A stretch of DNA of 64,000 nucleotides. It comes from Tetramitus jugosus. Taxonomy: Eukaryota; Protista; Heterolobosea. Shown in pieces: positions 1 to 64,000 of the stretch. Location: positions 248,001 through 312,000 of the forward strand of contig OW569349.1 of NCBI GenBank assembly GCA_937625935.1, in the 5' to 3' direction. Position 1 is the first letter of the stretch, and every line of letters begins with the position of its first letter. The translations under genes and the position numbers were made by a program. The notes under the pieces are model-generated. The model was not told the DNA's origin. It did no database searches and worked only from the letters and a program-made list of their open reading frames with translations.

Positions 1-1589
1 AGTTGGCTGATACTCTGGGCGCCGATGAGGATTTGGTGAAGACTGCGGTTTCTATTTGCTGTCGATTGGGATTCGCAAAGAAAAAGATTCCAAAGCCTCA
101 GAACTTGGATGAGAGATCAGAGGATCAATTCCACAATAGTTGGCAAGACAAGATTGATGCCTATTATGAGGAGATGAAGAGCAGTGCAACCACTGGTGAC
201 TCTAATTTCCTGAGCCCTGCAGAGACTGGAAAACAGAAACGTATTGGTTTCTTGTTTGACAGTTCACTCACTGCTTATTTGATGATGGGTAATCTGGCCG
301 AGGGATTGAAGAATCATGCCGTCACTCTGTTCGAGGTTGGTAAGATGCCGGATGAGTCCATGAACGAATTTTTGTTTGAATTGGACCAGATCAAGAGTTC
401 AGGAGAAGGTGAAGGAGAGGCACAGAGATACTATGAACATGCAATCGCATTGAGATCAACCATTAGATTTTTGAGACACAATTCTCAGTTTGGGCTCAAC
501 TCTGCTGAAGAGTTCGATTGTGATGGTGGCCTCGATATGATCAGAGCTGAATCCTTGGACAACTTGGACAATGGAACAAAGATGAGAATCATTGAACAAA
601 ATTATGCTGTTTTAATTGCTATGGCTCCGATTGCACCTGGTTCCTTGACTCTCACTTCATGTATCCCTCGCTATTATGGACCACCTATCCCACAAGTATC
701 GACATTCTGGTTCAAGCTCTATACATATGTGTGTTGCCAGTATGGTCCACCCTCTATTTTGTTTAAAAAGGGCCAAAGGGTGAGAAGACTTCCAAAGCTT
801 CTTCAATCTGACTGCAAAGTGACACTCGCAGGTTGGGAACAAGAGCCAAACCAAATCAATGGTCGCATCCTCTTACAAGTGCTTAATGAATCACTGATCA
901 ACTCTCCTAACATCCTCCAGGTGTTTGGTGAATACGAGGAAAGTCAAATGTTTGAAGTACCTTTCCCATTCTCTCCAGATGTCTTCGATGTTGTAGAGAA
1001 GGAGACTAAAGAGGAACAAAACCAGAGTCCATTCTCGCTGGGAGATGACGAAGATATTGTTGATCTTGATGGAGAGGGAATATTGCAAAGTGACGCACAG
1101 GAACAAGAAGATCGTCCAGTCTCTCAGAGATTCATGGGAAGTACATTGACAGAGGAACCAGAGATTGATGTGTTTGAAACATTAACCAGCGACGAGAAAC
1201 AACAAATTGCAGAGATTATGGATCGTTTATCAAGCAAGTTGCACTTGAGTAGTTCGTTTGGTTGTGTAAAGATGCTCAGATCGAAGCCTCATGACGATCC
1301 AACCAAAACCATCATCTATCCAATGGATATTCACTTTGGAATTCCCCTATCTAACTCTAGAATCAACGACCAAGTTTGTAACATCATTGTCAAGAACGAC
1401 ATGCTAAGTGCCACCCGCATCCATGAGCACTCTGACAACATGCAAACAATGTGCTCCGAATTCTTGGAGTTTATTGCCCAACAACTCGGCTCCGAAGTCA
1501 GCGGCGTTGAACAAATGTCACATGCGATCTATCCAAACCAAAACGTGTATTTTGACGGACATGGGCTCAGTCCATATTCGAGTGTATAA
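1..1589 (+). CDS. FAM91A1: FAM91A1-family protein, C-terminal part (5' end outside window)
   Basis: ORF open from the window edge; motifs KRIGFLFDSSLTAYLMMGNLAEGLKNHAVTLFEVGK and EGEAQRYYEHAIALRSTIRFLR are characteristic of FAM91. Confidence 0.88.
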   Translation, partial: LADTLGADEDLVKTAVSICCRLGFAKKKIPKPQNLDERSEDQFHNSWQDKIDAYYEEMKSSATTGDSNFLSPAETGKQKRIGFLFDSSLTAYLMMGNLAEGLKNHAVTLFEVGKMPDESMNEFLFELDQIKSSGEGEGEAQRYYEHAIALRSTIRFLRHNSQFGLNSAEEFDCDGGLDMIRAESLDNLDNGTKMRIIEQNYAVLIAMAPIAPGSLTLTSCIPRYYGPPIPQVSTFWFKLYTYVCCQYGPPSILFKKGQRVRRLPKLLQSDCKVTLAGWEQEPNQINGRILLQVLNESLINSPNILQVFGEYEESQMFEVPFPFSPDVFDVVEKETKEEQNQSPFSLGDDEDIVDLDGEGILQSDAQEQEDRPVSQRFMGSTLTEEPEIDVFETLTSDEKQQIAEIMDRLSSKLHLSSSFGCVKMLRSKPHDDPTKTIIYPMDIHFGIPLSNSRINDQVCNIIVKNDMLSATRIHEHSDNMQTMCSEFLEFIAQQLGSEVSGVEQMSHAIYPNQNVYFDGHGLSPYSSV

Positions 1590-1785
1590 TCAATCTATTT
1601 ATCCATCAGTTTAATCATTTTTATAAATGCTGTTCCAATGCACTCTAATTGCGAATTTTATGTATCCAAAGATTCCGAACGGTTAACTCGCTTCCTCAAT
1701 GGCCAATGAGTCGTGGGATTCATATTTTCAGGCTTCCTGCAAGATTGAAATTTGGTAAACAAAATTTATCATATATTACAATTCC

Positions 1786-3726
1786 TTACTTTGGTTGTGG
1801 GGATTGAGGTTGGGCAGGGGCTGCTATTTTGGCTGCAGCGGCCGCACCGAAGTCCATTTGTTTTCTTGCCAGGCGAGCATAGTAACCATCTGGGATCTGA
1901 ATTAGTTCTCTGTGAGTACCCTTCTCCTTCATTTCTCCCTTGTGCATAACCACAATCAGGTCAGAGTTAACAATTGTGGCCAATCTGTGAGCAATGACAA
2001 TTGAAGTTCTTCCCTTCATCAGAGTGTTAAGAGCATCCTGCACAATTCCTTCTGATTGAGTGTCAAGAGCAGAAGTAGCCTCATCCAAGAGCAAGAGAGA
2101 AGGATTTTGAATCATAGCTCTAGCAATTGCAATTCTTTGCTTTTGACCACCAGATAATGACACACCTCTCTCGCCCATCATCGTATTATAGCCATCAGGT
2201 AGTTGGGAAATGAAATCGTGAGCATTTGCAGCAATGGCAGCCTTCACAATCTCTTCATCTGAGATCTTCTTGTCAGAAACGGCATACAAGATGTTTTCCT
2301 TGATGGTACCCGCAAAGAGTGTTGGTTCTTGGGTCACAATACCAATGTTTCTGTGCAACCATCTTGGATCGATATCGGCCAACTTGATACCATCCAACTC
2401 CATTTCTCCATTATCGACTTCATAGAACCTCTCCAATAGACCAACTATCGTTGATTTACCTGAACCTGAAGAACCGACCAGGGCAACAGATTGACCAGGT
2501 TTAATCTCAAGACTAAAGTCCTTCAACACTTGGACACCAGGACGAGAAGGATAGGTGAAATTAATGTTTCGGAAGGACAAGTTTCCTTCAATCTTGTTTG
2601 GTGTCACACCACCAGATGGTCTCATTCCTGGATCTCTATTGATTACCTTTAACAAGTTTCTGACGGCAGGTTCTGCCTTACTGAGATCAGGAAGCAACTG
2701 CAGAGCCATAAGAAGACCCATGACCGCCATCAATGTCAAACCAAACACCTGCATCATATCACCTGTTGTCAATTCTCCTTGGAGACTCAGTCTACCTCCG
2801 TACCAGAATCCAAGAGCAATGTCACCCCATAGGAAGAAATTTACGAGACCAATAGATACTCCCAACCCAGTGGCTTTGAAGAGGAACCAAGGCTCAGCGG
2901 ATCTCAACTTTCGCAAATATCTTTCCTTTTCCTTTTCTTCACCATCCATGGATCTTACTGTTCTCATTGCAGAAATTACTTCATTGGCAATGGCTGCAGC
3001 AGCTGATACTCGTGTCGTGATGGCACCAGTGAATACTCGAGTAAGAGCACCTACACCCATCAAGAAGACAACTAATAGAGGGCTGATGGAAATCATGACC
3101 AAAGCCATCTTCCAACCTGAAATAATAGCGAAAATAATACCTAAGATACCTTGAACGAGAAACTTTCCAATTTCTCCCAACTTTGTTGTATAAGCATCCT
3201 GAATCACCTCGGTATCAGCCATTTCAGACACTAGTTGACCAGTTCTCTTGATATCAAAGTAACCAACCTCCTGATCCAACAAGGAATCAAAGTAGGCAAC
3301 CTTTAACTTGTTTCCGAATCTATCATGAGCCAAGTTCATCGCACCCTGTTGCAAAAAGCCTCCAAGGAACGAACATGCAGCAACGATGGCCAAATACATT
3401 GCTGATCGGTTCACAAGTGATTGGAAGGAGGCTAAAGTACGGATAGAAGAAGCTGCATTAACAATCTTGCTGGTTGTAGCTGCTGTTGAAGGCGTGAGAC
3501 CATCAATCAAATTTCCTAAAACTAGGTAGAGTACAATTGGAGTTGCACCAGTGATGGCACCACCGAACAAACCCGCTAAAATCAAAAAGAAATCGAGGCC
3601 CATGTACCTCAGAATTACGAAAGGGGTCTTAATGACAGGTTCTCTTGGATCATCCAACACTTCTTCTTCCATATCATTGACATGCTTATTCTTTCTTTCT
3701 TTCCTACTTAATCGTCTCTTTGTCAT
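1786..3726 (-). CDS. ABC transporter, ABCB half-transporter (TMD-NBD)
   Basis: Six-helix TMD; Walker A GSSGSGKST, Q-loop VTQEP, signature LSGGQKQR, Walker B LLLLDEATSALD, H-loop IAHRL. Confidence 0.95.
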   Translation of the reverse strand: MTKRRLSRKERKNKHVNDMEEEVLDDPREPVIKTPFVILRYMGLDFFLILAGLFGGAITGATPIVLYLVLGNLIDGLTPSTAATTSKIVNAASSIRTLASFQSLVNRSAMYLAIVAACSFLGGFLQQGAMNLAHDRFGNKLKVAYFDSLLDQEVGYFDIKRTGQLVSEMADTEVIQDAYTTKLGEIGKFLVQGILGIIFAIISGWKMALVMISISPLLVVFLMGVGALTRVFTGAITTRVSAAAAIANEVISAMRTVRSMDGEEKEKERYLRKLRSAEPWFLFKATGLGVSIGLVNFFLWGDIALGFWYGGRLSLQGELTTGDMMQVFGLTLMAVMGLLMALQLLPDLSKAEPAVRNLLKVINRDPGMRPSGGVTPNKIEGNLSFRNINFTYPSRPGVQVLKDFSLEIKPGQSVALVGSSGSGKSTIVGLLERFYEVDNGEMELDGIKLADIDPRWLHRNIGIVTQEPTLFAGTIKENILYAVSDKKISDEEIVKAAIAANAHDFISQLPDGYNTMMGERGVSLSGGQKQRIAIARAMIQNPSLLLLDEATSALDTQSEGIVQDALNTLMKGRTSIVIAHRLATIVNSDLIVVMHKGEMKEKGTHRELIQIPDGYYARLARKQMDFGAAAAAKIAAPAQPQSPQPK

Positions 3727-4005
3727 ACTTTACTTCTTGAAATAGTTATTTCTTGTTATTTAACTGCTTGTTGTTTTAGAAAATGAAAAGCCAAAGAAAT
3801 CTGATCAGAGACCCTTTAAAACTACCACGGCTTTATACAAATGCCACTAAGTCGTGGTTGGCATTTTGGCTCGGGCCCGAAACTACGGCACTCGGACTAT
3901 TGAACTTTAACGGATTCTGCGAACTTGGATTGCAAAAATGCCATATTTCGCAAGAAGATTGTTGGTTGAAGATTCAAGCCGGGCTTTAGACAATAAATTT
4001 AGAAT

Positions 4006-4950
4006 TTATTCTCCCTTGTACTGTGGCTTTCTCTTCTCCTTGAATGCCAACAGTCCTTCCAATCGGTCCTTTGTTGGAATCACCTGAGCATAACACTGTT
4101 GCTCCAAAAGCATACCAGTTCTTCTGTCCATTTGCATACCTTCCTGAATGGCCACCTTGGCAACCTTTACGGCCACGGGTCCATTAGGAACAATTTGTCG
4201 CGCAATCGACAAGCACACATCAAGTGCCTTACCCTCCTCTGCACACTCATTCACCAATCCAATCTCCAATGCTTGCTTTCCATTCAATCTCTGTGCCGTA
4301 AAAATCAACTGCTTTGCCTTGGGCATACCAACAACGCGCGGCAATCTCTGTGTGCCACCTGCACCAGGAATAATGGCCAAGGATGTCTCCGACAGACACA
4401 GCACAGTCTTTGCTCCCTCATCTGCCACTCTCATATCACAAGCCAATGCCAATTCTAGTCCTCCACCAAATGCAACACCCGATACGCATGCAATCGTAGG
4501 TACAGGCAAGTCTTCCAACTGAGAGAACGTGCTTCGCAAGTCATACACGAACGCTTCAGTCTCCTTTTGTGTCATGGTTGCACGTTCCTTGAGATCCGCT
4601 CCGGCACAAAATACTCCGTCGACATTGCTGTTTACAATGACAACTCGAACGTTCTTGGACTGTTCGGAGAATCTTACACTATGGAGATTTTGTTTGAGTT
4701 GGGAGAGTAAGGTACGACCGAGAGCGTTTCTGAAGCGACCTCTGTTGAGTGAGATGAGTGCAATCTGATCATTGTCCATGTACTGCAATGTACATTCTTC
4801 ACTTGTGTTCATGTCTTGTTGTTGTTGTTGTTGTTGGTTCATGTGAGAAGTGGTGTGAAGGAAAGATTGAGTGTTGTTGTTGATGGTGATGATGGATCGG
4901 TGGTGAAGAGTGTGAGTGCGCAGCGGTGCTCTTGCTAGGTGACGCAACAT
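4006..4950 (-). CDS. AUH: Methylglutaconyl-CoA hydratase (crotonase family), mitochondrial
   Basis: Arg-rich presequence; FCAGADLKER, AFGGGLELALACDMR, ETSLAIIPGAGGTQRLPR, and C-terminal KDRLEGLLAFKEKRKPQYKGE typical of AUH. Confidence 0.9.
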   Translation of the reverse strand: MLRHLARAPLRTHTLHHRSIITINNNTQSFLHTTSHMNQQQQQQQDMNTSEECTLQYMDNDQIALISLNRGRFRNALGRTLLSQLKQNLHSVRFSEQSKNVRVVIVNSNVDGVFCAGADLKERATMTQKETEAFVYDLRSTFSQLEDLPVPTIACVSGVAFGGGLELALACDMRVADEGAKTVLCLSETSLAIIPGAGGTQRLPRVVGMPKAKQLIFTAQRLNGKQALEIGLVNECAEEGKALDVCLSIARQIVPNGPVAVKVAKVAIQEGMQMDRRTGMLLEQQCYAQVIPTKDRLEGLLAFKEKRKPQYKGE

Positions 4951-5124
4951 TGTTGATCGCTTTGAAAAAATGTTTGTTTGGTTGTGTTTGTTGGTGGAGG
5001 AGATTTTTCAGCGTGATCTTCCGATGCCAAAAATAAATGGGACGAAAAAAAAAAGTTCAAACACGACACTTGCTTTGTGAATGCAAAAAGAACAACGAAC
5101 ATACATAACCCAGGACCCCCCTAA

Positions 5125-6822
5125 ATGACTGAAACTATTCCCATTTCTGACACAACAAACATTAACGATCCACATGTGGATGTAACACTGACTCGATCTG
5201 ACCAAAAGAAGAAGCAGCAAGATGATAAAAACGAAAAAGAAGAACAAGCAGAAGAACCAGTTGTTGTCATGCATCATCACGATGTCACATTGACGGATAG
5301 TGATGAATCATTCACCACATCAACAACAGATCATCAACAACATGCTACTTTTGAAGAAATTACCATTGACGATGCACTCAACAAGCATGCTCAGTTTGGA
5401 AGATTCCAATATCTGTTGCTTCAGATATGTGGTAGTGGATGGGCGTATGATGGTGTTGAAATGGCAGTTGTGCCCTTTATTTTGCCACATGTGACACTCG
5501 AGTGGAAACTCGATGCCTATTATCGTGGTTTGTTGAGTTGTGTCGTGTTTCTGGGCATGTTCTTTGGTGCGTCGATTAATGGAATGGTGAGTGACAAGTG
5601 GGGCAGAAAAATCGTCATGCTATATGCCATGTTGATTACAAGTGTGTTTGGAATGTTGAGTTCAATGGTGCGCGGGTACTGGATGTTTCTGTTGTTGCGC
5701 ATGTGTGTGGGATTTGGATTGGGTGGTATTGTGCCGACAGATTATAGCATGTTGATGGAGTTTGTGACAATGGAGCGACGAGGACCGTTTGTGGGATTGA
5801 TTAATGTGTATTATATATTGGGTGCAATGATTGAGTGTGTGTTAGCGTGGATCGTATTGACGTTCGCGAGTTGGCGTTGGTTGGTATTTGTTTCAGCCGC
5901 AACGGGGCTTGTTGCCTTCTGCACGAGACTGTTTGTGCCAGAATCTCCTCGATACCTATTAGTGAATAAGATGGAGGACGAAGCATTGAAATCTGTGCAG
6001 ACAGTGGCGCTATGGAACGGTGTTGATGTGAAATCTAATCCTCTATTCCGGCCCAATGTTAAACTGACCCAGAGCTCCCATAAACAGAGTGGATATTCAT
6101 TGCAAGTGAGTATATTTAAGCAGCTGAGGATGGTGTTTTCGACTCAGTACAAGTTTACTAGCGTGCTTTTGCTGTTCATCTGGTTCTTCTTGAGTTATGG
6201 AAGCTGGGGATTTATGATACTCATACCGCAACGGTTCAACAGTGCATCCTCATTCATTACCTATGTATATCCATTGATCACGTATTCTGTTGCTGTTGTA
6301 GGCTATCTTCTATCGAGCTTCTTCATGGATCGAGTGCCGAGGAAAACTATGGGTATTGTGGCGTTTGTACTCAGTGCAATTTCGGTCATGTTAATGGGTG
6401 TGATGGACAAACATCCGTTGCTGCTATTGGTACAGAGCATGATTGTGAACTTTGTGATGACATTTGCATGGAGTGTGATGAACATTTACACACCTGAGTT
6501 GTATCCTACCCGGTGCCGAGCGACAGGCCTCGGGATTTGCAACTCGGCTACGAGAATCGGAGGAGTTGTGACTCTACTATTCAGCCAAATTATGATTGCC
6601 GAATTTGGTGCATTCCTGCCCTATTTAACTTTTGGTGCTGCAATGTTGCTTGGAGGTGTTTTCATCGCGTACTTGCCCCTTGACACTCTCGGAATCGATC
6701 TGCAAGATGATATTTATGCTTTCGATCTGGGTGCGAGAGGAATACAAAACATGGTGTATCAACCAATAGCATCAGATGAAGATCATGTACGAAATGAACG
6801 GATAAATGACTTCTTGTTGTAA
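5125..6822 (+). CDS. MFS transporter, SV2/SVOP-like
   Basis: FGRFQY, motif A SDKWGRK, PESPRYL, YTPELYPTRCRATGLG; about 12 hydrophobic segments. Confidence 0.9.
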   Translation: MTETIPISDTTNINDPHVDVTLTRSDQKKKQQDDKNEKEEQAEEPVVVMHHHDVTLTDSDESFTTSTTDHQQHATFEEITIDDALNKHAQFGRFQYLLLQICGSGWAYDGVEMAVVPFILPHVTLEWKLDAYYRGLLSCVVFLGMFFGASINGMVSDKWGRKIVMLYAMLITSVFGMLSSMVRGYWMFLLLRMCVGFGLGGIVPTDYSMLMEFVTMERRGPFVGLINVYYILGAMIECVLAWIVLTFASWRWLVFVSAATGLVAFCTRLFVPESPRYLLVNKMEDEALKSVQTVALWNGVDVKSNPLFRPNVKLTQSSHKQSGYSLQVSIFKQLRMVFSTQYKFTSVLLLFIWFFLSYGSWGFMILIPQRFNSASSFITYVYPLITYSVAVVGYLLSSFFMDRVPRKTMGIVAFVLSAISVMLMGVMDKHPLLLLVQSMIVNFVMTFAWSVMNIYTPELYPTRCRATGLGICNSATRIGGVVTLLFSQIMIAEFGAFLPYLTFGAAMLLGGVFIAYLPLDTLGIDLQDDIYAFDLGARGIQNMVYQPIASDEDHVRNERINDFLL

Positions 6823-6876
6823 TGACAGGAATCTGCAGAATCGGTGGTATGAAGTTGAAGCCCTAGTATCAAGCTT

Positions 6877-8488
6877 TTATTCTCCGAATATGATGTCACA
6901 GTCTGTGAGCATGTTTCGCTTCTGCAATCCCAAGAGTGTTTTCTTGAAGATGTGACTCAAGTCAGACTTCTCTCTGATTCCTGTCTCAATGATCACAAAA
7001 TCATTGTCACTGTGCAAGTGCTCTCCACCACCCATGACCAACAATCTTCCATCTCCAACATGAACTGTCGTGTGTCCAGATCGATCAAACGAATGCAAGC
7101 ATGTACATTCAACTTCGTACCAAACTCTTGGCTCGAATGAATAAGCATAAACAGATGACTTGCATTCATCACTGACTCGGCTTTTTCCTGCAAAGACAAT
7201 CATGTAATCACCCACCACAGTTGCGGTGTGTTCCGATATTCCATCAGGGAGATAATCTGGCATAAGATATCGTTCCTCCCATAGTTCTATTCGAGAGAGA
7301 GAAGAAAGTTAATACAGACTCATTTCACAAGCAGTAAATGACAATAGTGTAAAGCTACATACGTGTCCTAGTGTTGAACTGATAAATGTACTCCTCATCA
7401 GCTTCATTGCTACTGTATCCACCCAATACATGAATCTTTCCCTTGTGAAATACAGCCGAATGATAGTATGTGGGAGGAAGAATCACCTCATCATCTTCAT
7501 AGTCATCTGGAGAAATAATCACCTCTTCAAACTCCATCGTGTATGGATTCAACACATAAATATCATTCCGAAGCAATGACTCTCCCGTAGTTGCATCCTC
7601 TCCATACCCTCCCATAATATAGATTCGATAACACTCTTTGTCAGTGTAATCCAGTTTGACAACTGTCATCGAGTGTCCTTCTCGAGGTGATGGAATCTTT
7701 CCTTTCAGCTCAGGCTTTGACCATGTGTTTGTTCTCGTATTGTACACCCACAGCTCATTGTTGAACTCATCGCCATGACTGCTCGACCCACCAAACAAGT
7801 ACACAAGATGACCGATGCTCACCATTCGATGACCTGCCAGAATCTTTAATTCATCAGCATTCTTTGCATCATTCACACCAGAGATGTAATAATCAGCCAC
7901 CGAATTCTCAACCGCAAAGCTATCATCACTCGCATCATCATTCTCATCATCACGGCTGATACCACCAGCACCCACCAAATTCGGACTCCAAATCTTCTTG
8001 AAACTATTTGTGAATTCACTACTGTTTGGCAATTGTCCACCATACAAATAGACACAAGGAGACTTCTTGGCACTGCGTATGGACAACTCAACAATATCAA
8101 TATCCTCTTCTTCACTTTCATCATAACCGACAGCAACAGCATTGGCCCACACTCTACCAAACGATTCATGAAAATCCTCATCATACTCCTTCTCCTCCTC
8201 GTCCTCTTCCTCATCATTGTCTTCATGGACTTGCATTGTCGCAGGATCGCAGTGCTTTATGCAAGCAGATCGAACAATGGCTTGAGAAATGAACTCGTCG
8301 CCAGAAGTATTGAGCAATGAGGGCTTCCAGAGAGCAGAATGATTCACTGGCTCCATACTGATCCAATCATTGGACGATCGTTCAAAGAATTGGATCATGG
8401 GTTGGTTTGTGATTGGATCAAATGTTAAACGAACATTTGTGAGTCCCCTTTCTTCGTCTTGGCCTGCAAAGTATTTGAACTTGGTCAT
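6877..8488 (-). CDS. Kelch-repeat protein, paralog A; exons 8488-7363 and 7286-6877
   Basis: Kelch blades (GHRMVSIGHLVYLFGG, PSPREGHSM..YIMGG, YHSAV..VLGG, RSGHTTV..VMGG). GTATGT...TAG intron 7362-7287 (76 nt) joins the two ORFs in frame (FNTRT-Q-LWEERYLMPDY). Confidence 0.85.
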
Positions 8489-8876
8489 TTGCTTCTCTTG
8501 TTTTTTTCAAATGTTTGGTGTTCGTCAAGTTCGGTTTTTTGAAGTGCAAAAGCTTTGTAAAGATAATAGTCGGGTGGAAAGTCAAGTAAAAGAAAAACGA
8601 TCTTTAGGTGCTAATTATCTCACAATCTGTGAGTATGTTTGCCGCCGCTAATCCTGAGAGTGTTTTCTTGAAGATGTGACTCAAGTCAGACTTCTCTCTG
8701 ATTCCTGTCTCAATGATCACAAAATCGTTACCGCTGTGCAACTGCACTCCGCCACCCATGACCAACAATCTTCCATCTCCAACATGAACTGTCGTGTGTC
8801 CAGATCGATCAAACGAATGCAAACATGTACATTCAACTTCGTACCAAACTCTTGGCTCGAATGAATAAGCATAAAC
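6934..8876. repeat. Near-identical direct repeat blocks between Kelch paralogs (about 6934-7152 vs 8658-8876; further blocks about 7474-7755 vs 9194-9476)
   Basis: Runs of 60-125 nt with 0-1 mismatches are visible by direct comparison. Confidence 0.9.
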
Positions 8877-10121
8877 GGATGAGTCTCTCTGTGTATTCAC
8901 TCTGTCCTTGCCTGCGAAGACAAACATGAAGTCACCCACCACAGTTGCAGTGTGTTCTACGATACCATGAGGCAGATAATCATCTGAAATGTAAACAGGT
9001 TTCTCCCAACGTTCTATCAGCCATGAAAGAGCAGTATTAATTACAGTCAATTCATTAATGTCAACAATTCAGAACTACATACTCGTATCAATGTCAAAAA
9101 TATAAATGTACTCGTCATCAACCCTTCCGCCATTGTAGCCACCCAATACGTAGATCCTTCCCTTGTGAAACACAGCAGAATGATGGTGTGTGAGAGGAAG
9201 AATCACCTCATCATCTTCATAGTCATCTGGAGAAATAATCACCTCTTCAAACTCTATTGTGTATGGATTAAACACATAAATATCACTTCGGGACAGTGAT
9301 GCTCCTGTATTTACATCCTCAGCAGATCCTCCCATAATATAGACTCGATAACACTCTTTGTCAGTGTAATCCAGTTTGACAACTGTCATCGAGTGTCCTT
9401 CTCGAGGTGATGGAACCTTTCCTTTCAGCTCAGGTTTTGACCATGTGTTTGTTCTCGTATTGTACACCCACAGTTCATTGGTTTGAGTTCCAACCCCATG
9501 ACCACTCGACCCACCAAACAAGTACACAAGATGACCAATGCTCACCATTCGATGACCTGCCAGAATCTTTAACTCATCAGCATTCTTTGCGTCATTCATT
9601 CCAGAAACATAATAATCGGCAACCTCGTTCTCAACTGCATCGCTATCACCAGCGATCAGATTCGAACTAAAGATTTTCTTGAAACTGCTCGTGAACTCTC
9701 TGTTGTTACTTGTCAATTGTCCACCATACAAATAGATACTTTGAGATCTCTTGGAACTGCGTGACGATAATTCAACAACGTCAATATCTTCTTCCTCACT
9801 ATCACAACAACCGACAGCAACAGCATATGCCCACGTCCTACCAAACGATTCATAAAAACTATAGTCAATCTGCTCCTCAAAGTCATGAGCTTGTCCAGTG
9901 ACGCAGGGTTTCACACGAGCAGCTCGAAGGATGACTCTTGAGATTTGTTCTGGGCGAGACACATTGAGTAAGGATCGTTTCCAGAGAGGATCATCCATCG
10001 AGATCCAACTTTTGGATGATTGCTCAAAGCATTGGACGACTGTTTCATTTGTGCCAGGATCGAACTGAAAGCGAAGATTTGGTGAATGTGACGAAATGTC
10101 CTCGTGTGAAATAGACAGCAT
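8604..10121 (-). CDS. Kelch-repeat protein, paralog B; exons 10121-9083 and 9013-8604
   Basis: Same domain layout as paralog A; GTATGT...TAG intron 9082-9014 (69 nt) at the equivalent position (FDIDT-K-RWEKPV). Confidence 0.85.
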
Positions 10122-10457
10122 TTTGTTGTTGCAACTTCTGTTTTTGTGTGAACTCCTTATCTCCGTTTGCCGTTTCGGTTTTTACAGGTATCTCGGAAAC
10201 CCAAGAGATATTGCGATAGAAAATATGTCCCTTCAGTCACACCAAACGAGCTCTCTTGTTGTAACTGTTCACTTTGCTTTTCCAACTCGGTGTAACTGGT
10301 AACAAAACCCTTCAATAATTTGGAGATGATTTGCTCGTCGAATGCCATCAGTGAAACTCTAACGACCAGGGGGTCAAGAAAGTTGGAGTTCACGAGGATT
10401 ACATCACCCATCATCACACTCATAAAAAGGATGAAACAACAATTTTGATGAGCTTCT

Positions 10458-11240
10458 TTATTCGTCTGCAGTCTTGGCTCCTTCGACAGCCGTGTTCTCT
10501 TGAGACGTCTCTTCACTCTTTTCCTCTTTGTCATTCTCCTCTTGTTCTGCACTCTCATTCGCTTCTTCCTCTTCTTTACCTTCCTCTACGTCGCTCTCTT
10601 GTGCGCCAGATATTCCCAGATCCTCGAAAATGGTCTCGACATGCGTTTTTGGGTTCACTTTGGACAAGTACAGCTTTTCAATCACACCATTCTCATCAAT
10701 AACAACCGTAGCTCTCTTTGCACCCTTTCCACGTGTAGATTTCATCCCATAGCTATTAATCACTGTCATATCACTATCACTCAGCAAATGATAAGGGATT
10801 TGCTTCTTCGTTGTTACGCCTAGATGACTCTTCTCACTGTCCATACTCACTCCCAACACCTCTACATTGTTATTCTTAAATGTATTGTAATGATCTCTAA
10901 ACGAGAGGCACTCTGTCGTGCAACCAGGTGTATTGTCCTTTGGATAAAAGAACAGTACTAATTTTTTGCCGCGAAAATCAACCAGCGAGTGTAATTTTCC
11001 GTTCTCGTCGGGAATCTTTTCAAAAATAGGCGCTGAAGAACCGACTTTGAGCTCTACTGTACTCGCAGTGACAGTCTTTGTGGTTTGAGTCTTCTTCTGT
11101 GTTTGTGATGAAGTTTTAGCCTTCTTATGTGGTCGCTTTGTGCCATAGTCTTCATCCGCACTATCATCAGATTTCGGTTGTCTCTTTCGTAAATTGTAAG
11201 TCGATGTACTCTTGCTGGCTGATCTTCTCGTTGTTGGCAT
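10458..11240 (-). CDS. Peroxiredoxin Q/BCP family (Dot5-like), basic N-terminal and acidic C-terminal extensions
   Basis: LVLFFYPKDNTPGCTTECLSFRD peroxidatic motif, VLGVSMD, LLSD, RATVVIDENGVI. Confidence 0.9.
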   Translation of the reverse strand: MPTTRRSASKSTSTYNLRKRQPKSDDSADEDYGTKRPHKKAKTSSQTQKKTQTTKTVTASTVELKVGSSAPIFEKIPDENGKLHSLVDFRGKKLVLFFYPKDNTPGCTTECLSFRDHYNTFKNNNVEVLGVSMDSEKSHLGVTTKKQIPYHLLSDSDMTVINSYGMKSTRGKGAKRATVVIDENGVIEKLYLSKVNPKTHVETIFEDLGISGAQESDVEEGKEEEEANESAEQEENDKEEKSEETSQENTAVEGAKTADE

Positions 11241-11520
11241 CTTTCTCTTGAAGGTTGATAATGTGCTGTGATCTCAACTACAATTTTCTTTTGTTTGAAC
11301 TGGCCGTTGGATCAAAAAACAAAGCTCCTCGAAAAATGCGGGGCAATATAAATCCATTTACTCCGAGACACTTTTTTTTCTTTGAGCTCAAACAGAAGAA
11401 TTCGATAAGAAACTCTCACATTCCAACGACTGCTGCTTGTGTGAATTGAACTCAACAACAACCAAACAAACAACTACATTACTTGAATTTCGATTACTAC
11501 GTTATTATTATTACTTGAAA

Positions 11521-12190
11521 ATGTCTGGCATGGCTCAAAAGAGATTGATGGAGGAGAGAAAGGCATGGAGAAGAGATCATCCATATGGATTCTGGGCTCG
11601 TCCAGTGACCAATGACGACGGTACCATGAATCTGTTGAAATGGGAAGCTGGTATTCCAGGAAAGCAAGGCGTAAGTAACTCTTTTTTTTTTGTTGTTGTT
11701 GTTGCTCGTGTTGAAAGCTTTTTGAGCTTTTGTTGATTGTTGGGCAGTGTGTGATGAGAAAAAAGCTAACATTTGTTGTTGTTCCTGATGTTGATGTTGT
11801 GGATATATGTACGAATACACCTAATATCTACTGACTTATCTCTCTGCTGCTACGATCATATGATAGACAATGTGGGAAGGTGGTGAATACAAGTTGGTGC
11901 TTGAATTCCCTGAAGATTTTCCACAGAAGCCTCCAAGATGCAGATTCACTCCAGTTCTCTTCCATCCTAATGTATACCCTAGTGGCACTGTCTGTCTAAG
12001 TATTCTGAATGAGGATTATGATTGGAAACCAGCATTGAACTTGAAGCAGGTTTTAACGGGCATTCAAGACTTGTTGGACAACCCAAATCCAAACGATCCT
12101 GCTCAAGCTGAACCATATCACCTCTTTATCAACAATAGAGAAGAATATATGCGAAGAGTGAAGAAGATTGCTCAGGATAGTCGTCCATAG
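11521..12190 (+). CDS. UBC9: SUMO-conjugating enzyme UBC9; exons 11521-11670 and 11867-12190
   Basis: [24 protein letters not shown] and [16 protein letters not shown]; GTAAGT...TAG intron 11671-11866 in phase 0. Confidence 0.96.
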
Positions 12191-12309
12191 TAAAATTATT
12201 TATACCTTGTTTTTTTAATGTTATTTGTCATGTTTTTGTATTATGTTTCAATGCCGTTGACCTGTTGTATTGCATTGTTTGTAACTAGAAAAATTTGTAT
12301 TTACTCTTT

Positions 12310-14161
12310 TCATGCTGCAACTTCCTGCGATTGTTGTTGTCGTGGAGAAGAAGGTTGACTGGTGGTTGTAGTAGTTGTAGGGGTGATATTGCTTGGAGTG
12401 GCTGGAGTAGCTGGAGTGGTTGTTGAGGTAGTAATTGGAGTCAGATTGTCGTCATTCGAGTAAGGTGACTTGCTCACATATGAGTCCAGGTAATAATTGT
12501 CCTGTCCAGCAAACTTCTCTGACAAAGTTCTGAACACGTTGTGGAACTTTAGCGTGTTACCCTTGATACGATACATCTCACAAAGATTTGTTCCAAACAC
12601 CTCTAGAACAGACATTCTGAATCGGAATTCAATGTCCAGTTTTTGCATTCTGACCTTCATCTCAAAGCTTGTCTCAGAGATCTTAATCGTCGTATCCTTC
12701 AAGTCACCAATAAATTTGCTAATCTGCTCAAATATGTCATCTGGATGACCAATGGCAATAAATGTACAATTTCTCTTGACGGAAGCAGGTGAAGACGACT
12801 GTGATTGATTTCTCTTTTGTTTCTTGGATTCCTTGTCCGGTGGTGTAATCAAATTCTGCAACGAATTACTAATCAGGATCGCAACAATGTCGAACGCTGT
12901 CATCTTGTCCGCATTCTGCATACGCACTGAAATTCTCTTGTTACCCAACATGGCATTCCTGTTTCTGTAATTGAGATTTCTCTCTCTTCTCATGTCATCA
13001 ATCTCTCCAAACACATCATTCACACCACTGCTGCCACCACCTCTGTTTCTCTGACTCATCGTGCTCAACTCGTTGAGCATTGTGGCCGTTGATGCCTCAT
13101 CATAAATCACTTCTTCCTTTGCGTCTTGAATTGCATTTTCCACATCCATCTTCGTAATAATGATATCGGCGTTTCGGTTGAATCCTCTGCCTTCATCGTC
13201 CTCCACCGATATGGTACTCAACGTATGCTTGTTGAGCAAATCAGAGTCGTCCAATCCCTCTCGGAACCACTCATCCTCCTGAATGTCCTTCATCTTAGCT
13301 CTCTGCTCCGGATCTACCACAATAATCTTGTCCAACAGTGCACGAACACTGGGTGAGAAATACGAGGGATACTTGAACTCTAGATTTTCAATTCTCTTGA
13401 ACAGGTCATTGACAGTGTCGCCGTCAAATGGATGACAACCAGACAGCATCACAAACAGAATGATACCGCAACTCCAGATATCTGCCTTTTTTCCTTCGTA
13501 CTTTCCCGAGAGAACCTCTGGTGCGACATAGTGCGGCGTTCCACAAATGGTGCTCAACATTGTATTGTTGGAGCTCAGTATACCACTCAGACCAAAATCA
13601 GAAATTTTCAAGTCATCACTCGAATCCAACAACAAATTCTCTGGCTTCAAATCCCTGTGAGCAATATTGTTCTGATGACAATACGCAATTCCATCAATCA
13701 ACTGTCTAAAATATTTTCGCGCAATTTCTTCATCGAATTTTTTGGCGGCCACAATTTTATCAAATAATTCTCCTCCTGTTACGATTTCCATGACAATGTA
13801 AATGTGGTTGGTCGATTTCAAGACTTCTTTCATCTGGACACACGGATATAGGACAGACACAAACAAACAAACATTTGTTAGCTCAACAACAACAACAACA
13901 AATCAATCACAATACATCACAAACAACAAACAAATAACAACATACCTGAACAATATTGCTATGTTTCATTGATTTCAGAACAGAAATTTCTCTCTTGACT
14001 TGCTTCTCCATTCCTTGCTTCTCCAAGTTTTGAATATTCACAATTTTGACGGCAACGACTTCTCTCGTCTCGACATGTATGCCTCGTTTGACTTTTGAAA
14101 AGTTTCCTCGGCCCAAAGTTTCTCTCAGTTCATATTTTCCAACACGTCTCTGTTTGCCCAT
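12310..14161 (-). CDS. CIPK/SnRK3-like (AMPK-related) Ser/Thr kinase; exons 14161-13946 and 13833-12310
   Basis: VGKYELRETLGRGNFSKVK, HRDLKPEN, DFGLS, TICGTPHYVAPEV; NAF-like MTAFDIV and a C-terminal KA1-like region. Intron 13945-13834. Confidence 0.88.
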
Positions 14162-14404
14162 GTTGTTGATGATGTTTTGTTGAAGTAGTTGTCGTTGTTG
14201 TTACTATATTATTTTGTTATAGTATGGCGCGTGTTGTTCAGTTGAGTTTGATAGATGGGACAGTTTTTCTTTGTTTGACTTGCCGCTGGATTTTTTGGTT
14301 TGGCAGACGTCAAATGTCTCAATCGGGGTTTAAGGAAATTCAGAGCTTTGATTGAACGCCTTATGGGAACAAAATTGTTTCAGGAACTGTGGTTGTAACG
14401 ACTT

Positions 14405-15493
14405 TTATGGACTGGGTGTGAAAAACTGGATTAACTTGAGTGCGAAAGGCTTAAAAATATCTGCATTTTCAACACTGTGCATTGACCATGCTCGGAAAAG
14501 AGTCGCTTGATCCTCTCTAGTCTTGCGTCCAACGTGCACACGGAACCGGTGAATCAGCTCTGGTCTTCCATCAGCCAGGAATGCACATGTTATGATTGAT
14601 GATCTCATGCACACTTGTGAAACTGCGTCTGTTCTTGGTGCCATCTTGAGCATTGTATCAGCCAACGTTTCCATCACATCACTCTCCATGCATTTGAGAG
14701 CTAATTTGTCCCACATGTCATCCGGAACAAACTTGTTGTTCAATGAGAGGAACGATAGAATGTTGCTGCACGTTTGTCTGAACATTGGGTCCGTCTTTCC
14801 CATTTTCATCATCCACGGTACGATATTCAACACGGAATACACTGATTTTTGAACGCTCGTATTTTGAACTGTTTGTGCACTCATCATGAATATCATTTCA
14901 TTCAACAGTTCACATGCCGATGCCATTATCTCATCACTCTTGGCACCACTACCACTACTATTATTCGATGATAGCTCTACTCTCATCAAATCACACGTGA
15001 CATATCTCACAACAGAAAACAACATTCCACTCATGAGCATCTCCATTGCCAAATCACTGGGTCTCAATTGCCTATAACTCAATTCAATTGTCAAATCCAA
15101 ATACTTGCTCAACAGTGCCATATCCTCCTCATACTCATCTACACGACTACTACTACTGTCGCTGCTGCTATTCTTACTTTCATTGCACAGCGAAAGCAAA
15201 ACTTTAGTGTACTTGCTCATGAATGAAACAAGTGCACGTACAAAATCATGCTTCTTTTCATGATCCGATTGCATTTGTTTTTCTAGCGATAACAAGTGTT
15301 CATATTCTTGTTGGATCGCATGTTCAGAAGGTATGACGATACCACTTGCTGTTATTCTCTGTTGTCGAAGTTGTCGTTGTTGCTTGTTTTGAGAGAAGAA
15401 GGGTAGTCGGTTGAATGAGAGGAAACTGAGTGCAGCGATAAAACTGGCACCTCCGCCGAGCATCAGTAGAGATCGCAATAAATTACTGTTCAT
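14405..15493 (-). CDS. Hypothetical protein, N-terminal membrane anchor and helical (ARM-like) body
   Basis: 362-aa ORF with an N-terminal hydrophobic segment followed by amphipathic helices; no family recognised. Confidence 0.7.
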   Translation of the reverse strand: MNSNLLRSLLMLGGGASFIAALSFLSFNRLPFFSQNKQQRQLRQQRITASGIVIPSEHAIQQEYEHLLSLEKQMQSDHEKKHDFVRALVSFMSKYTKVLLSLCNESKNSSSDSSSSRVDEYEEDMALLSKYLDLTIELSYRQLRPSDLAMEMLMSGMLFSVVRYVTCDLMRVELSSNNSSGSGAKSDEIMASACELLNEMIFMMSAQTVQNTSVQKSVYSVLNIVPWMMKMGKTDPMFRQTCSNILSFLSLNNKFVPDDMWDKLALKCMESDVMETLADTMLKMAPRTDAVSQVCMRSSIITCAFLADGRPELIHRFRVHVGRKTREDQATLFRAWSMHSVENADIFKPFALKLIQFFTPSP

Positions 15494-15585
15494 GTTCCGT
15501 GTGTGAGTCGATGTTCGATCTTATTTGAATTTTGTTTTTTGTGTGATCAAATTTGAGGTTTTTCTGTGAACAATCGGGAGTGTGT

Positions 15586-17766
15586 TTATCCGATAAGGAG
15601 TTTGTTGGGTGCAGAGTGAGCAGCTTCGGTGGAAGAAGTCTTTGCCTTCTTGTCCTTGTACTTTTCATATCTCCAGAGAGCAATGATGGGCAGACCAATC
15701 AGAAGGAGAGTGGACAGAACTGAAATGGCAACCCAGAAGGAATGACCAGATGGACTGACATAGAGCTCCAGTTCCCACTTGCTTGGTGTGTAGGTCGGGT
15801 AGGGCAGAGCAACGAGTTGAGAGTTTGGAATGATACCTGTTTGGTATTGATAATTTGTCTTGGAGGAGTCAAACACCTTTCCAAAGAAGAAGTCTTCGAC
15901 GTATCCGTTGGTTCTACCGAGACCGAACAAGTGATAAGGAGGTTGAAGCGCAGCGTAGCTCGATTGGGTGAGCTGAGTGTTGATTCTTGGATGCTTCTTT
16001 CCCTGTAGATCAGAAACGGAAAACTTGAATGTCATTCCAGGCATTTGCGTACCTCTTTCCTTTGCTCCGTTGAGTCCATGTGTCTTCAGGAAATAGGCAT
16101 CATTGAAATAATTATTGTAATAACCTCTGATGGTTTGATTGCCTGATTGATGATCATACATGGTTGTGAGAATGTCAAGGACTCCCGATTCGTCCAAATC
16201 CATGAAGAATCCATTATAAATTGGTGTGAAGTCAGTGTCTGGAACGTCAATCAATGGTAGGTCATCGACACCATCCAACTGCTCATGGAATGTTCTTACA
16301 CAATTTTCTGGAGACTTGGAAGGACAAGCAATATTTGTCCATAACATTAGTTTCAATGATTGTATCCTTCTGCCGTTGGTATCGTCACCCTCTGCTAAAT
16401 CAGCAACCTGTATCACAGGCACAACCAAATCAGTGTAGCCATCAAAATTATAATCTCCGGCTCGCATAGTAGCTGGGAAATAGGAGCCATCTGCTTGTTG
16501 GAACGTTTGAGCCAGTCTCTTGTCCGCTGGGAATTGAACATGGTAAGTCTTACTTCCCATGGTAAAGTTTTTCCGTGAACAGAGATCGGTCATTGATCGG
16601 CTTGGTTGATCATTCATGTAGATGACAACTTCGTTTGTGTCATCGCAATATGGTCTTGGATTGCAAACAGGCACAATCAAATCAAAGTCTCCATCTCTAT
16701 CGAAATCGTTGAACACGACACGACCAGAACCAATCGGTGCCTTGAAAACTCGATTCTGTCGCTTCAGTTTTCCCTCCGAGCTCACCCATATTTCAAATAG
16801 TTGATTGGTGCACACTGCTCTTGATGTTGCCGAATAATTTTCGTCCATGCACGACGTGATAAACAAATCAGAGGAACAATCACCATTCAAATCAATAAAA
16901 ACGTTCGTAGCTGGGTACACGAGAGGATACAATGGTTGTTCATCATCAGCCTCCTGTTGCACCACTTCATACACGAGTGTTTGCTGCTCTTCTCCCTTTT
17001 TCGGTGCCTGATTGATCCAAAATGTTCGTTTTCCATTCATTTCACCAAACAGATCCACTCTCATGTCTCCATTGATGTCCATGACCAACACTTGATCATC
17101 AAAATCATAGGGCAACTGTGTCACGTTTGAAAATTTGGCAGAGCTTCCTCCAAGTCCCATATAAGCAATCAATTGATATCCGGGAAAAACTTGCTTCGTG
17201 TCGACGCGATACGTTCTCACAGTGACCAACAAATCCAATTTTCCATCAAAATTCAAATCTGCTGCCGTCACATCTTCAATCAGCGTGTAATTGTCAGCAT
17301 TGGAAGGTGCATTGATTTGAGCATTGTCATTGACTTTGAATTGCCATGTACTGTGAGTCCACAGAAACATTTGAATGCACTGATTCTGACATCCAATCAC
17401 CACTAGATCCGTGCTGCAATTGAATGAACAATCATCGTAAGCTACAATGATCACTCGTAAAAAAAAAGAAGCAAAACAATAATCATCAACAACATACTAC
17501 TTGTCATAGTTGACATCGGCGAGGCATGCAGCTCTACCTTGTATATCTCCCAGATTCAATTCTTTGGTTGCGTCATACAACTTGCTTTTTTGAAAGTTCG
17601 GGGCAGCAGAAAAACTTGGCGGGAAAAAGTTGATGGAGTGTACGGTGGTTGACAAGAGTGTGAGAATAAGTAGGAATAGGGTGATCGTCGATAATAGATT
17701 ATTTTTGCTGTGTTTGTTATTGTTCTTGTTGCTCATCATACGATGTATGATGGTTGTTGTCGTCAT
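15586..17766 (-). CDS. ITFG1: T-cell immunomodulatory protein/LINKIN (FG-GAP repeat type I membrane protein); exons 17766-17498 and 17413-15586
   Basis: Signal peptide; FG-GAP repeats (DLNFDGKLDL, DINGDMRVDL, DLNGDCSSDL, DYNFDGYTDL); ITFG1 C-terminal motifs QSSYAALQPPYHLFGLGRTNGYVE and IIPNSQL; TM helix. Intron 17497-17414 gives ADVNYDKYTDLVV. Confidence 0.9.
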
Positions 17767-18110
17767 GACTGATATTTGTTGTGTTTCTGGTTTGCTATTG
17801 GTTTTTCGGAGTGAGAAGGAAAAAAGCGAAGGAGAAGGAGTTTTTAATACTCCTATTTTCTTGGTTCCAATATATAAAAATCCGATAGCTTGTTGTAAGC
17901 GAAACCCTGAAGCATGTCATGTCAGACATCATCCACACCCCGAAGGTTTGACGTCTCAGACTCGCGTGATGAATTTTGAGAAAGCAACAAAGTGCTACTC
18001 CGCTACAAAGAAACGAGAGGAACAATATCCACTGCTGTCACATTTCTTTCGAGAATCATCAAAACAACAAAACCAAACTCACACAAACACATACATACCA
18101 ATAGAATATC

Positions 18111-19385
18111 ATGTCGGTAAGTGTCTCACTCACTCAACTATTACTCACAACAACCATCCACCTCTGCCACACACCACCTTCATTTACAACGAAAAAAAAA
18201 CAACCGCCAAAATAGTTACTAACTACAATCCTTTCTTTTTTTTCTCACCATCATCATTATCATCATCATCAAAACCACACTCAACTCAAAAATCACCTAC
18301 ACCATACACAAATGACAACAAAACAAAACAAAAAAATCACTCACACTCACTCACACACACACACACACAAACCATAGGACGCCAAAAAGCTCGTGATTCG
18401 TGTCTACTTTGTCGATGACTCATTCAAGACACTTGCCGTCAATTCCACCATCTCTGCCAGTGAACTCTGCTCTGTCGTAGCAGAAAAGATTGAACTGGAC
18501 GAAAAGGAGACGTTTGCTCTCTTCTTCTACAAGAATGGTGAATGTCGTTGCTTGGACGATGAAGAACAACCTTGCAAGGTCATGGTATATGAAACCATGG
18601 GCAACGACGGTGACTTTAACGAGTACATTAGTGATGCTAAAAAGTGGGACAAGTTGAAAAAAGAGTGGGAAAAGGATAGTAAGCTCGTGTACAAGCGACG
18701 AGTCTTCCTCAAGCACAAGGCCATCCCCAGAGAACAAGAAAAGTTTTTAACGTACAGTTATATTCAAGCGGTGGCTGATGTGAGAGACGGAACTTATCCA
18801 TGTTCACAGTCGGCTGCTATTGAGCTCGCTGGTCTTCAAATGCAAGTCACATTCGGTGATCACAACAAGAAGATTCACATTGCTGGTTTCCTAAAGGACA
18901 AGATTGGTCGATTCATACCGGCACCACTGCTGCAGAGCAATCGTCGATTGGAAGACTGGGAGAGAGATATTTTCCAGGAGCACGCACGTCTCTCCATGCT
19001 CAAAAAGGAAGACGCAATGCTCCAGTATTTGCACCACGTGAGAAATTGGAGCTTTTATGGCAGTACGTTCTGGACGGTTACATCTGTCAACAAGGAGAGT
19101 GCCAGTCTGCCTGATCAAGTCGTGTTGGCAGTCAACTCGAACGGTATTCAATTGTTGAAGCTCGGAACAAAGGAACCGATTCTCACACAGAGATATGCCG
19201 ATATTTATAGTTGGGCGTACAAGAAGAATGCATTTGCGTTTGTCAGTGGTGTCCTCACAAAGCAAAAGTTCCAGTTTGCTACTACGCACGGAAAGGACAT
19301 TGCTCGTACATTGCAGGCCTATGTGGAATTTTTGTTGGAGGAGAGGAAGAAGGACGGTGGAAAGGCTGTTCAAAAGACCAACTAA
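18111..19385 (+). CDS. Stand-alone FERM-domain protein; 6-nt first coding exon 18111-18116, exon 2 18378-19385
   Basis: F1 (IRVYFVDDSFKT), F2 (YIQAVADVRDGTYPCSQSAAIELAGLQMQVTFGD), F3 (WSFYGSTFW, VLAVNSNGI, YADIYSW). ATGTCG|GTAAGT...CATAG|GAC is in frame. Confidence 0.85.
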
Positions 19386-19609
19386 TGATCTGTCTGTGTC
19401 TCTATGTCTCTCTGTCTCTCTGCCTCTCTCTTTTCGGTTGTTGCATCAAATGTGTTTGTTTTATGGGCACTTGTTGAACAACTGTTGTACTGTGTATCTA
19501 TTAGAATGGTCTGTGTAGACCACCCAAAAAACAACCAATAAATTGTTCATTCAATTCAAGAGTAATGCAAGCGCTTTTGATAAATATTTAACATTGTGTA
19601 TTACAAATT

Positions 19610-22600
19610 TTACTCGAAATCATCGTCCATCAATGAAACTTCACAATCTCCATCTTCCACGTTCATTGTATTTTCCTGAGATGTCTTGACAGGTGACAGA
19701 TAGGAATCCAATGTATTCTTTTGCACCTTTCTTCTCTTGGCCTTGTTTGCTCTACTGATCACTTTTGTGATAGGAGCAGGCGAAGGAGCAACAGCTTTGG
19801 TTGACTGTTTAGGCTTGATTGGTGACTCTTCATCGTAGTAGGCATCTTCTTCCTGTGATTCAATCTTGGACTTTGGAGCTTGTTTGGTTGTTTTTGCAGC
19901 TGTAGTCTTTGATCTTGTTTTCTTGGCGAGTTGAGTGTCATCAGGGTCATAGTCGTCATCGTTTTCATCGTCACTATCCTTCTTTCTTCCTCTTTTTGGT
20001 TTTGGTCTTTCTTCTTCTTCCTCATCTTCTTCATCGTCTTGGTCGTCATCAGTCAGATTCAAATCAATATCTACCTTCATGGACGATTCAACTTCCTGGC
20101 TGGGTCCCTTTTGCTTGAGCCTATCGAGCAAAGAACCACTGAATTCTTCATCGTCATCTTCAACCTTGGTCTTGGCGGCAGCTGGTGCTCTCTTGGATCT
20201 AGATGGTTTAGCTCTCTTGATGATGACTTCATCATCTTCCTCCTCTTCTTCGTCACTTTCTACTTCTTCTTCCTCATTCTCCTTCTTCAGTGTGAGTTTT
20301 GTTTGTTTGCCCTTTGTTTCAGTGGTTTCCTTCTTGACTGCTGTTGCTCTCACTTTCTTTTCCTTCTTAACCATAATGATTGGGGCAGGTCTGTTCATGC
20401 TTGTGGCGTTTCTCTCTCTCACTTCCACCTTGCTTCCCTTCTTTTTGGCGAGCTTTTTCAAATATTCAACCTCATCCTTCGTTTCTTTGTCTTCAATATC
20501 AGTAAGAACATCGATGAACTGGTCCAAATCCCTAGTCCACATTTGCTCGATTGTGGTTTTGTTGAGCACGTCAATTTCTCGTCCTTTAGAGTTCTTTTCA
20601 TCTTCGAGCTTCTTCACCTTTTCAAGGGAGAGGGACAATAGAGACATACTCAAGAGATAGCTGTAGCCACTATCTAATTTCTTAATCTCGGTGTTTGTTT
20701 CCTCTTCATCACTCTCATCGTCATTTGTATCTTCTACATCTCCAGCAACCTTGACCTTTGACTTTTCATTCTTTGGGAACAGACTATACTTTTTCTTCTT
20801 CAGTTCATTCAAGATGTCCACCTTCTTCCTCTGCTTGATGACAAGATCACCACTGATCACAGCAAGGATGAACCGAACTTTGTTAGATAAAATATCTAAT
20901 TCTCTCTGTAGTTTTGACAATATATGCTCCTTTCTGTTGATGTAGAATTGCTTTCTCACTTCATAAAACTCTCTCAAAATCTCATGAGTAGAGCGGTAAG
21001 TTTTGATCGATCCGTCAGCTGCGAAGAGTGTCATATTAGTAGTGGAAAGTTTCTTCGATAACTTGAAGAACTCGTCCAATCCTTTTGCTTGAGCTTCCTT
21101 CATTTGAGCATCAGTCATGGAGATTGTGAAGGATACAGTAATGTCTGTATGATTTTCTCTGAACTCTTCAATCTTCTTTTCTTCAATAAACTTTTCCAAT
21201 TGTTCCTTGTAGGATTGGGTCCAAACTCTGACAGGAAGCTCAGTGATTTTGATAGTATTACTATCGACCTTGGTCAGCTTACCTCTCGTTTCCCACTTGT
21301 TTAAATCAAGCATTGCAGTATCACCTTCAAAGCCCTTGAACCAAGGTGTCATATCGACAGTCTCTTCCCCTTTGATCAATCGTTTCACATTATCAACAAT
21401 ATCACGAGGATTATAATTTGGAATAAATGTGGACCACGCAGTACCAATACCTTCTGAGCCATTCACTAGAACTAGAGGAATGACAGGTACATAGTGTTTA
21501 GGTTCAATTTTCTGACCATCATCATCCAAGTAATCCAAGATTTCATCATCGTCCTTCTGGAAGATAGTTCGAGTAATCTTTGCTAGCTTCGTGAAAATGT
21601 AACGAGTACTAGCAGCATCCTTTCCGCCTTGTAGTCTTGTACCGAATTGACCACTAGGCACCAATAAATTAATGTTATTTGCACCGACAAAAGTTTGTGC
21701 CATGTTGACAATTGTACCAGCCAAACTAGCTTCACCGTGGTGATATGCAGAGTGTTCAGCAACATAACCGGAGAGTTGAGCAACCTTGATTTCTTTGGTC
21801 AGGTTACGTTTGAAACAAGAGAATAGAATCTTTCTTTGACCAGGTTTCAAACCATCAACTAGACTTGGAATAGAACGAGCACAATCAGCAAGTGAGAAAA
21901 GAACAAACTCTCGATCAAAGAACTCTGAGTATTTGACATTCTTTTGGGTTTGATCTAATTCATCTGTTCCATCCTTATGTTCTGCAAGCCATTTCTTTCT
22001 TTCTTCCACTTTATCTTTTGCGAAGGCAGTAATAATTTTGCTTTGAGATGCATCTCCCTCCCATTTGAACGATTTTTGATGCTGTGTCATGTTGTTAAAG
22101 TACTCTTTTGCTTCCTTAGCAGTACTTGTACCCAGACCCTTGTAATACTTCACTTCCCATTGATTGATGTTTTCGATATTATCCTTCCAGTTAATATACT
22201 GTGGAATTGAAAAGAATGAAAGTTCTTTCTTTTGTCGCTTGTGGGTCGCCTTAATAATAGGTGTGATAAACTCCTTCATAAAGCCATTAATTTGTAAGAG
22301 GGAAGGCCAGAATTTGTGAATCCAGTTGATAATCAAACCCTTAATATGAGAGCCATCGTGATCTTGATCAGCCATGATCATGACACTACCATATCTCAGT
22401 TTCTTTAGTTCTTCTTTTGTGTAGGACTTTTGATGTTGCAAACCCAAAATTTTGGTCAAGGCCTTAATTTCCTCATTGCTGGTAACCTTTGTCGTGGCAC
22501 AATCTCTCACATTCAAAGGTTTTCCTTTGAGTGGGAATACACCATACTTATCTCGACCAATCACACTGAGACCAGCAATAGCAAGAGCCTTTGCAGAATC

Positions 22601-24013
22601 TCCTTCAGTTAAAATGAGAGTACACTTATCTGAGGATCTACTACCTGCATCATTTGCATCATCTAATTTAGAAATTCCGGTCAGTCTGACCTTTTTCGAT
22701 CCACTTTGCTTTTTCAACTCAGCACCACTCTTTGACTCTGCAAATCGCAGGACTGCATCTTCGATTCCTAATTTGGTGATTTGTTTCATAAAATCTTCGT
22801 TAATGGTACACTTGGAACCGAATTTTGCAACATTTGTTGTCAAGGCATCCTTTGTTTGCGAGTCAAATGTTGGATTAATGATCAACGAGTTCACAAACAC
22901 AAATAATTGATTCTTGATGTGTTGCGGCTTGATTGGGGCTCCTTTGTTCTTCTTGTTCAGCTTATCCTTCAAGTGCTTAATGATTTGTGTTGTGATATGC
23001 TCAACATGCTTTCCTCCATTCGTTGTACAGATAGAGTTGACAAAACTCACCTGCTGAGGAGTACCATCGGACAATGTTACACCAACAGACCATCGCTCAT
23101 TGACAACTTCATATGCTAACTTCTTCTCAACTGCATACATTTTGACATAGTCCTTGAAAGTTTTAACTTTGAGCTTGGTTCCATTGAGGTACACATTCAC
23201 ATTGGCAGTACCAGCAATATCGTAAACTCTCTTTGACATCAGAGACACAATATCAGAGTCCAACTCTGTCATTCCAAACTTTGCCAAGTCAGGCTTGAAG
23301 GTAACCGATGTGTAATCCTTCACCTTGCAAGATATGATCTTTGGATCTTCTGCAACAGACATGTTTTTCTTCCAAACTTGCTTAAACTTTTTACCCATTT
23401 TGGAATCAACAGTCTCGACAGAGAACTCTGTTGAGAAGATGTTACACAACTTCGCACCATAACCGTTTCTACCACCTGTCACTCTCTTTTGATCATCGTT
23501 AAAGTTATCACCAGTCAACAGCATTCCAAAAATCATTGTTGGAATATGGACTTTGTGTTCACTGTGCTTTTCAATAGGAATACCCTTACCATTGTTCTTC
23601 ACAGTGATTTCATTGGTTTGAGCATCGATGGTGACATCAATGCGGTTCATTTCCTTGTCTCTAATCTTGTTATCAGCAGCATTCACAAGAATTTCATCGA
23701 ATATCTTGTACAAACCAGGCACAAAGCTAATTTCCTTCAAGACCAGCATTTGGCTGTCGTTGTCATAGACCCAGAGCTCCTTCTTCTCAGATTCTACACT
23801 ACCAATGTATGTCTCAGGACGCAAGAGAATATGTTCAATTTGATCAAGCTTCTTGTACCTATTGGAAGCGCTCTCATTTCCTCTACCATCTTCATGCTCT
23901 TCCCAAGCACCTTCATCGTCACTCATATCACCAGAGGCGGCAGCACCTCCTTCATTGTCAGAGTATTCCTCATCAGAGGATTCTGGTTCTTCGACTCTCT
24001 TTCTCTTTGCCAT
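19610..24013 (-). CDS. TOP2: DNA topoisomerase II
   Basis: HILLRPETYIGS, EILVNAADN, GGRNGYGAKL, LILTEGDSA, PLKGK, MADQDHDGSHIKGL, YYKGLGTS, catalytic STRYIFT. Confidence 0.99.
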   Translation of the reverse strand: MAKRKRVEEPESSDEEYSDNEGGAAASGDMSDDEGAWEEHEDGRGNESASNRYKKLDQIEHILLRPETYIGSVESEKKELWVYDNDSQMLVLKEISFVPGLYKIFDEILVNAADNKIRDKEMNRIDVTIDAQTNEITVKNNGKGIPIEKHSEHKVHIPTMIFGMLLTGDNFNDDQKRVTGGRNGYGAKLCNIFSTEFSVETVDSKMGKKFKQVWKKNMSVAEDPKIISCKVKDYTSVTFKPDLAKFGMTELDSDIVSLMSKRVYDIAGTANVNVYLNGTKLKVKTFKDYVKMYAVEKKLAYEVVNERWSVGVTLSDGTPQQVSFVNSICTTNGGKHVEHITTQIIKHLKDKLNKKNKGAPIKPQHIKNQLFVFVNSLIINPTFDSQTKDALTTNVAKFGSKCTINEDFMKQITKLGIEDAVLRFAESKSGAELKKQSGSKKVRLTGISKLDDANDAGSRSSDKCTLILTEGDSAKALAIAGLSVIGRDKYGVFPLKGKPLNVRDCATTKVTSNEEIKALTKILGLQHQKSYTKEELKKLRYGSVMIMADQDHDGSHIKGLIINWIHKFWPSLLQINGFMKEFITPIIKATHKRQKKELSFFSIPQYINWKDNIENINQWEVKYYKGLGTSTAKEAKEYFNNMTQHQKSFKWEGDASQSKIITAFAKDKVEERKKWLAEHKDGTDELDQTQKNVKYSEFFDREFVLFSLADCARSIPSLVDGLKPGQRKILFSCFKRNLTKEIKVAQLSGYVAEHSAYHHGEASLAGTIVNMAQTFVGANNINLLVPSGQFGTRLQGGKDAASTRYIFTKLAKITRTIFQKDDDEILDYLDDDGQKIEPKHYVPVIPLVLVNGSEGIGTAWSTFIPNYNPRDIVDNVKRLIKGEETVDMTPWFKGFEGDTAMLDLNKWETRGKLTKVDSNTIKITELPVRVWTQSYKEQLEKFIEEKKIEEFRENHTDITVSFTISMTDAQMKEAQAKGLDEFFKLSKKLSTTNMTLFAADGSIKTYRSTHEILREFYEVRKQFYINRKEHILSKLQRELDILSNKVRFILAVISGDLVIKQRKKVDILNELKKKKYSLFPKNEKSKVKVAGDVEDTNDDESDEEETNTEIKKLDSGYSYLLSMSLLSLSLEKVKKLEDEKNSKGREIDVLNKTTIEQMWTRDLDQFIDVLTDIEDKETKDEVEYLKKLAKKKGSKVEVRERNATSMNRPAPIIMVKKEKKVRATAVKKETTETKGKQTKLTLKKENEEEEVESDEEEEEDDEVIIKRAKPSRSKRAPAAAKTKVEDDDEEFSGSLLDRLKQKGPSQEVESSMKVDIDLNLTDDDQDDEEDEEEEERPKPKRGRKKDSDDENDDDYDPDDTQLAKKTRSKTTAAKTTKQAPKSKIESQEEDAYYDEESPIKPKQSTKAVAPSPAPITKVISRANKAKRRKVQKNTLDSYLSPVKTSQENTMNVEDGDCEVSLMDDDFE

Positions 24014-24102
24014 GTGTAAAAACAGGATGGTGTTGTGTTTGTTGTGTTGATTTTTCTTCAGCTAAAACTCCAATTTTTATTCGAGCAGATTTTAGAAGAT
24101 TT

Positions 24103-24132
24103 TTTGGCGCGAGGATCAATTTGGCGCGAAAA
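24103..24132. promoter_or_regulatory. Two E2F consensus sites upstream of TOP2
   Basis: TTTGGCGC (24103-24110) and TTTGGCGCGAAA (24120-24131), 90-120 nt upstream of the TOP2 ATG. Confidence 0.7.
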
Positions 24133-24241
24133 TGACGGTTACAAATAATTCATAGAAATAAGATGAAATTTTGTCTGTTTACAATTGTGGAGGTGTGTAT
24201 CGCACCTATCTATCTACATTTTGGTGGGTTGCTCCGTGAGC

Positions 24242-25459
24242 TTAGAACAATACACGAGAGCGAATGCTAAAGTTACACTCCTTGATGGTTGTGTAGAGAT
24301 CTTGACTCAACGGTCCTTCGATATCCAACACCATGTAGCCAATTCTTTTCGTTGTTCCTAATTGTTGTCCTGTAATGTTCGTATCTGCGAGCATACCGTT
24401 GATCGTTTTAAGAACACCAGGCACATTCTTGTGAACATTTAGAATTCTGTGACAGCCTGGATAGTCCACTGGTAGGATGTTGGGGAAGTTGACAGCACCG
24501 ATCGTGTTGCCCTTGTTGATGAATTGAATCATCTTTGCACTCACATCGATTGCAATGTTCTGTTGTGCCTCCAAGGTGGATCCTCCGATATGAGGTGTGA
24601 GAATCGTGTTTGGACAACCTTGCAATGGACTGGTGAAGCCTAGACCATTGACCTTTGGCTCCTTTGGATACACATCGACTGCAGCACCAGCCAAATGTCC
24701 CTCTCTCAACTTTTCTGCCAACGCCTCCACATCGTACACGGATCCACGGGCCAGATTCAAAAAGTAGGATCCCTTCTTCATCAGTCCCAACTCTCGACTG
24801 GTAATCATGTTGTTTGTAGACTCTTCCTTTGGCACGTGAATCGAAACATAGTCAGAAACTCTCAACAACTCGTCCAAGCTACCACATGGCTTTGCATTAC
24901 CCAATGGCAACTTGGCAATGACGTCATAGAACAAGACGTTCATTCCGAGTGATTCAGCCAAGAGACTCACCTGAGAACCCACGTGACCATAACCAATCAC
25001 ACCCACAGTCTTTCCTCTGACTTCATTGCATCCTCGATCAGACTTTTCCCAAACGCCCTTGTGCAAATTGTTGCTATTGTCAGTCAATCGCCTACTCAGA
25101 GCAATAATCTCTGAAATGACCAGTTCAGCCACTGATCTCGTATTGGCAAACGGAGAGTTGAACACTGGGATACCACTCAACTCTGCAAACTCCAAATCGA
25201 CTTGATCCGTACCAATACAGAAACATCCAATGGCCTTTAGCTTCTTGGCAGCCATGATGACCTCTTTTGTGAGCTGTGTCTTACTACGCACACCAATCAA
25301 GTGATAATCACCAACAATCGCGAGTAGTTCCTCCTTGGACAGAGAACCTTTCATGGCTGTAATCTGATAGGTTTCACGTTGGAAGAGCTCGATACCAGTT
25401 GTGTTGACATTTTCGAGCAGAAGGACCTTGATGTTGTTCTTTGGGAATGATGTGATCAT
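24242..25459 (-). CDS. serA: D-3-phosphoglycerate dehydrogenase with C-terminal ACT domain
   Basis: GCFCIGTDQVDL, NSPFANTRSVAEL, GYGHVG, ARG, DVYPKEP, TPHIGGST, ACT HKNVPGVL. Confidence 0.96.
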   Translation of the reverse strand: MITSFPKNNIKVLLLENVNTTGIELFQRETYQITAMKGSLSKEELLAIVGDYHLIGVRSKTQLTKEVIMAAKKLKAIGCFCIGTDQVDLEFAELSGIPVFNSPFANTRSVAELVISEIIALSRRLTDNSNNLHKGVWEKSDRGCNEVRGKTVGVIGYGHVGSQVSLLAESLGMNVLFYDVIAKLPLGNAKPCGSLDELLRVSDYVSIHVPKEESTNNMITSRELGLMKKGSYFLNLARGSVYDVEALAEKLREGHLAGAAVDVYPKEPKVNGLGFTSPLQGCPNTILTPHIGGSTLEAQQNIAIDVSAKMIQFINKGNTIGAVNFPNILPVDYPGCHRILNVHKNVPGVLKTINGMLADTNITGQQLGTTKRIGYMVLDIEGPLSQDLYTTIKECNFSIRSRVLF

Positions 25460-25818
25460 ATTTAAGTATAAGCTATCGTGTTGTTATTGTTGTTGTTGTT
25501 GTTGTTTTGGTTTTGTTGTCGTTGTGAATGTATTGAGAGTTGTTGGTTTGGTTGTTGTTGAAATGCTTTCCAGGCCTGATGATGGAACCAAAATCTGCCA
25601 GCCATGTCATTGCGCTAATTTGCGGCGCGCCTTGAATGTTGTATTTATGTGAATCTTCCTAATTTCCCTTTGATGATTTTACCAGAGAATTTTTCATGAA
25701 CGGACACGTTTTTTGGGCTTTTACCTATTTTTCCGTATTGGCAACCCAAACGATCAACAAACAATATCTTTTTGTCTGTGTGTTGGAATTGACACTTGTC
25801 TTAATTGTCGTCACCACC

Positions 25819-26199
25819 ATGAGGAGGAATTTTTGGGAGGGATTGTCCGTTTCTGTTCTTGGCTTGGTCATTTGGCTCGTTTCCTTCTTGTACAAGAGAG
25901 CCACCACTACGACCAGTGCATCCGCCGACAACAGCCGATCAAAAAACCACAATAACAACAGTGGAGAAGGTGTCGACTCGTTTTTTCATTTTTTGAGATC
26001 GTTTGCGAATCGAGGTGGATTGAAACATGTGTTCCCTGGTGATGACGCGAGAGATACATCTGTTCAATTTGAACTCATCTCGCAAGTCAATTGTACGACG
26101 AGTGTGGGTAAGCCCATCAGTGTGACAGTGAGAAATACGCCACAAGATCGACGAAGAATGCGAATGTTTGGATCGTTCAACGATTATCAATCCTATTGA
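25819..26199 (+). CDS. Small hypothetical protein with an N-terminal TM helix
   Basis: ATG at 25819 followed by a hydrophobic stretch (LSVSVLGLVIWLVSFLY); alternative upstream start at 25696. Confidence 0.5.
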   Translation: MRRNFWEGLSVSVLGLVIWLVSFLYKRATTTTSASADNSRSKNHNNNSGEGVDSFFHFLRSFANRGGLKHVFPGDDARDTSVQFELISQVNCTTSVGKPISVTVRNTPQDRRRMRMFGSFNDYQSY

Positions 26200-26298
26200 T
26201 AGCGCTAATTGAATCAATGTGAGGCTACGTCGCAAAAATACGATTTTTCGAGGAGGAAAGGATTGTTGTTTGGCACAGCAGTGTTTATGGTTATATCA

Positions 26299-28974
26299 TT
26301 AGTAGATGATGGAGTGTTGTTGCACTGATCTCATTTTGTTATACGTGTTCATCAACTGATCATACAGTTGATTCATTTGACGCAATGTAGTGTTGATCAG
26401 TTTGTCATGGTTCATACTGTACCGTATTTCGGTATCAATCGTGTCCTGCAGTGTCAATAGAGAGTTCTGATGAGCAATTAGTGTGTCGAGAGCTGATTGT
26501 GGAATGACAAGTGTTCCTTGCGCGATGGGAGACAGTTTAAATGTTGTTGAACGAGGAGAGACGAGTAGAAGCTTGCTTAATAGGGCCTGCTTGATGAACA
26601 AGAGGGCTTGTTGCGAGCATGAGTGAAGAATCACTTCATAATGATCACTCTGAATGATTCGACGCAATTGAATGGAGACTAGATCGCCCATATGTGTCAT
26701 ATATTTCACACTGGTGCCCATTGATAATCTTAACCGATGCTGTAAATTGCTTTCATGCTTGTTCGACAGTAAAAATTTGAGTGTTTGAATTGTTTTTTGC
26801 GAGTTGCTAGATAATGATTCTTGCTGTGATCCATTGGAATCAAATTGCTGAATGATTTGATACATTTGATTGTCGATTGTTTGTACTGGATCACTGTCAT
26901 CCAGCAGTGAGCTACTGTCAGGCATGCGAACCATGAAATCCCAGCAATCAAGAACGGACTCATGGATCAGCAATGAAAAGCCTTTTTCGTGTTCTGGCAT
27001 TTTAAAGCAAATATAAACGGAGATGTGCGTTGGCGAATAGGAGGGCAAAGTCCTCTGGATCGATTGAGTCCACTCTGAACCGAGCATCAGATTACTCATT
27101 GGAAAACAAAAGTTCTCAGTCTTACGGGAAGTACTGTCATTCGTTGTCGAATCACTGAGAACAATAAAGATATTCCAATGCTTCATTAGCTTGAATCCTG
27201 ATAGATTCTTGATTGAAATATCGATGTACCGCGTGTTTCTTGCACAATGAAAGTCAGCTTCTCGAGCAGTGATCTGAACAGGCATGTTCACACTTTGTTT
27301 TGCTAATGCAAGGATATGCATTGCATTATTCAGAGACTCGATATCGTTGTTAATACTTCGAATGTGTGTCCTATCTAATTCCAACACGTTCTGTGAGTTT
27401 TCAATCAGAGGATAGAGGCGACGAATACCTTGCTGAACATTTATGACACTTAAGGTCGATCCAAGAGTTTTGTCAACACTATCTTTCGTATAATTGTTGC
27501 TACGATAAATTCGACCAATTTGATTCATTGAAATCAAATGATCGTCACTTGATCTACATAATGCAATAGTGTTTTTCGATTGAACAAGTTCTCGGTGATG
27601 TATGAAGCCTGGAGGTAGCCAATTATTAATTCTGTCACTTTCAGAGAGTTGATAAGTGGTTAATGTCATGTGTTCATCCAGAACAACCAAATGATTCCGG
27701 ATGAAAATCGAGTCAACAACATTCTGTGTCGTACTAAATTGCTTATGTATGAATTTTGGATCTTTCTCCCCACCAATTGCATATATGCAACTCATAGACC
27801 CTTTACGACCAACAAAACTCAAAATATTAAGAGAATGAGTTTGAGTTGGATCAGTAGATGATATGCCAATACATTTTACACAGTCCTTCCAATGAAGAAG
27901 CAAGCTAGCATCAGATTGGCCTTGATTTAACTGTAAAAAATAAATCGAACCTGAAGAGGTACCTATAATACAAATGGGTGTTTGAAGCAAGTGAAGATCC
28001 TGTCCAAACAAATACTTGTACAATGAATCGTCAATAAACTGCGCACATCTAATTTTCGCTTTCATCTTGGATTGATCCTCCATTAAGCACTTTGGATACA
28101 CAATAGAAACGCAAGCAATCTCCTTATCAGAAGTCAAACTAGGGTATTGGATTTGAGTTGTTTGAAATTTGATTTTCTTCTTAAATCTGTTCTTTAACGA
28201 TTTCTTAATGTCTGCAATTTCAAAGATAAACGATTGTTCAAAATGGAATGCATAAACAGATATGATCCTTCTGCCCTTTCCCTTTGATTTCGATATGAAT
28301 AATTTCATATCATCAATACTCTTCCCAAAATTGCAAATCATGTGCGAATCGTTAATGATCTCCACAGAAGTCGCGAGTTGCACATTGCATTTCAAATCAT
28401 TCTGATCACTCTCTTCTGTTGAAGTTTTTCTTCGCTTATTAGACGATAGTGAGCTCCTATTTTGATCAAATTCATTGCCCTCCTCTTCCTCATCGTCCAC
28501 TACGATATCATCCTCCAAATCATCAATATCAACAGACAAATCCAATGATCGATTTTGAGTCATATTCTTCTTCGATGTCGATGACTTTACAAGCAGTGAA
28601 CTATTCATTCGTGCTTTACTGCAATCAAATGCATAGTAATACAGTATGCCACTGGTCATTCCAATCAACAACTCACATTCACTTGAATCACCACCATGAC
28701 TTGTTACTGTTTTTAGTATTTCTAGAGAACAAATTGTTTCCTCTTTTTGATGACGACTCATTTTCAACACGAGAATCCGACGATTCTTCTTCAGCACATG
28801 AATCATACTTTGACCAATGTGATTCTGAGTCATCACAAACGTCAATTCAAGATCATTGTCATGAATGAGATTGGTTTTACCATTGGGTCGAATGATGCAC
28901 GGATTATTGAACAAGGATGACGATGACACTTTTCGATCACTTCCATCCTGATCACTCGCAGCAACAAAGGACAT
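26299..28974 (-). CDS. FAAP100: FAAP100-like protein (Fanconi anaemia core complex-associated protein 100), 891 aa
   Basis: Collinear motifs recalled from animal FAAP100: LFGQDLHLLQTPICIIG, central coiled coil ending SLNNAM, IKNLSGFKLMKHW, GFSLLIHESVLD, C-terminal LMNTYNKMR. Start placed at MSFVAAS; the upstream ORF extension overlaps the Elongin A gene and promoter. Confidence 0.68.
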   Translation of the reverse strand: MSFVAASDQDGSDRKVSSSSLFNNPCIIRPNGKTNLIHDNDLELTFVMTQNHIGQSMIHVLKKNRRILVLKMSRHQKEETICSLEILKTVTSHGGDSSECELLIGMTSGILYYYAFDCSKARMNSSLLVKSSTSKKNMTQNRSLDLSVDIDDLEDDIVVDDEEEEGNEFDQNRSSLSSNKRRKTSTEESDQNDLKCNVQLATSVEIINDSHMICNFGKSIDDMKLFISKSKGKGRRIISVYAFHFEQSFIFEIADIKKSLKNRFKKKIKFQTTQIQYPSLTSDKEIACVSIVYPKCLMEDQSKMKAKIRCAQFIDDSLYKYLFGQDLHLLQTPICIIGTSSGSIYFLQLNQGQSDASLLLHWKDCVKCIGISSTDPTQTHSLNILSFVGRKGSMSCIYAIGGEKDPKFIHKQFSTTQNVVDSIFIRNHLVVLDEHMTLTTYQLSESDRINNWLPPGFIHHRELVQSKNTIALCRSSDDHLISMNQIGRIYRSNNYTKDSVDKTLGSTLSVINVQQGIRRLYPLIENSQNVLELDRTHIRSINNDIESLNNAMHILALAKQSVNMPVQITAREADFHCARNTRYIDISIKNLSGFKLMKHWNIFIVLSDSTTNDSTSRKTENFCFPMSNLMLGSEWTQSIQRTLPSYSPTHISVYICFKMPEHEKGFSLLIHESVLDCWDFMVRMPDSSSLLDDSDPVQTIDNQMYQIIQQFDSNGSQQESLSSNSQKTIQTLKFLLSNKHESNLQHRLRLSMGTSVKYMTHMGDLVSIQLRRIIQSDHYEVILHSCSQQALLFIKQALLSKLLLVSPRSTTFKLSPIAQGTLVIPQSALDTLIAHQNSLLTLQDTIDTEIRYSMNHDKLINTTLRQMNQLYDQLMNTYNKMRSVQQHSIIY

Positions 28975-29067
28975 TTTTTGTTTTTTCCCCAATGTGAGTG
29001 AAAACTGAGGATATTGATTCCAGCCGCTTCTGGAACGATATTCCTCTATTTTTAACTTGTCTCTTGT

Positions 29068-29079
29068 TTTGGCGCGAAA
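29068..29079. promoter_or_regulatory. E2F palindromic site in the FAAP100-like/Elongin A bidirectional promoter
   Basis: TTTGGCGCGAAA, about 95 nt upstream of the FAAP100-like ATG. Confidence 0.7.
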
Positions 29080-29134
29080 ATCGAAGCAACAAAAACTCAC
29101 AGAGAGAAAAAAAAGTTGCGACACCGAGAGAGAA

Positions 29135-30498
29135 ATGATGATGAGAAAGCAACAACCACCACCACAACAAGAAGTGGACAACACAAAGAGAAGAGCCGTC
29201 AATGGCACCTTTTTCGATGCCATCAGTGAAGCCAACACAAAAATTCCCCGACTCATGAACATGTGTCTCGATCAATTGCACAGAATGTTGGCTCCCACGA
29301 CGTCGTCACCCAACACTTGGAGAAGAAATTTTGGAAATGATGGAGCATTCTTGAGAAATGTAAGGAATGGACCATGCTTGGACATGATTTTGTCAAAGTG
29401 TGACACGGAACAGTTGAAAATGATTCAAGATATGCATAGAGTATGTTTGATTGATTAATTAATTGATTGTTATGATAACATATGTTAAATGAAACCAACA
29501 CGAAAAAATGAAAGGACGAAGATGTGATATTGGACACGGATGGCATCTGGGAACAATTGTGCTATAAAAAGTGGGGAAAATCAGCGTGCAAGAGCAAACC
29601 GTTGAATGAACTGTGGCAAACGTATTATGAAGATCGATTGCAGCAGGAAGAAGACAGAAGAATCAATGCAAAACGACTTTTGGAACAAGCGAAACAACAG
29701 GAAGAAGGCAAACAGAAGAAGGAACTCAAATCCATGTCCATTCACAGCTCTGCACAGAATGAGAAGAGAATTACGGTGAATAGAGTGGTGAGAGATGTGG
29801 ATGGTAGGAGAGTGCAGAGACAGATGACTACGGTTGTGCATCAGGAACCAGTGAGACGAAAGAGACCTGCGTCTTCTTCTTCATCGTCTTCGTCGTCATC
29901 ATTCTCTTCATCTGGATCATCGAGTGGTAGTCTTGGTGGTGCGGGAAGATCGAGTTTGTGGGCAAAGGCCGAAAGAGACATGGCCACATCGGTCAATACG
30001 TCAACTGGTTTCAAGATGGGATCTACGCCTGGTGTCATGACCATACCAAAGAATCCACACATGCACATGGTGTCACAAGATCTCATGAATGATGATACAA
30101 GACAGGCCAGAGTCATTCGCAGACCACCTGTCATCAATGCTCCAACCACAATTGATCTCTCGAAATCTAGGCCATCAAGTCCAGATCATTTCGATGGCAT
30201 AGAGCCATCACCTGTAACACCAAAGGACATGGATAAGATTTTTGGACGAAAGAGCAGTGGATCCAAGAAATATGACAGTATAAAGAAGAAGACAGACACG
30301 ATGCGAGCTCCGGCACCAAAACGACAACATCCATCAGCCCTGAAACAATCTGAACCAAAGAGGACGCGAAGTGATGATTACATGGCAGCATCCAGACAGA
30401 TACCACCCTCTACTTCAACCACCTCTTCGAGACCTGCGATTAGAAATTCAGAGTTTGGATCGATTAAGATACCCAAGAAGAGAACTCAATCTTCATAA
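29135..30498 (+). CDS. ELOA: Elongin A-like protein; exons 29135-29440 and 29515-30498
   Basis: BC-box IPRLMNMCLDQL, ILSKCDTEQLKMIQ, DTDGIWEQLC, WQTYYEDRL; phase-0 intron GTATGT...AAG 29441-29514. Confidence 0.75.
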
Positions 30499-30548
30499 GA
30501 AATATAAGTATTCAATAAATATTATATTGTAAAAAATTCTACGTATTG

Positions 30549-31520
30549 TTACACTTGCCAATCGATTTCATCTTCACCATTCTTCTTTAGGTATGCATTA
30601 CACTTTGAGAAGTGTTTGCAGCCAAAGAAACCTCTTGTGGCAGAAAGTGGACTGGGGTGAGCACTCTCCAGAACCAAGTGCTTCTTTTTGTCAATTTGCT
30701 TTCCCTTGGCTTGGGCAGGTTTTCCCCACAGGATGAAAACAATTCCCTTCTTTTCCTTGTTCAGCAAGTTGAATGCAGCTTCAGTAAATTGTTCCCAGCC
30801 TTGCTTCTGATGCGAATTGGCAATACTCTTTCTCACTGTGAGCACAGTGTTCAGCAACAATACTCCCTGATCGGCCCATTTGGTCAACGTACCGTGATTA
30901 GGTCTTTTGAATCCCTTGATATCACTCTCCAATTCCTTGTAAATGTTGATCAATGATTTTGGCACAACAACACCTGGTTTGACACTGAATGCCAATCCAT
31001 GTGCAAATCCAGGTGTCTGATATGGATCTTGACCCAAAATCACAACCTTGACCTTGTCCAGTGTGCAGTGATTGAATGCATTGAAAATGTCTTGTTTTGG
31101 TGGGAAGATGCCGTTCTCTCCATGAGCCGTAATCTCTGTTGCCAAATACTTTTTCAACTTTTTAAAGTATGGTTTTTCAAATTCACCCTTGAGCAATTTT
31201 CTCCATGAAGGATCGAGTGCCATCTCAAGCTCATCCATGGAAGTGATTTGCTTGACTCCATTGCCGACAGTGCTTTTGTTACTGCTGCCACTGGAGCTAC
31301 TTGCTTCACTGGACTTTTTCTTGTCCTCTTGTTCAGCTTCCTCTTCTTCTTGTTCTTCCTTTTCTTCCTGCACTTGTTTTGGCTCCACTTTTTGATCTTG
31401 TTGTTGTTCCTGCTCTTCTTCTTCTTCGTCGTCGTCAATGACGCGTTTTCCCTTCTTCTTTTTTGGTTCCTCTGTTGGTTCTGGTCCTGCTTTTCTCTTG
31501 ACTCCAAGGTACTTGTCCAT
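30549..31520 (-). CDS. UNG: Uracil-DNA glycosylase (family 1)
   Basis: VVILGQDPYQ, AHGLAFS, GVLLLNTVLTV, SHQKQGW, HPSPLS; likely start MDKYLG at 31520. Confidence 0.97.
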   Translation of the reverse strand: MDKYLGVKRKAGPEPTEEPKKKKGKRVIDDDEEEEEQEQQQDQKVEPKQVQEEKEEQEEEEAEQEDKKKSSEASSSSGSSNKSTVGNGVKQITSMDELEMALDPSWRKLLKGEFEKPYFKKLKKYLATEITAHGENGIFPPKQDIFNAFNHCTLDKVKVVILGQDPYQTPGFAHGLAFSVKPGVVVPKSLINIYKELESDIKGFKRPNHGTLTKWADQGVLLLNTVLTVRKSIANSHQKQGWEQFTEAAFNLLNKEKKGIVFILWGKPAQAKGKQIDKKKHLVLESAHPSPLSATRGFFGCKHFSKCNAYLKKNGEDEIDWQV

Positions 31521-31599
31521 CTTCACTGTTGTTTGTTGTTCTGATTTCTTCCTTTCTGTTGTTTTGGTATCTGGATTTCTTGTGAAAAGTGGAAATGAA

Positions 31600-31611
31600 T
31601 TGGCGCCAAAA
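31600..31611. promoter_or_regulatory. E2F consensus site upstream of UNG
   Basis: TTGGCGCCAAAA (TTTGGCGC on the minus strand), about 83 nt upstream of the ATG. Confidence 0.65.
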
Positions 31612-31653
31612 CGATGAGGGACTTTTACAGACATTTACAGAAGGAACAGTGTT

Positions 31654-32994
31654 TTATTTGAGTGCCACGGCACTCTCGAAACGAGCCTTCTTCTTGCATT
31701 TTGTTAAGTAACTTGCTTGGGCTGCAGAATTGGCGTTCGTGGAACGCTCTGCATGACTACTCATCCAGTAGTTGTTCATCTTCTTACTGCCCAACTCTTC
31801 ATAGTTCTTCTGGTCTTTCATATCGTCAAGACAGTCTCTCATGTCCTGGATCAGGCCATCACAGAATGAATCCTTCTCAGCAGAAGCAGATGAGTTTTGG
31901 ATGGTGTTGATGGCAGTCGCGAGGATTGTTCGGGCTTCAGAAAGCTTGGAGGAGTTGGCCAATTGTCTGCCAGTCTCTAGGGCGTTCGCACAAATGATAC
32001 GATTCCTTTGTTTGTCCAACACTGTGTTCAGTTGTCTATGGATAGGGATACTTTCTGCTCTTCTGACAGCAACTTGATTTTCCAACGTTGCTTCAGCCAC
32101 TTCAATCACATCAAAATAGTTTACAGTAGACTTGACCAGGACTTGAGAATCGTTAGTTGATCGCACAAGAGGCAACCTCACAGTCAACACCAAATTCTTT
32201 GATTCTTCATAATAAATATCTCCCAGAAACACTTCAATCTTATGATTTGGTAGAATATCTTGCTTCTTGTACGAGATGGACTTGAAGCCCACAATTTCAA
32301 CGCCGTTTCCAATGGTTGACACTGTAATCTTAATGTTTTGAGCAATGACCGAGAGGAGACCTCCGAGACAATCACCAAACGTCTCTGGTATCTTCTCAAC
32401 ACCGTCAATATAATAATAGAGACCATTTCCTGCTTCTGCCACACCTCTAAGCATGTTTGCATCATGATCTGTGCCGAATCCAAAGGTAAACACTGTCGAA
32501 GTATAATCAATATTCTTCAACAGTTTTTGAACCATTGTTACAATTTGTTTCGAATTGGTGACGCCAGTGTTGGCCAATCCATCCGTAAACAACAAAATAC
32601 TGGCCACTTCCGATCTCTGACTTCCACTACTGTTCACTAATCGTTTCTTCATGATATCTAATCCCTCGAGAATGCCACCACTCAAATTGGTACAATTTCC
32701 AGCTTGAACACTTGTTTCGATCATTTGAGTCGCTCTTGTCTTTCCTTGAGCATCCATGCTCGTGAGTGGAAACACAACGTCGACACTCTGATCGAACGTG
32801 ACCAGTGCGATACGATCACTTGACTTTAGTTGAGTCACCATGAACAACAGTGTCTTTCTCATGAGAGTCATCTTATCACCCTTCATGCTCTCTGACTTGT
32901 CAATGACACAGACGAGATCAATGGGAGATCTCTGGTCAATTGAATCTCCGTCACCGTTCGTCGACAGAGATTTGAGTGTGAGCATGACGTCCAT
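31654..32994 (-). CDS. von Willebrand factor A domain protein with C-terminal helical (Vwaint-like) region
   Basis: MIDAS DLVCVIDKSESM, TNLSGG, ILLFTDGLAN, TFGFGTDHD; the true start may lie about 60 nt further upstream. Confidence 0.88.
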   Translation of the reverse strand: MDVMLTLKSLSTNGDGDSIDQRSPIDLVCVIDKSESMKGDKMTLMRKTLLFMVTQLKSSDRIALVTFDQSVDVVFPLTSMDAQGKTRATQMIETSVQAGNCTNLSGGILEGLDIMKKRLVNSSGSQRSEVASILLFTDGLANTGVTNSKQIVTMVQKLLKNIDYTSTVFTFGFGTDHDANMLRGVAEAGNGLYYYIDGVEKIPETFGDCLGGLLSVIAQNIKITVSTIGNGVEIVGFKSISYKKQDILPNHKIEVFLGDIYYEESKNLVLTVRLPLVRSTNDSQVLVKSTVNYFDVIEVAEATLENQVAVRRAESIPIHRQLNTVLDKQRNRIICANALETGRQLANSSKLSEARTILATAINTIQNSSASAEKDSFCDGLIQDMRDCLDDMKDQKNYEELGSKKMNNYWMSSHAERSTNANSAAQASYLTKCKKKARFESAVALK

Positions 32995-33194
32995 GGTTTG
33001 ACTGGCAAAGGAAGCTTCGTTAAACTCGGAAGAAACCGAGAGTTCTAAACGTCATCCAAAGTTCTCAGGCTTTAAAAAAACCAATGTTCGTTCTTTTTCC
33101 CAAGTTCCAGACGTGACAGGCACTACAGATTTTCTGGAGCAGAAAGCAGCAGAAAAAAATCAAGGTTTCATCCAAGAGATTCTCCCTCAATTCT

Positions 33195-34327
33195 TTATTC
33201 ATCAACTTCTGTTTTGCTAGTCATTTCTTCGATCTGGTCGTCAATGTCATTTACCTTTTGTACATACATCACTCTGAGTTGTCTCAAGTATTCAAGATTT
33301 TTCTTCCTAAGGCTCTGCTTTTCTGTTTTGAGTCTTTTCACTTGAAGATCTTGTTCTGGTGCTGAGAGTTTAGCTATTTTTCCTGGATTGACTTCCTCTT
33401 CTTCGTCGAGGGTACCGTCCCTAGGTCTCTTAGTATTCGTTTCATTGACATCTTGGATGACTTGCGGTGTCTCTTCAACTTGTTCTCGAGCCGGTTGTTG
33501 TGCTGGTTCTTCACTGTTTGTACTCATCTCGGTCTCAATACTCATTGGTACATCCTCAATAGCTTCACTTTCTTGATTCTGTTCGGTTGTAACAGTTTGC
33601 TCTTCCGATGATTCTGAAACAGTGGTCTCCTTTTCTTCTTCTTCATTACTCTCTGGTTTCCTCTCTTGAGAGGAACTATTATCTTCTTCTCCATCGTCCT
33701 CACTTTCATCATCATCTTCATCTTCACTACTGGATTCTGGGCTAACTTTTCCTTCTTCCTCCTCTTTCTCTTTCTCCTCCTCTTCCTCTTCTTCGTTTTC
33801 ATTTTCGTCCTCCTCGTCGCTCTCTTCATCGGTTTCTGCACTATTCCCTCTGTACTTGATCAAAAGATCGATGATAGTTTCATTATCCTCTTGTCTAGCC
33901 CAATCTTTTGCGGTTTGTCCTAACTATGAAAGGTTGAGTATTCATACAATACCAGCACCACATTGATAACCATACCCTATCTCTGATTTCTGTAGATGCT
34001 CCATTGCTCAACAAAATTCTGACAATCCCTGTTAGACTATTTTGTGCTGCAATTATCAATGGAGTATCATCCTGGTTTTACAAATGAAATTCGTGAGAAA
34101 TATCAGGGAAGAACAACAAGAATTTTCAGGAGTACATACTCTCTAAAGGAAGCACCAGAAGGGTGAGAAGAAATTACAACTACAATTATCAAATCAAATC
34201 GACTACTTGCCCTATCTCTTGAATTTATGAACTTCTTCAACTTTCCCTCATCTTCAGCTATTTCCAATAATGCTCGAACTCTCGAAGCTCTACCGTCTGC
34301 ACAAGCCCTATGTAACGCATTCTTCAT
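33195..34327 (-). CDS. Ankyrin-repeat protein with a long acidic tail; exons 34327-34211, 34142-34140 (microexon), 34071-33976, 33923-33195
   Basis: ALHRACADG, TPLIIAAQNSLTGIVRILLSNGA, GQTAKDWA ankyrin repeats assembled across introns of 68, 68 and 52 nt. Confidence 0.8.
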
Positions 34328-34824
34328 TCATTGAAATTTGAAATTGTTATCAATTGGTATCAGATCTCAAAGAAATAGAATATCGGTCACTTACCCACCC
34401 ATCCTGTTTTTGTTAGTGTAAGCGATGCGGTCATACAAGAGATCGATCGATAATAAACTTACATCTTCGTCTAGATCATAAATACCTGTCATCCTCTGTT
34501 GGCTTGATTTGTTTTCTCCAAAGGTTGGGCTGAGTTCAAAATTCAATTCTACTGCACGGTTACACGTGGCAGGATCTCATTGATTTGCAGGAATGTGCTG
34601 CGTTCGGAGTATTTATTTCCTCTTGTAATCATTGAATTCGAAGTTTCCTTCAAGATGACTTGTTTTTAGTTCATAATCACAACTAAGCAACAAACATGTT
34701 TCTATTCAAACAATACTGACACAAGCTGTAACAACAATACTGTCGATGTGATGGGACGGTGTCGTGTTCAACATGCACATTGGATCACACAAAATCTCTT
34801 AGATTTATTGGTTGGAACAGTGCA

Positions 34825-35181
34825 TTAATGATGGAAAATTGGATGATCGACTTGAAGTGGTGAGATATAGGCAACTTCTGGAATTTTACAGTCGAAGTGA
34901 TAGCAAAAAACAGATGTAAACACTGCAGTGGGCGATTCGGTGTTCTCTTTCTTCATCAGCTCTCCTTCGTCCAATACATCGAGTTCGGATGTATTTTCTG
35001 TTGTTGCTCTCTTTGTTGAGCATATCCCTGTCTGGATGGACAGATTGGTGTGGTCTTGTGGTTGCTGGTAGTACACTCTATGGTTGTTCATACTCATTCT
35101 ATTTATGATCTTTCGGAAGAGGATGTGTTGAATTTCTTGCTCTTTTCTCTGGTGGTTGTATTGGTTTATCTTGTCAAGCAT
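34825..35181 (-). CDS. Orphan small protein (118 aa)
   Basis: ORF with TATAAAA (35272-35266) about 85 nt upstream and AATAAA (34809-34804) just after the stop; no recognisable domain. Confidence 0.42.
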   Translation of the reverse strand: MLDKINQYNHQRKEQEIQHILFRKIINRMSMNNHRVYYQQPQDHTNLSIQTGICSTKRATTENTSELDVLDEGELMKKENTESPTAVFTSVFCYHFDCKIPEVAYISPLQVDHPIFHH

Positions 35182-35466
35182 CACTCAAGGGATGAAATTT
35201 ACTTGCGGTTAACTTGTGACTCTGGTTGTTGCTTTGTTGAGTATGGTTGGGATTTTGGTTTTGGTTTTTATATTGGATCAAAGGCAAATAACACGTGACC
35301 TGTTTATAAAGCTCTCAATGATATTGGTCTGAATTTGGAACGCACGACATTGCAGTCACGTGTCGGTTAGAAATTATTGGTTGAGAGAAATTTTGAGATA
35401 CTTCTTTGACGACGGACCCGAAGAACCCGAAACTACTTGACGAAGACACCTCTGGTTATTCTGAAT

Positions 35467-36738
35467 CTAACGCAACAAGGTAGCAAGAAGTTCATCTAAA
35501 ATTCCTTTTCCTTTGTGCGTCACTCTAATTCTCCTGTCACCGTCAGGGAGAGATTCAACTACAATGAAATTGTGCTCCTGCAACTGTGTAACCATGTTGT
35601 TGTTTAGCAATTGCTCAAACGTCGTGATTCGATTCATATGAAACGACAATTCACTTTCTACGACTCCATCCCGCAAAAGTCTTAGGCCCATCATGAAAAT
35701 CTCCTCTGCTCGCTGCTTTTCGTCCGTTAGCTCACTCTTCACATTCCCGAGTAAGCTCCACAGCCTTGTTCCTTCAATCTTGGTGGACGGACATTGCATT
35801 GGAGAGAATATTTCACTCATCCAGTCCTCTGGTTTCATCAATTGAACCATTGATACTCTCTTGTTGTCAGAGTCTGTGATTCTAGAGTGAGCACCAGGTC
35901 CAATGCCTAGATAATCGCCACTCTTCCAATATTGAACATTGTGTTTCGCTTCGTACCCTCGTTTCGCAAAGTTACTAATTTCATATTGTTCTAAACCATG
36001 ACTCGAGCATTTGTCAATCGCTGCTTGATACAACCGCTCACTGCACTCTTCATCAGGCAACACTAGCTCTTCCTTTTTCATTCTCTTATAAAACTGTGTG
36101 TACTTTTCAATAGTCAACTGATAGAGTGAAATGTGACTGAGTCCTAGCTCCATTGCTTCATCCAGCACTCTATTCCAAACTCCTTCGTTCTTTGCATGCT
36201 TTTCCGTTCCAAACATCAAATCAATCGAGACACGATCTTGAAACAAGTCCTGTGCGACTTGAATCGCCTTCTTTGCCTCCGTAGTGGAGTGTTGTCGCCC
36301 CAGGAACAACAAATCTTCTGAATCAAAGCTCTGCACACCAATACTCAACCGATTGATGCCTGCTTGCTTAAATTGTTCGATACGACTCATTTCAATGGAC
36401 GTTGGATTGGCTTCCATTGAAATCTCAATGTGTTCATTCGGAGATGGCATCGATGCATTCAACGAGTGCACCCGTTGGATGATATCATGAAAAACAAGAG
36501 GATCCGCAGTAGATGGAGTCCCTCCACCAAAGAACACACTCTCTACGTGTGTATAAGGATAGAGAGCTTCTTTGTTTGCTTGGAAAAAGTGTTCAAACGT
36601 TTTGTTGTAACACTTTTGCATGGATGCATGATCAATGTGATCTCTCTTGTATCGATTGAAGTCGCAGTAGGGACATATCGATTTACAGTAAGGCCAATGC
36701 ACGTAAATGCTCAACCCCGATGCTTTGCGTTTCAACAT
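35467..36738 (-). CDS. RSAD1: Radical SAM heme chaperone HemW/RSAD1 (HemN-like)
   Basis: IYVHWPYCKSICPYCDFN (CxxxCxxC), FFGGGTPS, EANP, NRLSIGVQSF, YEISNFA, HNVQYW (HNxxYW signature of HemW). Confidence 0.92.
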   Translation of the reverse strand: MLKRKASGLSIYVHWPYCKSICPYCDFNRYKRDHIDHASMQKCYNKTFEHFFQANKEALYPYTHVESVFFGGGTPSTADPLVFHDIIQRVHSLNASMPSPNEHIEISMEANPTSIEMSRIEQFKQAGINRLSIGVQSFDSEDLLFLGRQHSTTEAKKAIQVAQDLFQDRVSIDLMFGTEKHAKNEGVWNRVLDEAMELGLSHISLYQLTIEKYTQFYKRMKKEELVLPDEECSERLYQAAIDKCSSHGLEQYEISNFAKRGYEAKHNVQYWKSGDYLGIGPGAHSRITDSDNKRVSMVQLMKPEDWMSEIFSPMQCPSTKIEGTRLWSLLGNVKSELTDEKQRAEEIFMMGLRLLRDGVVESELSFHMNRITTFEQLLNNNMVTQLQEHNFIVVESLPDGDRRIRVTHKGKGILDELLATLLR

Positions 36739-37190
36739 TTTCCACAACGAATTTTTCTCCCGCTCAATAAAACACCGAAGAAAGGCGCGAACCCGTTGCA
36801 GGAGAACAATTTACAGCCATACGATCGGTGATTTTTCCTTGCCCGTTAGCAATGTCCTCCTTTTAGTTCTGGTTCAGTCATTTTGTCATTTTCGTTACTC
36901 TTCCAAGCTATTCCTTGTCCCCCTAACGATTGGTCGGAATTCTCGCTAATTGAGTTTGTCCCAAAGGCTTGAAATGAATACCGCTCGTCTTGGCCATTTT
37001 TTGATGAGCCACGATGCTAGAATCGAGAACTCCCTAAGACTCTAGATCAGGCTGGTCCAATACTGCTTTGTTTCATCTCACCTAGGAAGAGAGACAAACT
37101 AAAAAGTAAAACTCACAAGAAGAATCACCCGAAACTGACTCTCTAGTTGTCACAAAACAACAACCAAACTCTGAACTATTGAATCGAGAG

Positions 37191-38279
37191 ATGATCAACA
37201 TTACTACAGACCTCAAGTCTTCAGCCAACAATCAATTATTCCTTGGAACAAAGAATTGTAGGTTAAGTGAAGCATGGAACAAGCTAAAGTCGATCCATCG
37301 GGTGTTGAGTCCTGATGGTCATCACTTATCTCCCTACCATCAGAATCATAATTTCTTCTCAAACATGAACCCATCTCCAATATCGCCAATTCGTTCCCCT
37401 CTACCAACAGTACGTCAAATTGAAGAACAGAGAAGACAATTAGGGTTCTATTCTCCTCCCTCCCCAGCCTTCTCCTATCAATCCAAACCCTTTGCTTACC
37501 CAGGTGCCCAAGCCCAACCACTAAGACACCCACTCTCTTCCAACGCCCACTTCTCCAACTCAAGGTTCAACCCTCTGATTGAACCACATAAACAATTCAA
37601 CAAGAGACCCCAAGGTACTTCTCCACCAGTGCTCCAGTCTCAGAGGCCTTCTGCTTCAATGCCACCAAAGTCTTTCTTCAAAGCATCTTCTCATGGCTAT
37701 ACTTTGAATCAAAACTCTCACTCAATGATCTCAAGTGGAAGTGGTAGTCCACCCACAGAACAATCTCGTATTCACCATCAATCTGAAACAAACAATAGGC
37801 CATTCCATAACTATCAACATTCTCGAACAGAAAGCAACAGTAGTGGTACTTCCAGTAGTAGCAGCTATGGTTACTATGAAGAATATGATACAGGCTATTC
37901 GGATTCTCAAACACATAGAAGAATCATTTCTCCCTCACCCCCTAGCTCAGCTACTTCTTCCTCAAGTGGTTTCTCTCCTTCCAAATACAATGAGCTAATG
38001 AAGGAGTTCACAAACCGGGGTAAAATTGGTAAGACTTACAAGAAGCACAAGAGTGATAAAAAGGATAGAAGGTTCAATCATGGAAGATGGACGAGAGAGG
38101 AACATGCTCTGTTCGTCAAGGCTTTCCAAGTTTGTGGCAGGGATTGGTCGAGAATATCTCGGGAGTTCGTGACCACTAGAATGAGAAGCCAGGTTGCTAG
38201 CCATGCTCAGAAGTACCTCATGAAGATGGAATCTGACAAGAATGGATTAGATGATGAAAACATGGACATGTACGATTAA
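37191..38279 (+). CDS. Myb-like SHAQKYF-class transcription factor
   Basis: GRWTREEHALFVKAFQVCGRDWSRISREFVTTRMRSQVASHAQKY at the C-terminus; Ser/Pro-rich N-terminus; start uncertain. Confidence 0.9.
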   Translation: MINITTDLKSSANNQLFLGTKNCRLSEAWNKLKSIHRVLSPDGHHLSPYHQNHNFFSNMNPSPISPIRSPLPTVRQIEEQRRQLGFYSPPSPAFSYQSKPFAYPGAQAQPLRHPLSSNAHFSNSRFNPLIEPHKQFNKRPQGTSPPVLQSQRPSASMPPKSFFKASSHGYTLNQNSHSMISSGSGSPPTEQSRIHHQSETNNRPFHNYQHSRTESNSSGTSSSSSYGYYEEYDTGYSDSQTHRRIISPSPPSSATSSSSGFSPSKYNELMKEFTNRGKIGKTYKKHKSDKKDRRFNHGRWTREEHALFVKAFQVCGRDWSRISREFVTTRMRSQVASHAQKYLMKMESDKNGLDDENMDMYD

Positions 38280-38340
38280 GAAGGATGTCATTATATTTGT
38301 AAATAAAAATTGTAAAATAGTAACAAAACGATATTATGTT

Positions 38341-40410
38341 TTATTGTAAGACGAACACCTCACATTCATTAAGTGTCCAAGAATTGAGTGAGCCAGCTAA
38401 ACTACGCTGAGCCTCATCTGATCTCCATCCTCCTCTAAATGTAGAGTATGAGTTGCCAACATTTGTGTGTCCGTGGCTCATACTTGCGTCAATGTAAATA
38501 TCGTATGGATCAAAATAGGACATGTTACCACCTCCTCCAAATGTTGGACCAAAGCTCTGATGATTGTACACGGCTCTCTGATTATTCTTCACCTTCAACT
38601 TTCGTGGCCCATCATTGTATGGATTTACGAGAGAGAATAAGAAGGTATCAGTTGCAGCTTTCCAACAGGTTGTGCTACTCCATGAAGAGGAATTGTATCC
38701 TCCAAAAATGAAACCGTCTGTTGTTCGAGCTACGGTCACAGATGGACCTCGACTGTCACATAGTTTGTGGAATGTCGATGCAGAGAAACCATCACGGGTT
38801 GCAGAATAAGCGAGTGCCCACTTTTTCTTCTTCTTGTACTTGTTGTTCGGGCCTACCTCACACCACTGAGTCAGTGTTCTCTTGTTTTGTTCTGACAAGA
38901 TCTTGGAGCCATCAAACTCGATTGGTTGGTGGGCTCCTTTCCTAGCTTGACACCTGATAGAAAATTGGGTCTTTGATGAGTTGGGAGAAGCAGTGGTTAC
39001 AGGACTGGAAGCCATAGTGCTGTTGCTTGCAGTTTTTTTTGACTTGTTCACCACACCAGTGGCACAATGGAATCGATACGCCTCCAGCATATACTTGTCA
39101 GGTACGATATCCAATGGCTCAACAACATTTGTCAATTGTTCTGCGGTCATGAGAGGGAAACGAATCAATGAAACATGCTCGCTCACAATCTCTTGAAATC
39201 TTTGCTTATATCGAGTGCTCTGCAAGGCTCTTCCCAGGTTTGAAATAAATGCCTCATAACCACCATTGAATTTCTTAATTTGTACATCAGGCAGTTGATC
39301 ATCATTGACTGCATCTCTTAATTTGATATTGTTCACATGATGATCTGTCTGCTCTCCAATGCAACTGGTTCTTCTGGCCATCTTGGAAAGACTCGTGCGA
39401 TCTCTATTCACTGACGCTTCGAATCTTGTGAAGAGCTTCTTGATCAACTCTTCATTCTCTCTCTTCTCTTTATCTGTTCTATCACTGCGATCATGAGTGA
39501 TCTCATCGTAGAGACACATGACAGAATAGCGGAGTAGTGCAGTGAACACATGAATTTCATCAGAGGCCAAAAACTCACTCTCCAGCACTAGATGTAGGGT
39601 ATGTACATCGAGTTGTGTGAAAGCTTCAGACTCTAGCACATCCTGCGTGTTTCCAGCAATAAAATCAAAGCATGTATCAATGAGCTCCTCACAACAAAAA
39701 CTGTTTGCCAATTGCAAAATATCGAGCGCGCACTCTTCGGAAATTAAATTTTGTAAATGTTCAACGCAATAAGCTTTTAGCTCTTCGCATTGAAAGTAAT
39801 CCGCAGCTCCTAGAACACTCATGGCATCAGTGTTGAGTGATTGTTCAAATTGAACCTTGCCACAGTACAAGTAACGTATCACCTTCAAAAAAACATCCAA
39901 CTCAAAGTTGTCAATCGTTATGATACAGTGCTCTTGATTTGTCATCACAATGCTTCTCTTTTCTTGAGCTACAGTTGCCGTACAATGAATTGAGCTATTG
40001 CTACTACTGCCACTGTTATCCTCTGAGGATCTCTCTTCATTGCCCTTCTTGTCGACTCTCCTGTGATGAACATCATCACTAGAAGCATCACTTGTCGTTC
40101 GATTCCTTCCCTCCAAAAATCCCGTATTCAGAAACATGGCGCGAAAATATCTTGACCGTTGAACGAGGAGAATTTTGTGAGCAAAGACTTGGTGTGCGCC
40201 GACTTTGAAAATCACGTCGGATAACACTGGACTGTTAATGAGTTGTTCCAAATCGTTCGATAATCCCTCCATGCTATTGTACTCTATCGTTTTGCAACTG
40301 TTGTCCGTCTGACTCTGGTGTGCCACATGTTGTTGGTGATCATTCTCTACTGTGGGACTATGTGACAATGATGGAACAATCGTATTGTTGTTGCTGTTGT
40401 CACTACTCAT
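38341..40410 (-). CDS. BTB/POZ-BACK-TLDc domain protein
   Basis: SDVIFKVG..AHKILLVQRSRYFRAMF (BTB), BACK, IRFPLMT, TLDc YSATRDGFSASTFHKLCD..FIFGGY..GPTFGGG. Confidence 0.9.
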   Translation of the reverse strand: MSSDNSNNNTIVPSLSHSPTVENDHQQHVAHQSQTDNSCKTIEYNSMEGLSNDLEQLINSPVLSDVIFKVGAHQVFAHKILLVQRSRYFRAMFLNTGFLEGRNRTTSDASSDDVHHRRVDKKGNEERSSEDNSGSSSNSSIHCTATVAQEKRSIVMTNQEHCIITIDNFELDVFLKVIRYLYCGKVQFEQSLNTDAMSVLGAADYFQCEELKAYCVEHLQNLISEECALDILQLANSFCCEELIDTCFDFIAGNTQDVLESEAFTQLDVHTLHLVLESEFLASDEIHVFTALLRYSVMCLYDEITHDRSDRTDKEKRENEELIKKLFTRFEASVNRDRTSLSKMARRTSCIGEQTDHHVNNIKLRDAVNDDQLPDVQIKKFNGGYEAFISNLGRALQSTRYKQRFQEIVSEHVSLIRFPLMTAEQLTNVVEPLDIVPDKYMLEAYRFHCATGVVNKSKKTASNSTMASSPVTTASPNSSKTQFSIRCQARKGAHQPIEFDGSKILSEQNKRTLTQWCEVGPNNKYKKKKKWALAYSATRDGFSASTFHKLCDSRGPSVTVARTTDGFIFGGYNSSSWSSTTCWKAATDTFLFSLVNPYNDGPRKLKVKNNQRAVYNHQSFGPTFGGGGNMSYFDPYDIYIDASMSHGHTNVGNSYSTFRGGWRSDEAQRSLAGSLNSWTLNECEVFVLQ

Positions 40411-40775
40411 GATGTGAGCCGTCGTTTTGTGTTTTATGTGTAGGTGTTATTTTTGTGATAATCTCAGAACCGATCCAATGGTGTCAATAGTTTCTTGTCA
40501 GAGGGTAATCCGAAGGAAGTTCGGGGTTTGGACCAGAATCGGCGGTGTCAAGTGTCAGCGTGGAAATTAATCAAAATAAAAGATCGACACTCACCGCTCC
40601 TTCACAGAAATGGTGCAGTGGGGTTGCTGTTTGGAATTATTTCAGATCCCTACTATTAAGGATACATCTCCTGTCGGTCCTACCATTCGCTTTGCCCGAG
40701 TTTTCGAATTCTGTGAAAGATAACATGAATGCTGCTGTGGAAAAAGTTGTTGTCCAACAATTTACATGAATCAGA

Positions 40776-42377
40776 TTAAGGAATGTCCACCAAGACGACA
40801 AACCTGTTCTTACCCTTGATTGGATGTGCCTCAAAGCATTGATCAGGAATGAGATCAATCTGCAAATCCAGACCTGATATGTCCCTCTCCGCTAGTTTGA
40901 TGTCTTGAACTACAAACTCTCCGAACATTAAGGAGCTGTAGTATGATGCAACCGATAGCAGTTGGGTGCGAGAACTATTTGGTGGTACATATTCCTTGAT
41001 AACCTTGCTTCTTTCATACTTGGGCGTATCTTGCTCAGTATCCTCTTGTTCTGTGTCTGATTGATTGAAAGACCACGTCCAAAAGTCGAAAAATATTTCT
41101 ACACTGTCTTCCAGGGTATTGTTTGTCAATAAAAGAGGTTTTGTTAGGTATTCCTTGCAACTTGACACTTCCTGATCTTCACCACCTATGCGAAGATGTC
41201 TTCTTGCCCTCTTTTGAGTCTTCATATTCATTGACTCATCCCTAGAATCTCCATCTCGTTCATAAGTGCCGACATGGTTCGGTATTGGTGTTACACTAGC
41301 TTGTTCCTCTTCCACGACCGTTGGTGGTGATAAGGAAGAGCGTTTCCTCTTGTGAGATGTTGGAACGTCTCCACATAGAGTTGGTGAAGAATTATCTTCT
41401 CTCTTGGCAATGTTAGAATTCCTAGGTGGCTTTGACGAACTACAGTTCTTCTTCTTTGGTTGAGCTGGCGCAGTCGAGGTACTATTACCGAACAATGCAG
41501 TCGCTGTGTTATTCGTGTTTGACTGTGCAATACTTGAATGTTTCCTAAATCGATAACACTTTTGATAGCATGGTTCACATACATCACCAGCAGCCACAGC
41601 AATTTGAAAGCAATTCTTGTAATCTTCCAAAAAGCTGCTCGTTGTGTACCACTTTTGACGCTTCGAGGTGTTGGGCGTTCTGCAAATGACACACAATCGA
41701 TTGCTGCTTGGAGTCGTTGGAGTCATGGGTGACAATGGACTTTCCATGTGATTTCCTTGGCGAGTTCCTGGTGCAATAATGGACAATGGCCTTGGAGCTT
41801 GACTGTTCGATGGTGCTGATGAATAGCTCGAGGAACTACTACCACCACCATTTTCCTCACATCTCGTATGGTGATGATGATGAGCGCCACCTCCAGTCAC
41901 TTGTACATCACCACCAGTAGTTGGTGACCTCTGCAGTGGATAAATGTACTGCTGATGTTGTTGGTGTTCTTGACCATTGTAAGCACTAATGGACGTTGTG
42001 GCCGTCGTGTTCTGGAAGCGCGGGCTTTCCGAGTGACCAGTCGTACTGTTGTCCACAACCCTAGGACGACTGTCACTGTAGTGGTGGTCTGCATGGTGAT
42101 GGTGATGACCTATGGCAGTACCACCACCACTACTGCTATTGGCATGTGGATGATGGTAAGACGACATGGCTTGCTGATGGTGCTCAGGTGGAGAATGAGA
42201 ACGGTTGATTATAGTAGGTGGCACCACATGAGAGTCATGGGAGTAATGGTGCGACGGGTGGGAGTGATGATGATGGTGGTGGTGCGAGTGGTGGTGACTG
42301 CTAGTTGCTGTATAGTCAGCATGCTGGTTATGACTGTTGGGAGTCATGCCATGGTGAGCCTTGGGAGAATATGCCAT
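40776..42377 (-). CDS. His-rich protein with FAM60A/SINHCAF-like C4 zinc finger
   Basis: CVICR-x-CF-x-GDVCEPC; poly-His N-terminus; basic NLS-like HKRKR; start taken at MAYSPK. Confidence 0.7.
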   Translation of the reverse strand: MAYSPKAHHGMTPNSHNQHADYTATSSHHHSHHHHHHHSHPSHHYSHDSHVVPPTIINRSHSPPEHHQQAMSSYHHPHANSSSGGGTAIGHHHHHADHHYSDSRPRVVDNSTTGHSESPRFQNTTATTSISAYNGQEHQQHQQYIYPLQRSPTTGGDVQVTGGGAHHHHHTRCEENGGGSSSSSYSSAPSNSQAPRPLSIIAPGTRQGNHMESPLSPMTPTTPSSNRLCVICRTPNTSKRQKWYTTSSFLEDYKNCFQIAVAAGDVCEPCYQKCYRFRKHSSIAQSNTNNTATALFGNSTSTAPAQPKKKNCSSSKPPRNSNIAKREDNSSPTLCGDVPTSHKRKRSSLSPPTVVEEEQASVTPIPNHVGTYERDGDSRDESMNMKTQKRARRHLRIGGEDQEVSSCKEYLTKPLLLTNNTLEDSVEIFFDFWTWSFNQSDTEQEDTEQDTPKYERSKVIKEYVPPNSSRTQLLSVASYYSSLMFGEFVVQDIKLAERDISGLDLQIDLIPDQCFEAHPIKGKNRFVVLVDIP

Positions 42378-42892
42378 TATGTGAGTGTTGGTTGGTTGGT
42401 TGGTTGGTCGTTCAGGATAGTCGTGTGCAAGGAACTTCTTCTTCTTCTGCTTTTGTCTAGATGATGTCAGTATGTACATGAGTATTATGATAGAGTGAGT
42501 GCAAAATGCACTAGACAAAGAGATATATATTTTAAGAAAGTTCAGTTGTCTCTTACCTTTGTGTGATAACTTATGGTATGCTTGATAACCAAAATTCGTT
42601 GTTGTTGATGTTGTACAGAATAGAGAAATGCTGTTGGTTCACAATAAGAAGTTTGCCTTTCTTTTTCCAACAGAACAGAAGTGAAGCGTGCGGTGTGGTC
42701 GTAGGGTGGGGGTGCGAACTGAACTTGCGTTTAGCCATGCACGAAGAGAGGGCTACGTCTCTGTGGAGAAAAGTCATCTTTCGCAGCCCCCGATGACGTT
42801 TGATTGAACTATTTTGACAACTAATCACATAATAGGACAAGACGAACAAGGGACCACACTGACATATGACTTTTGTAAATAAAAAGGAAATT

Positions 42893-44636
42893 TTACTTGT
42901 TGATTGCGTTGGTGAGAACAAGGAGATGAGCCTCCAAAATTTCGAGCGCTTGGTCAGCGAGAAGTCTGGATTTGGCTGAATTGACCCAATCTCTCAGGAC
43001 AAACTCAACGTCGGAGACTTGCTCGCTGTTCAGACCATAGAGTCCTTCTTCTGTTCGTTGGTCGTAGTTTCTTCGATAAATATTTTCCAGTTCAGCAATA
43101 GCTTCACTTAGCTTTCTATTTTCGAGGTAGAACTCAGCACGAGCCAATGACGCATCGACAGTGTTACCTTCAACAAATCCCCGTTCTTCCATTACAAACA
43201 AGGTGGCAACTCTTGCATACAAGTATCCAAACAATGTATTGGATGGGGAGTAAGCAGCTCTGATGGCCTTCTTCTTCACAACCTTGAATCGATCTGCCAA
43301 ATCATCAACCTTTGGAACACCATTGACAACCAACTCTTGTGGAATAGAGTCCAAAATAGAGTGTACCAACTCGTCCTCCTTTGCAAGCTTTCTCAAAACA
43401 TCAACTTCTGGCTTAAATGGAGCATTTGTTCTCAAAATGTGTTGGAGAGCCAAGACACCAGATGTATATTGCTGAAGGGAGAAACTGTCTTGCAAATATC
43501 TAATGTTCGTTTGATATACATATTCTAGACCGTAGACCTTGTTTGATAAGTCTCTCAAGACTTCAGCACGTGACAACTTATCTTCATTGAATGCGAGGTA
43601 GAGTTCATGTTCCTTGTCTTCAATAGCTCTACGCTTCTTTTCCTCTGCAATTTGATTTGCTTCTGCCAATTTGGCTGCGACTTGTGCCTATTCGAAAAGA
43701 GAAGAATTGTTGTTTAGAAAAATGAGATTCTTGCACAAACAATGATCATTGCAATCACAATAAAAACAGATATAATACATACTTCATGTTCATCAATTTG
43801 AGCTTGCAACTTTTGTTCGTATTCTTGCTTCAAACTGGCCAATCTCTCCTCATTCTCTCTCAACAAGGTTTGCAATTGATCGACTTGACTCTGTAGAGTA
43901 GATGCCTTTGCTTCAACTGAACGCAATTCACTCTCCAACTGACTCTTGACGCTCTCCAATTGATCATGACCCTTCTTCGCTTCCTCTTCCAATTGTTGAT
44001 TCAAGTTTGCAATTTGATTCTGATAAATAGTTTGCTGTTCTACAAATTTTCTCAATTGATCCTCCAATAGTGATTGTTCGTCTTGTTGAAGCTTTTGTTG
44101 CAATTCAATTGCTGCAACAGATCTACTACTATCATCTTGTTCATGAGTTGTTGCTGCATCAGTTGCAACTGATTCAGTTTGTTGATCAAATAGGGCGGTG
44201 TTTGAAGTTGCTGTAGCTTCTTCTTCATTGATGTAATGAGTTGGTTGTTCAGCAGTGATTGTTGGTTCTTCATCAAGTGGAACAGATGTGACAACATAGT
44301 TGGATGATGGTTGTTGTTGTTGTTGAATTGACTGTTGTTGTTGTGATTGTTCATCCTTGTTGTTCAATGCTTCGGTAATCTTGTAACCAGCACCCATCAT
44401 TACAGCTCCGACACCAATCAGGAAGAGAGGTTGAGAGGTGATACTACGCTTAGTGTTTCCTGAAACAACATTTTGGAGCAATCTCTGTGATAATGGCAGA
44501 AAAAAAGTATTTTAGCTTTTTTCAATGAAATCGGCGTAAAATGAGGGAATAAAAATCAAACCTTTTGTGAGTTTTGAGCAGGAGCTGTGTTGATTAGCCT
44601 GTTCACAGTGTGTGCTTGTCTGATGGCTCTGCGCAT
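42893..44636 (-). CDS. MIC60: MICOS subunit MIC60/mitofilin; exons 44636-44562, 44484-43783, 43687-42893
   Basis: Presequence MRRAIRQ, one TM helix, coiled coil, mitofilin domain (PFKPEV, GVPKVDDLADRF, LARAEFYLE, DWVNSAKSRL); introns of 77 and 95 nt in phase 0. Confidence 0.88.
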
Positions 44637-44746
44637 GGTGTGATGATTGTCAATGTGTTATCAAAAAATGTTTTTGCAAGTTGTTGATCCTCAGCAAGCG
44701 GTGATTTTTGTTTGGGGAAAATTTATTGGCGGAAAAATCGGGTTGA

Positions 44747-45934
44747 CTATCGGGGAGAAACTGTCTCAAGCATCTCTGCATACATTGGACTCTTTTGAAA
44801 TCGAGAGTAGGTGTCTCTCAGGTTGGTGTTTGTCAAAATTGTGACTACTTCTTCAAAGAAGAAGTAATCTGGGTTTTCTCCCTCCGTTTCCATCTTTTCC
44901 TCCAATTTTCGCAGAGTCTCAGCTCCTAGATTGACCTGCAAGTGTGAGGAAGGACGAACGAACTTGTTGTATATCGATTTAATCTCACTCACCCGTTCTT
45001 CCGTTTTATCTAGTGACTTGTACTTGTTGCACTCTTCATACATTAGAATGTTCTCAATGGAACATTCTTTCAGAGCAAAGGACTTGAAGTACTTTCTCAT
45101 GACGTCATGCTCTAGTACTTCTCCAATCGAATATGTGAGTGAAAAATCTGGTGCGAAATCCATTTCGTTCGGTTGTTGTGCAAAACAAGCCAATCTTGAC
45201 CTAGGTGATTTTGCTATCCTTGGGCTAGCTATATTCAGAGAATCTAAGAACTCGCCAAACAATCCTGTGTCTTCAATCATGTCTTGCAGAGGACCGCTGC
45301 TACAAAATTCAGATGTGCAACCAATTTGAGATGGATGAGAAACAATATTGCCAACATCCATCGCTTCTGTAAAGTTCACGTAATAGTAGGCGCTCGAAAC
45401 AACTTCCTTTTCCACGAAAAAGTATGCTTGAACTCTCTTTGCATACTTATCTCGGGCAACATTTTGCAGTCCAGTACTATCCTCTACCATCTTCTTGTTC
45501 TTGAGGATTTTTGGCAAATTGACAAGCATCTTGGCCACACTGGTGTTACCTACTTCAAAATAATTGTAAAAGAATTCACCAGTAGGATCTTCGACTCTAA
45601 AAATCTTTTGAGCTACAGGCTGAACAGGCTTGTATCCTTCGTATGAAGCAAAATGTTGGTTGGCTACATCTTTCTTCTCAGCATGCACGAACACTGGGAT
45701 GATATTGCACTGGAGGAGAGCTTTATATATTTTGCTAATCTGGTACACGGCATACCTGCAAAAAATACAGCCGATATGTCTGAGCAGAACAACCATGACC
45801 TTGTACTTTCGACTCAACTCGAGTACGGACTTGCCAGCCAGTGGAGAGTTGTAAATGATCATCTCTTGCAGTACTTCCTTTGGTACCTTCAATGGAAATT
45901 GGTTAATCTTGGTATCGACAGTATCTGTTGTCAT
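44747..45934 (-). CDS. Peroxiredoxin-like 2 (AhpC/TSA-2, CxxC) domain fused to an RGS domain
   Basis: N-terminal VVLLRHIGCIFCR ... DP..FY..F; C-terminal YFKSFALKECSIENILMY, IYNKFV, QVNL, RDTYSRFQKSPMY. Confidence 0.85.
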   Translation of the reverse strand: MTTDTVDTKINQFPLKVPKEVLQEMIIYNSPLAGKSVLELSRKYKVMVVLLRHIGCIFCRYAVYQISKIYKALLQCNIIPVFVHAEKKDVANQHFASYEGYKPVQPVAQKIFRVEDPTGEFFYNYFEVGNTSVAKMLVNLPKILKNKKMVEDSTGLQNVARDKYAKRVQAYFFVEKEVVSSAYYYVNFTEAMDVGNIVSHPSQIGCTSEFCSSGPLQDMIEDTGLFGEFLDSLNIASPRIAKSPRSRLACFAQQPNEMDFAPDFSLTYSIGEVLEHDVMRKYFKSFALKECSIENILMYEECNKYKSLDKTEERVSEIKSIYNKFVRPSSHLQVNLGAETLRKLEEKMETEGENPDYFFFEEVVTILTNTNLRDTYSRFQKSPMYAEMLETVSPR

Positions 45935-45991
45935 CTTTTAGTACTTGTTTGCTTTTGTGTGTGTTTGGTCGTGGGATATTTTACTTGAAGA

Positions 45992-46112
45992 GGGATTTCG
46001 AAAAGTCAATGCCGTGTGAGAGGGGTGCTTGTCATCTGCCACACCGAAGTCCCACCGAGAGCCTCTTCGAGGTCCCCTCAGTTCACATGCCGCTGGCATC
46101 ATTCTAAATCCC
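45992..46112. other. Structured GC-rich intergenic element (nested inverted repeats; candidate ncRNA or foldback element)
   Basis: GGGATTT/AAATCCC, ATGCC/GGCAT, GTGTGA/TCACAT and GAGGGG/CCCCTC are nested, with an apical CCTC/GAGG hairpin. Confidence 0.4.
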
Positions 46113-46173
46113 CGATCACGGATGAAAAAAATTTCTTTTGGTGTTTTCTTTCGACAAAAACCAAATAGGAACA

Positions 46174-46743
46174 ATGAGCGAAGAAGACGCAAATGAGCTT
46201 CAGTTAGGACCAGACTTTTCTGAGAAGACGGTTGAATGCTTAACAATGAGCGAAGTGAGAGCCATCTTGAAGGAGAAGGATGAGCGTATGATGGAAGAAA
46301 ATCCAGAAGGCCGAAAGTATGTGTTGTGCATCATGATGATTGTTGTTGATTGTTGATTGGTGCCAAGGAAGAGAGAAGAAATCGATCAGAAGCTTTTTGT
46401 GTTCTTATTCAAAAAGGCGCCAATCTTGCATGTTGAATCGGAGTTTTGTAATAACCCGAATTTTGTAATTGCTTTGTATTTTTGCAGGGAAGTGTTTGAG
46501 AAGGCTTTGAGGCATGTGGAACGTTTGGCTCCTGATCTATCTCGTGAGACAGCAAAGGAAATGAGAAAGTTGTTGACACAACGTGGTATTCATCCGTTTG
46601 AGGCCGCTCAGCTCATTAATCTCGATCCTGATGGTGAAGATGAGGCAAGAACACTAGTTCAGTCATTGATGAGAATTAAGGACGAGAATGAGATTAAGGA
46701 GTTGTTGGACGACATGAGAAAGGTACAGGAGATGTCCAAGTAG
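46174..46743 (+). CDS. RPB4: RNA polymerase II subunit RPB4; exons 46174-46316 and 46488-46743
   Basis: EEDANELQLGPDF..CLTMSEV, VFEKAL, HPFEAAQLINLDP..DEARTLVQSL; phase-2 intron 46317-46487. Confidence 0.93.
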
Positions 46744-46872
46744 GTGATTATGTCTGTCAGATGCATCAATTGTGTGTCGATTGAATGTGTATAATAAAAC
46801 AATAAACATTGTTTACTGAGGTCATTTCTTTCGCGAGGGGTTTGTGTTTCAATTATCACGGTTGAATGATGA

Positions 46873-48312
46873 CTACTTTTCTTCCTTCACATAATTGCGT
46901 TGGTTGGAGAGTGTATTCAGTGGCCATCGACCTCTTAAATCAATGCTATCCACGGATTCTTGAAGCAAATTCGTGGAGAATAGACATCTCTCCATTCCAG
47001 CCCATGCCACCATTACGCCATTATCGGTGCAGTACTTGATGGGAGGTGTCTGAATTTGCATGTTATGCTCCATACACAGTTGTTCCAGCCTTGTCCGTAA
47101 TAATTGATTCGCAGCGACACCACCACATACTACCAAGTCTTTCACCGTTCCGGATAGATTGAACTTTGAGATTGCTAATTCTGTCTTTTCAATCAAGTGT
47201 GTAAAGGCAGTATTTTGAAATTCGTATGCAATGCAAATCTTTTGCTCCTCAGCTAGTTTACCCTTGATGTGCTTGTGCTGAGAGATGTATTGGTTCAGCA
47301 TATGTGACTCGATCTGTTCTGTGTTGTCACTATTCTGCCTCATCTCCAGTATTCTCACACACCGGAGTACGTTGGCCTTCAATCCACTAAATGAATATTC
47401 TGCGTCCTTCTTCCTTCTGTTTCTTAATGGAACAGCAAACTTAATTTCAGAGCACGCTTGCTTCACTTCGTCTGATAAGCCATGATAGAGTGAAGCCTTG
47501 TGTTCAAGTGCTGCACCAGCACTCTTGAATCCCTCCTCTCCATAGTCAATATCTAGCAAACGGGCCACCTTATCGAACGCTTCACCAATACTGTCATCAT
47601 TGGTCGTTACTAGAATTTCATAGCTTCCCAACTCTTTTGTATGCACCAATAAACAATGCCCTCCACTGACTAACATTGTCAAATATGGGAACTGAATATC
47701 AGTTGAAAACATTCTCGGTGATAGCAAATGCGCCTCCAAATGATTAATCGCAATCACCGGCTTCGAATACTCTCTACTCAACTTTTTTGCAGCTTGAATT
47801 CCCACTTTTAAGCAAGGATTCAATCCAGGACCACAAGTCACTGCAATCGCATCCATCCATTCCTCACTCTGATCCCCGTTCGCTCTTCTCTTCTCCCTAT
47901 ACTCGTCAATCACTTGTTGAATCAATTGACCAATCGCATGTTCATGACACTTGGCCACCTGATCCGGATAAACACCACCATACTGCTTCACAATGTCATA
48001 GTGAGTAATGAGACGTTCGGAGAGAACTTTGCCATTTTCATCGACTAGAGCAACACCAGTATCATCACACGAGGTTTCAATACCCAACACACGTCTTTTC
48101 ATTGTTTCTTTCTCCACCACCACCATACTAGGATGAGGATCATTCGCCGAAGCGCTGTAGTGGCGCAATTGGAGCGGTTGCGCGCCAAAATGACAGATTT
48201 TGTCGTGAGCTCTCTGAACGAATGATTCATTTATTATTATTCTAGAGGGCATTCGATGAAAGCAACAGTTCACGATTGCTGTTCTCTGTCTCATCATCAT
48301 TGTTCTGTGCAT
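46873..48312 (-). CDS. OSGEPL1: Mitochondrial tRNA N6-threonylcarbamoyltransferase (Qri7/OSGEPL1)
   Basis: VLGIETSCDDT, GPGL, NHLEAH, LVSGGH, DDSIGEAFDKVAR, SFSGLK, GGVAAN, CTDNGVMVAW; Arg-rich presequence. Confidence 0.93.
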   Translation of the reverse strand: MHRTMMMRQRTAIVNCCFHRMPSRIIINESFVQRAHDKICHFGAQPLQLRHYSASANDPHPSMVVVEKETMKRRVLGIETSCDDTGVALVDENGKVLSERLITHYDIVKQYGGVYPDQVAKCHEHAIGQLIQQVIDEYREKRRANGDQSEEWMDAIAVTCGPGLNPCLKVGIQAAKKLSREYSKPVIAINHLEAHLLSPRMFSTDIQFPYLTMLVSGGHCLLVHTKELGSYEILVTTNDDSIGEAFDKVARLLDIDYGEEGFKSAGAALEHKASLYHGLSDEVKQACSEIKFAVPLRNRRKKDAEYSFSGLKANVLRCVRILEMRQNSDNTEQIESHMLNQYISQHKHIKGKLAEEQKICIAYEFQNTAFTHLIEKTELAISKFNLSGTVKDLVVCGGVAANQLLRTRLEQLCMEHNMQIQTPPIKYCTDNGVMVAWAGMERCLFSTNLLQESVDSIDLRGRWPLNTLSNQRNYVKEEK

Positions 48313-48440
48313 TTTGTTTCTCTTCAACCCGAAAGAAGTAAAATTCGGAAAATAGACATCAGCAAAGGAGAAAAAAAAAGCACCGCCAGCCCAGAAGAAA
48401 AAGAAAACACTTGATCAACGATTGTCATCAAGCATAAAAG

Positions 48441-49595
48441 ATGCCATCCTACAAGACTGCATTCAACGGTTACAGTGTAAAATATTCACCATTCGAGAGC
48501 AACAAACTCGCAGTTGCCACTGCTCAACACTTTGGTATCGTTGGCAACGGTCGTCAATACATTTTGAGTCACGACGCAGACAATCAATCCATTCAAAAGT
48601 TGAATCAGTTTGATACGCAAGATGGATTGTACGATTGTTGTTGGAACGAAGAAAATGAGAATCAAGTGTGCTCTGTCAGTGGTGACGGCAGTGTCAAGAT
48701 TTGGGATTTGAGTACGTTGGAGAATCCGATTCGGGACTCACAAGAACACAGTAAGGAAGTGTATTGTGTGGATTGGAACTTGGCGAGCAAGGACACTTTT
48801 TTGACTGCGAGTTGGGACAATTCAATCAAACTGTGGTCAAGCACAGAGAGTGCATCGTTGGAAACGTTTGATGAACACAAGTATTGTGTGTATAGTTGTG
48901 CGTGGAAGCCTTCGAGTCAAGATGTTTTTGCGTCGGCTTCAGGTGATCATTCGGTCAAGGTGTGGAGCAGTGATGAGTTGAGTTCAGTGCTCACGATTCA
49001 AGCACACAACGGATATGAGATTTTGACATGTGATTGGAACAAGTACAATGATCATATTCTGGTGACGGGATCAGTGGACAAGACGATAAAGATTTGGGAT
49101 GTGAGAAATCCGGATCGGGAGTTGAACACTCTCAGAGGTCACACGTTTGCTGTGAGAAGACTCAAGTGTTCACCACATGATGAAACCATTATTGCCAGTT
49201 GTTCCTATGATATGACATTGTGTGTGTGGGATAGTGAGCAAGAGGATGCATTGATTGAGCGATATGAACACCATACAGAGTTTGTTGTTGGATTGGATTT
49301 CAATTTGGAGAACGAAGATGAGTTGGCCAGTTGTTCCTGGGACGAAACAGTGTATGTGTGGATGAGAGGTGAAGAGCCTGTTGCAACTCATGATGAAGGA
49401 GATTCAGATGAAGAGGATGCAGAAGATGACGCATTCAAGAGATCGTTTAAGAGCACACTTGGTCTATCGAGTGGTGGTGCCGGTGCTGGTTCTGATGATG
49501 AAGACGAGGAAGATGACGAAGGAGAGTACGATGATGAAGAAGATGAGGATCTTCAAGATGATGAAGACGATGATGATGATATTGATGATTTATAA
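48441..49595 (+). CDS. PEX7: PTS2 receptor PEX7 (WD40) with acidic C-terminal extension
   Basis: FNGYSVKYSPF..LAVATAQHFGIVGNG, FDTQDGLYDCCW, EILTCDWNKY, SCSYDMT, HHTEFVVGLD. Confidence 0.93.
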   Translation: MPSYKTAFNGYSVKYSPFESNKLAVATAQHFGIVGNGRQYILSHDADNQSIQKLNQFDTQDGLYDCCWNEENENQVCSVSGDGSVKIWDLSTLENPIRDSQEHSKEVYCVDWNLASKDTFLTASWDNSIKLWSSTESASLETFDEHKYCVYSCAWKPSSQDVFASASGDHSVKVWSSDELSSVLTIQAHNGYEILTCDWNKYNDHILVTGSVDKTIKIWDVRNPDRELNTLRGHTFAVRRLKCSPHDETIIASCSYDMTLCVWDSEQEDALIERYEHHTEFVVGLDFNLENEDELASCSWDETVYVWMRGEEPVATHDEGDSDEEDAEDDAFKRSFKSTLGLSSGGAGAGSDDEDEEDDEGEYDDEEDEDLQDDEDDDDDIDDL

Positions 49596-49604
49596 TAAAT
49601 ACTT

Positions 49605-50280
49605 TTAAGAACTGTGAAGACTCTGTGCAGTGAAGAGACCACACCTTTTGCGTGCAGCAGCCAGCGCCAATGCATCAATTTCCTTCTTCACTCTCGGTCT
49701 GAAACCACTCAAGCTGCCTATCAATACCATGGGGATACCTGAGGAAACTGAAATCCGCTTCGAGCGATGGCCCTTGGTCGCCTGATTAATTCCCAATGAC
49801 GCTGTTGTTGCGGTGAAGAGACATATCCGTTTCACCCCATTCACATAGGTTCTTGCTTTCTTACCGGCCACTGTTGTTTTGACCCCATTCGCTACCAGTC
49901 CGTTGGTGACATCTTCGATGGCATTTGTTTCTATGCCCATCATACCCTTCAGAAATTCTCTACTCGTCCATCGCAAAGGACGCTTTTCCATCTTGCCACC
50001 CTTCAGTCTCACATTATCGAACCATATGTCGATACAGCTATTAGCAGACACACCCATGCTGATCAGCTCCTTACAGACTGCCAAAGCTCGACATCTTCTA
50101 GCACAGCCCTTGGGCATAGAATGAGGCAATGCAACACACTTTCGGGTTCATTGCTGCACCAGACACACATTGTGGGCTCGGCACCCGTGCTATACAGACA
50201 TCGAACAACTTCCTCCGTGTGGAGAGTCCCACTTCTGTCACCAGTGTGGGTACTTGAGAAAGCAGAAGTCTGCCCCACTG
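49605..50280 (-). mobile_element. Degenerate 5'-truncated non-LTR retrotransposon fragment (CCHC knuckle plus RLE endonuclease)
   Basis: CVWC-x-ESVLHCLILC knuckle in one frame; after a frameshift, RLE-like IWFD..KRP, IEDVT, KKARTY, IPMVLIGSLSG. GC content visibly higher than flanks. Confidence 0.58.
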
Positions 50281-50282
50281 TA

Positions 50283-50335
50283 GTTGGCATCCTTTTGAAT
50301 CCACCTTTGTTCTGCGCAGGTTCAATGACGACCTT
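50283..50335 (+). pseudogene. Possible decayed copy of the 3' half of tRNA-Ser
   Basis: TGCGCAGGTTC (50313-50323) is identical to 50432-50442 and is followed by AATG..CG..CCTT, as in the tRNA 3' end with the T-loop segment deleted; GTTGG..TTGAATCCA resembles the anticodon arm. Confidence 0.4.
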
Positions 50336-50376
50336 GAATGTCCAAATTCTATCTATAAAAGATCTAAATATAGAAA

Positions 50377-50459
50377 GCATTGATGCTCGAGCGGTCAAGA
50401 GGTTGGACTTGAAATCCAATACCGGAAACGGTGCGCAGGTTCGAATCCTGTTCAATGCG
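50377..50459 (+). tRNA. tRNA-Ser(UGA)
   Basis: Acceptor stem GCATTGA/TCAATGC, anticodon arm TTGGA-CTTGAAA-TCCAA, long variable arm ACCG-GAAA-CGGT, T arm GCAGG-TTCGAAT-CCTGT, discriminator G; TATAAAA upstream (50354-50360) and TTTT downstream. Confidence 0.96.
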
Positions 50460-50553
50460 AACCTTTTGACTTGTCTTGGGTGTTTGTCCTTCCATATCAG
50501 CAGAGCAGCATGCCAGTTTTTGAACTCATTGCAATTGTCTCAACACGTACTGT

Positions 50554-51939
50554 TTATTCTTCAATGGATTTGAAGATCCTATCAAAAGCGAGTTGCAGTA
50601 TGTCTGCAGGAGCGGCAGTGAAGCATATCCTGAACCATCCTGGATCTTGAGTGCAAAAGAAGGTTTCACCAGCACTAATGTTCACTTTGGCCTGTCTGAA
50701 AATATGATTCCAGAATGCCCTTTCATCAGCAAGGGTAATCTGATAGTCTGATGACTTCTTCATCCATTTTCGGATGTGATTGCCAAGATAGACGAACAGA
50801 AACATACCTCCTCTGGCTTCAACATACTTTACATTGTGTCTTTGAAGTGTATTGACTGCAGACGTATACGACTCAGCCATACGTTTCCTATTGGTTCTTG
50901 TGAAGAATCGAATAAACTCGTCATCCTTCAATAAGTGACTCATAACTTGTTGCGTATGGGAACTCACACCAACAAAGTAGCTACAGCTTCTGAATGCCTG
51001 TAAAACATTTGCATTGTGTGAATAAAGTACACCGACTCTAAATCCACTCAACACAAAGTCCTTGCTAAAACTGTAGATGAGGTGAGTGAACTGACAACCT
51101 CGATCTCCATACTTGTCATCTAGCATCAATCGACCAGCACTGACAAAATCTACATAGTCATCATCATCTCCATGATTTGTCTTGTTATTGTTAAAAATGG
51201 AGAGAGCATACACTTCATCACTAATGAAATGAATGTTTGTCTCTTCGCACCAGTCCATCAACTGACGCATCACACTCTCAGAATAAATCTCACCAGTGGG
51301 ATTGTTTGGTGAACAGAGCAGAAAGGCTCGCACAGTCTTGCCCTCGATTGTTGCGCGCGTGAAGCACTCTTGAACAACTTTGAGTGTGAGCTCAAATCGC
51401 TTCTTCTGAGCATCATACGGCAAATAAACAGGCAAAACGTTACAGTGGAACCTCTTTCCAAAATCACTAGGGAAGGAACGATACAGGGGAGCAGGGATCA
51501 TAATGTACTCACCCTCATCGCATATCACTGAACCAAGTAGCTCTAACAAGGAACCTGAACCGTTTCCAACAATCAAATGATCTGGGTTCACACTCTTGTT
51601 CAAGTCAACCGAAACAGAAGCGTCACCGTTTTCTATCACACTAGCGAAGACGTTGTTCTGTAGCAAGTGAGCCAACGCTCTACGGAACTGTGGATCACCC
51701 GCGAAATCAGTGTAATTCAAGTGGCGGGGTTCAATTGGATGCTTGGCTTGCAGTTCTCGGACCTTGTCACACATTTCTTGAGCCATGAGCACATTATCGG
51801 CTAAACCAAGATTAATGTATCCATCCTTGTTGTTTTCTGCATGGAACATGTCATAAAAAGCCTCACTGGATGCCGTGGAAAATGTTGGGTCATCTTTGAG
51901 TTGTTCTGCTCTCTTGGAAAGTGGTGGTGGGTTCTTCAT
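50554..51939 (-). CDS. ACC-synthase-like class I/II PLP-dependent aminotransferase
   Basis: YINLGLADN, SPNNPTG, ISDEVYALS, YSFSKDF(PLP Lys)VLSGFRVG, PGWFRICF. Confidence 0.9.
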   Translation of the reverse strand: MKNPPPLSKRAEQLKDDPTFSTASSEAFYDMFHAENNKDGYINLGLADNVLMAQEMCDKVRELQAKHPIEPRHLNYTDFAGDPQFRRALAHLLQNNVFASVIENGDASVSVDLNKSVNPDHLIVGNGSGSLLELLGSVICDEGEYIMIPAPLYRSFPSDFGKRFHCNVLPVYLPYDAQKKRFELTLKVVQECFTRATIEGKTVRAFLLCSPNNPTGEIYSESVMRQLMDWCEETNIHFISDEVYALSIFNNNKTNHGDDDDYVDFVSAGRLMLDDKYGDRGCQFTHLIYSFSKDFVLSGFRVGVLYSHNANVLQAFRSCSYFVGVSSHTQQVMSHLLKDDEFIRFFTRTNRKRMAESYTSAVNTLQRHNVKYVEARGGMFLFVYLGNHIRKWMKKSSDYQITLADERAFWNHIFRQAKVNISAGETFFCTQDPGWFRICFTAAPADILQLAFDRIFKSIEE

Positions 51940-52095
51940 GGTTTTGTTTGTTGTTTTTGTTCAGGTATTATTCTCCGGACTAGAAAGAAGCTTTGTGAGA
52001 CATAACACGTAAATGTGCCAAGAATGTGTGATTCTTGTTCCTAGCACTTGGGAAGTTTTATTTCTCAATCTAGAATCAGATGCAAAGACATTAAT

Positions 52096-53226
52096 TTACT
52101 GCTTTTCTTCGAGCATTTGTAATGCGGCCTTCACTTGATGTGGTGCCTTTCCTTGTGCAACCATCCATTTGGCCCAACCCTTGAAAGTTGGCTGACTCAT
52201 GGCTTGTTCCCAGGTTTGGCCACTAAACTTTCCAAATTTGATCGTTTCACTCCAATCAAACGAAGTTGGTGTATCCTTCTTCTTTGTAGCCCCTTCGGTA
52301 TCGAGATTAAACATGTCAAACATGTCGACATCACCATCCTCTAGAGTAGCTGGTCTTGATTGATCAACAATGTCTGTCTCAACAGAAAAAGCAGCTGGTT
52401 CAGCACTCTTTGCCTTTGATTTCACACTACTAGCACCACTGCTAGTTGATGAAGCAGATGTGGCAGCTTTTTCCTCAGAGTATGGATACTCGAATGCAGG
52501 TCTATCCTTTCTTCTATACAGCTTCTTTCTCTGGTTAGTCTTGACGTGAACAGCCCACACTTCCAAACCATGCTCTGCCTTCCACTTTAGAATAAAACTA
52601 GGATCCCACAGCTCTGATGCAATACCCAAATCCTTGCAACATCTCATCAATGCATTACTCTTGACACCTTCCAATGCAGAAGCCAGAGACTTGTGAGACA
52701 TGGACTCATCATATGCTTGATCACCCCAAGCTTGACTCACAAATTGTCCATTACAAAACAGAGCAAACTGTTGACAGATGGATCCATTGTCAATGTGATA
52801 GATACCACGTGGCATGAGACCCCAAGCACCAGGACCAAAAGCTCTATTCAAAATTCTTCTGTATTTAATCTCTGGAAGGTACAAGATACCATCTGGCTTA
52901 ATCTCTACATCATCATCACTCACTGGTTCCATCAAAATCTTTTGAGTGGTCTCTGAGAAGGGCTTGACAGAAATGTTGTGGAAGGATTGATCAGGCTCTG
53001 AAAAGTTGGACAGGATGGCTTGTTGTTGTTCTTGTTGCTGCAAAAGAGGAGTGGAGGCCTTGAAATTGACAGCAAAGCTTCTTCTTACATTGGCTTGGCA
53101 GGCGCAACAGTTACAAGCAGAGTTGTGTTTTTGTGGGATGACCAATGAGGAAACAAGAGATGCTCTCTTGTTGTTGTTGTTTGAGAGTCTCAGGGCAGTA
53201 CGAACAGTGGATCTTGAGATGTGCAT
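52096..53226 (-). CDS. MGM101: Mitochondrial genome maintenance protein MGM101 (Rad52-like) with an extra C-terminal domain
   Basis: DVEIKPDGILYLPEIKYRRILNRAFGPGAWGL and EGVKSNALMRCCKDLGIASELWDPSFI; mitochondrial presequence. Confidence 0.95.
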   Translation of the reverse strand: MHISRSTVRTALRLSNNNNKRASLVSSLVIPQKHNSACNCCACQANVRRSFAVNFKASTPLLQQQEQQQAILSNFSEPDQSFHNISVKPFSETTQKILMEPVSDDDVEIKPDGILYLPEIKYRRILNRAFGPGAWGLMPRGIYHIDNGSICQQFALFCNGQFVSQAWGDQAYDESMSHKSLASALEGVKSNALMRCCKDLGIASELWDPSFILKWKAEHGLEVWAVHVKTNQRKKLYRRKDRPAFEYPYSEEKAATSASSTSSGASSVKSKAKSAEPAAFSVETDIVDQSRPATLEDGDVDMFDMFNLDTEGATKKKDTPTSFDWSETIKFGKFSGQTWEQAMSQPTFKGWAKWMVAQGKAPHQVKAALQMLEEKQ

Positions 53227-53386
53227 ATCTGTGAGCTTTTTTTGATGTCGAAGTTGGTTTGTTTTCCCGTTGAAGTTTCGATCAAAATTGACACAACAAT
53301 CCTGCCAAACTCTCGAGAGCTTGTAGATATCGTTTTTTGTTGAAGGTTCACATAATTGTTGTTGTGATCATCTGCTTGGTTGTGGA

Positions 53387-55051
53387 ATGAGTATGAATCA
53401 ATTGTTTAGAGTGGGATGGGATGAGGAGAGAGGTCGTGTTCTGGTTGCGAATCGTGCGATTGAGGTTGGTATGAACGTTATCGTTGACCGGGCATTTGCT
53501 TATAGCTCCAATGCATTGGATGCTGCTTGTTGTGTTTGCATGCGGCGATTACTGCAATCTGATGATGATGGAGCGAAGGAAGATGATGAGATCAACTGGT
53601 GTTGCGAGCGTTGCCATTTACTGTTTTGTAATGGGATAGACAATTGTGAAGGAGGTGGAGAAAAAATGCAGCATGATAATCGGTTGTGTGAATCGATGGA
53701 AAGACTGAGAACCATTTCATTGTTGACTCATGTGGAACTAGGTTTGGTTGTCTTGGTATTCAAAGCAGGTTTGGCTCTCGTGGATCACAGCTCTGAAGAA
53801 CCTGATCCCATGTACACTCAAGTAGTCCAAATGCTAAACAAAGTTAATTCTCCTGTTTGCAAACTCAACATGAATACTGCCTCGATGCTGGTGGACTGTC
53901 TCGAAACACATAGAGAGGATATAGATCCGGAACATTTGCACTCCTTTAGAGAATGTGCGGAGATGATGCTGAAACTTGTTCATGGTGCTTGTCCAGTATC
54001 ACCCTCCAGAATGACTAGTGATGATATAATCGATGTTTTTTGTAAGATATTTGTGAATGCCCATGGATTGTGCCCTCCTGGTTTTCGTACATGTGATGCA
54101 GCCACGGGTCTCTTCCCAATGGTTTCACTAATGTCACATAGTTGCATTCCCAACTGTTGCTTTTCGACTATATGTGATCGCATCTATGTTAGATCTATTA
54201 GACAAATCGACGAGGGAGAGGAATTGAGTATACCCTATGTTTCTTTGATGAACCCAACTCACATCCGACGGAAAGCATTACTCGAAAGCAAGTACTTTAT
54301 GTGCAACTGCCAGAGATGTAAATCTTCAACAGAATGTGGTCTGTATCTTCGATCATTCAAGTGCAATATGTGTCAGAATGGCTATGCGTCACCAGTATAT
54401 TCTTGTGATGTTCCTTCAAACAAGGAAGAGCATCGCGTGGAAATTAAGATAGATAACCTTTTCACATCTTCTAACTTTGATAACAATTTGGATAACATGT
54501 CGTTTGATGACGCTTTTGATGCATTCGATGATATATACTGCCAAGAGCAGTCAGTATCAAACTTTGAATTGTTACAGAAGATCGATCATTTATCTTGTAG
54601 CTCATGTGGTGTGATCTCATCTCCGGAACGAGTGGATGAACTCGAAAGCAGTATTCAGGTCGTTCTGTCTGACCTTGCAGCTGGAAAAGATAAACTATTG
54701 GAGTGCTTCAGCACTCATTTAGTTCATGTCCATCAACATCACTTTCTGATGTTTGCCTTGAGAGCAAGACAGCTAGAAATTCACTTGAACAAAACGTGTC
54801 TCTCTGAACCTCAGGATATCAATCAGTGCTTTGAGTATTTAATTGAATTTTCAAAGTTTAATTGCAATGAGACTGCGGAGTACAACTTGCAGTATGCATT
54901 GAGTTTGAGAGATAATGGTGGTGAATCAGAATTAATCAAGGAATTGGTACTACGAGTTCGATACCACTACTCAATAATTTATCCAGAGGAGCATCCCATA
55001 CATCAGGTATTATTGGAAGCGTTCCCTTCTCTTATTACCGACAACTCCTAG
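53387..55051 (+). CDS. SMYD-type SET/MYND lysine methyltransferase
   Basis: RGRVLVANRAI, MYND-like Cys pairs, GLFP..SHSCIPNC, GEELSIPY, post-SET FMCNCQRC. Confidence 0.85.
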   Translation: MSMNQLFRVGWDEERGRVLVANRAIEVGMNVIVDRAFAYSSNALDAACCVCMRRLLQSDDDGAKEDDEINWCCERCHLLFCNGIDNCEGGGEKMQHDNRLCESMERLRTISLLTHVELGLVVLVFKAGLALVDHSSEEPDPMYTQVVQMLNKVNSPVCKLNMNTASMLVDCLETHREDIDPEHLHSFRECAEMMLKLVHGACPVSPSRMTSDDIIDVFCKIFVNAHGLCPPGFRTCDAATGLFPMVSLMSHSCIPNCCFSTICDRIYVRSIRQIDEGEELSIPYVSLMNPTHIRRKALLESKYFMCNCQRCKSSTECGLYLRSFKCNMCQNGYASPVYSCDVPSNKEEHRVEIKIDNLFTSSNFDNNLDNMSFDDAFDAFDDIYCQEQSVSNFELLQKIDHLSCSSCGVISSPERVDELESSIQVVLSDLAAGKDKLLECFSTHLVHVHQHHFLMFALRARQLEIHLNKTCLSEPQDINQCFEYLIEFSKFNCNETAEYNLQYALSLRDNGGESELIKELVLRVRYHYSIIYPEEHPIHQVLLEAFPSLITDNS

Positions 55052-57815
55052 TTTGCCAAGTTCCTCCGTACTAAACACATCTTGGAAGTGATGATAGTAA
55101 CGTCGTGATGCTCTGCGACCTCGTTTGTCTTCCTCACGACTGCTAATCGACAGCACAGTATCGATTATATCTGGTTGAACATACTGCAAACCCATGGTCG
55201 AAGATACAGTCTTCCGTATGAGGCTAAGCAATTCTTGTTGGCTCTTCTTAACATAATCACGATACAAAGGATTCGATAGCACCACATGAGACACTGTGGA
55301 CAAATTAGGCCGAATATCAGAGTGATAAGCTTGACTCTGAGGAGAACGGCCTTTGATAAACCTTGTATGATTCAAAATATTGCCTGATGAATGTATAAAG
55401 CTAGATGTATCGTCAGCATAAAACGAGTCAGACGGCCGCTCACACATGTACTCAAATGCACAAAGATTGTCCATGTAAGAGCAAACATCATAAATAGATT
55501 CAGGTTGAGTTCCACTTGGCGATAATAAATAATTATTAAACATAATATCCAAGCCCTGCTCTCTACTAACACTCAACTCGTCTTCAACAGCGTAATGTAT
55601 CCGATAATCGCTTAATGTGTTGTCGAAAAGATTACTTGCAATATAAAACAAACCCAGGTATCTTTCAAGGAATTGTTGCCTTGATTTCACGGTCATATCA
55701 ATCGGCTTGTCAAACAAGTCAGACATTCCACACGGTAATCTATCAACCTCTTGTGCCCAAAATTGAACGTTCAGTATCGTTCTGCGCAAATCTCCCTCAC
55801 AATACTGCAAAAGACTGTGTAGCTCGTGAATATTTTTGACTTCTAATCCTTCGCACATGAGAATTAGCACCACAAGATAGACCTTTTGAAGAATAAAACC
55901 ATTCACAACATCTAAATCACAACCAAGACTAATGCCGAGAGAGGTAAAATTGAGTTGCTTGCACATAGTTAAATCCTCAACCTCAATTTTACCTAGCAAC
56001 GAAAGATGTCAATCATAATTCTAAAACGTAAACCTGAATGTTATACATACTATTACTTGTTAATATGAGTGGTCTCTTTGTGCTTCTCTGAATTTTTTTG
56101 ATGGCAGCAAAGAAGTTCTTATCTGGTTCATATATGTTATCAACTTCCTCAAACAAAAGAAGACTGGAGGATTGCATCTTTTCTGATTGACAACTACTCT
56201 CTGTCGCCGTCTTATTGGCGAGGAATCTATGAATTTGATGAGATTGCGTCATCTCAATCAGTTTGAGCATCGATGCCTGAGAGCGCTCAGATGACGAATT
56301 AATTTCAAAAACGTGAAACCCTAACTCCTGTGCACTAGCATAAACTGAAGCAGTTTTCCCACTGGATAAATCTCCAGTCACCATCACTAAATTATTGGTG
56401 ATAGGATCAAACTCGTCCTCACTATCTCCATCACTCTCATTTTCATAGTCAACATCATCAAAAAACAAAAAGCTAGCAATCTTCTTTTTGTTGCTAGCTT
56501 TCAATTTCTTCTGCTTACTTCGTTTCTTCGTTGACTCTCTGAACGACTCCCAATCCTTCATCCATGACCATAGTTGGTCAATCACATCATGGTTACAACC
56601 CACCATTTCGTGTTTTGAAAGAGGGCGATACTTATGAGTCCATAAATCACCAGAGTTAGAGAACAATTCAAAAGAATCGTGATCATAATTCAATCGTCTC
56701 GCGACCAGCTCTTTGTATAATCTAACTGCCCAAACAGAATCAAATCCAGTGTACTTTTTGCTTAATTCCAACATTTTTGCATCTGCAAATTTCAAGTATT
56801 GTTCTATTGTTTTAGTCTTATTCTCCAAGGAAGGGATTGGTGATGGAAGTTGGCAACTACCTCCACTGCTCACTCTTCTTTTTGATTTTGTCTCATCAGC
56901 GCCAATATATTTGAACCACCAACTACCTTCTTTATCAGAGCTCATCAATTCGTTAATCTCCTGCTCTACTGTGCGTTCATCCTCTTCTTGATCGTAGTCC
57001 AAAGGCTCGATCGAAATCAGTGTATTTAATAGATCATACGGTTGGGAAACCCTCGAATAATTATCGTCATTTTGTAAAACGTGGAATGCTGGTCCATGCG
57101 TCCATACAGTAGAAGTTGAAACATTTTGCAATGGAACAGTATCCCAGTCTTCTCCAACATGCTCTAACTGAATGTTAATCGCTTCACTCTTGTCCTTCTT
57201 TTGCATAGATAGCAATAACGGATGCTTTGAAGCCTCTCCTTGAAACGGTTTACAAAATAATGGATTCAACTCCTTATTCTTCTCAATATTCTCCTTAAAT
57301 GATTGTAAATTTTTGAGCTCGCGTTTTCGTTTCTTTTGCTCCGAAGTCATAAAAACTTCGGCAATCGATGCAACAACTGTATCTGGACTTTTATCATTCA
57401 CTTTAATGGTTCCTTCATTCTTTAGACTCAATTTGGATGATTTCTTCTGACCAAATCCCTTTGTGAAAAACGGGTGAATCTTTGATGAGGTAGAAGTGGA
57501 CAGTTGTTGAACAGCACCACCATTCGCATCACTATTCTCATCAATCACAACCTCTTGCACTGCATTTTCGGACAATGTTATAGCAGGAGGCAGTACATTG
57601 TGAGACAAGGGAAGATTCTGAGCAACCTCTTGCGGTTGTTGATCATCACATGAAGAATCAGACTTGTTCGGTGATTCATTCTTCTTGAGAAACATTTTCA
57701 GAGGAACATAGCTGGCAGATGATGGTTTTGCCTTCTTGTTGTTGGGAGATTTCGTTGTTGTTGAGGAGGAGGAAGTTCTCTTGCGCTTCGTGTTGCTGCT
57801 ACTGTCACCCTTCAT
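55010..57815 (-). CDS. ATAD5: ATAD5/Elg1 RFC-like PCNA unloader subunit; exons 57815-56051 and 55992-55010
   Basis: LWTHKYRP, degenerate Walker A GDLSSGKTASVYA, VFEINSSSERS, LLLFEEVD, TKRPLILTSN, GDLRRTILNVQFW; phase-1 intron 56050-55993. Confidence 0.88.
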
Positions 57816-57910
57816 GTTTCCTCTCTTCCAATTGGTTGAGTCAGACTGCTGCTCACAGAGATCGTTTATTTGTGTTTGGTTTTTGAGCCAAGTAACGGAT
57901 CGATTTTTGT

Positions 57911-57919
57911 GGCGCCAAA
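57911..57919. promoter_or_regulatory. E2F consensus site upstream of ATAD5
   Basis: GGCGCCAAA (TTTGGCGC on the minus strand), about 97 nt upstream of the ATG. Confidence 0.62.
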
Positions 57920-58004
57920 GTTGTTTCCAGGAAAAAAAGGAAGAAACACAGCACTGAACAATGTTGTTGCCGAAGGAGTCTTTATGGTCTCACGAACAAA
58001 AGAT

Positions 58005-58798
58005 TTAAACTTCAACCTTGGCAATCTTGGCAGCATGCAACCAGAAGTTTCTAATCTTGGAGAAAGAAACTTCACCTGCCTGGAGAACTCTGTGTCTCTC
58101 CATTTCTTCGACATTGTCAGACAATGACCAGAATTGGTGAGCACAAATGGCAATGACATCCTTAATTTGCTTTCCAGATCTAAGAGTGAACAAATCCTTG
58201 CCATCAACGGTGAACAAGATGCTGGTCAAATCTCTTGGGTCTCTAATGCTGCAGATGCTTGCAATAGGTTGAGTGTAGCAGAGTGGATGAGAGTCGCTGT
58301 TTTTTTTGTTTTTTGTAAAACAGTGTTAGCTTATTTGTTGAAGTCTTGGTTAACAAAAGAACAATAAAGTATGAAATCAAACGATTACTAACAATGCAAG
58401 ATCAATAATTCCCTCGCAAGTGAATCCACTTGGGTTGTTCACAATTGGTACCAAATTTCCTTGGAGGCACTTCTTGGCAGCAACCAACCACTTCTTTGCA
58501 CTCTCGGAATGGAAATGTCTTTGAGAGAACTTGTTGCAGTACTTGTCACCATAACCAATAGCATATCCAGCGCTACCACAAGGCTTAGCCTTTTCCAAGC
58601 ATCCAAGATAGAAATTGCAGCTATCTATATAGATACAAACATCCACCAACAATGTCGTCAGTACAAGATCATCAATTAATTGAAAAAGTGGTGACACACT
58701 TTGTGACACATACCACTGGTTGGAGTGCAGACGCTTGAGAGAGCAGTTGCAAAACAAGCTAGTAAGAGAGATAATACGACGAATAAAATGGTCTTCAT
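58005..58798 (-). CDS. Secreted Cys-rich stanniocalcin-like protein; exons 58798-58714, 58624-58393, 58296-58005
   Basis: Signal peptide MKTILFVVLSLLLACFATA; CNFY..CLE..CG..GY..GYG.KYC..F, W..KCLQ, TC..AFDSHPLCY..C; introns of 89 and 96 nt join three separate ORFs in frame. Confidence 0.75.
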
Positions 58799-59044
58799 AA
58801 TGAATTGATATGATTCAAAGAAACAAAATGTTGTGATTTGATATGTTTTATGTCCCGAACACTCAGTCGTACAACTCCCCGTCCTTCTAAATCGATGTCG
58901 AGATGTCGCATCAACTTGCAAAAACTCCTCCAGTTCGTTGAACCTCAAACTAACTCCCAATTGCATTTTCATCCCACAACAGCAAAAAATCAAACAACAA
59001 CACCAACAAGATCAAAGATTATCATTCAAAACAAGAAAAAAGAA

Positions 59045-59893
59045 ATGGGAAAGAAGAGAAAGGCAACGAATCAACGACCGGATCTAGAAGATCAACAAAC
59101 ATTAGATGAAAATCATCAAGAACAACAACAGTCAAGCTCAAACGATGTCATATCATCATTGGACAATCAAGATGAAGAACCAGAGAGAGTAACACTGGAC
59201 GAGAACTACAAGGATAGAGAAACAGATCCAAAAGCAATTGAGTTCTTGGGAGCTGTATCCGATGGAGATGAAAATGCCATTCAAAAGCTATTGGAGAATG
59301 GTGCTGATATTCATTGTACGGATGATGCTGGATATGTATGTTTTGTGCATCATGTATTTTTTTACTTCTATTGTATGTTGTTATGAGTGTAATCGAGCTC
59401 GATGTAACTCATTCAATGCCTTGTGAAAAATAGACACCATTGCATTTGGCCGCTAGACTCGGAAATATTGAAATTGTAAACTTTTTGTTGGATAAGGGAG
59501 CAGATGTCAATTTCAAGGATGGTTATGGTCAAACACCATTGATGAGAGCAGCACGAAAGGGACAAAAATCAGTGGCTCAAACACTGTTGGACCGCGGTGC
59601 CAATGTTGATGTCATTAGCACAGATGATGAAGCAACGACTGCGTTGCATTTGGCATCTGAAGAAGGCAAAACAGAAGTTGTAAAGCTTTTGTTGAGTAAG
59701 AATGCTGATATCACCATTAAAAATGTATGTATAATAATGCTTGCACAGCAGTGCATCTATTTACGATCAGAGCGAGACTTATCATCCATTTGTTCAATGT
59801 ATGTAGAGCGATGGCGAGACTGCTGCTGATATCGCCAGACGAAAAGAAATTAGAGAATTAATCTTGAGCAACGGCGCACAAACAAAGGAGTAA
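59045..59893 (+). CDS. Ankyrin-repeat protein; exons 59045-59335, 59434-59724, 59807-59893
   Basis: GY|[33 protein letters not shown]; phase-0 GTATGT introns of 98 and 82 nt. Confidence 0.9.
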
Positions 59894-60068
59894 TTGTGTG
59901 ATACTAGTTCTTCTCTAGAGTTTATCAACAACTTTAATCAAATATAGGAAGGTTAAAGCTTGGTTGGCCATTGTATGAACAAGATACATTGCACTGCAAA
60001 GCGCGAATAAATAACTGATGAGTTGGTGAAAGCTTTCACTATCCTTTTCCTATTGAAATGAATCTCTC

Positions 60069-60719
60069 TTAACATTGGAATTGGCTCCTCGATTCGTCTC
60101 TATCGAGCTCTGCTTCCCTTAGGTCAATTAGCTTTCGACCATAATCTTCTAGCTGTCGCCTAAATCCAGTGTTTGGATCGACGATTGGTCTGATTGTCTG
60201 GAGGAGTGTCAATGCTTCATTAAATGATATGTTCGTTGACCTCATCAAATATGCTATCACAATTGATGGAGAACGACTGGCACCAGCTAATATTTAATAA
60301 TTCACACCATATCATCAACATGTTAGCTTCTGATTGGATACATTGCAAGTAACACATGTGGAGAAAATGCGTGTGAAGCGAAACATACCTAGACAATGAA
60401 CCAAAACTCGATGTTGAGGATTAGAGTGAAGAGCACTATGGATAAAATCGTGCGACAACTCAAAAGACTCAGCCAAGGAATGCGAGGGAACATCCGGTGT
60501 CACCAGAGTCAAATATGTAAATTCAGCGGGAAAAGGATTTCGGTTAACGGCCGTACACTGAACAATGTGCGTGATTCCGTGTCTCCTCAGCAGCTCAACG
60601 TCTTCTGCTGCGTTTTGATTGCCAAGGAACAATCGATCGGGAATGATAGAGCTAATTGGAACCATTAAACTGGTCAGTAGTGCTTCGGAATCCATACATT
60701 GAACACCTTTGTTGTGCAT
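60069..60719 (-). CDS. Atypical dual-specificity phosphatase; exons 60719-60389 and 60286-60069
   Basis: LFLGNQ, GITHIV, catalytic HCLAGASRS rebuilt across intron 60388-60287, AYLM, PNTGFRRQL. Confidence 0.92.
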
Positions 60720-61137
60720 TCTCGAGTCGCAATTGTTATGTGTCAATCTTTGATGAAAAGTCTTTTCCTCTCAATGTTTTCTGATCGGCAACAAAAAAGG
60801 GAAACTTTACCCACATCAACAGCAATCGATGCGCGTTTCGGAAACGGACGTCAGTGTCTCCTTTTTTTTGTAATGGCAGCGAAACGGCTATCTGCTGTTG
60901 AAGCACACATCATTTTCACACACCAAGCTTTACATTTACGATACGGAATTGAAAAAAAATACAGTGGCCATAATGTTTATATTATGCAATATTTAAGAGA
61001 GGGAGTTGTGTGTCTGCCGTATGAACCGATTGCAACATTGCTCTTGAAAAAAACCTAAAGAGTTCTTTAGACAAAGGGGGAGAGATTGAGTATATATGAG
61101 AGTGTGTGCGTGTATGCATATCCATATTTGCTCCTTC

Positions 61138-61894
61138 TTAGAGAATGAGACACTTCTTCTTCTTCTTGTCCTTCTTCTCCTTGTTCTCATCCTTGCCCTT
61201 CTTGTTGTCTTCCTCATCTTCTTCAGCATCAGGGTCGTTTGATTTGTCAATCAATCTCACCAAGCTCAAGAAAATTTCTTCAACGTTGATGCACTCCTTG
61301 GCCGAAGCTTCCAAGAACTTGCAGTCACCAAACTTTTCGGCCATATTGTTACCTTCTTCCTTGCTGACACTTCTCTCCTCTTCCAAATCACACTTGTTAC
61401 CGACCAACACCAATGGAACTTCTTCACTGTCCTTACTTCTCAACAATTGTTCATGAATGGTCATACAGTCTTCGAATGAAGATGGATCAGTGATGGAGTA
61501 GACGAGAACGAAGCCTTGTCCACTTCTCATGTACTGATCTCTCATGGCAGAGTATTCCTCTTGACCAGCAGTGTCGAGAATATCGAGCATACATGCCTTT
61601 CCGTCCACTTGAACGTGCTTTCTGTATGAATCTTCAATAGTAGGGTCATACTTTTCAACAAAGTTACCCTGGATGAATTGAATGGTAAGAGCGGACTTTC
61701 CCACACCACCTAATATTCATTTTGTTGATTATTGTTATTTGTGGTTGGAAGGAGGATTCAACAAAATGTTTGAAAAAAAAAGTGTTTTTGTTGTTGGAGT
61801 TAGTGGAGAGCTTTTTTTTGGGGAGATTGGTGTTGTGTGTGTTTTGCATCAATTACGTACCTGAACCTAAAACGACAATCTTGTATTCTGCCAT
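61138..61894 (-). CDS. Ras/Rap-family small GTPase; exons 61894-61861 and 61709-61138
   Basis: [40 protein letters not shown], polybasic tail and CaaX CLIL; intron 61860-61710. Confidence 0.96.
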
Positions 61895-62340
61895 GTTGAT
61901 GCTTCTTCTTATTTACTTGGTATTTGTTTGTTTTGTTTGTCTTTGTTTTCTTCTTGGAGAAAAGCAATAGGAAATTTGTCACACACGGGTTTGATATTTG
62001 ACAGCTGGTGCAAACCGTCAAATTTTATTTTTTTGAGCGAAGCAGCAATGGCCCGCCTGTGTCGCACAACGAAGTCGTTGGTTAGTTCAAGTATAATTCA
62101 AGAGTTGTGGGGAGATGATGGCTCTGAAGTTTCTCCCCTGACACAGGTTGTCAATGAACGACATGATATTCCGAAACTCCCCGAACAAATTCGACTCTTC
62201 TGTAGATGTCGGAAGTTTGACAAAAAGTTCAGCCAAAATCACTCTTGGAGCTCCAAATTCTTGATCAAGTTAAACAACATCAACAAGCAAAAAAATCTTT
62301 GCTCACCAACAACAACAATAACCACAATAACAAACAACAA

Positions 62341-63249
62341 ATGCAACGATTCACCAGATTAATAGTTTCAACAATCAACCGTTCTCATCACATACGGCGA
62401 AACGCTACTCGTGCTCTACCACAACAAGAGATGTCAACAACACATCGTTGTTTCTCAAGATCACCATCACTACAATTCCGACAAAATGCAACAACAACAT
62501 CGAAACTGAATAACAATAATAATAATACGATCATCAACCATTCACCTTCCAATTGTACTCTATCCAATCATCAATGTGTCACTTTTCACACGAGATTCAC
62601 AAACAACAACAATAACAGTAGTGATCAAAATCATCAACAACAAAAAATGAATAGTTCTATTCTGTATGAGAGCAACTCATCTTCACCCATACTCGTTGCA
62701 CAACAAGCCTACGTTCGACACCGAAACATTATTTGGCTCGTTGGTGCCAATGCTGCACTCCTCTATCTACCCATTGTAGCTCCAGCACTCAAAATCATTA
62801 CAGTGTTGAGCAGTATAGTGTTTGGTTATTTTTCAAAGCAAAACAATCGAAATCATGTGCCTACGATATTGAAATCCATATCGATTGACTCTAGTGATGA
62901 CAGTCGATTCTTGTTGGAGCGATTTGATGGAAGAAAGACAAGTGTTCCCATCAGAGATGTCATTATGGATCATGAGCCATTGTTTAAGGTGTATATGCCG
63001 TTTGGATCATTCTTTTGGAGGTCTTTCCTGTTGAATAAGAGTGATATGAGGAGTGCGAACGAGTTGCGATTCATGGTTGTAAAGTTGGGTGATAGCATGA
63101 GAGAGGACACGAGAAATTTGTCGTTTAATCGCGAGGGTGAAGTAGTGCGAACAGTGTACACTGTGAGGGCAGATGATGAAACGTTGGATGGGTTGAGGGA
63201 GCGATTGGAACAAGTGAGATCTCATCATGATCCACCATCGCAGTTTTAA
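62341..63249 (+). CDS. Hypothetical mitochondrial membrane protein (possibly TMEM70/186/223-like topology)
   Basis: Arg/Ser-rich presequence MQRFTRLIV, paired hydrophobic helices, then a beta-rich segment; family assignment is tentative. Confidence 0.55.
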   Translation: MQRFTRLIVSTINRSHHIRRNATRALPQQEMSTTHRCFSRSPSLQFRQNATTTSKLNNNNNNTIINHSPSNCTLSNHQCVTFHTRFTNNNNNSSDQNHQQQKMNSSILYESNSSSPILVAQQAYVRHRNIIWLVGANAALLYLPIVAPALKIITVLSSIVFGYFSKQNNRNHVPTILKSISIDSSDDSRFLLERFDGRKTSVPIRDVIMDHEPLFKVYMPFGSFFWRSFLLNKSDMRSANELRFMVVKLGDSMREDTRNLSFNREGEVVRTVYTVRADDETLDGLRERLEQVRSHHDPPSQF

Positions 63250-63342
63250 TAATGGATGGAGATGAGGGGTGAATAAAATTACAAATGTAAACAAGAATGA
63301 ATTTCAATTGTATATTTTCCTTTTTCCTTGAACAACTTTCAA

Positions 63343-64000
63343 TTAATTGAATTTGCTCTTGGTGTTGATCGATGAGAAGGATGCAGCTCTGGGGAACATC
63401 ATTTCCTTGATGTTGCTCAGAATGCCCTTGTCGTAAATGTTTGGCAACGATCTGAATCCTTTCTTGACATTTTCGCTCACGGTAATCAATTGTTTCAGTC
63501 TCCATTCCTTGTCGACTGGTATTGGAGCACGTTGTTTGATCACGGGTGCGTTATTATTGGACGATGTGGAGGATTTTCTCTGTGCAGATTTCTTATTCTT
63601 CTTGTTGTTCGATTCAGTTTCATTCACAGTTGCTTGTTGCTTCTGCTGTTGTTGATCTACTTCATCGTCGTCATCATAGATTCGATGATACAGTTCCTTC
63701 ATGTCATCCGGATTCTTTGTTGTTGGATTGTTGCGATACAGATACACGATTCGGTGCAACTTGCCAATATCGTCCCACTTGAACGTTTCATTAGTCGTTC
63801 TATTTTTCATGGTCAAATACATGTGATATCCCCAGAATCCAAACAACATCATTCCAATCGCAATCAAGAAGAACCACTGTGCAATCACAATCAAATACAT
63901 GGACAGCATGTACTGCACAATAATGATTGGAGTGGCTTGAATCTGTTGACCACTTGGTGTCATAAACACTGACTCCATCAAATTTTCCTGTTCGACAATA
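63343..64000 (-). CDS. DHHC palmitoyltransferase, C-terminal part (Swf1/ZDHHC4-like); 5' end outside window
   Basis: TM helix then YHMYL..NRTTNETFKW (TTxE motif) and NIYDKGILSNIKE (PaCCT motif); ORF open to the window edge. Confidence 0.88.
   Translation of the reverse strand, partial: IVEQENLMESVFMTPSGQQIQATPIIIVQYMLSMYLIVIAQWFFLIAIGMMLFGFWGYHMYLTMKNRTTNETFKWDDIGKLHRIVYLYRNNPTTKNPDDMKELYHRIYDDDDEVDQQQQKQQATVNETESNNKKNKKSAQRKSSTSSNNNAPVIKQRAPIPVDKEWRLKQLITVSENVKKGFRSLPNIYDKGILSNIKEMMFPRAASFSSINTKSKFN

What the first reader, a model, noticed from the sequence alone, without database searches (positions are those of the whole stretch)
44747..45934. Thioredoxin-fold (PRXL2/AhpC-TSA-2, CxxC) domain fused to an intact RGS domain: candidate redox-gated G-protein GAP
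Seen: one intronless 395-aa ORF with LLRHIGCIFCR (CxxC at 45758-45769) in the N-terminal half and a full RGS box in the C-terminal ~125 aa. Established: PRXL2/FAM213/SelU-type proteins are normally stand-alone redox proteins, and RGS domains accelerate GTP hydrolysis by G-alpha. The G-alpha-contact motifs (SxEN, VNL Asn, D[S/T]YxRF) are all retained here. Inference: the dithiol could couple oxidant status to heterotrimeric G-protein shut-off. I do not know of this architecture being characterised.
Basis: partly seen in the sequence, partly recalled or inferred. Interest (0 to 1): 0.85.

Follow-up and report, generated by a model that had tools for sequence, protein, structure and literature searches.

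The report
Redox-type CxxC domain fused to RGS
This soil amoeba gene is real and expressed. It joins a peroxiredoxin-like domain carrying a conserved cysteine pair to a standard "off-switch" (RGS) domain for G proteins, a design kept across Naegleria-type amoebae that may link oxidant levels to cell signalling but has never been tested.

Summary
Window 44747-45934 (-) is one uninterrupted 395-aa ORF.

- **RGS domain:** Residues 271-387 are a canonical RGS domain (Pfam E 1.5e-18). The model superposes on RGS4 from its G-alpha complex at 1.3 A, and all classical G-alpha-contact residues are present.
- **N-terminal domain:** Residues ~9-204 form a complete peroxiredoxin-like thioredoxin fold with CxxC (C56/C59). 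Pfam AhpC-TSA_2 does not match the query itself. NCBIfam "SelL-related redox protein" does (E 9e-12, below its cutoff). A family profile hits human PRXL2B (E 4e-7), and fold search gives Z 14-15 to peroxiredoxins and PRXL2B.
- **Not unique:** The genome has two paralogs, which the scan's first readers already noted on other pieces (s1-541901, s1-542013). It also has a fourth, unrelated AhpC-TSA-RGS fusion. At least 34 cluster representatives share the layout; every named one is from Naegleria or Acrasis, filed only as "RGS domain-containing protein".
- **Conservation:** C56, C59, H84 and the catalytic RGS Asn are among the most conserved positions.
- **Expression:** Soil metatranscriptome contigs cover the whole ORF without joints. 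The strain differences are 25 synonymous to 13 non-synonymous.

Redox gating of GAP activity remains an untested inference. I found no description of this fusion in the searchable literature. I class it as a new variant of a known kind (lineage-specific sensor-RGS fusions) of moderate interest.

The parts
44747..45934 (-). Complete 395-aa ORF (stop codon included) encoding the two-domain protein
   Evidence: In-frame stop two codons upstream of the ATG. No joints in the RNA-derived contigs.
45323..45910 (-). N-terminal peroxiredoxin-like thioredoxin-fold domain (aa 9-204), SelL-related / Prx-like2 type
   Evidence: NF040769 E 9.2e-12, 44.9 bits. Family profile against PRXL2B (9us9) E 3.7e-7. 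AF2 pLDDT 82.7-85.9. Foldseek top hits are PRXL2B. VIA Z 15.4 to PrxQ and 13.9 to PRXL2B over residues 9-204.
45758..45769 (-). CxxC motif (C56-I-F-C59) at the N-terminal end of predicted helix 57-68
   Evidence: Invariant in A2. In 30 full-length fused proteins C56 is invariant and C59 is kept in at least 90%. Both cysteines are kept in 33 of 37 fused proteins.
45683..45685 (-). His84, conserved family-wide at the end of the strand that follows the CxxC helix
   Evidence: Invariant in A2. At least 90% in A1 and A3. Not conserved in PRXL2B (alignment).
45302..45319 (-). Second cysteine pair (C206-x4-C211) just after the fold
   Evidence: In alignment A2 it is present only in the query's sub-clade: the query, the C50 paralog, P0002, P0003 and P0004. 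pLDDT about 67-71.
45125..45322 (-). Inter-domain linker (aa 205-270): two short helices (216-234), then a disordered stretch (235-256)
   Evidence: AF2 secondary structure and pLDDT.
44774..45124 (-). RGS domain (aa 271-387)
   Evidence: Pfam PF00615 E 1.5e-18. Thirty-four of the 41 PDB sequences matched at E<=1 are RGS chains, best E 6.5e-9. Foldseek to 1agr RGS4: TM 0.93, rmsd 1.3 A. Eighth-best RGS score of at least 119 in this genome.
45050..45061 (-). S292-x-E294-N295, equivalent to RGS4 S85/E87/N88 (G-alpha switch contacts)
   Evidence: Alignments. E294 is kept in 36 of 37 fused proteins.
44930..44932 (-). Asn335, equivalent to the catalytic-site Asn128 of RGS4
   Evidence: Conserved in 33 of 37 fused proteins and at least 90% in A3.
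44798..44815 (-). D374-T-Y-S-R378-F379, equivalent to RGS4 D163-S-Y-T-R167-F
44710..45961 (.). Footprint of a 1251-nt contig from a soil metatranscriptome that covers the whole ORF plus 27 nt upstream and 37 nt downstream
   Evidence: record 2 of run X1. Records 8 (X2) and 11 (X3) cover most of it. No contig lies on 45964-46146.

Best explanation
The gene encodes a soluble two-domain signalling protein of a family conserved in heterolobosean amoebae. The C-terminal domain is a canonical RGS domain; it most likely binds GTP-loaded G-alpha subunits (this genome has about 20 G-alpha genes) and speeds their GTP hydrolysis. The N-terminal domain is a complete peroxiredoxin-like thioredoxin fold of the SelL-related / Prx-like2 (PRXL2) type. 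Its CxxC sits where PRXL2B has its catalytic dithiol. Most likely mechanism (inferred, not shown): C56 and C59 cycle between dithiol and disulfide in response to oxidants or a thioredoxin-type partner, and this state changes how well the tethered RGS domain can act on G-alpha. The protein would then work as a cytosolic redox input to the G-protein cycle, on the same 'sensor-RGS' logic as the many other RGS fusions of these amoebae. Shown here: the ORF, both folds, retention of the RGS contact residues, conservation of CxxC and His84, presence in RNA libraries, and purifying selection. Inferred: redox activity of the CxxC, GAP activity, and any coupling between the two.
For: - **One gene:** A single ORF with an in-frame stop upstream.
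- **RGS domain:** Pfam E 1.5e-18, and the model superposes on RGS4 from its G-alpha-i1 complex at rmsd 1.3 A. S292, E294, N295, N335, D374, R378 and F379 are all canonical.
- **N-domain:** NF040769 E 9.2e-12. The family profile hits PRXL2B at E 3.7e-7 over nearly its full length. Z is 15.4 to PrxQ and 13.9 to PRXL2B. ESM-Atlas neighbours are AhpC-TSA_2 / SelL-related clusters.
- **Family:** Thirty-four external cluster representatives plus three genes in this genome share the same domain order. Named members come from Naegleria gruberi, N. fowleri, N. lovaniensis and Acrasis kona.
- **Conserved positions:** In 30 full-length members the invariant positions are C56, E294 and F360. The near-invariant ones are C59, P80, H84, E86, L274, I321, N335 and F379, so the redox motif and the RGS active surface are kept together.
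- **Clade:** All fused N-domains lie on one side of a branch with 98% support, apart from the stand-alone, mostly bacterial proteins.
- **Expression and selection:** RNA-library contigs span both domains with no joint and stop at the gene's borders. The 38 strain differences are 25 synonymous and 13 non-synonymous, and none touches the key residues.
- **Context:** The genome has at least 119 RGS matches and about 20 G-alpha genes. Some Naegleria G-alpha subunits are self-activating, so GTP hydrolysis by RGS proteins is the regulated step (PMC9283941). N. gruberi has 229 RGS proteins with lineage-specific architectures (PMC3971589).
Against: - No biochemical data exist for any family member.
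- The query misses Pfam AhpC-TSA_2 and AhpC-TSA entirely, and its NF040769 score (44.9 bits) is far below the 120-bit cutoff.
- The conserved cis-proline column of the fold is Gln169 in this protein, and the 'PDY' motif of its relatives is altered. This copy is therefore the more divergent one. PRXL2B also lacks that proline.
- Four of 37 fused proteins have lost one or both cysteines.
- The domains are joined by a linker with about 20 disordered residues, and I could not inspect inter-domain contacts.
- A conserved CxxC is equally compatible with an enzyme role or a metal site.
Confidence: 0.4

Rival explanations
1. The thioredoxin-fold domain is the output and the RGS domain is an address label. 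RGS binding to activated G-alpha recruits a thiol-dependent reductase to sites of active G-protein signalling. That reductase might act on lipid or endoperoxide substrates as PRXL2B does, or be a protein-disulfide reductase.
For: The closest solved relative, PRXL2B, is a CxxC-dependent enzyme (entry titles). CxxC, His84 and Glu86 are conserved like catalytic residues. RGS domains serving as G-alpha-binding modules in effectors are described for the N. fowleri RGS-RhoGEF (PMC9283941).
Against: The RGS domain keeps the full set of residues tied to GAP catalysis, including Asn335, in 33 of 37 members. A pure anchor would not need this. The query has lost the cis-proline loop that most relatives keep.
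Confidence: 0.22
2. The N-terminal domain is a redox-inert scaffold or a metal-binding module. The Cys-Cys-His triad would bind zinc or iron, and the domain would mediate protein-protein contacts, much as the redox-dead thioredoxin fold of phosducin does in G-beta-gamma regulation.
For: C56, C59 and H84 are conserved together, a pattern also seen in metal sites. The cis-proline is missing in the query; from my own knowledge, that proline has been reported to preclude metal binding by the active-site thiolates of thioredoxin-fold proteins. A second Cys pair (C206/C211) follows the fold in this sub-clade.
Against: The same C-C-H pattern is invariant in the stand-alone, mostly bacterial SelL-related proteins, which keep the cis-proline. 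CxxC at the start of the first helix is the classical redox position. No structural evidence for a metal site was obtainable.
Confidence: 0.15
3. The fusion is an artefact: two adjacent genes read as one ORF, or an untranscribed pseudogene.
For: None found. The tool notes that contigs from RNA libraries cannot by themselves prove transcription.
Against: One uninterrupted frame. The same domain order occurs in 36 other proteins from at least four named species. RNA-library contigs span the domain junction and end at the gene borders, and all four runs share the same loose end at 44562 in the neighbouring gene, possibly a splice junction. The substitution pattern indicates purifying selection.
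Confidence: 0.02

Closest known systems
R4-type RGS domains (RGS4, RGS1, RGS16, RGS8; PDB 1agr, 2gtp, 2ik8, 2ode)
   Same: Same helical fold (TM 0.83-0.93 by target, rmsd 1.3-1.8 A). Same G-alpha-contact residues: the SxEN loop, the catalytic Asn, and D-S/T-Y-x-R-F.
   Different: About 20-28% identity. It carries a 200-residue N-terminal redox-type domain instead of the short amphipathic N-terminus of R4 proteins. Its G-alpha partner is unknown.
PRXL2B / prostamide-prostaglandin F synthase (PDB 9us9, 9usa) and the PRXL2 (SelU, FAM213) family
   Same: Nearest solved structure by sequence profile (E 3.7e-7) and by Foldseek. CxxC at the same place in a peroxiredoxin-like fold with a helical insertion. 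Both lack the cis-proline.
   Different: Only 15-18% identity. His84 and Glu86 of the amoeba family are not conserved in PRXL2B. PRXL2 proteins are stand-alone. The query does not reach any Pfam AhpC-TSA_2 score.
SelL-related redox proteins (NCBIfam NF040769), bacterial stand-alone CxxC proteins of about 175 aa
   Same: Best curated family hit for the N-domain (E 9.2e-12). Shared motifs: L-R-H-x-G-C-x-F-C, V-H and D-P.
   Different: The score (44.9 bits) is well below the cutoff (120). The fused eukaryotic domains form their own clade. The stand-alone proteins have no RGS, and their function is also untested as far as I know.
Sensor-RGS fusions of heteroloboseans and plants (7TM-RGS of N. fowleri, AtRGS1)
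   Same: Same logic: an input domain attached to an RGS output that controls self-activating G-alpha subunits (PMC9283941). Heterolobosea are known for lineage-specific RGS architectures (PMC3971589).
   Different: Here the input is a soluble thiol-redox-type domain, not a membrane receptor. I found no paper listing this combination.
Phosducin / phosducin-like proteins; and O2/NO-dependent N-degron turnover of RGS4/5/16 (both from my own knowledge)
   Same: Phosducin shows a thioredoxin fold serving G-protein regulation. Oxidation of Cys2 in RGS4/5 shows that oxidant or oxygen status can control RGS output.
   Different: Phosducin's fold has no CxxC and binds G-beta-gamma. The N-degron route acts through degradation of a terminal cysteine, not through a fused redox domain.

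Membership tests
RGS domain (Pfam PF00615) | Profile match above the curated cutoff | tested here: met
   67.8 bits against a cutoff of 23.9, E 1.5e-18, covering 3-116 of 117 profile positions.
RGS domain (Pfam PF00615) | All-helical RGS fold superposable on solved RGS domains | tested here: met
   AF2 pLDDT 93-97 over aa 270-390. 1agr RGS4: TM 0.93, rmsd 1.3 A over 119 columns.
RGS domain (Pfam PF00615) | G-alpha switch-contact residues (RGS4 S85, E87, N88, N128, D163, R167) | tested here: met
   S292, E294, N295, N335, D374 and R378, by alignment to RGS14/RGS10 and within the family. The RGS4 numbering comes from my own knowledge of the 1agr complex.
RGS domain (Pfam PF00615) | GTPase-accelerating activity on a G-alpha subunit | not testable with these tools
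   Needs a single-turnover GTPase assay.
Prx-like2 / PRXL2 (Pfam PF13911 AhpC-TSA_2) | Profile match above the curated cutoff | tested here: not met
   No hit at E<1 for the query. Thirty-eight of the 128 aligned sequences (query, two paralogs and 125 relatives) match PF13911 and 73 match PF00578.
Prx-like2 / PRXL2 (Pfam PF13911 AhpC-TSA_2) | Peroxiredoxin-like thioredoxin fold with CxxC at the start of the first long helix | tested here: met
   C56 precedes helix 57-68. Z 13.9 to PRXL2B and 15.4 to PrxQ over residues 9-204. Profile against 9us9: E 3.7e-7.
SelL-related redox protein (NCBIfam NF040769) | Profile match above the curated cutoff (120 bits) | tested here: not met
   44.9 bits, E 9.2e-12, covering only profile positions 15-109. 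Stand-alone relatives score 112-152 bits.
Typical peroxiredoxins (Pfam PF00578 AhpC-TSA) | PxxxT/SxxC peroxidatic motif and a profile match | tested here: not met
   No PF00578 hit for the query. The residues before C56 read L-R-H-I-G, with no Pro or Thr/Ser at the motif positions.
Thiol-disulfide oxidoreductase activity (any thioredoxin-fold CxxC protein) | Reversible dithiol/disulfide exchange at the CxxC | not testable with these tools
   Needs thiol trapping and a redox-potential measurement.

The most novel reading that the evidence does not exclude
The CxxC/His domain is a genuine oxidant (peroxide or lipid-peroxide) sensor that allosterically switches the tethered RGS domain. It would be a soluble 'redox receptor-GAP', and the roughly 30-member family would be a dedicated redox input layer to the self-activating G-alpha subunits of heterolobosean amoebae, including Naegleria fowleri.
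Probability: 0.3. Interest if true: 0.7.

Novelty: new variant of a known kind. Interest (0 to 1): 0.5.

Why it matters
Heterotrimeric G-protein signalling is usually pictured as driven by receptors. In Naegleria-type amoebae and plants, some G-alpha subunits load GTP on their own, and control sits at the RGS step. A conserved family that ties a thiol-redox-type domain directly to a fully equipped RGS domain would be a simple, testable case of oxidant status feeding straight into G-protein shut-off. It would also give a first functional handle on the SelL-related / PRXL2 group of CxxC proteins, whose cellular roles are mostly unknown. Orthologous family members exist in the pathogen N. fowleri, whose G-protein system is under study. 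Against that, these amoebae carry 100-200 RGS proteins with many odd fusions, so one more fusion is not in itself surprising.

Tried and rejected
- **The search for homologous proteins:** With the whole protein it found nothing, and with the family alignment it found only one protein. This is a limit of the word index, not evidence of absence; the exhaustive HMMER search found 125 relatives.
- **Complex prediction:** The N-domain (1-234) against the RGS part (257-395) gave no verdict (score 0.25, mark 0.34, alignment not used). This is no evidence either way.
- **Model geometry:** I could not obtain model coordinates or PAE. The C56-C59 geometry and inter-domain contacts are therefore unexamined. 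The pTM of 0.86 for the full chain is only a hint of a defined orientation.
- **Literature:** Searches for RGS plus AhpC, thioredoxin-like or Naegleria, and for the accession numbers of the named orthologs, returned nothing relevant. The one paper most likely to list such a fusion (Anantharaman et al. 2011, Gene 475:63, PMC3396428) is not held, so prior mention cannot be excluded.
- **Synteny:** The nearest relative's contig (P0002, L010) shows no shared neighbours.
- **RGS co-descent:** The C50 paralog's RGS domain is the query's best match in the genome, but only marginally (49.8 against 44 bits). This is inconclusive.
- **Rejected readings:** a gene-model artefact, and a typical peroxidase.

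Full report
**1. The observation**

The ORF listing returns a 395-aa ATG-started ORF at 44747..45934 on the minus strand. The sequence shows an in-frame TAA two codons before the ATG, so the frame cannot extend upstream without an intron. Pfam finds one significant domain: RGS at residues 271-387 (67.8 bits, cutoff 23.9, E 1.5e-18). A search of PDB sequences matched 41 distinct sequences at E<=1. Thirty-four are RGS chains (best E 6.5e-9); the other seven are weak xylanase matches at E>0.3.

One correction is needed. Pfam AhpC-TSA_2 and AhpC-TSA do not match this protein at E<1.

**2. The organism and its signalling background**

Earlier notes of this scan describe the genome (26.35 Mb, 56 contigs) as a soil amoeba related to Acrasis and Naegleria. 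That fits what I found: every named relative of this protein comes from Naegleria or Acrasis.

The genome holds at least 119 RGS-domain matches and roughly 20 G-alpha genes. The RGS domain studied here is the eighth best-scoring of them. Published work reports 229 RGS proteins in N. gruberi, with lineage-specific architectures (PMC3971589). For N. fowleri it reports 28 7TM-RGS proteins, 79 further RGS-domain proteins and one RGS-RhoGEF, together with self-activating G-alpha subunits whose GTP hydrolysis is the regulated step (PMC9283941).

**3. The N-terminal domain**

- **Sequence relatives.** An exhaustive HMMER search with residues 1-230 against 1.84 billion representatives gave 125 hits at E<=1e-3. 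I aligned them with the query and the two paralogs, 128 sequences in all. Of these, 73 match Pfam AhpC-TSA, 38 match AhpC-TSA_2 and 27 match Redoxin.
- **Curated family.** The stand-alone relatives of about 175 aa match NCBIfam NF040769 'SelL-related redox protein' at 112-152 bits. The query's own N-domain hits the same model at E 9.2e-12 (44.9 bits, below the 120-bit cutoff).
- **Solved structures by sequence.** A profile of 28 N-domains (A2) hits human prostamide/prostaglandin F synthase (PRXL2B, 9us9) at E 3.7e-7 over nearly its whole length.
- **Predicted structure.** AlphaFold2 models are confident: pLDDT 85.9 and pTM 0.86 for the full chain, and 82.7 for the domain alone. C56 sits just before helix 57-68.
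- **Fold comparison.** Foldseek ranks PRXL2B first for the isolated domain, followed by PrxQ/BCP, Prx5, Prx6 and AhpC. VIA-align gives Z 15.4 to PrxQ and 13.9 to PRXL2B across residues 9-204.
- **Language-model neighbours.** ESM-Atlas feature neighbours are bacterial AhpC-TSA_2 / SelL-related clusters.

The domain is therefore a complete peroxiredoxin-like thioredoxin fold of the CxxC (Prx-like2) kind. SelL-related proteins are its nearest sequence family and PRXL2B its nearest solved structure. It is not a typical peroxidase, because the PxxxT/SxxC motif is absent.

This copy is somewhat divergent. The cis-proline column of the fold is Gln169 here, where most relatives have Pro, and the C-terminal 'PDY' motif is altered. 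PRXL2B also lacks that proline.

**4. The RGS domain**

The model superposes on RGS4 from its AlF4-G-alpha-i1 complex at TM 0.93 (by target) and rmsd 1.3 A. HMMER alignments to RGS14 and RGS10 and a family alignment place the contact residues as follows:

| Query residues | RGS4 equivalent |
|---|---|
| S292, E294, N295 | S-x-E-N loop |
| N335 | catalytic Asn |
| D374, T375, R378, F379 | D-S-Y-T-R-F |

The RGS4 numbering is from my own knowledge of the 1agr structure. Nothing in the sequence suggests a degenerate, non-GAP RGS domain.

**5. A conserved family, not a single gene**

- **Paralogs.** The same genome has two paralogs with the same order of domains: L002 1498-2877 (459 aa) and L003 1054-3225 (723 aa). 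First readers of this scan had already noted both on other pieces (s1-542013, s1-541901).
- **Outside this genome.** Of the 125 external relatives, 34 carry a C-terminal RGS domain, always after the CxxC domain.
- **Named members.** They include N. gruberi XP_002674500 and NAEGRDRAFT_51045, N. fowleri XP_044565711 and XP_044557576, N. lovaniensis XP_044544941 and XP_044555750, and at least six Acrasis kona proteins. All are annotated only as RGS or hypothetical proteins.
- **Cysteines.** The CxxC is intact in 33 of 37 fused proteins.
- **Most conserved positions.** In an alignment of 30 full-length members the invariant columns are C56, E294 and F360. The near-invariant ones are C59, P80, H84, E86, L274, I321, N335 and F379. 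The redox motif and the RGS active surface are thus the most conserved parts of the protein.
- **Tree.** A quick maximum-likelihood tree of 83 N-domains puts all 32 fused rows on one side of a branch with 98% support, together with 10 rows without a detected RGS. Several of those are short proteins from short metagenome contigs. The 41 stand-alone SelL-related proteins lie on the other side. This fits one old fusion followed by paralog expansion. The tree was the quick version and is midpoint-rooted, so a single origin is not proven.
- **RGS co-descent.** Inside this genome the RGS domain of the C50 paralog is the query's best RGS match, but only marginally.

**6. Expression and selection**

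Logan contigs from three soil metatranscriptome runs of different studies, plus one run of uncertain type, lie on the gene. A 1251-nt contig covers 44710-45961, which is the whole ORF with 27 and 37 nt of flank. Contigs of 1044 and 1054 nt from the other two runs cover most of it. None has a joint, and none lies on the intergenic stretch 45964-46146. In the neighbouring downstream gene, contigs of all four runs have the same loose end at 44562; this may mark a splice junction, which would fit an RNA origin. Contigs cannot give strand or level, and the tool warns that DNA can be present in RNA libraries, so this is good but not final evidence of a single transcript across both domains.

The contigs differ from the window by about 2%. 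Of the 38 listed differences, 25 are synonymous and 13 are not, with no frame breaks and no change at C56, C59, H84 or the RGS contact residues. By my rough estimate this corresponds to dN/dS near 0.15-0.2, that is, purifying selection.

**7. How it most likely works**

Shown here: a transcribed single gene, two confidently folded domains joined by a linker with about 20 disordered residues, a complete RGS catalytic surface, and a CxxC plus His conserved for as long as the family has existed.

From established knowledge: RGS domains with these residues accelerate GTP hydrolysis on G-alpha. CxxC at the start of the first helix of a thioredoxin fold is the classical dithiol/disulfide exchange site, and it is the catalytic site of PRXL2B.

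Inferred: the redox state of C56/C59 alters the GAP output, either through contacts with the RGS domain or through changes in partners or oligomeric state. I put about 0.4 on this reading as a whole, and about 0.3 on true allosteric redox gating.

The main rivals are:
- an enzyme recruited to active G-alpha by its RGS domain (0.22);
- a redox-inert or metal-binding scaffold (0.15).

An artefactual fusion is essentially excluded.

**8. Comparison with what is known, and novelty**

The kind of protein (a lineage-specific input domain fused to RGS in Heterolobosea) is well described. This particular input is not mentioned in any paper I could search. Standard Pfam scans see only the RGS domain in most members, which would hide the fusion from architecture surveys. 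The paper most likely to have noticed it (Anantharaman et al. 2011) was not available. I rate it a new variant of a known kind. Interest is moderate: a clean, testable link between thiol redox and G-protein shut-off, in a lineage where unusual RGS fusions are the rule.

**9. Also seen**

A fourth gene (L011 748-2220, 490 aa) joins a different thioredoxin-fold domain to the best-scoring RGS domain of the genome. That domain has a W-C-G-N-C motif and matches Pfam AhpC-TSA at 54.9 bits, above the cutoff. Its Acrasis homologues are stand-alone 302-aa peroxiredoxins. A redox-type CxxC domain has therefore been joined to RGS at least twice in this lineage. Together with the scan's unverified notes on haem-PAS-RGS and FSP1-RGS fusions, this adds some weight to a sensor-to-RGS reading.

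A predicted-complex test of the two domains gave no verdict and is not used as evidence.

Noticed in passing
L011 748-2220 (-) = G000:C21, about 10547-12019: A 490-aa ORF joins a different thioredoxin-fold domain (W-C-G-N-C motif; Pfam AhpC-TSA 54.9 bits and Redoxin 36.1 bits, both above cutoff) to the best-scoring RGS domain of the genome. Relatives that carry the RGS domain are only unnamed metagenome proteins (97% and 51% identity). The Acrasis kona homologues are stand-alone 302-aa peroxiredoxins. This looks like an independent, younger redox-RGS fusion.
   Followed up: partly
L002 1498-2877 (+) and L003 1054-3225 (+): Two paralogs of the studied gene have the same CxxC-domain-then-RGS layout (459 and 723 aa). 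The longer one has a His- and Ser-rich N-terminal extension and a long low-complexity linker. First readers already noted both as s1-542013 and s1-541901.
   Followed up: partly
window 45302-45319 (-): A second cysteine pair (C206-x4-C211) lies directly after the thioredoxin fold. It is conserved only in the query's sub-clade (the query, the C50 paralog, P0002, P0003 and P0004). It could be a resolving pair or a metal-binding pair.
   Followed up: no
window 44562: Contigs of all four runs laid on the window break at the same base, with the same loose sequence, inside the downstream neighbour. This is probably an intron border of that gene.
   Followed up: no
G000:C14, about 210-398 kb: Several G-alpha matches cluster on one contig (about 210, 315, 385-398 kb), suggesting tandem or segmental duplication of G-alpha genes.
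   Followed up: no
window 44710-45961; P0001: Near-identical sequence of this organism (about 98% at the DNA level; the N-domain of the C50 paralog is identical to metagenome protein P0001) recurs in soil metatranscriptomes and a JGI metagenome. The amoeba or close strains are therefore present, and probably active, in sampled soils.
   Followed up: partly
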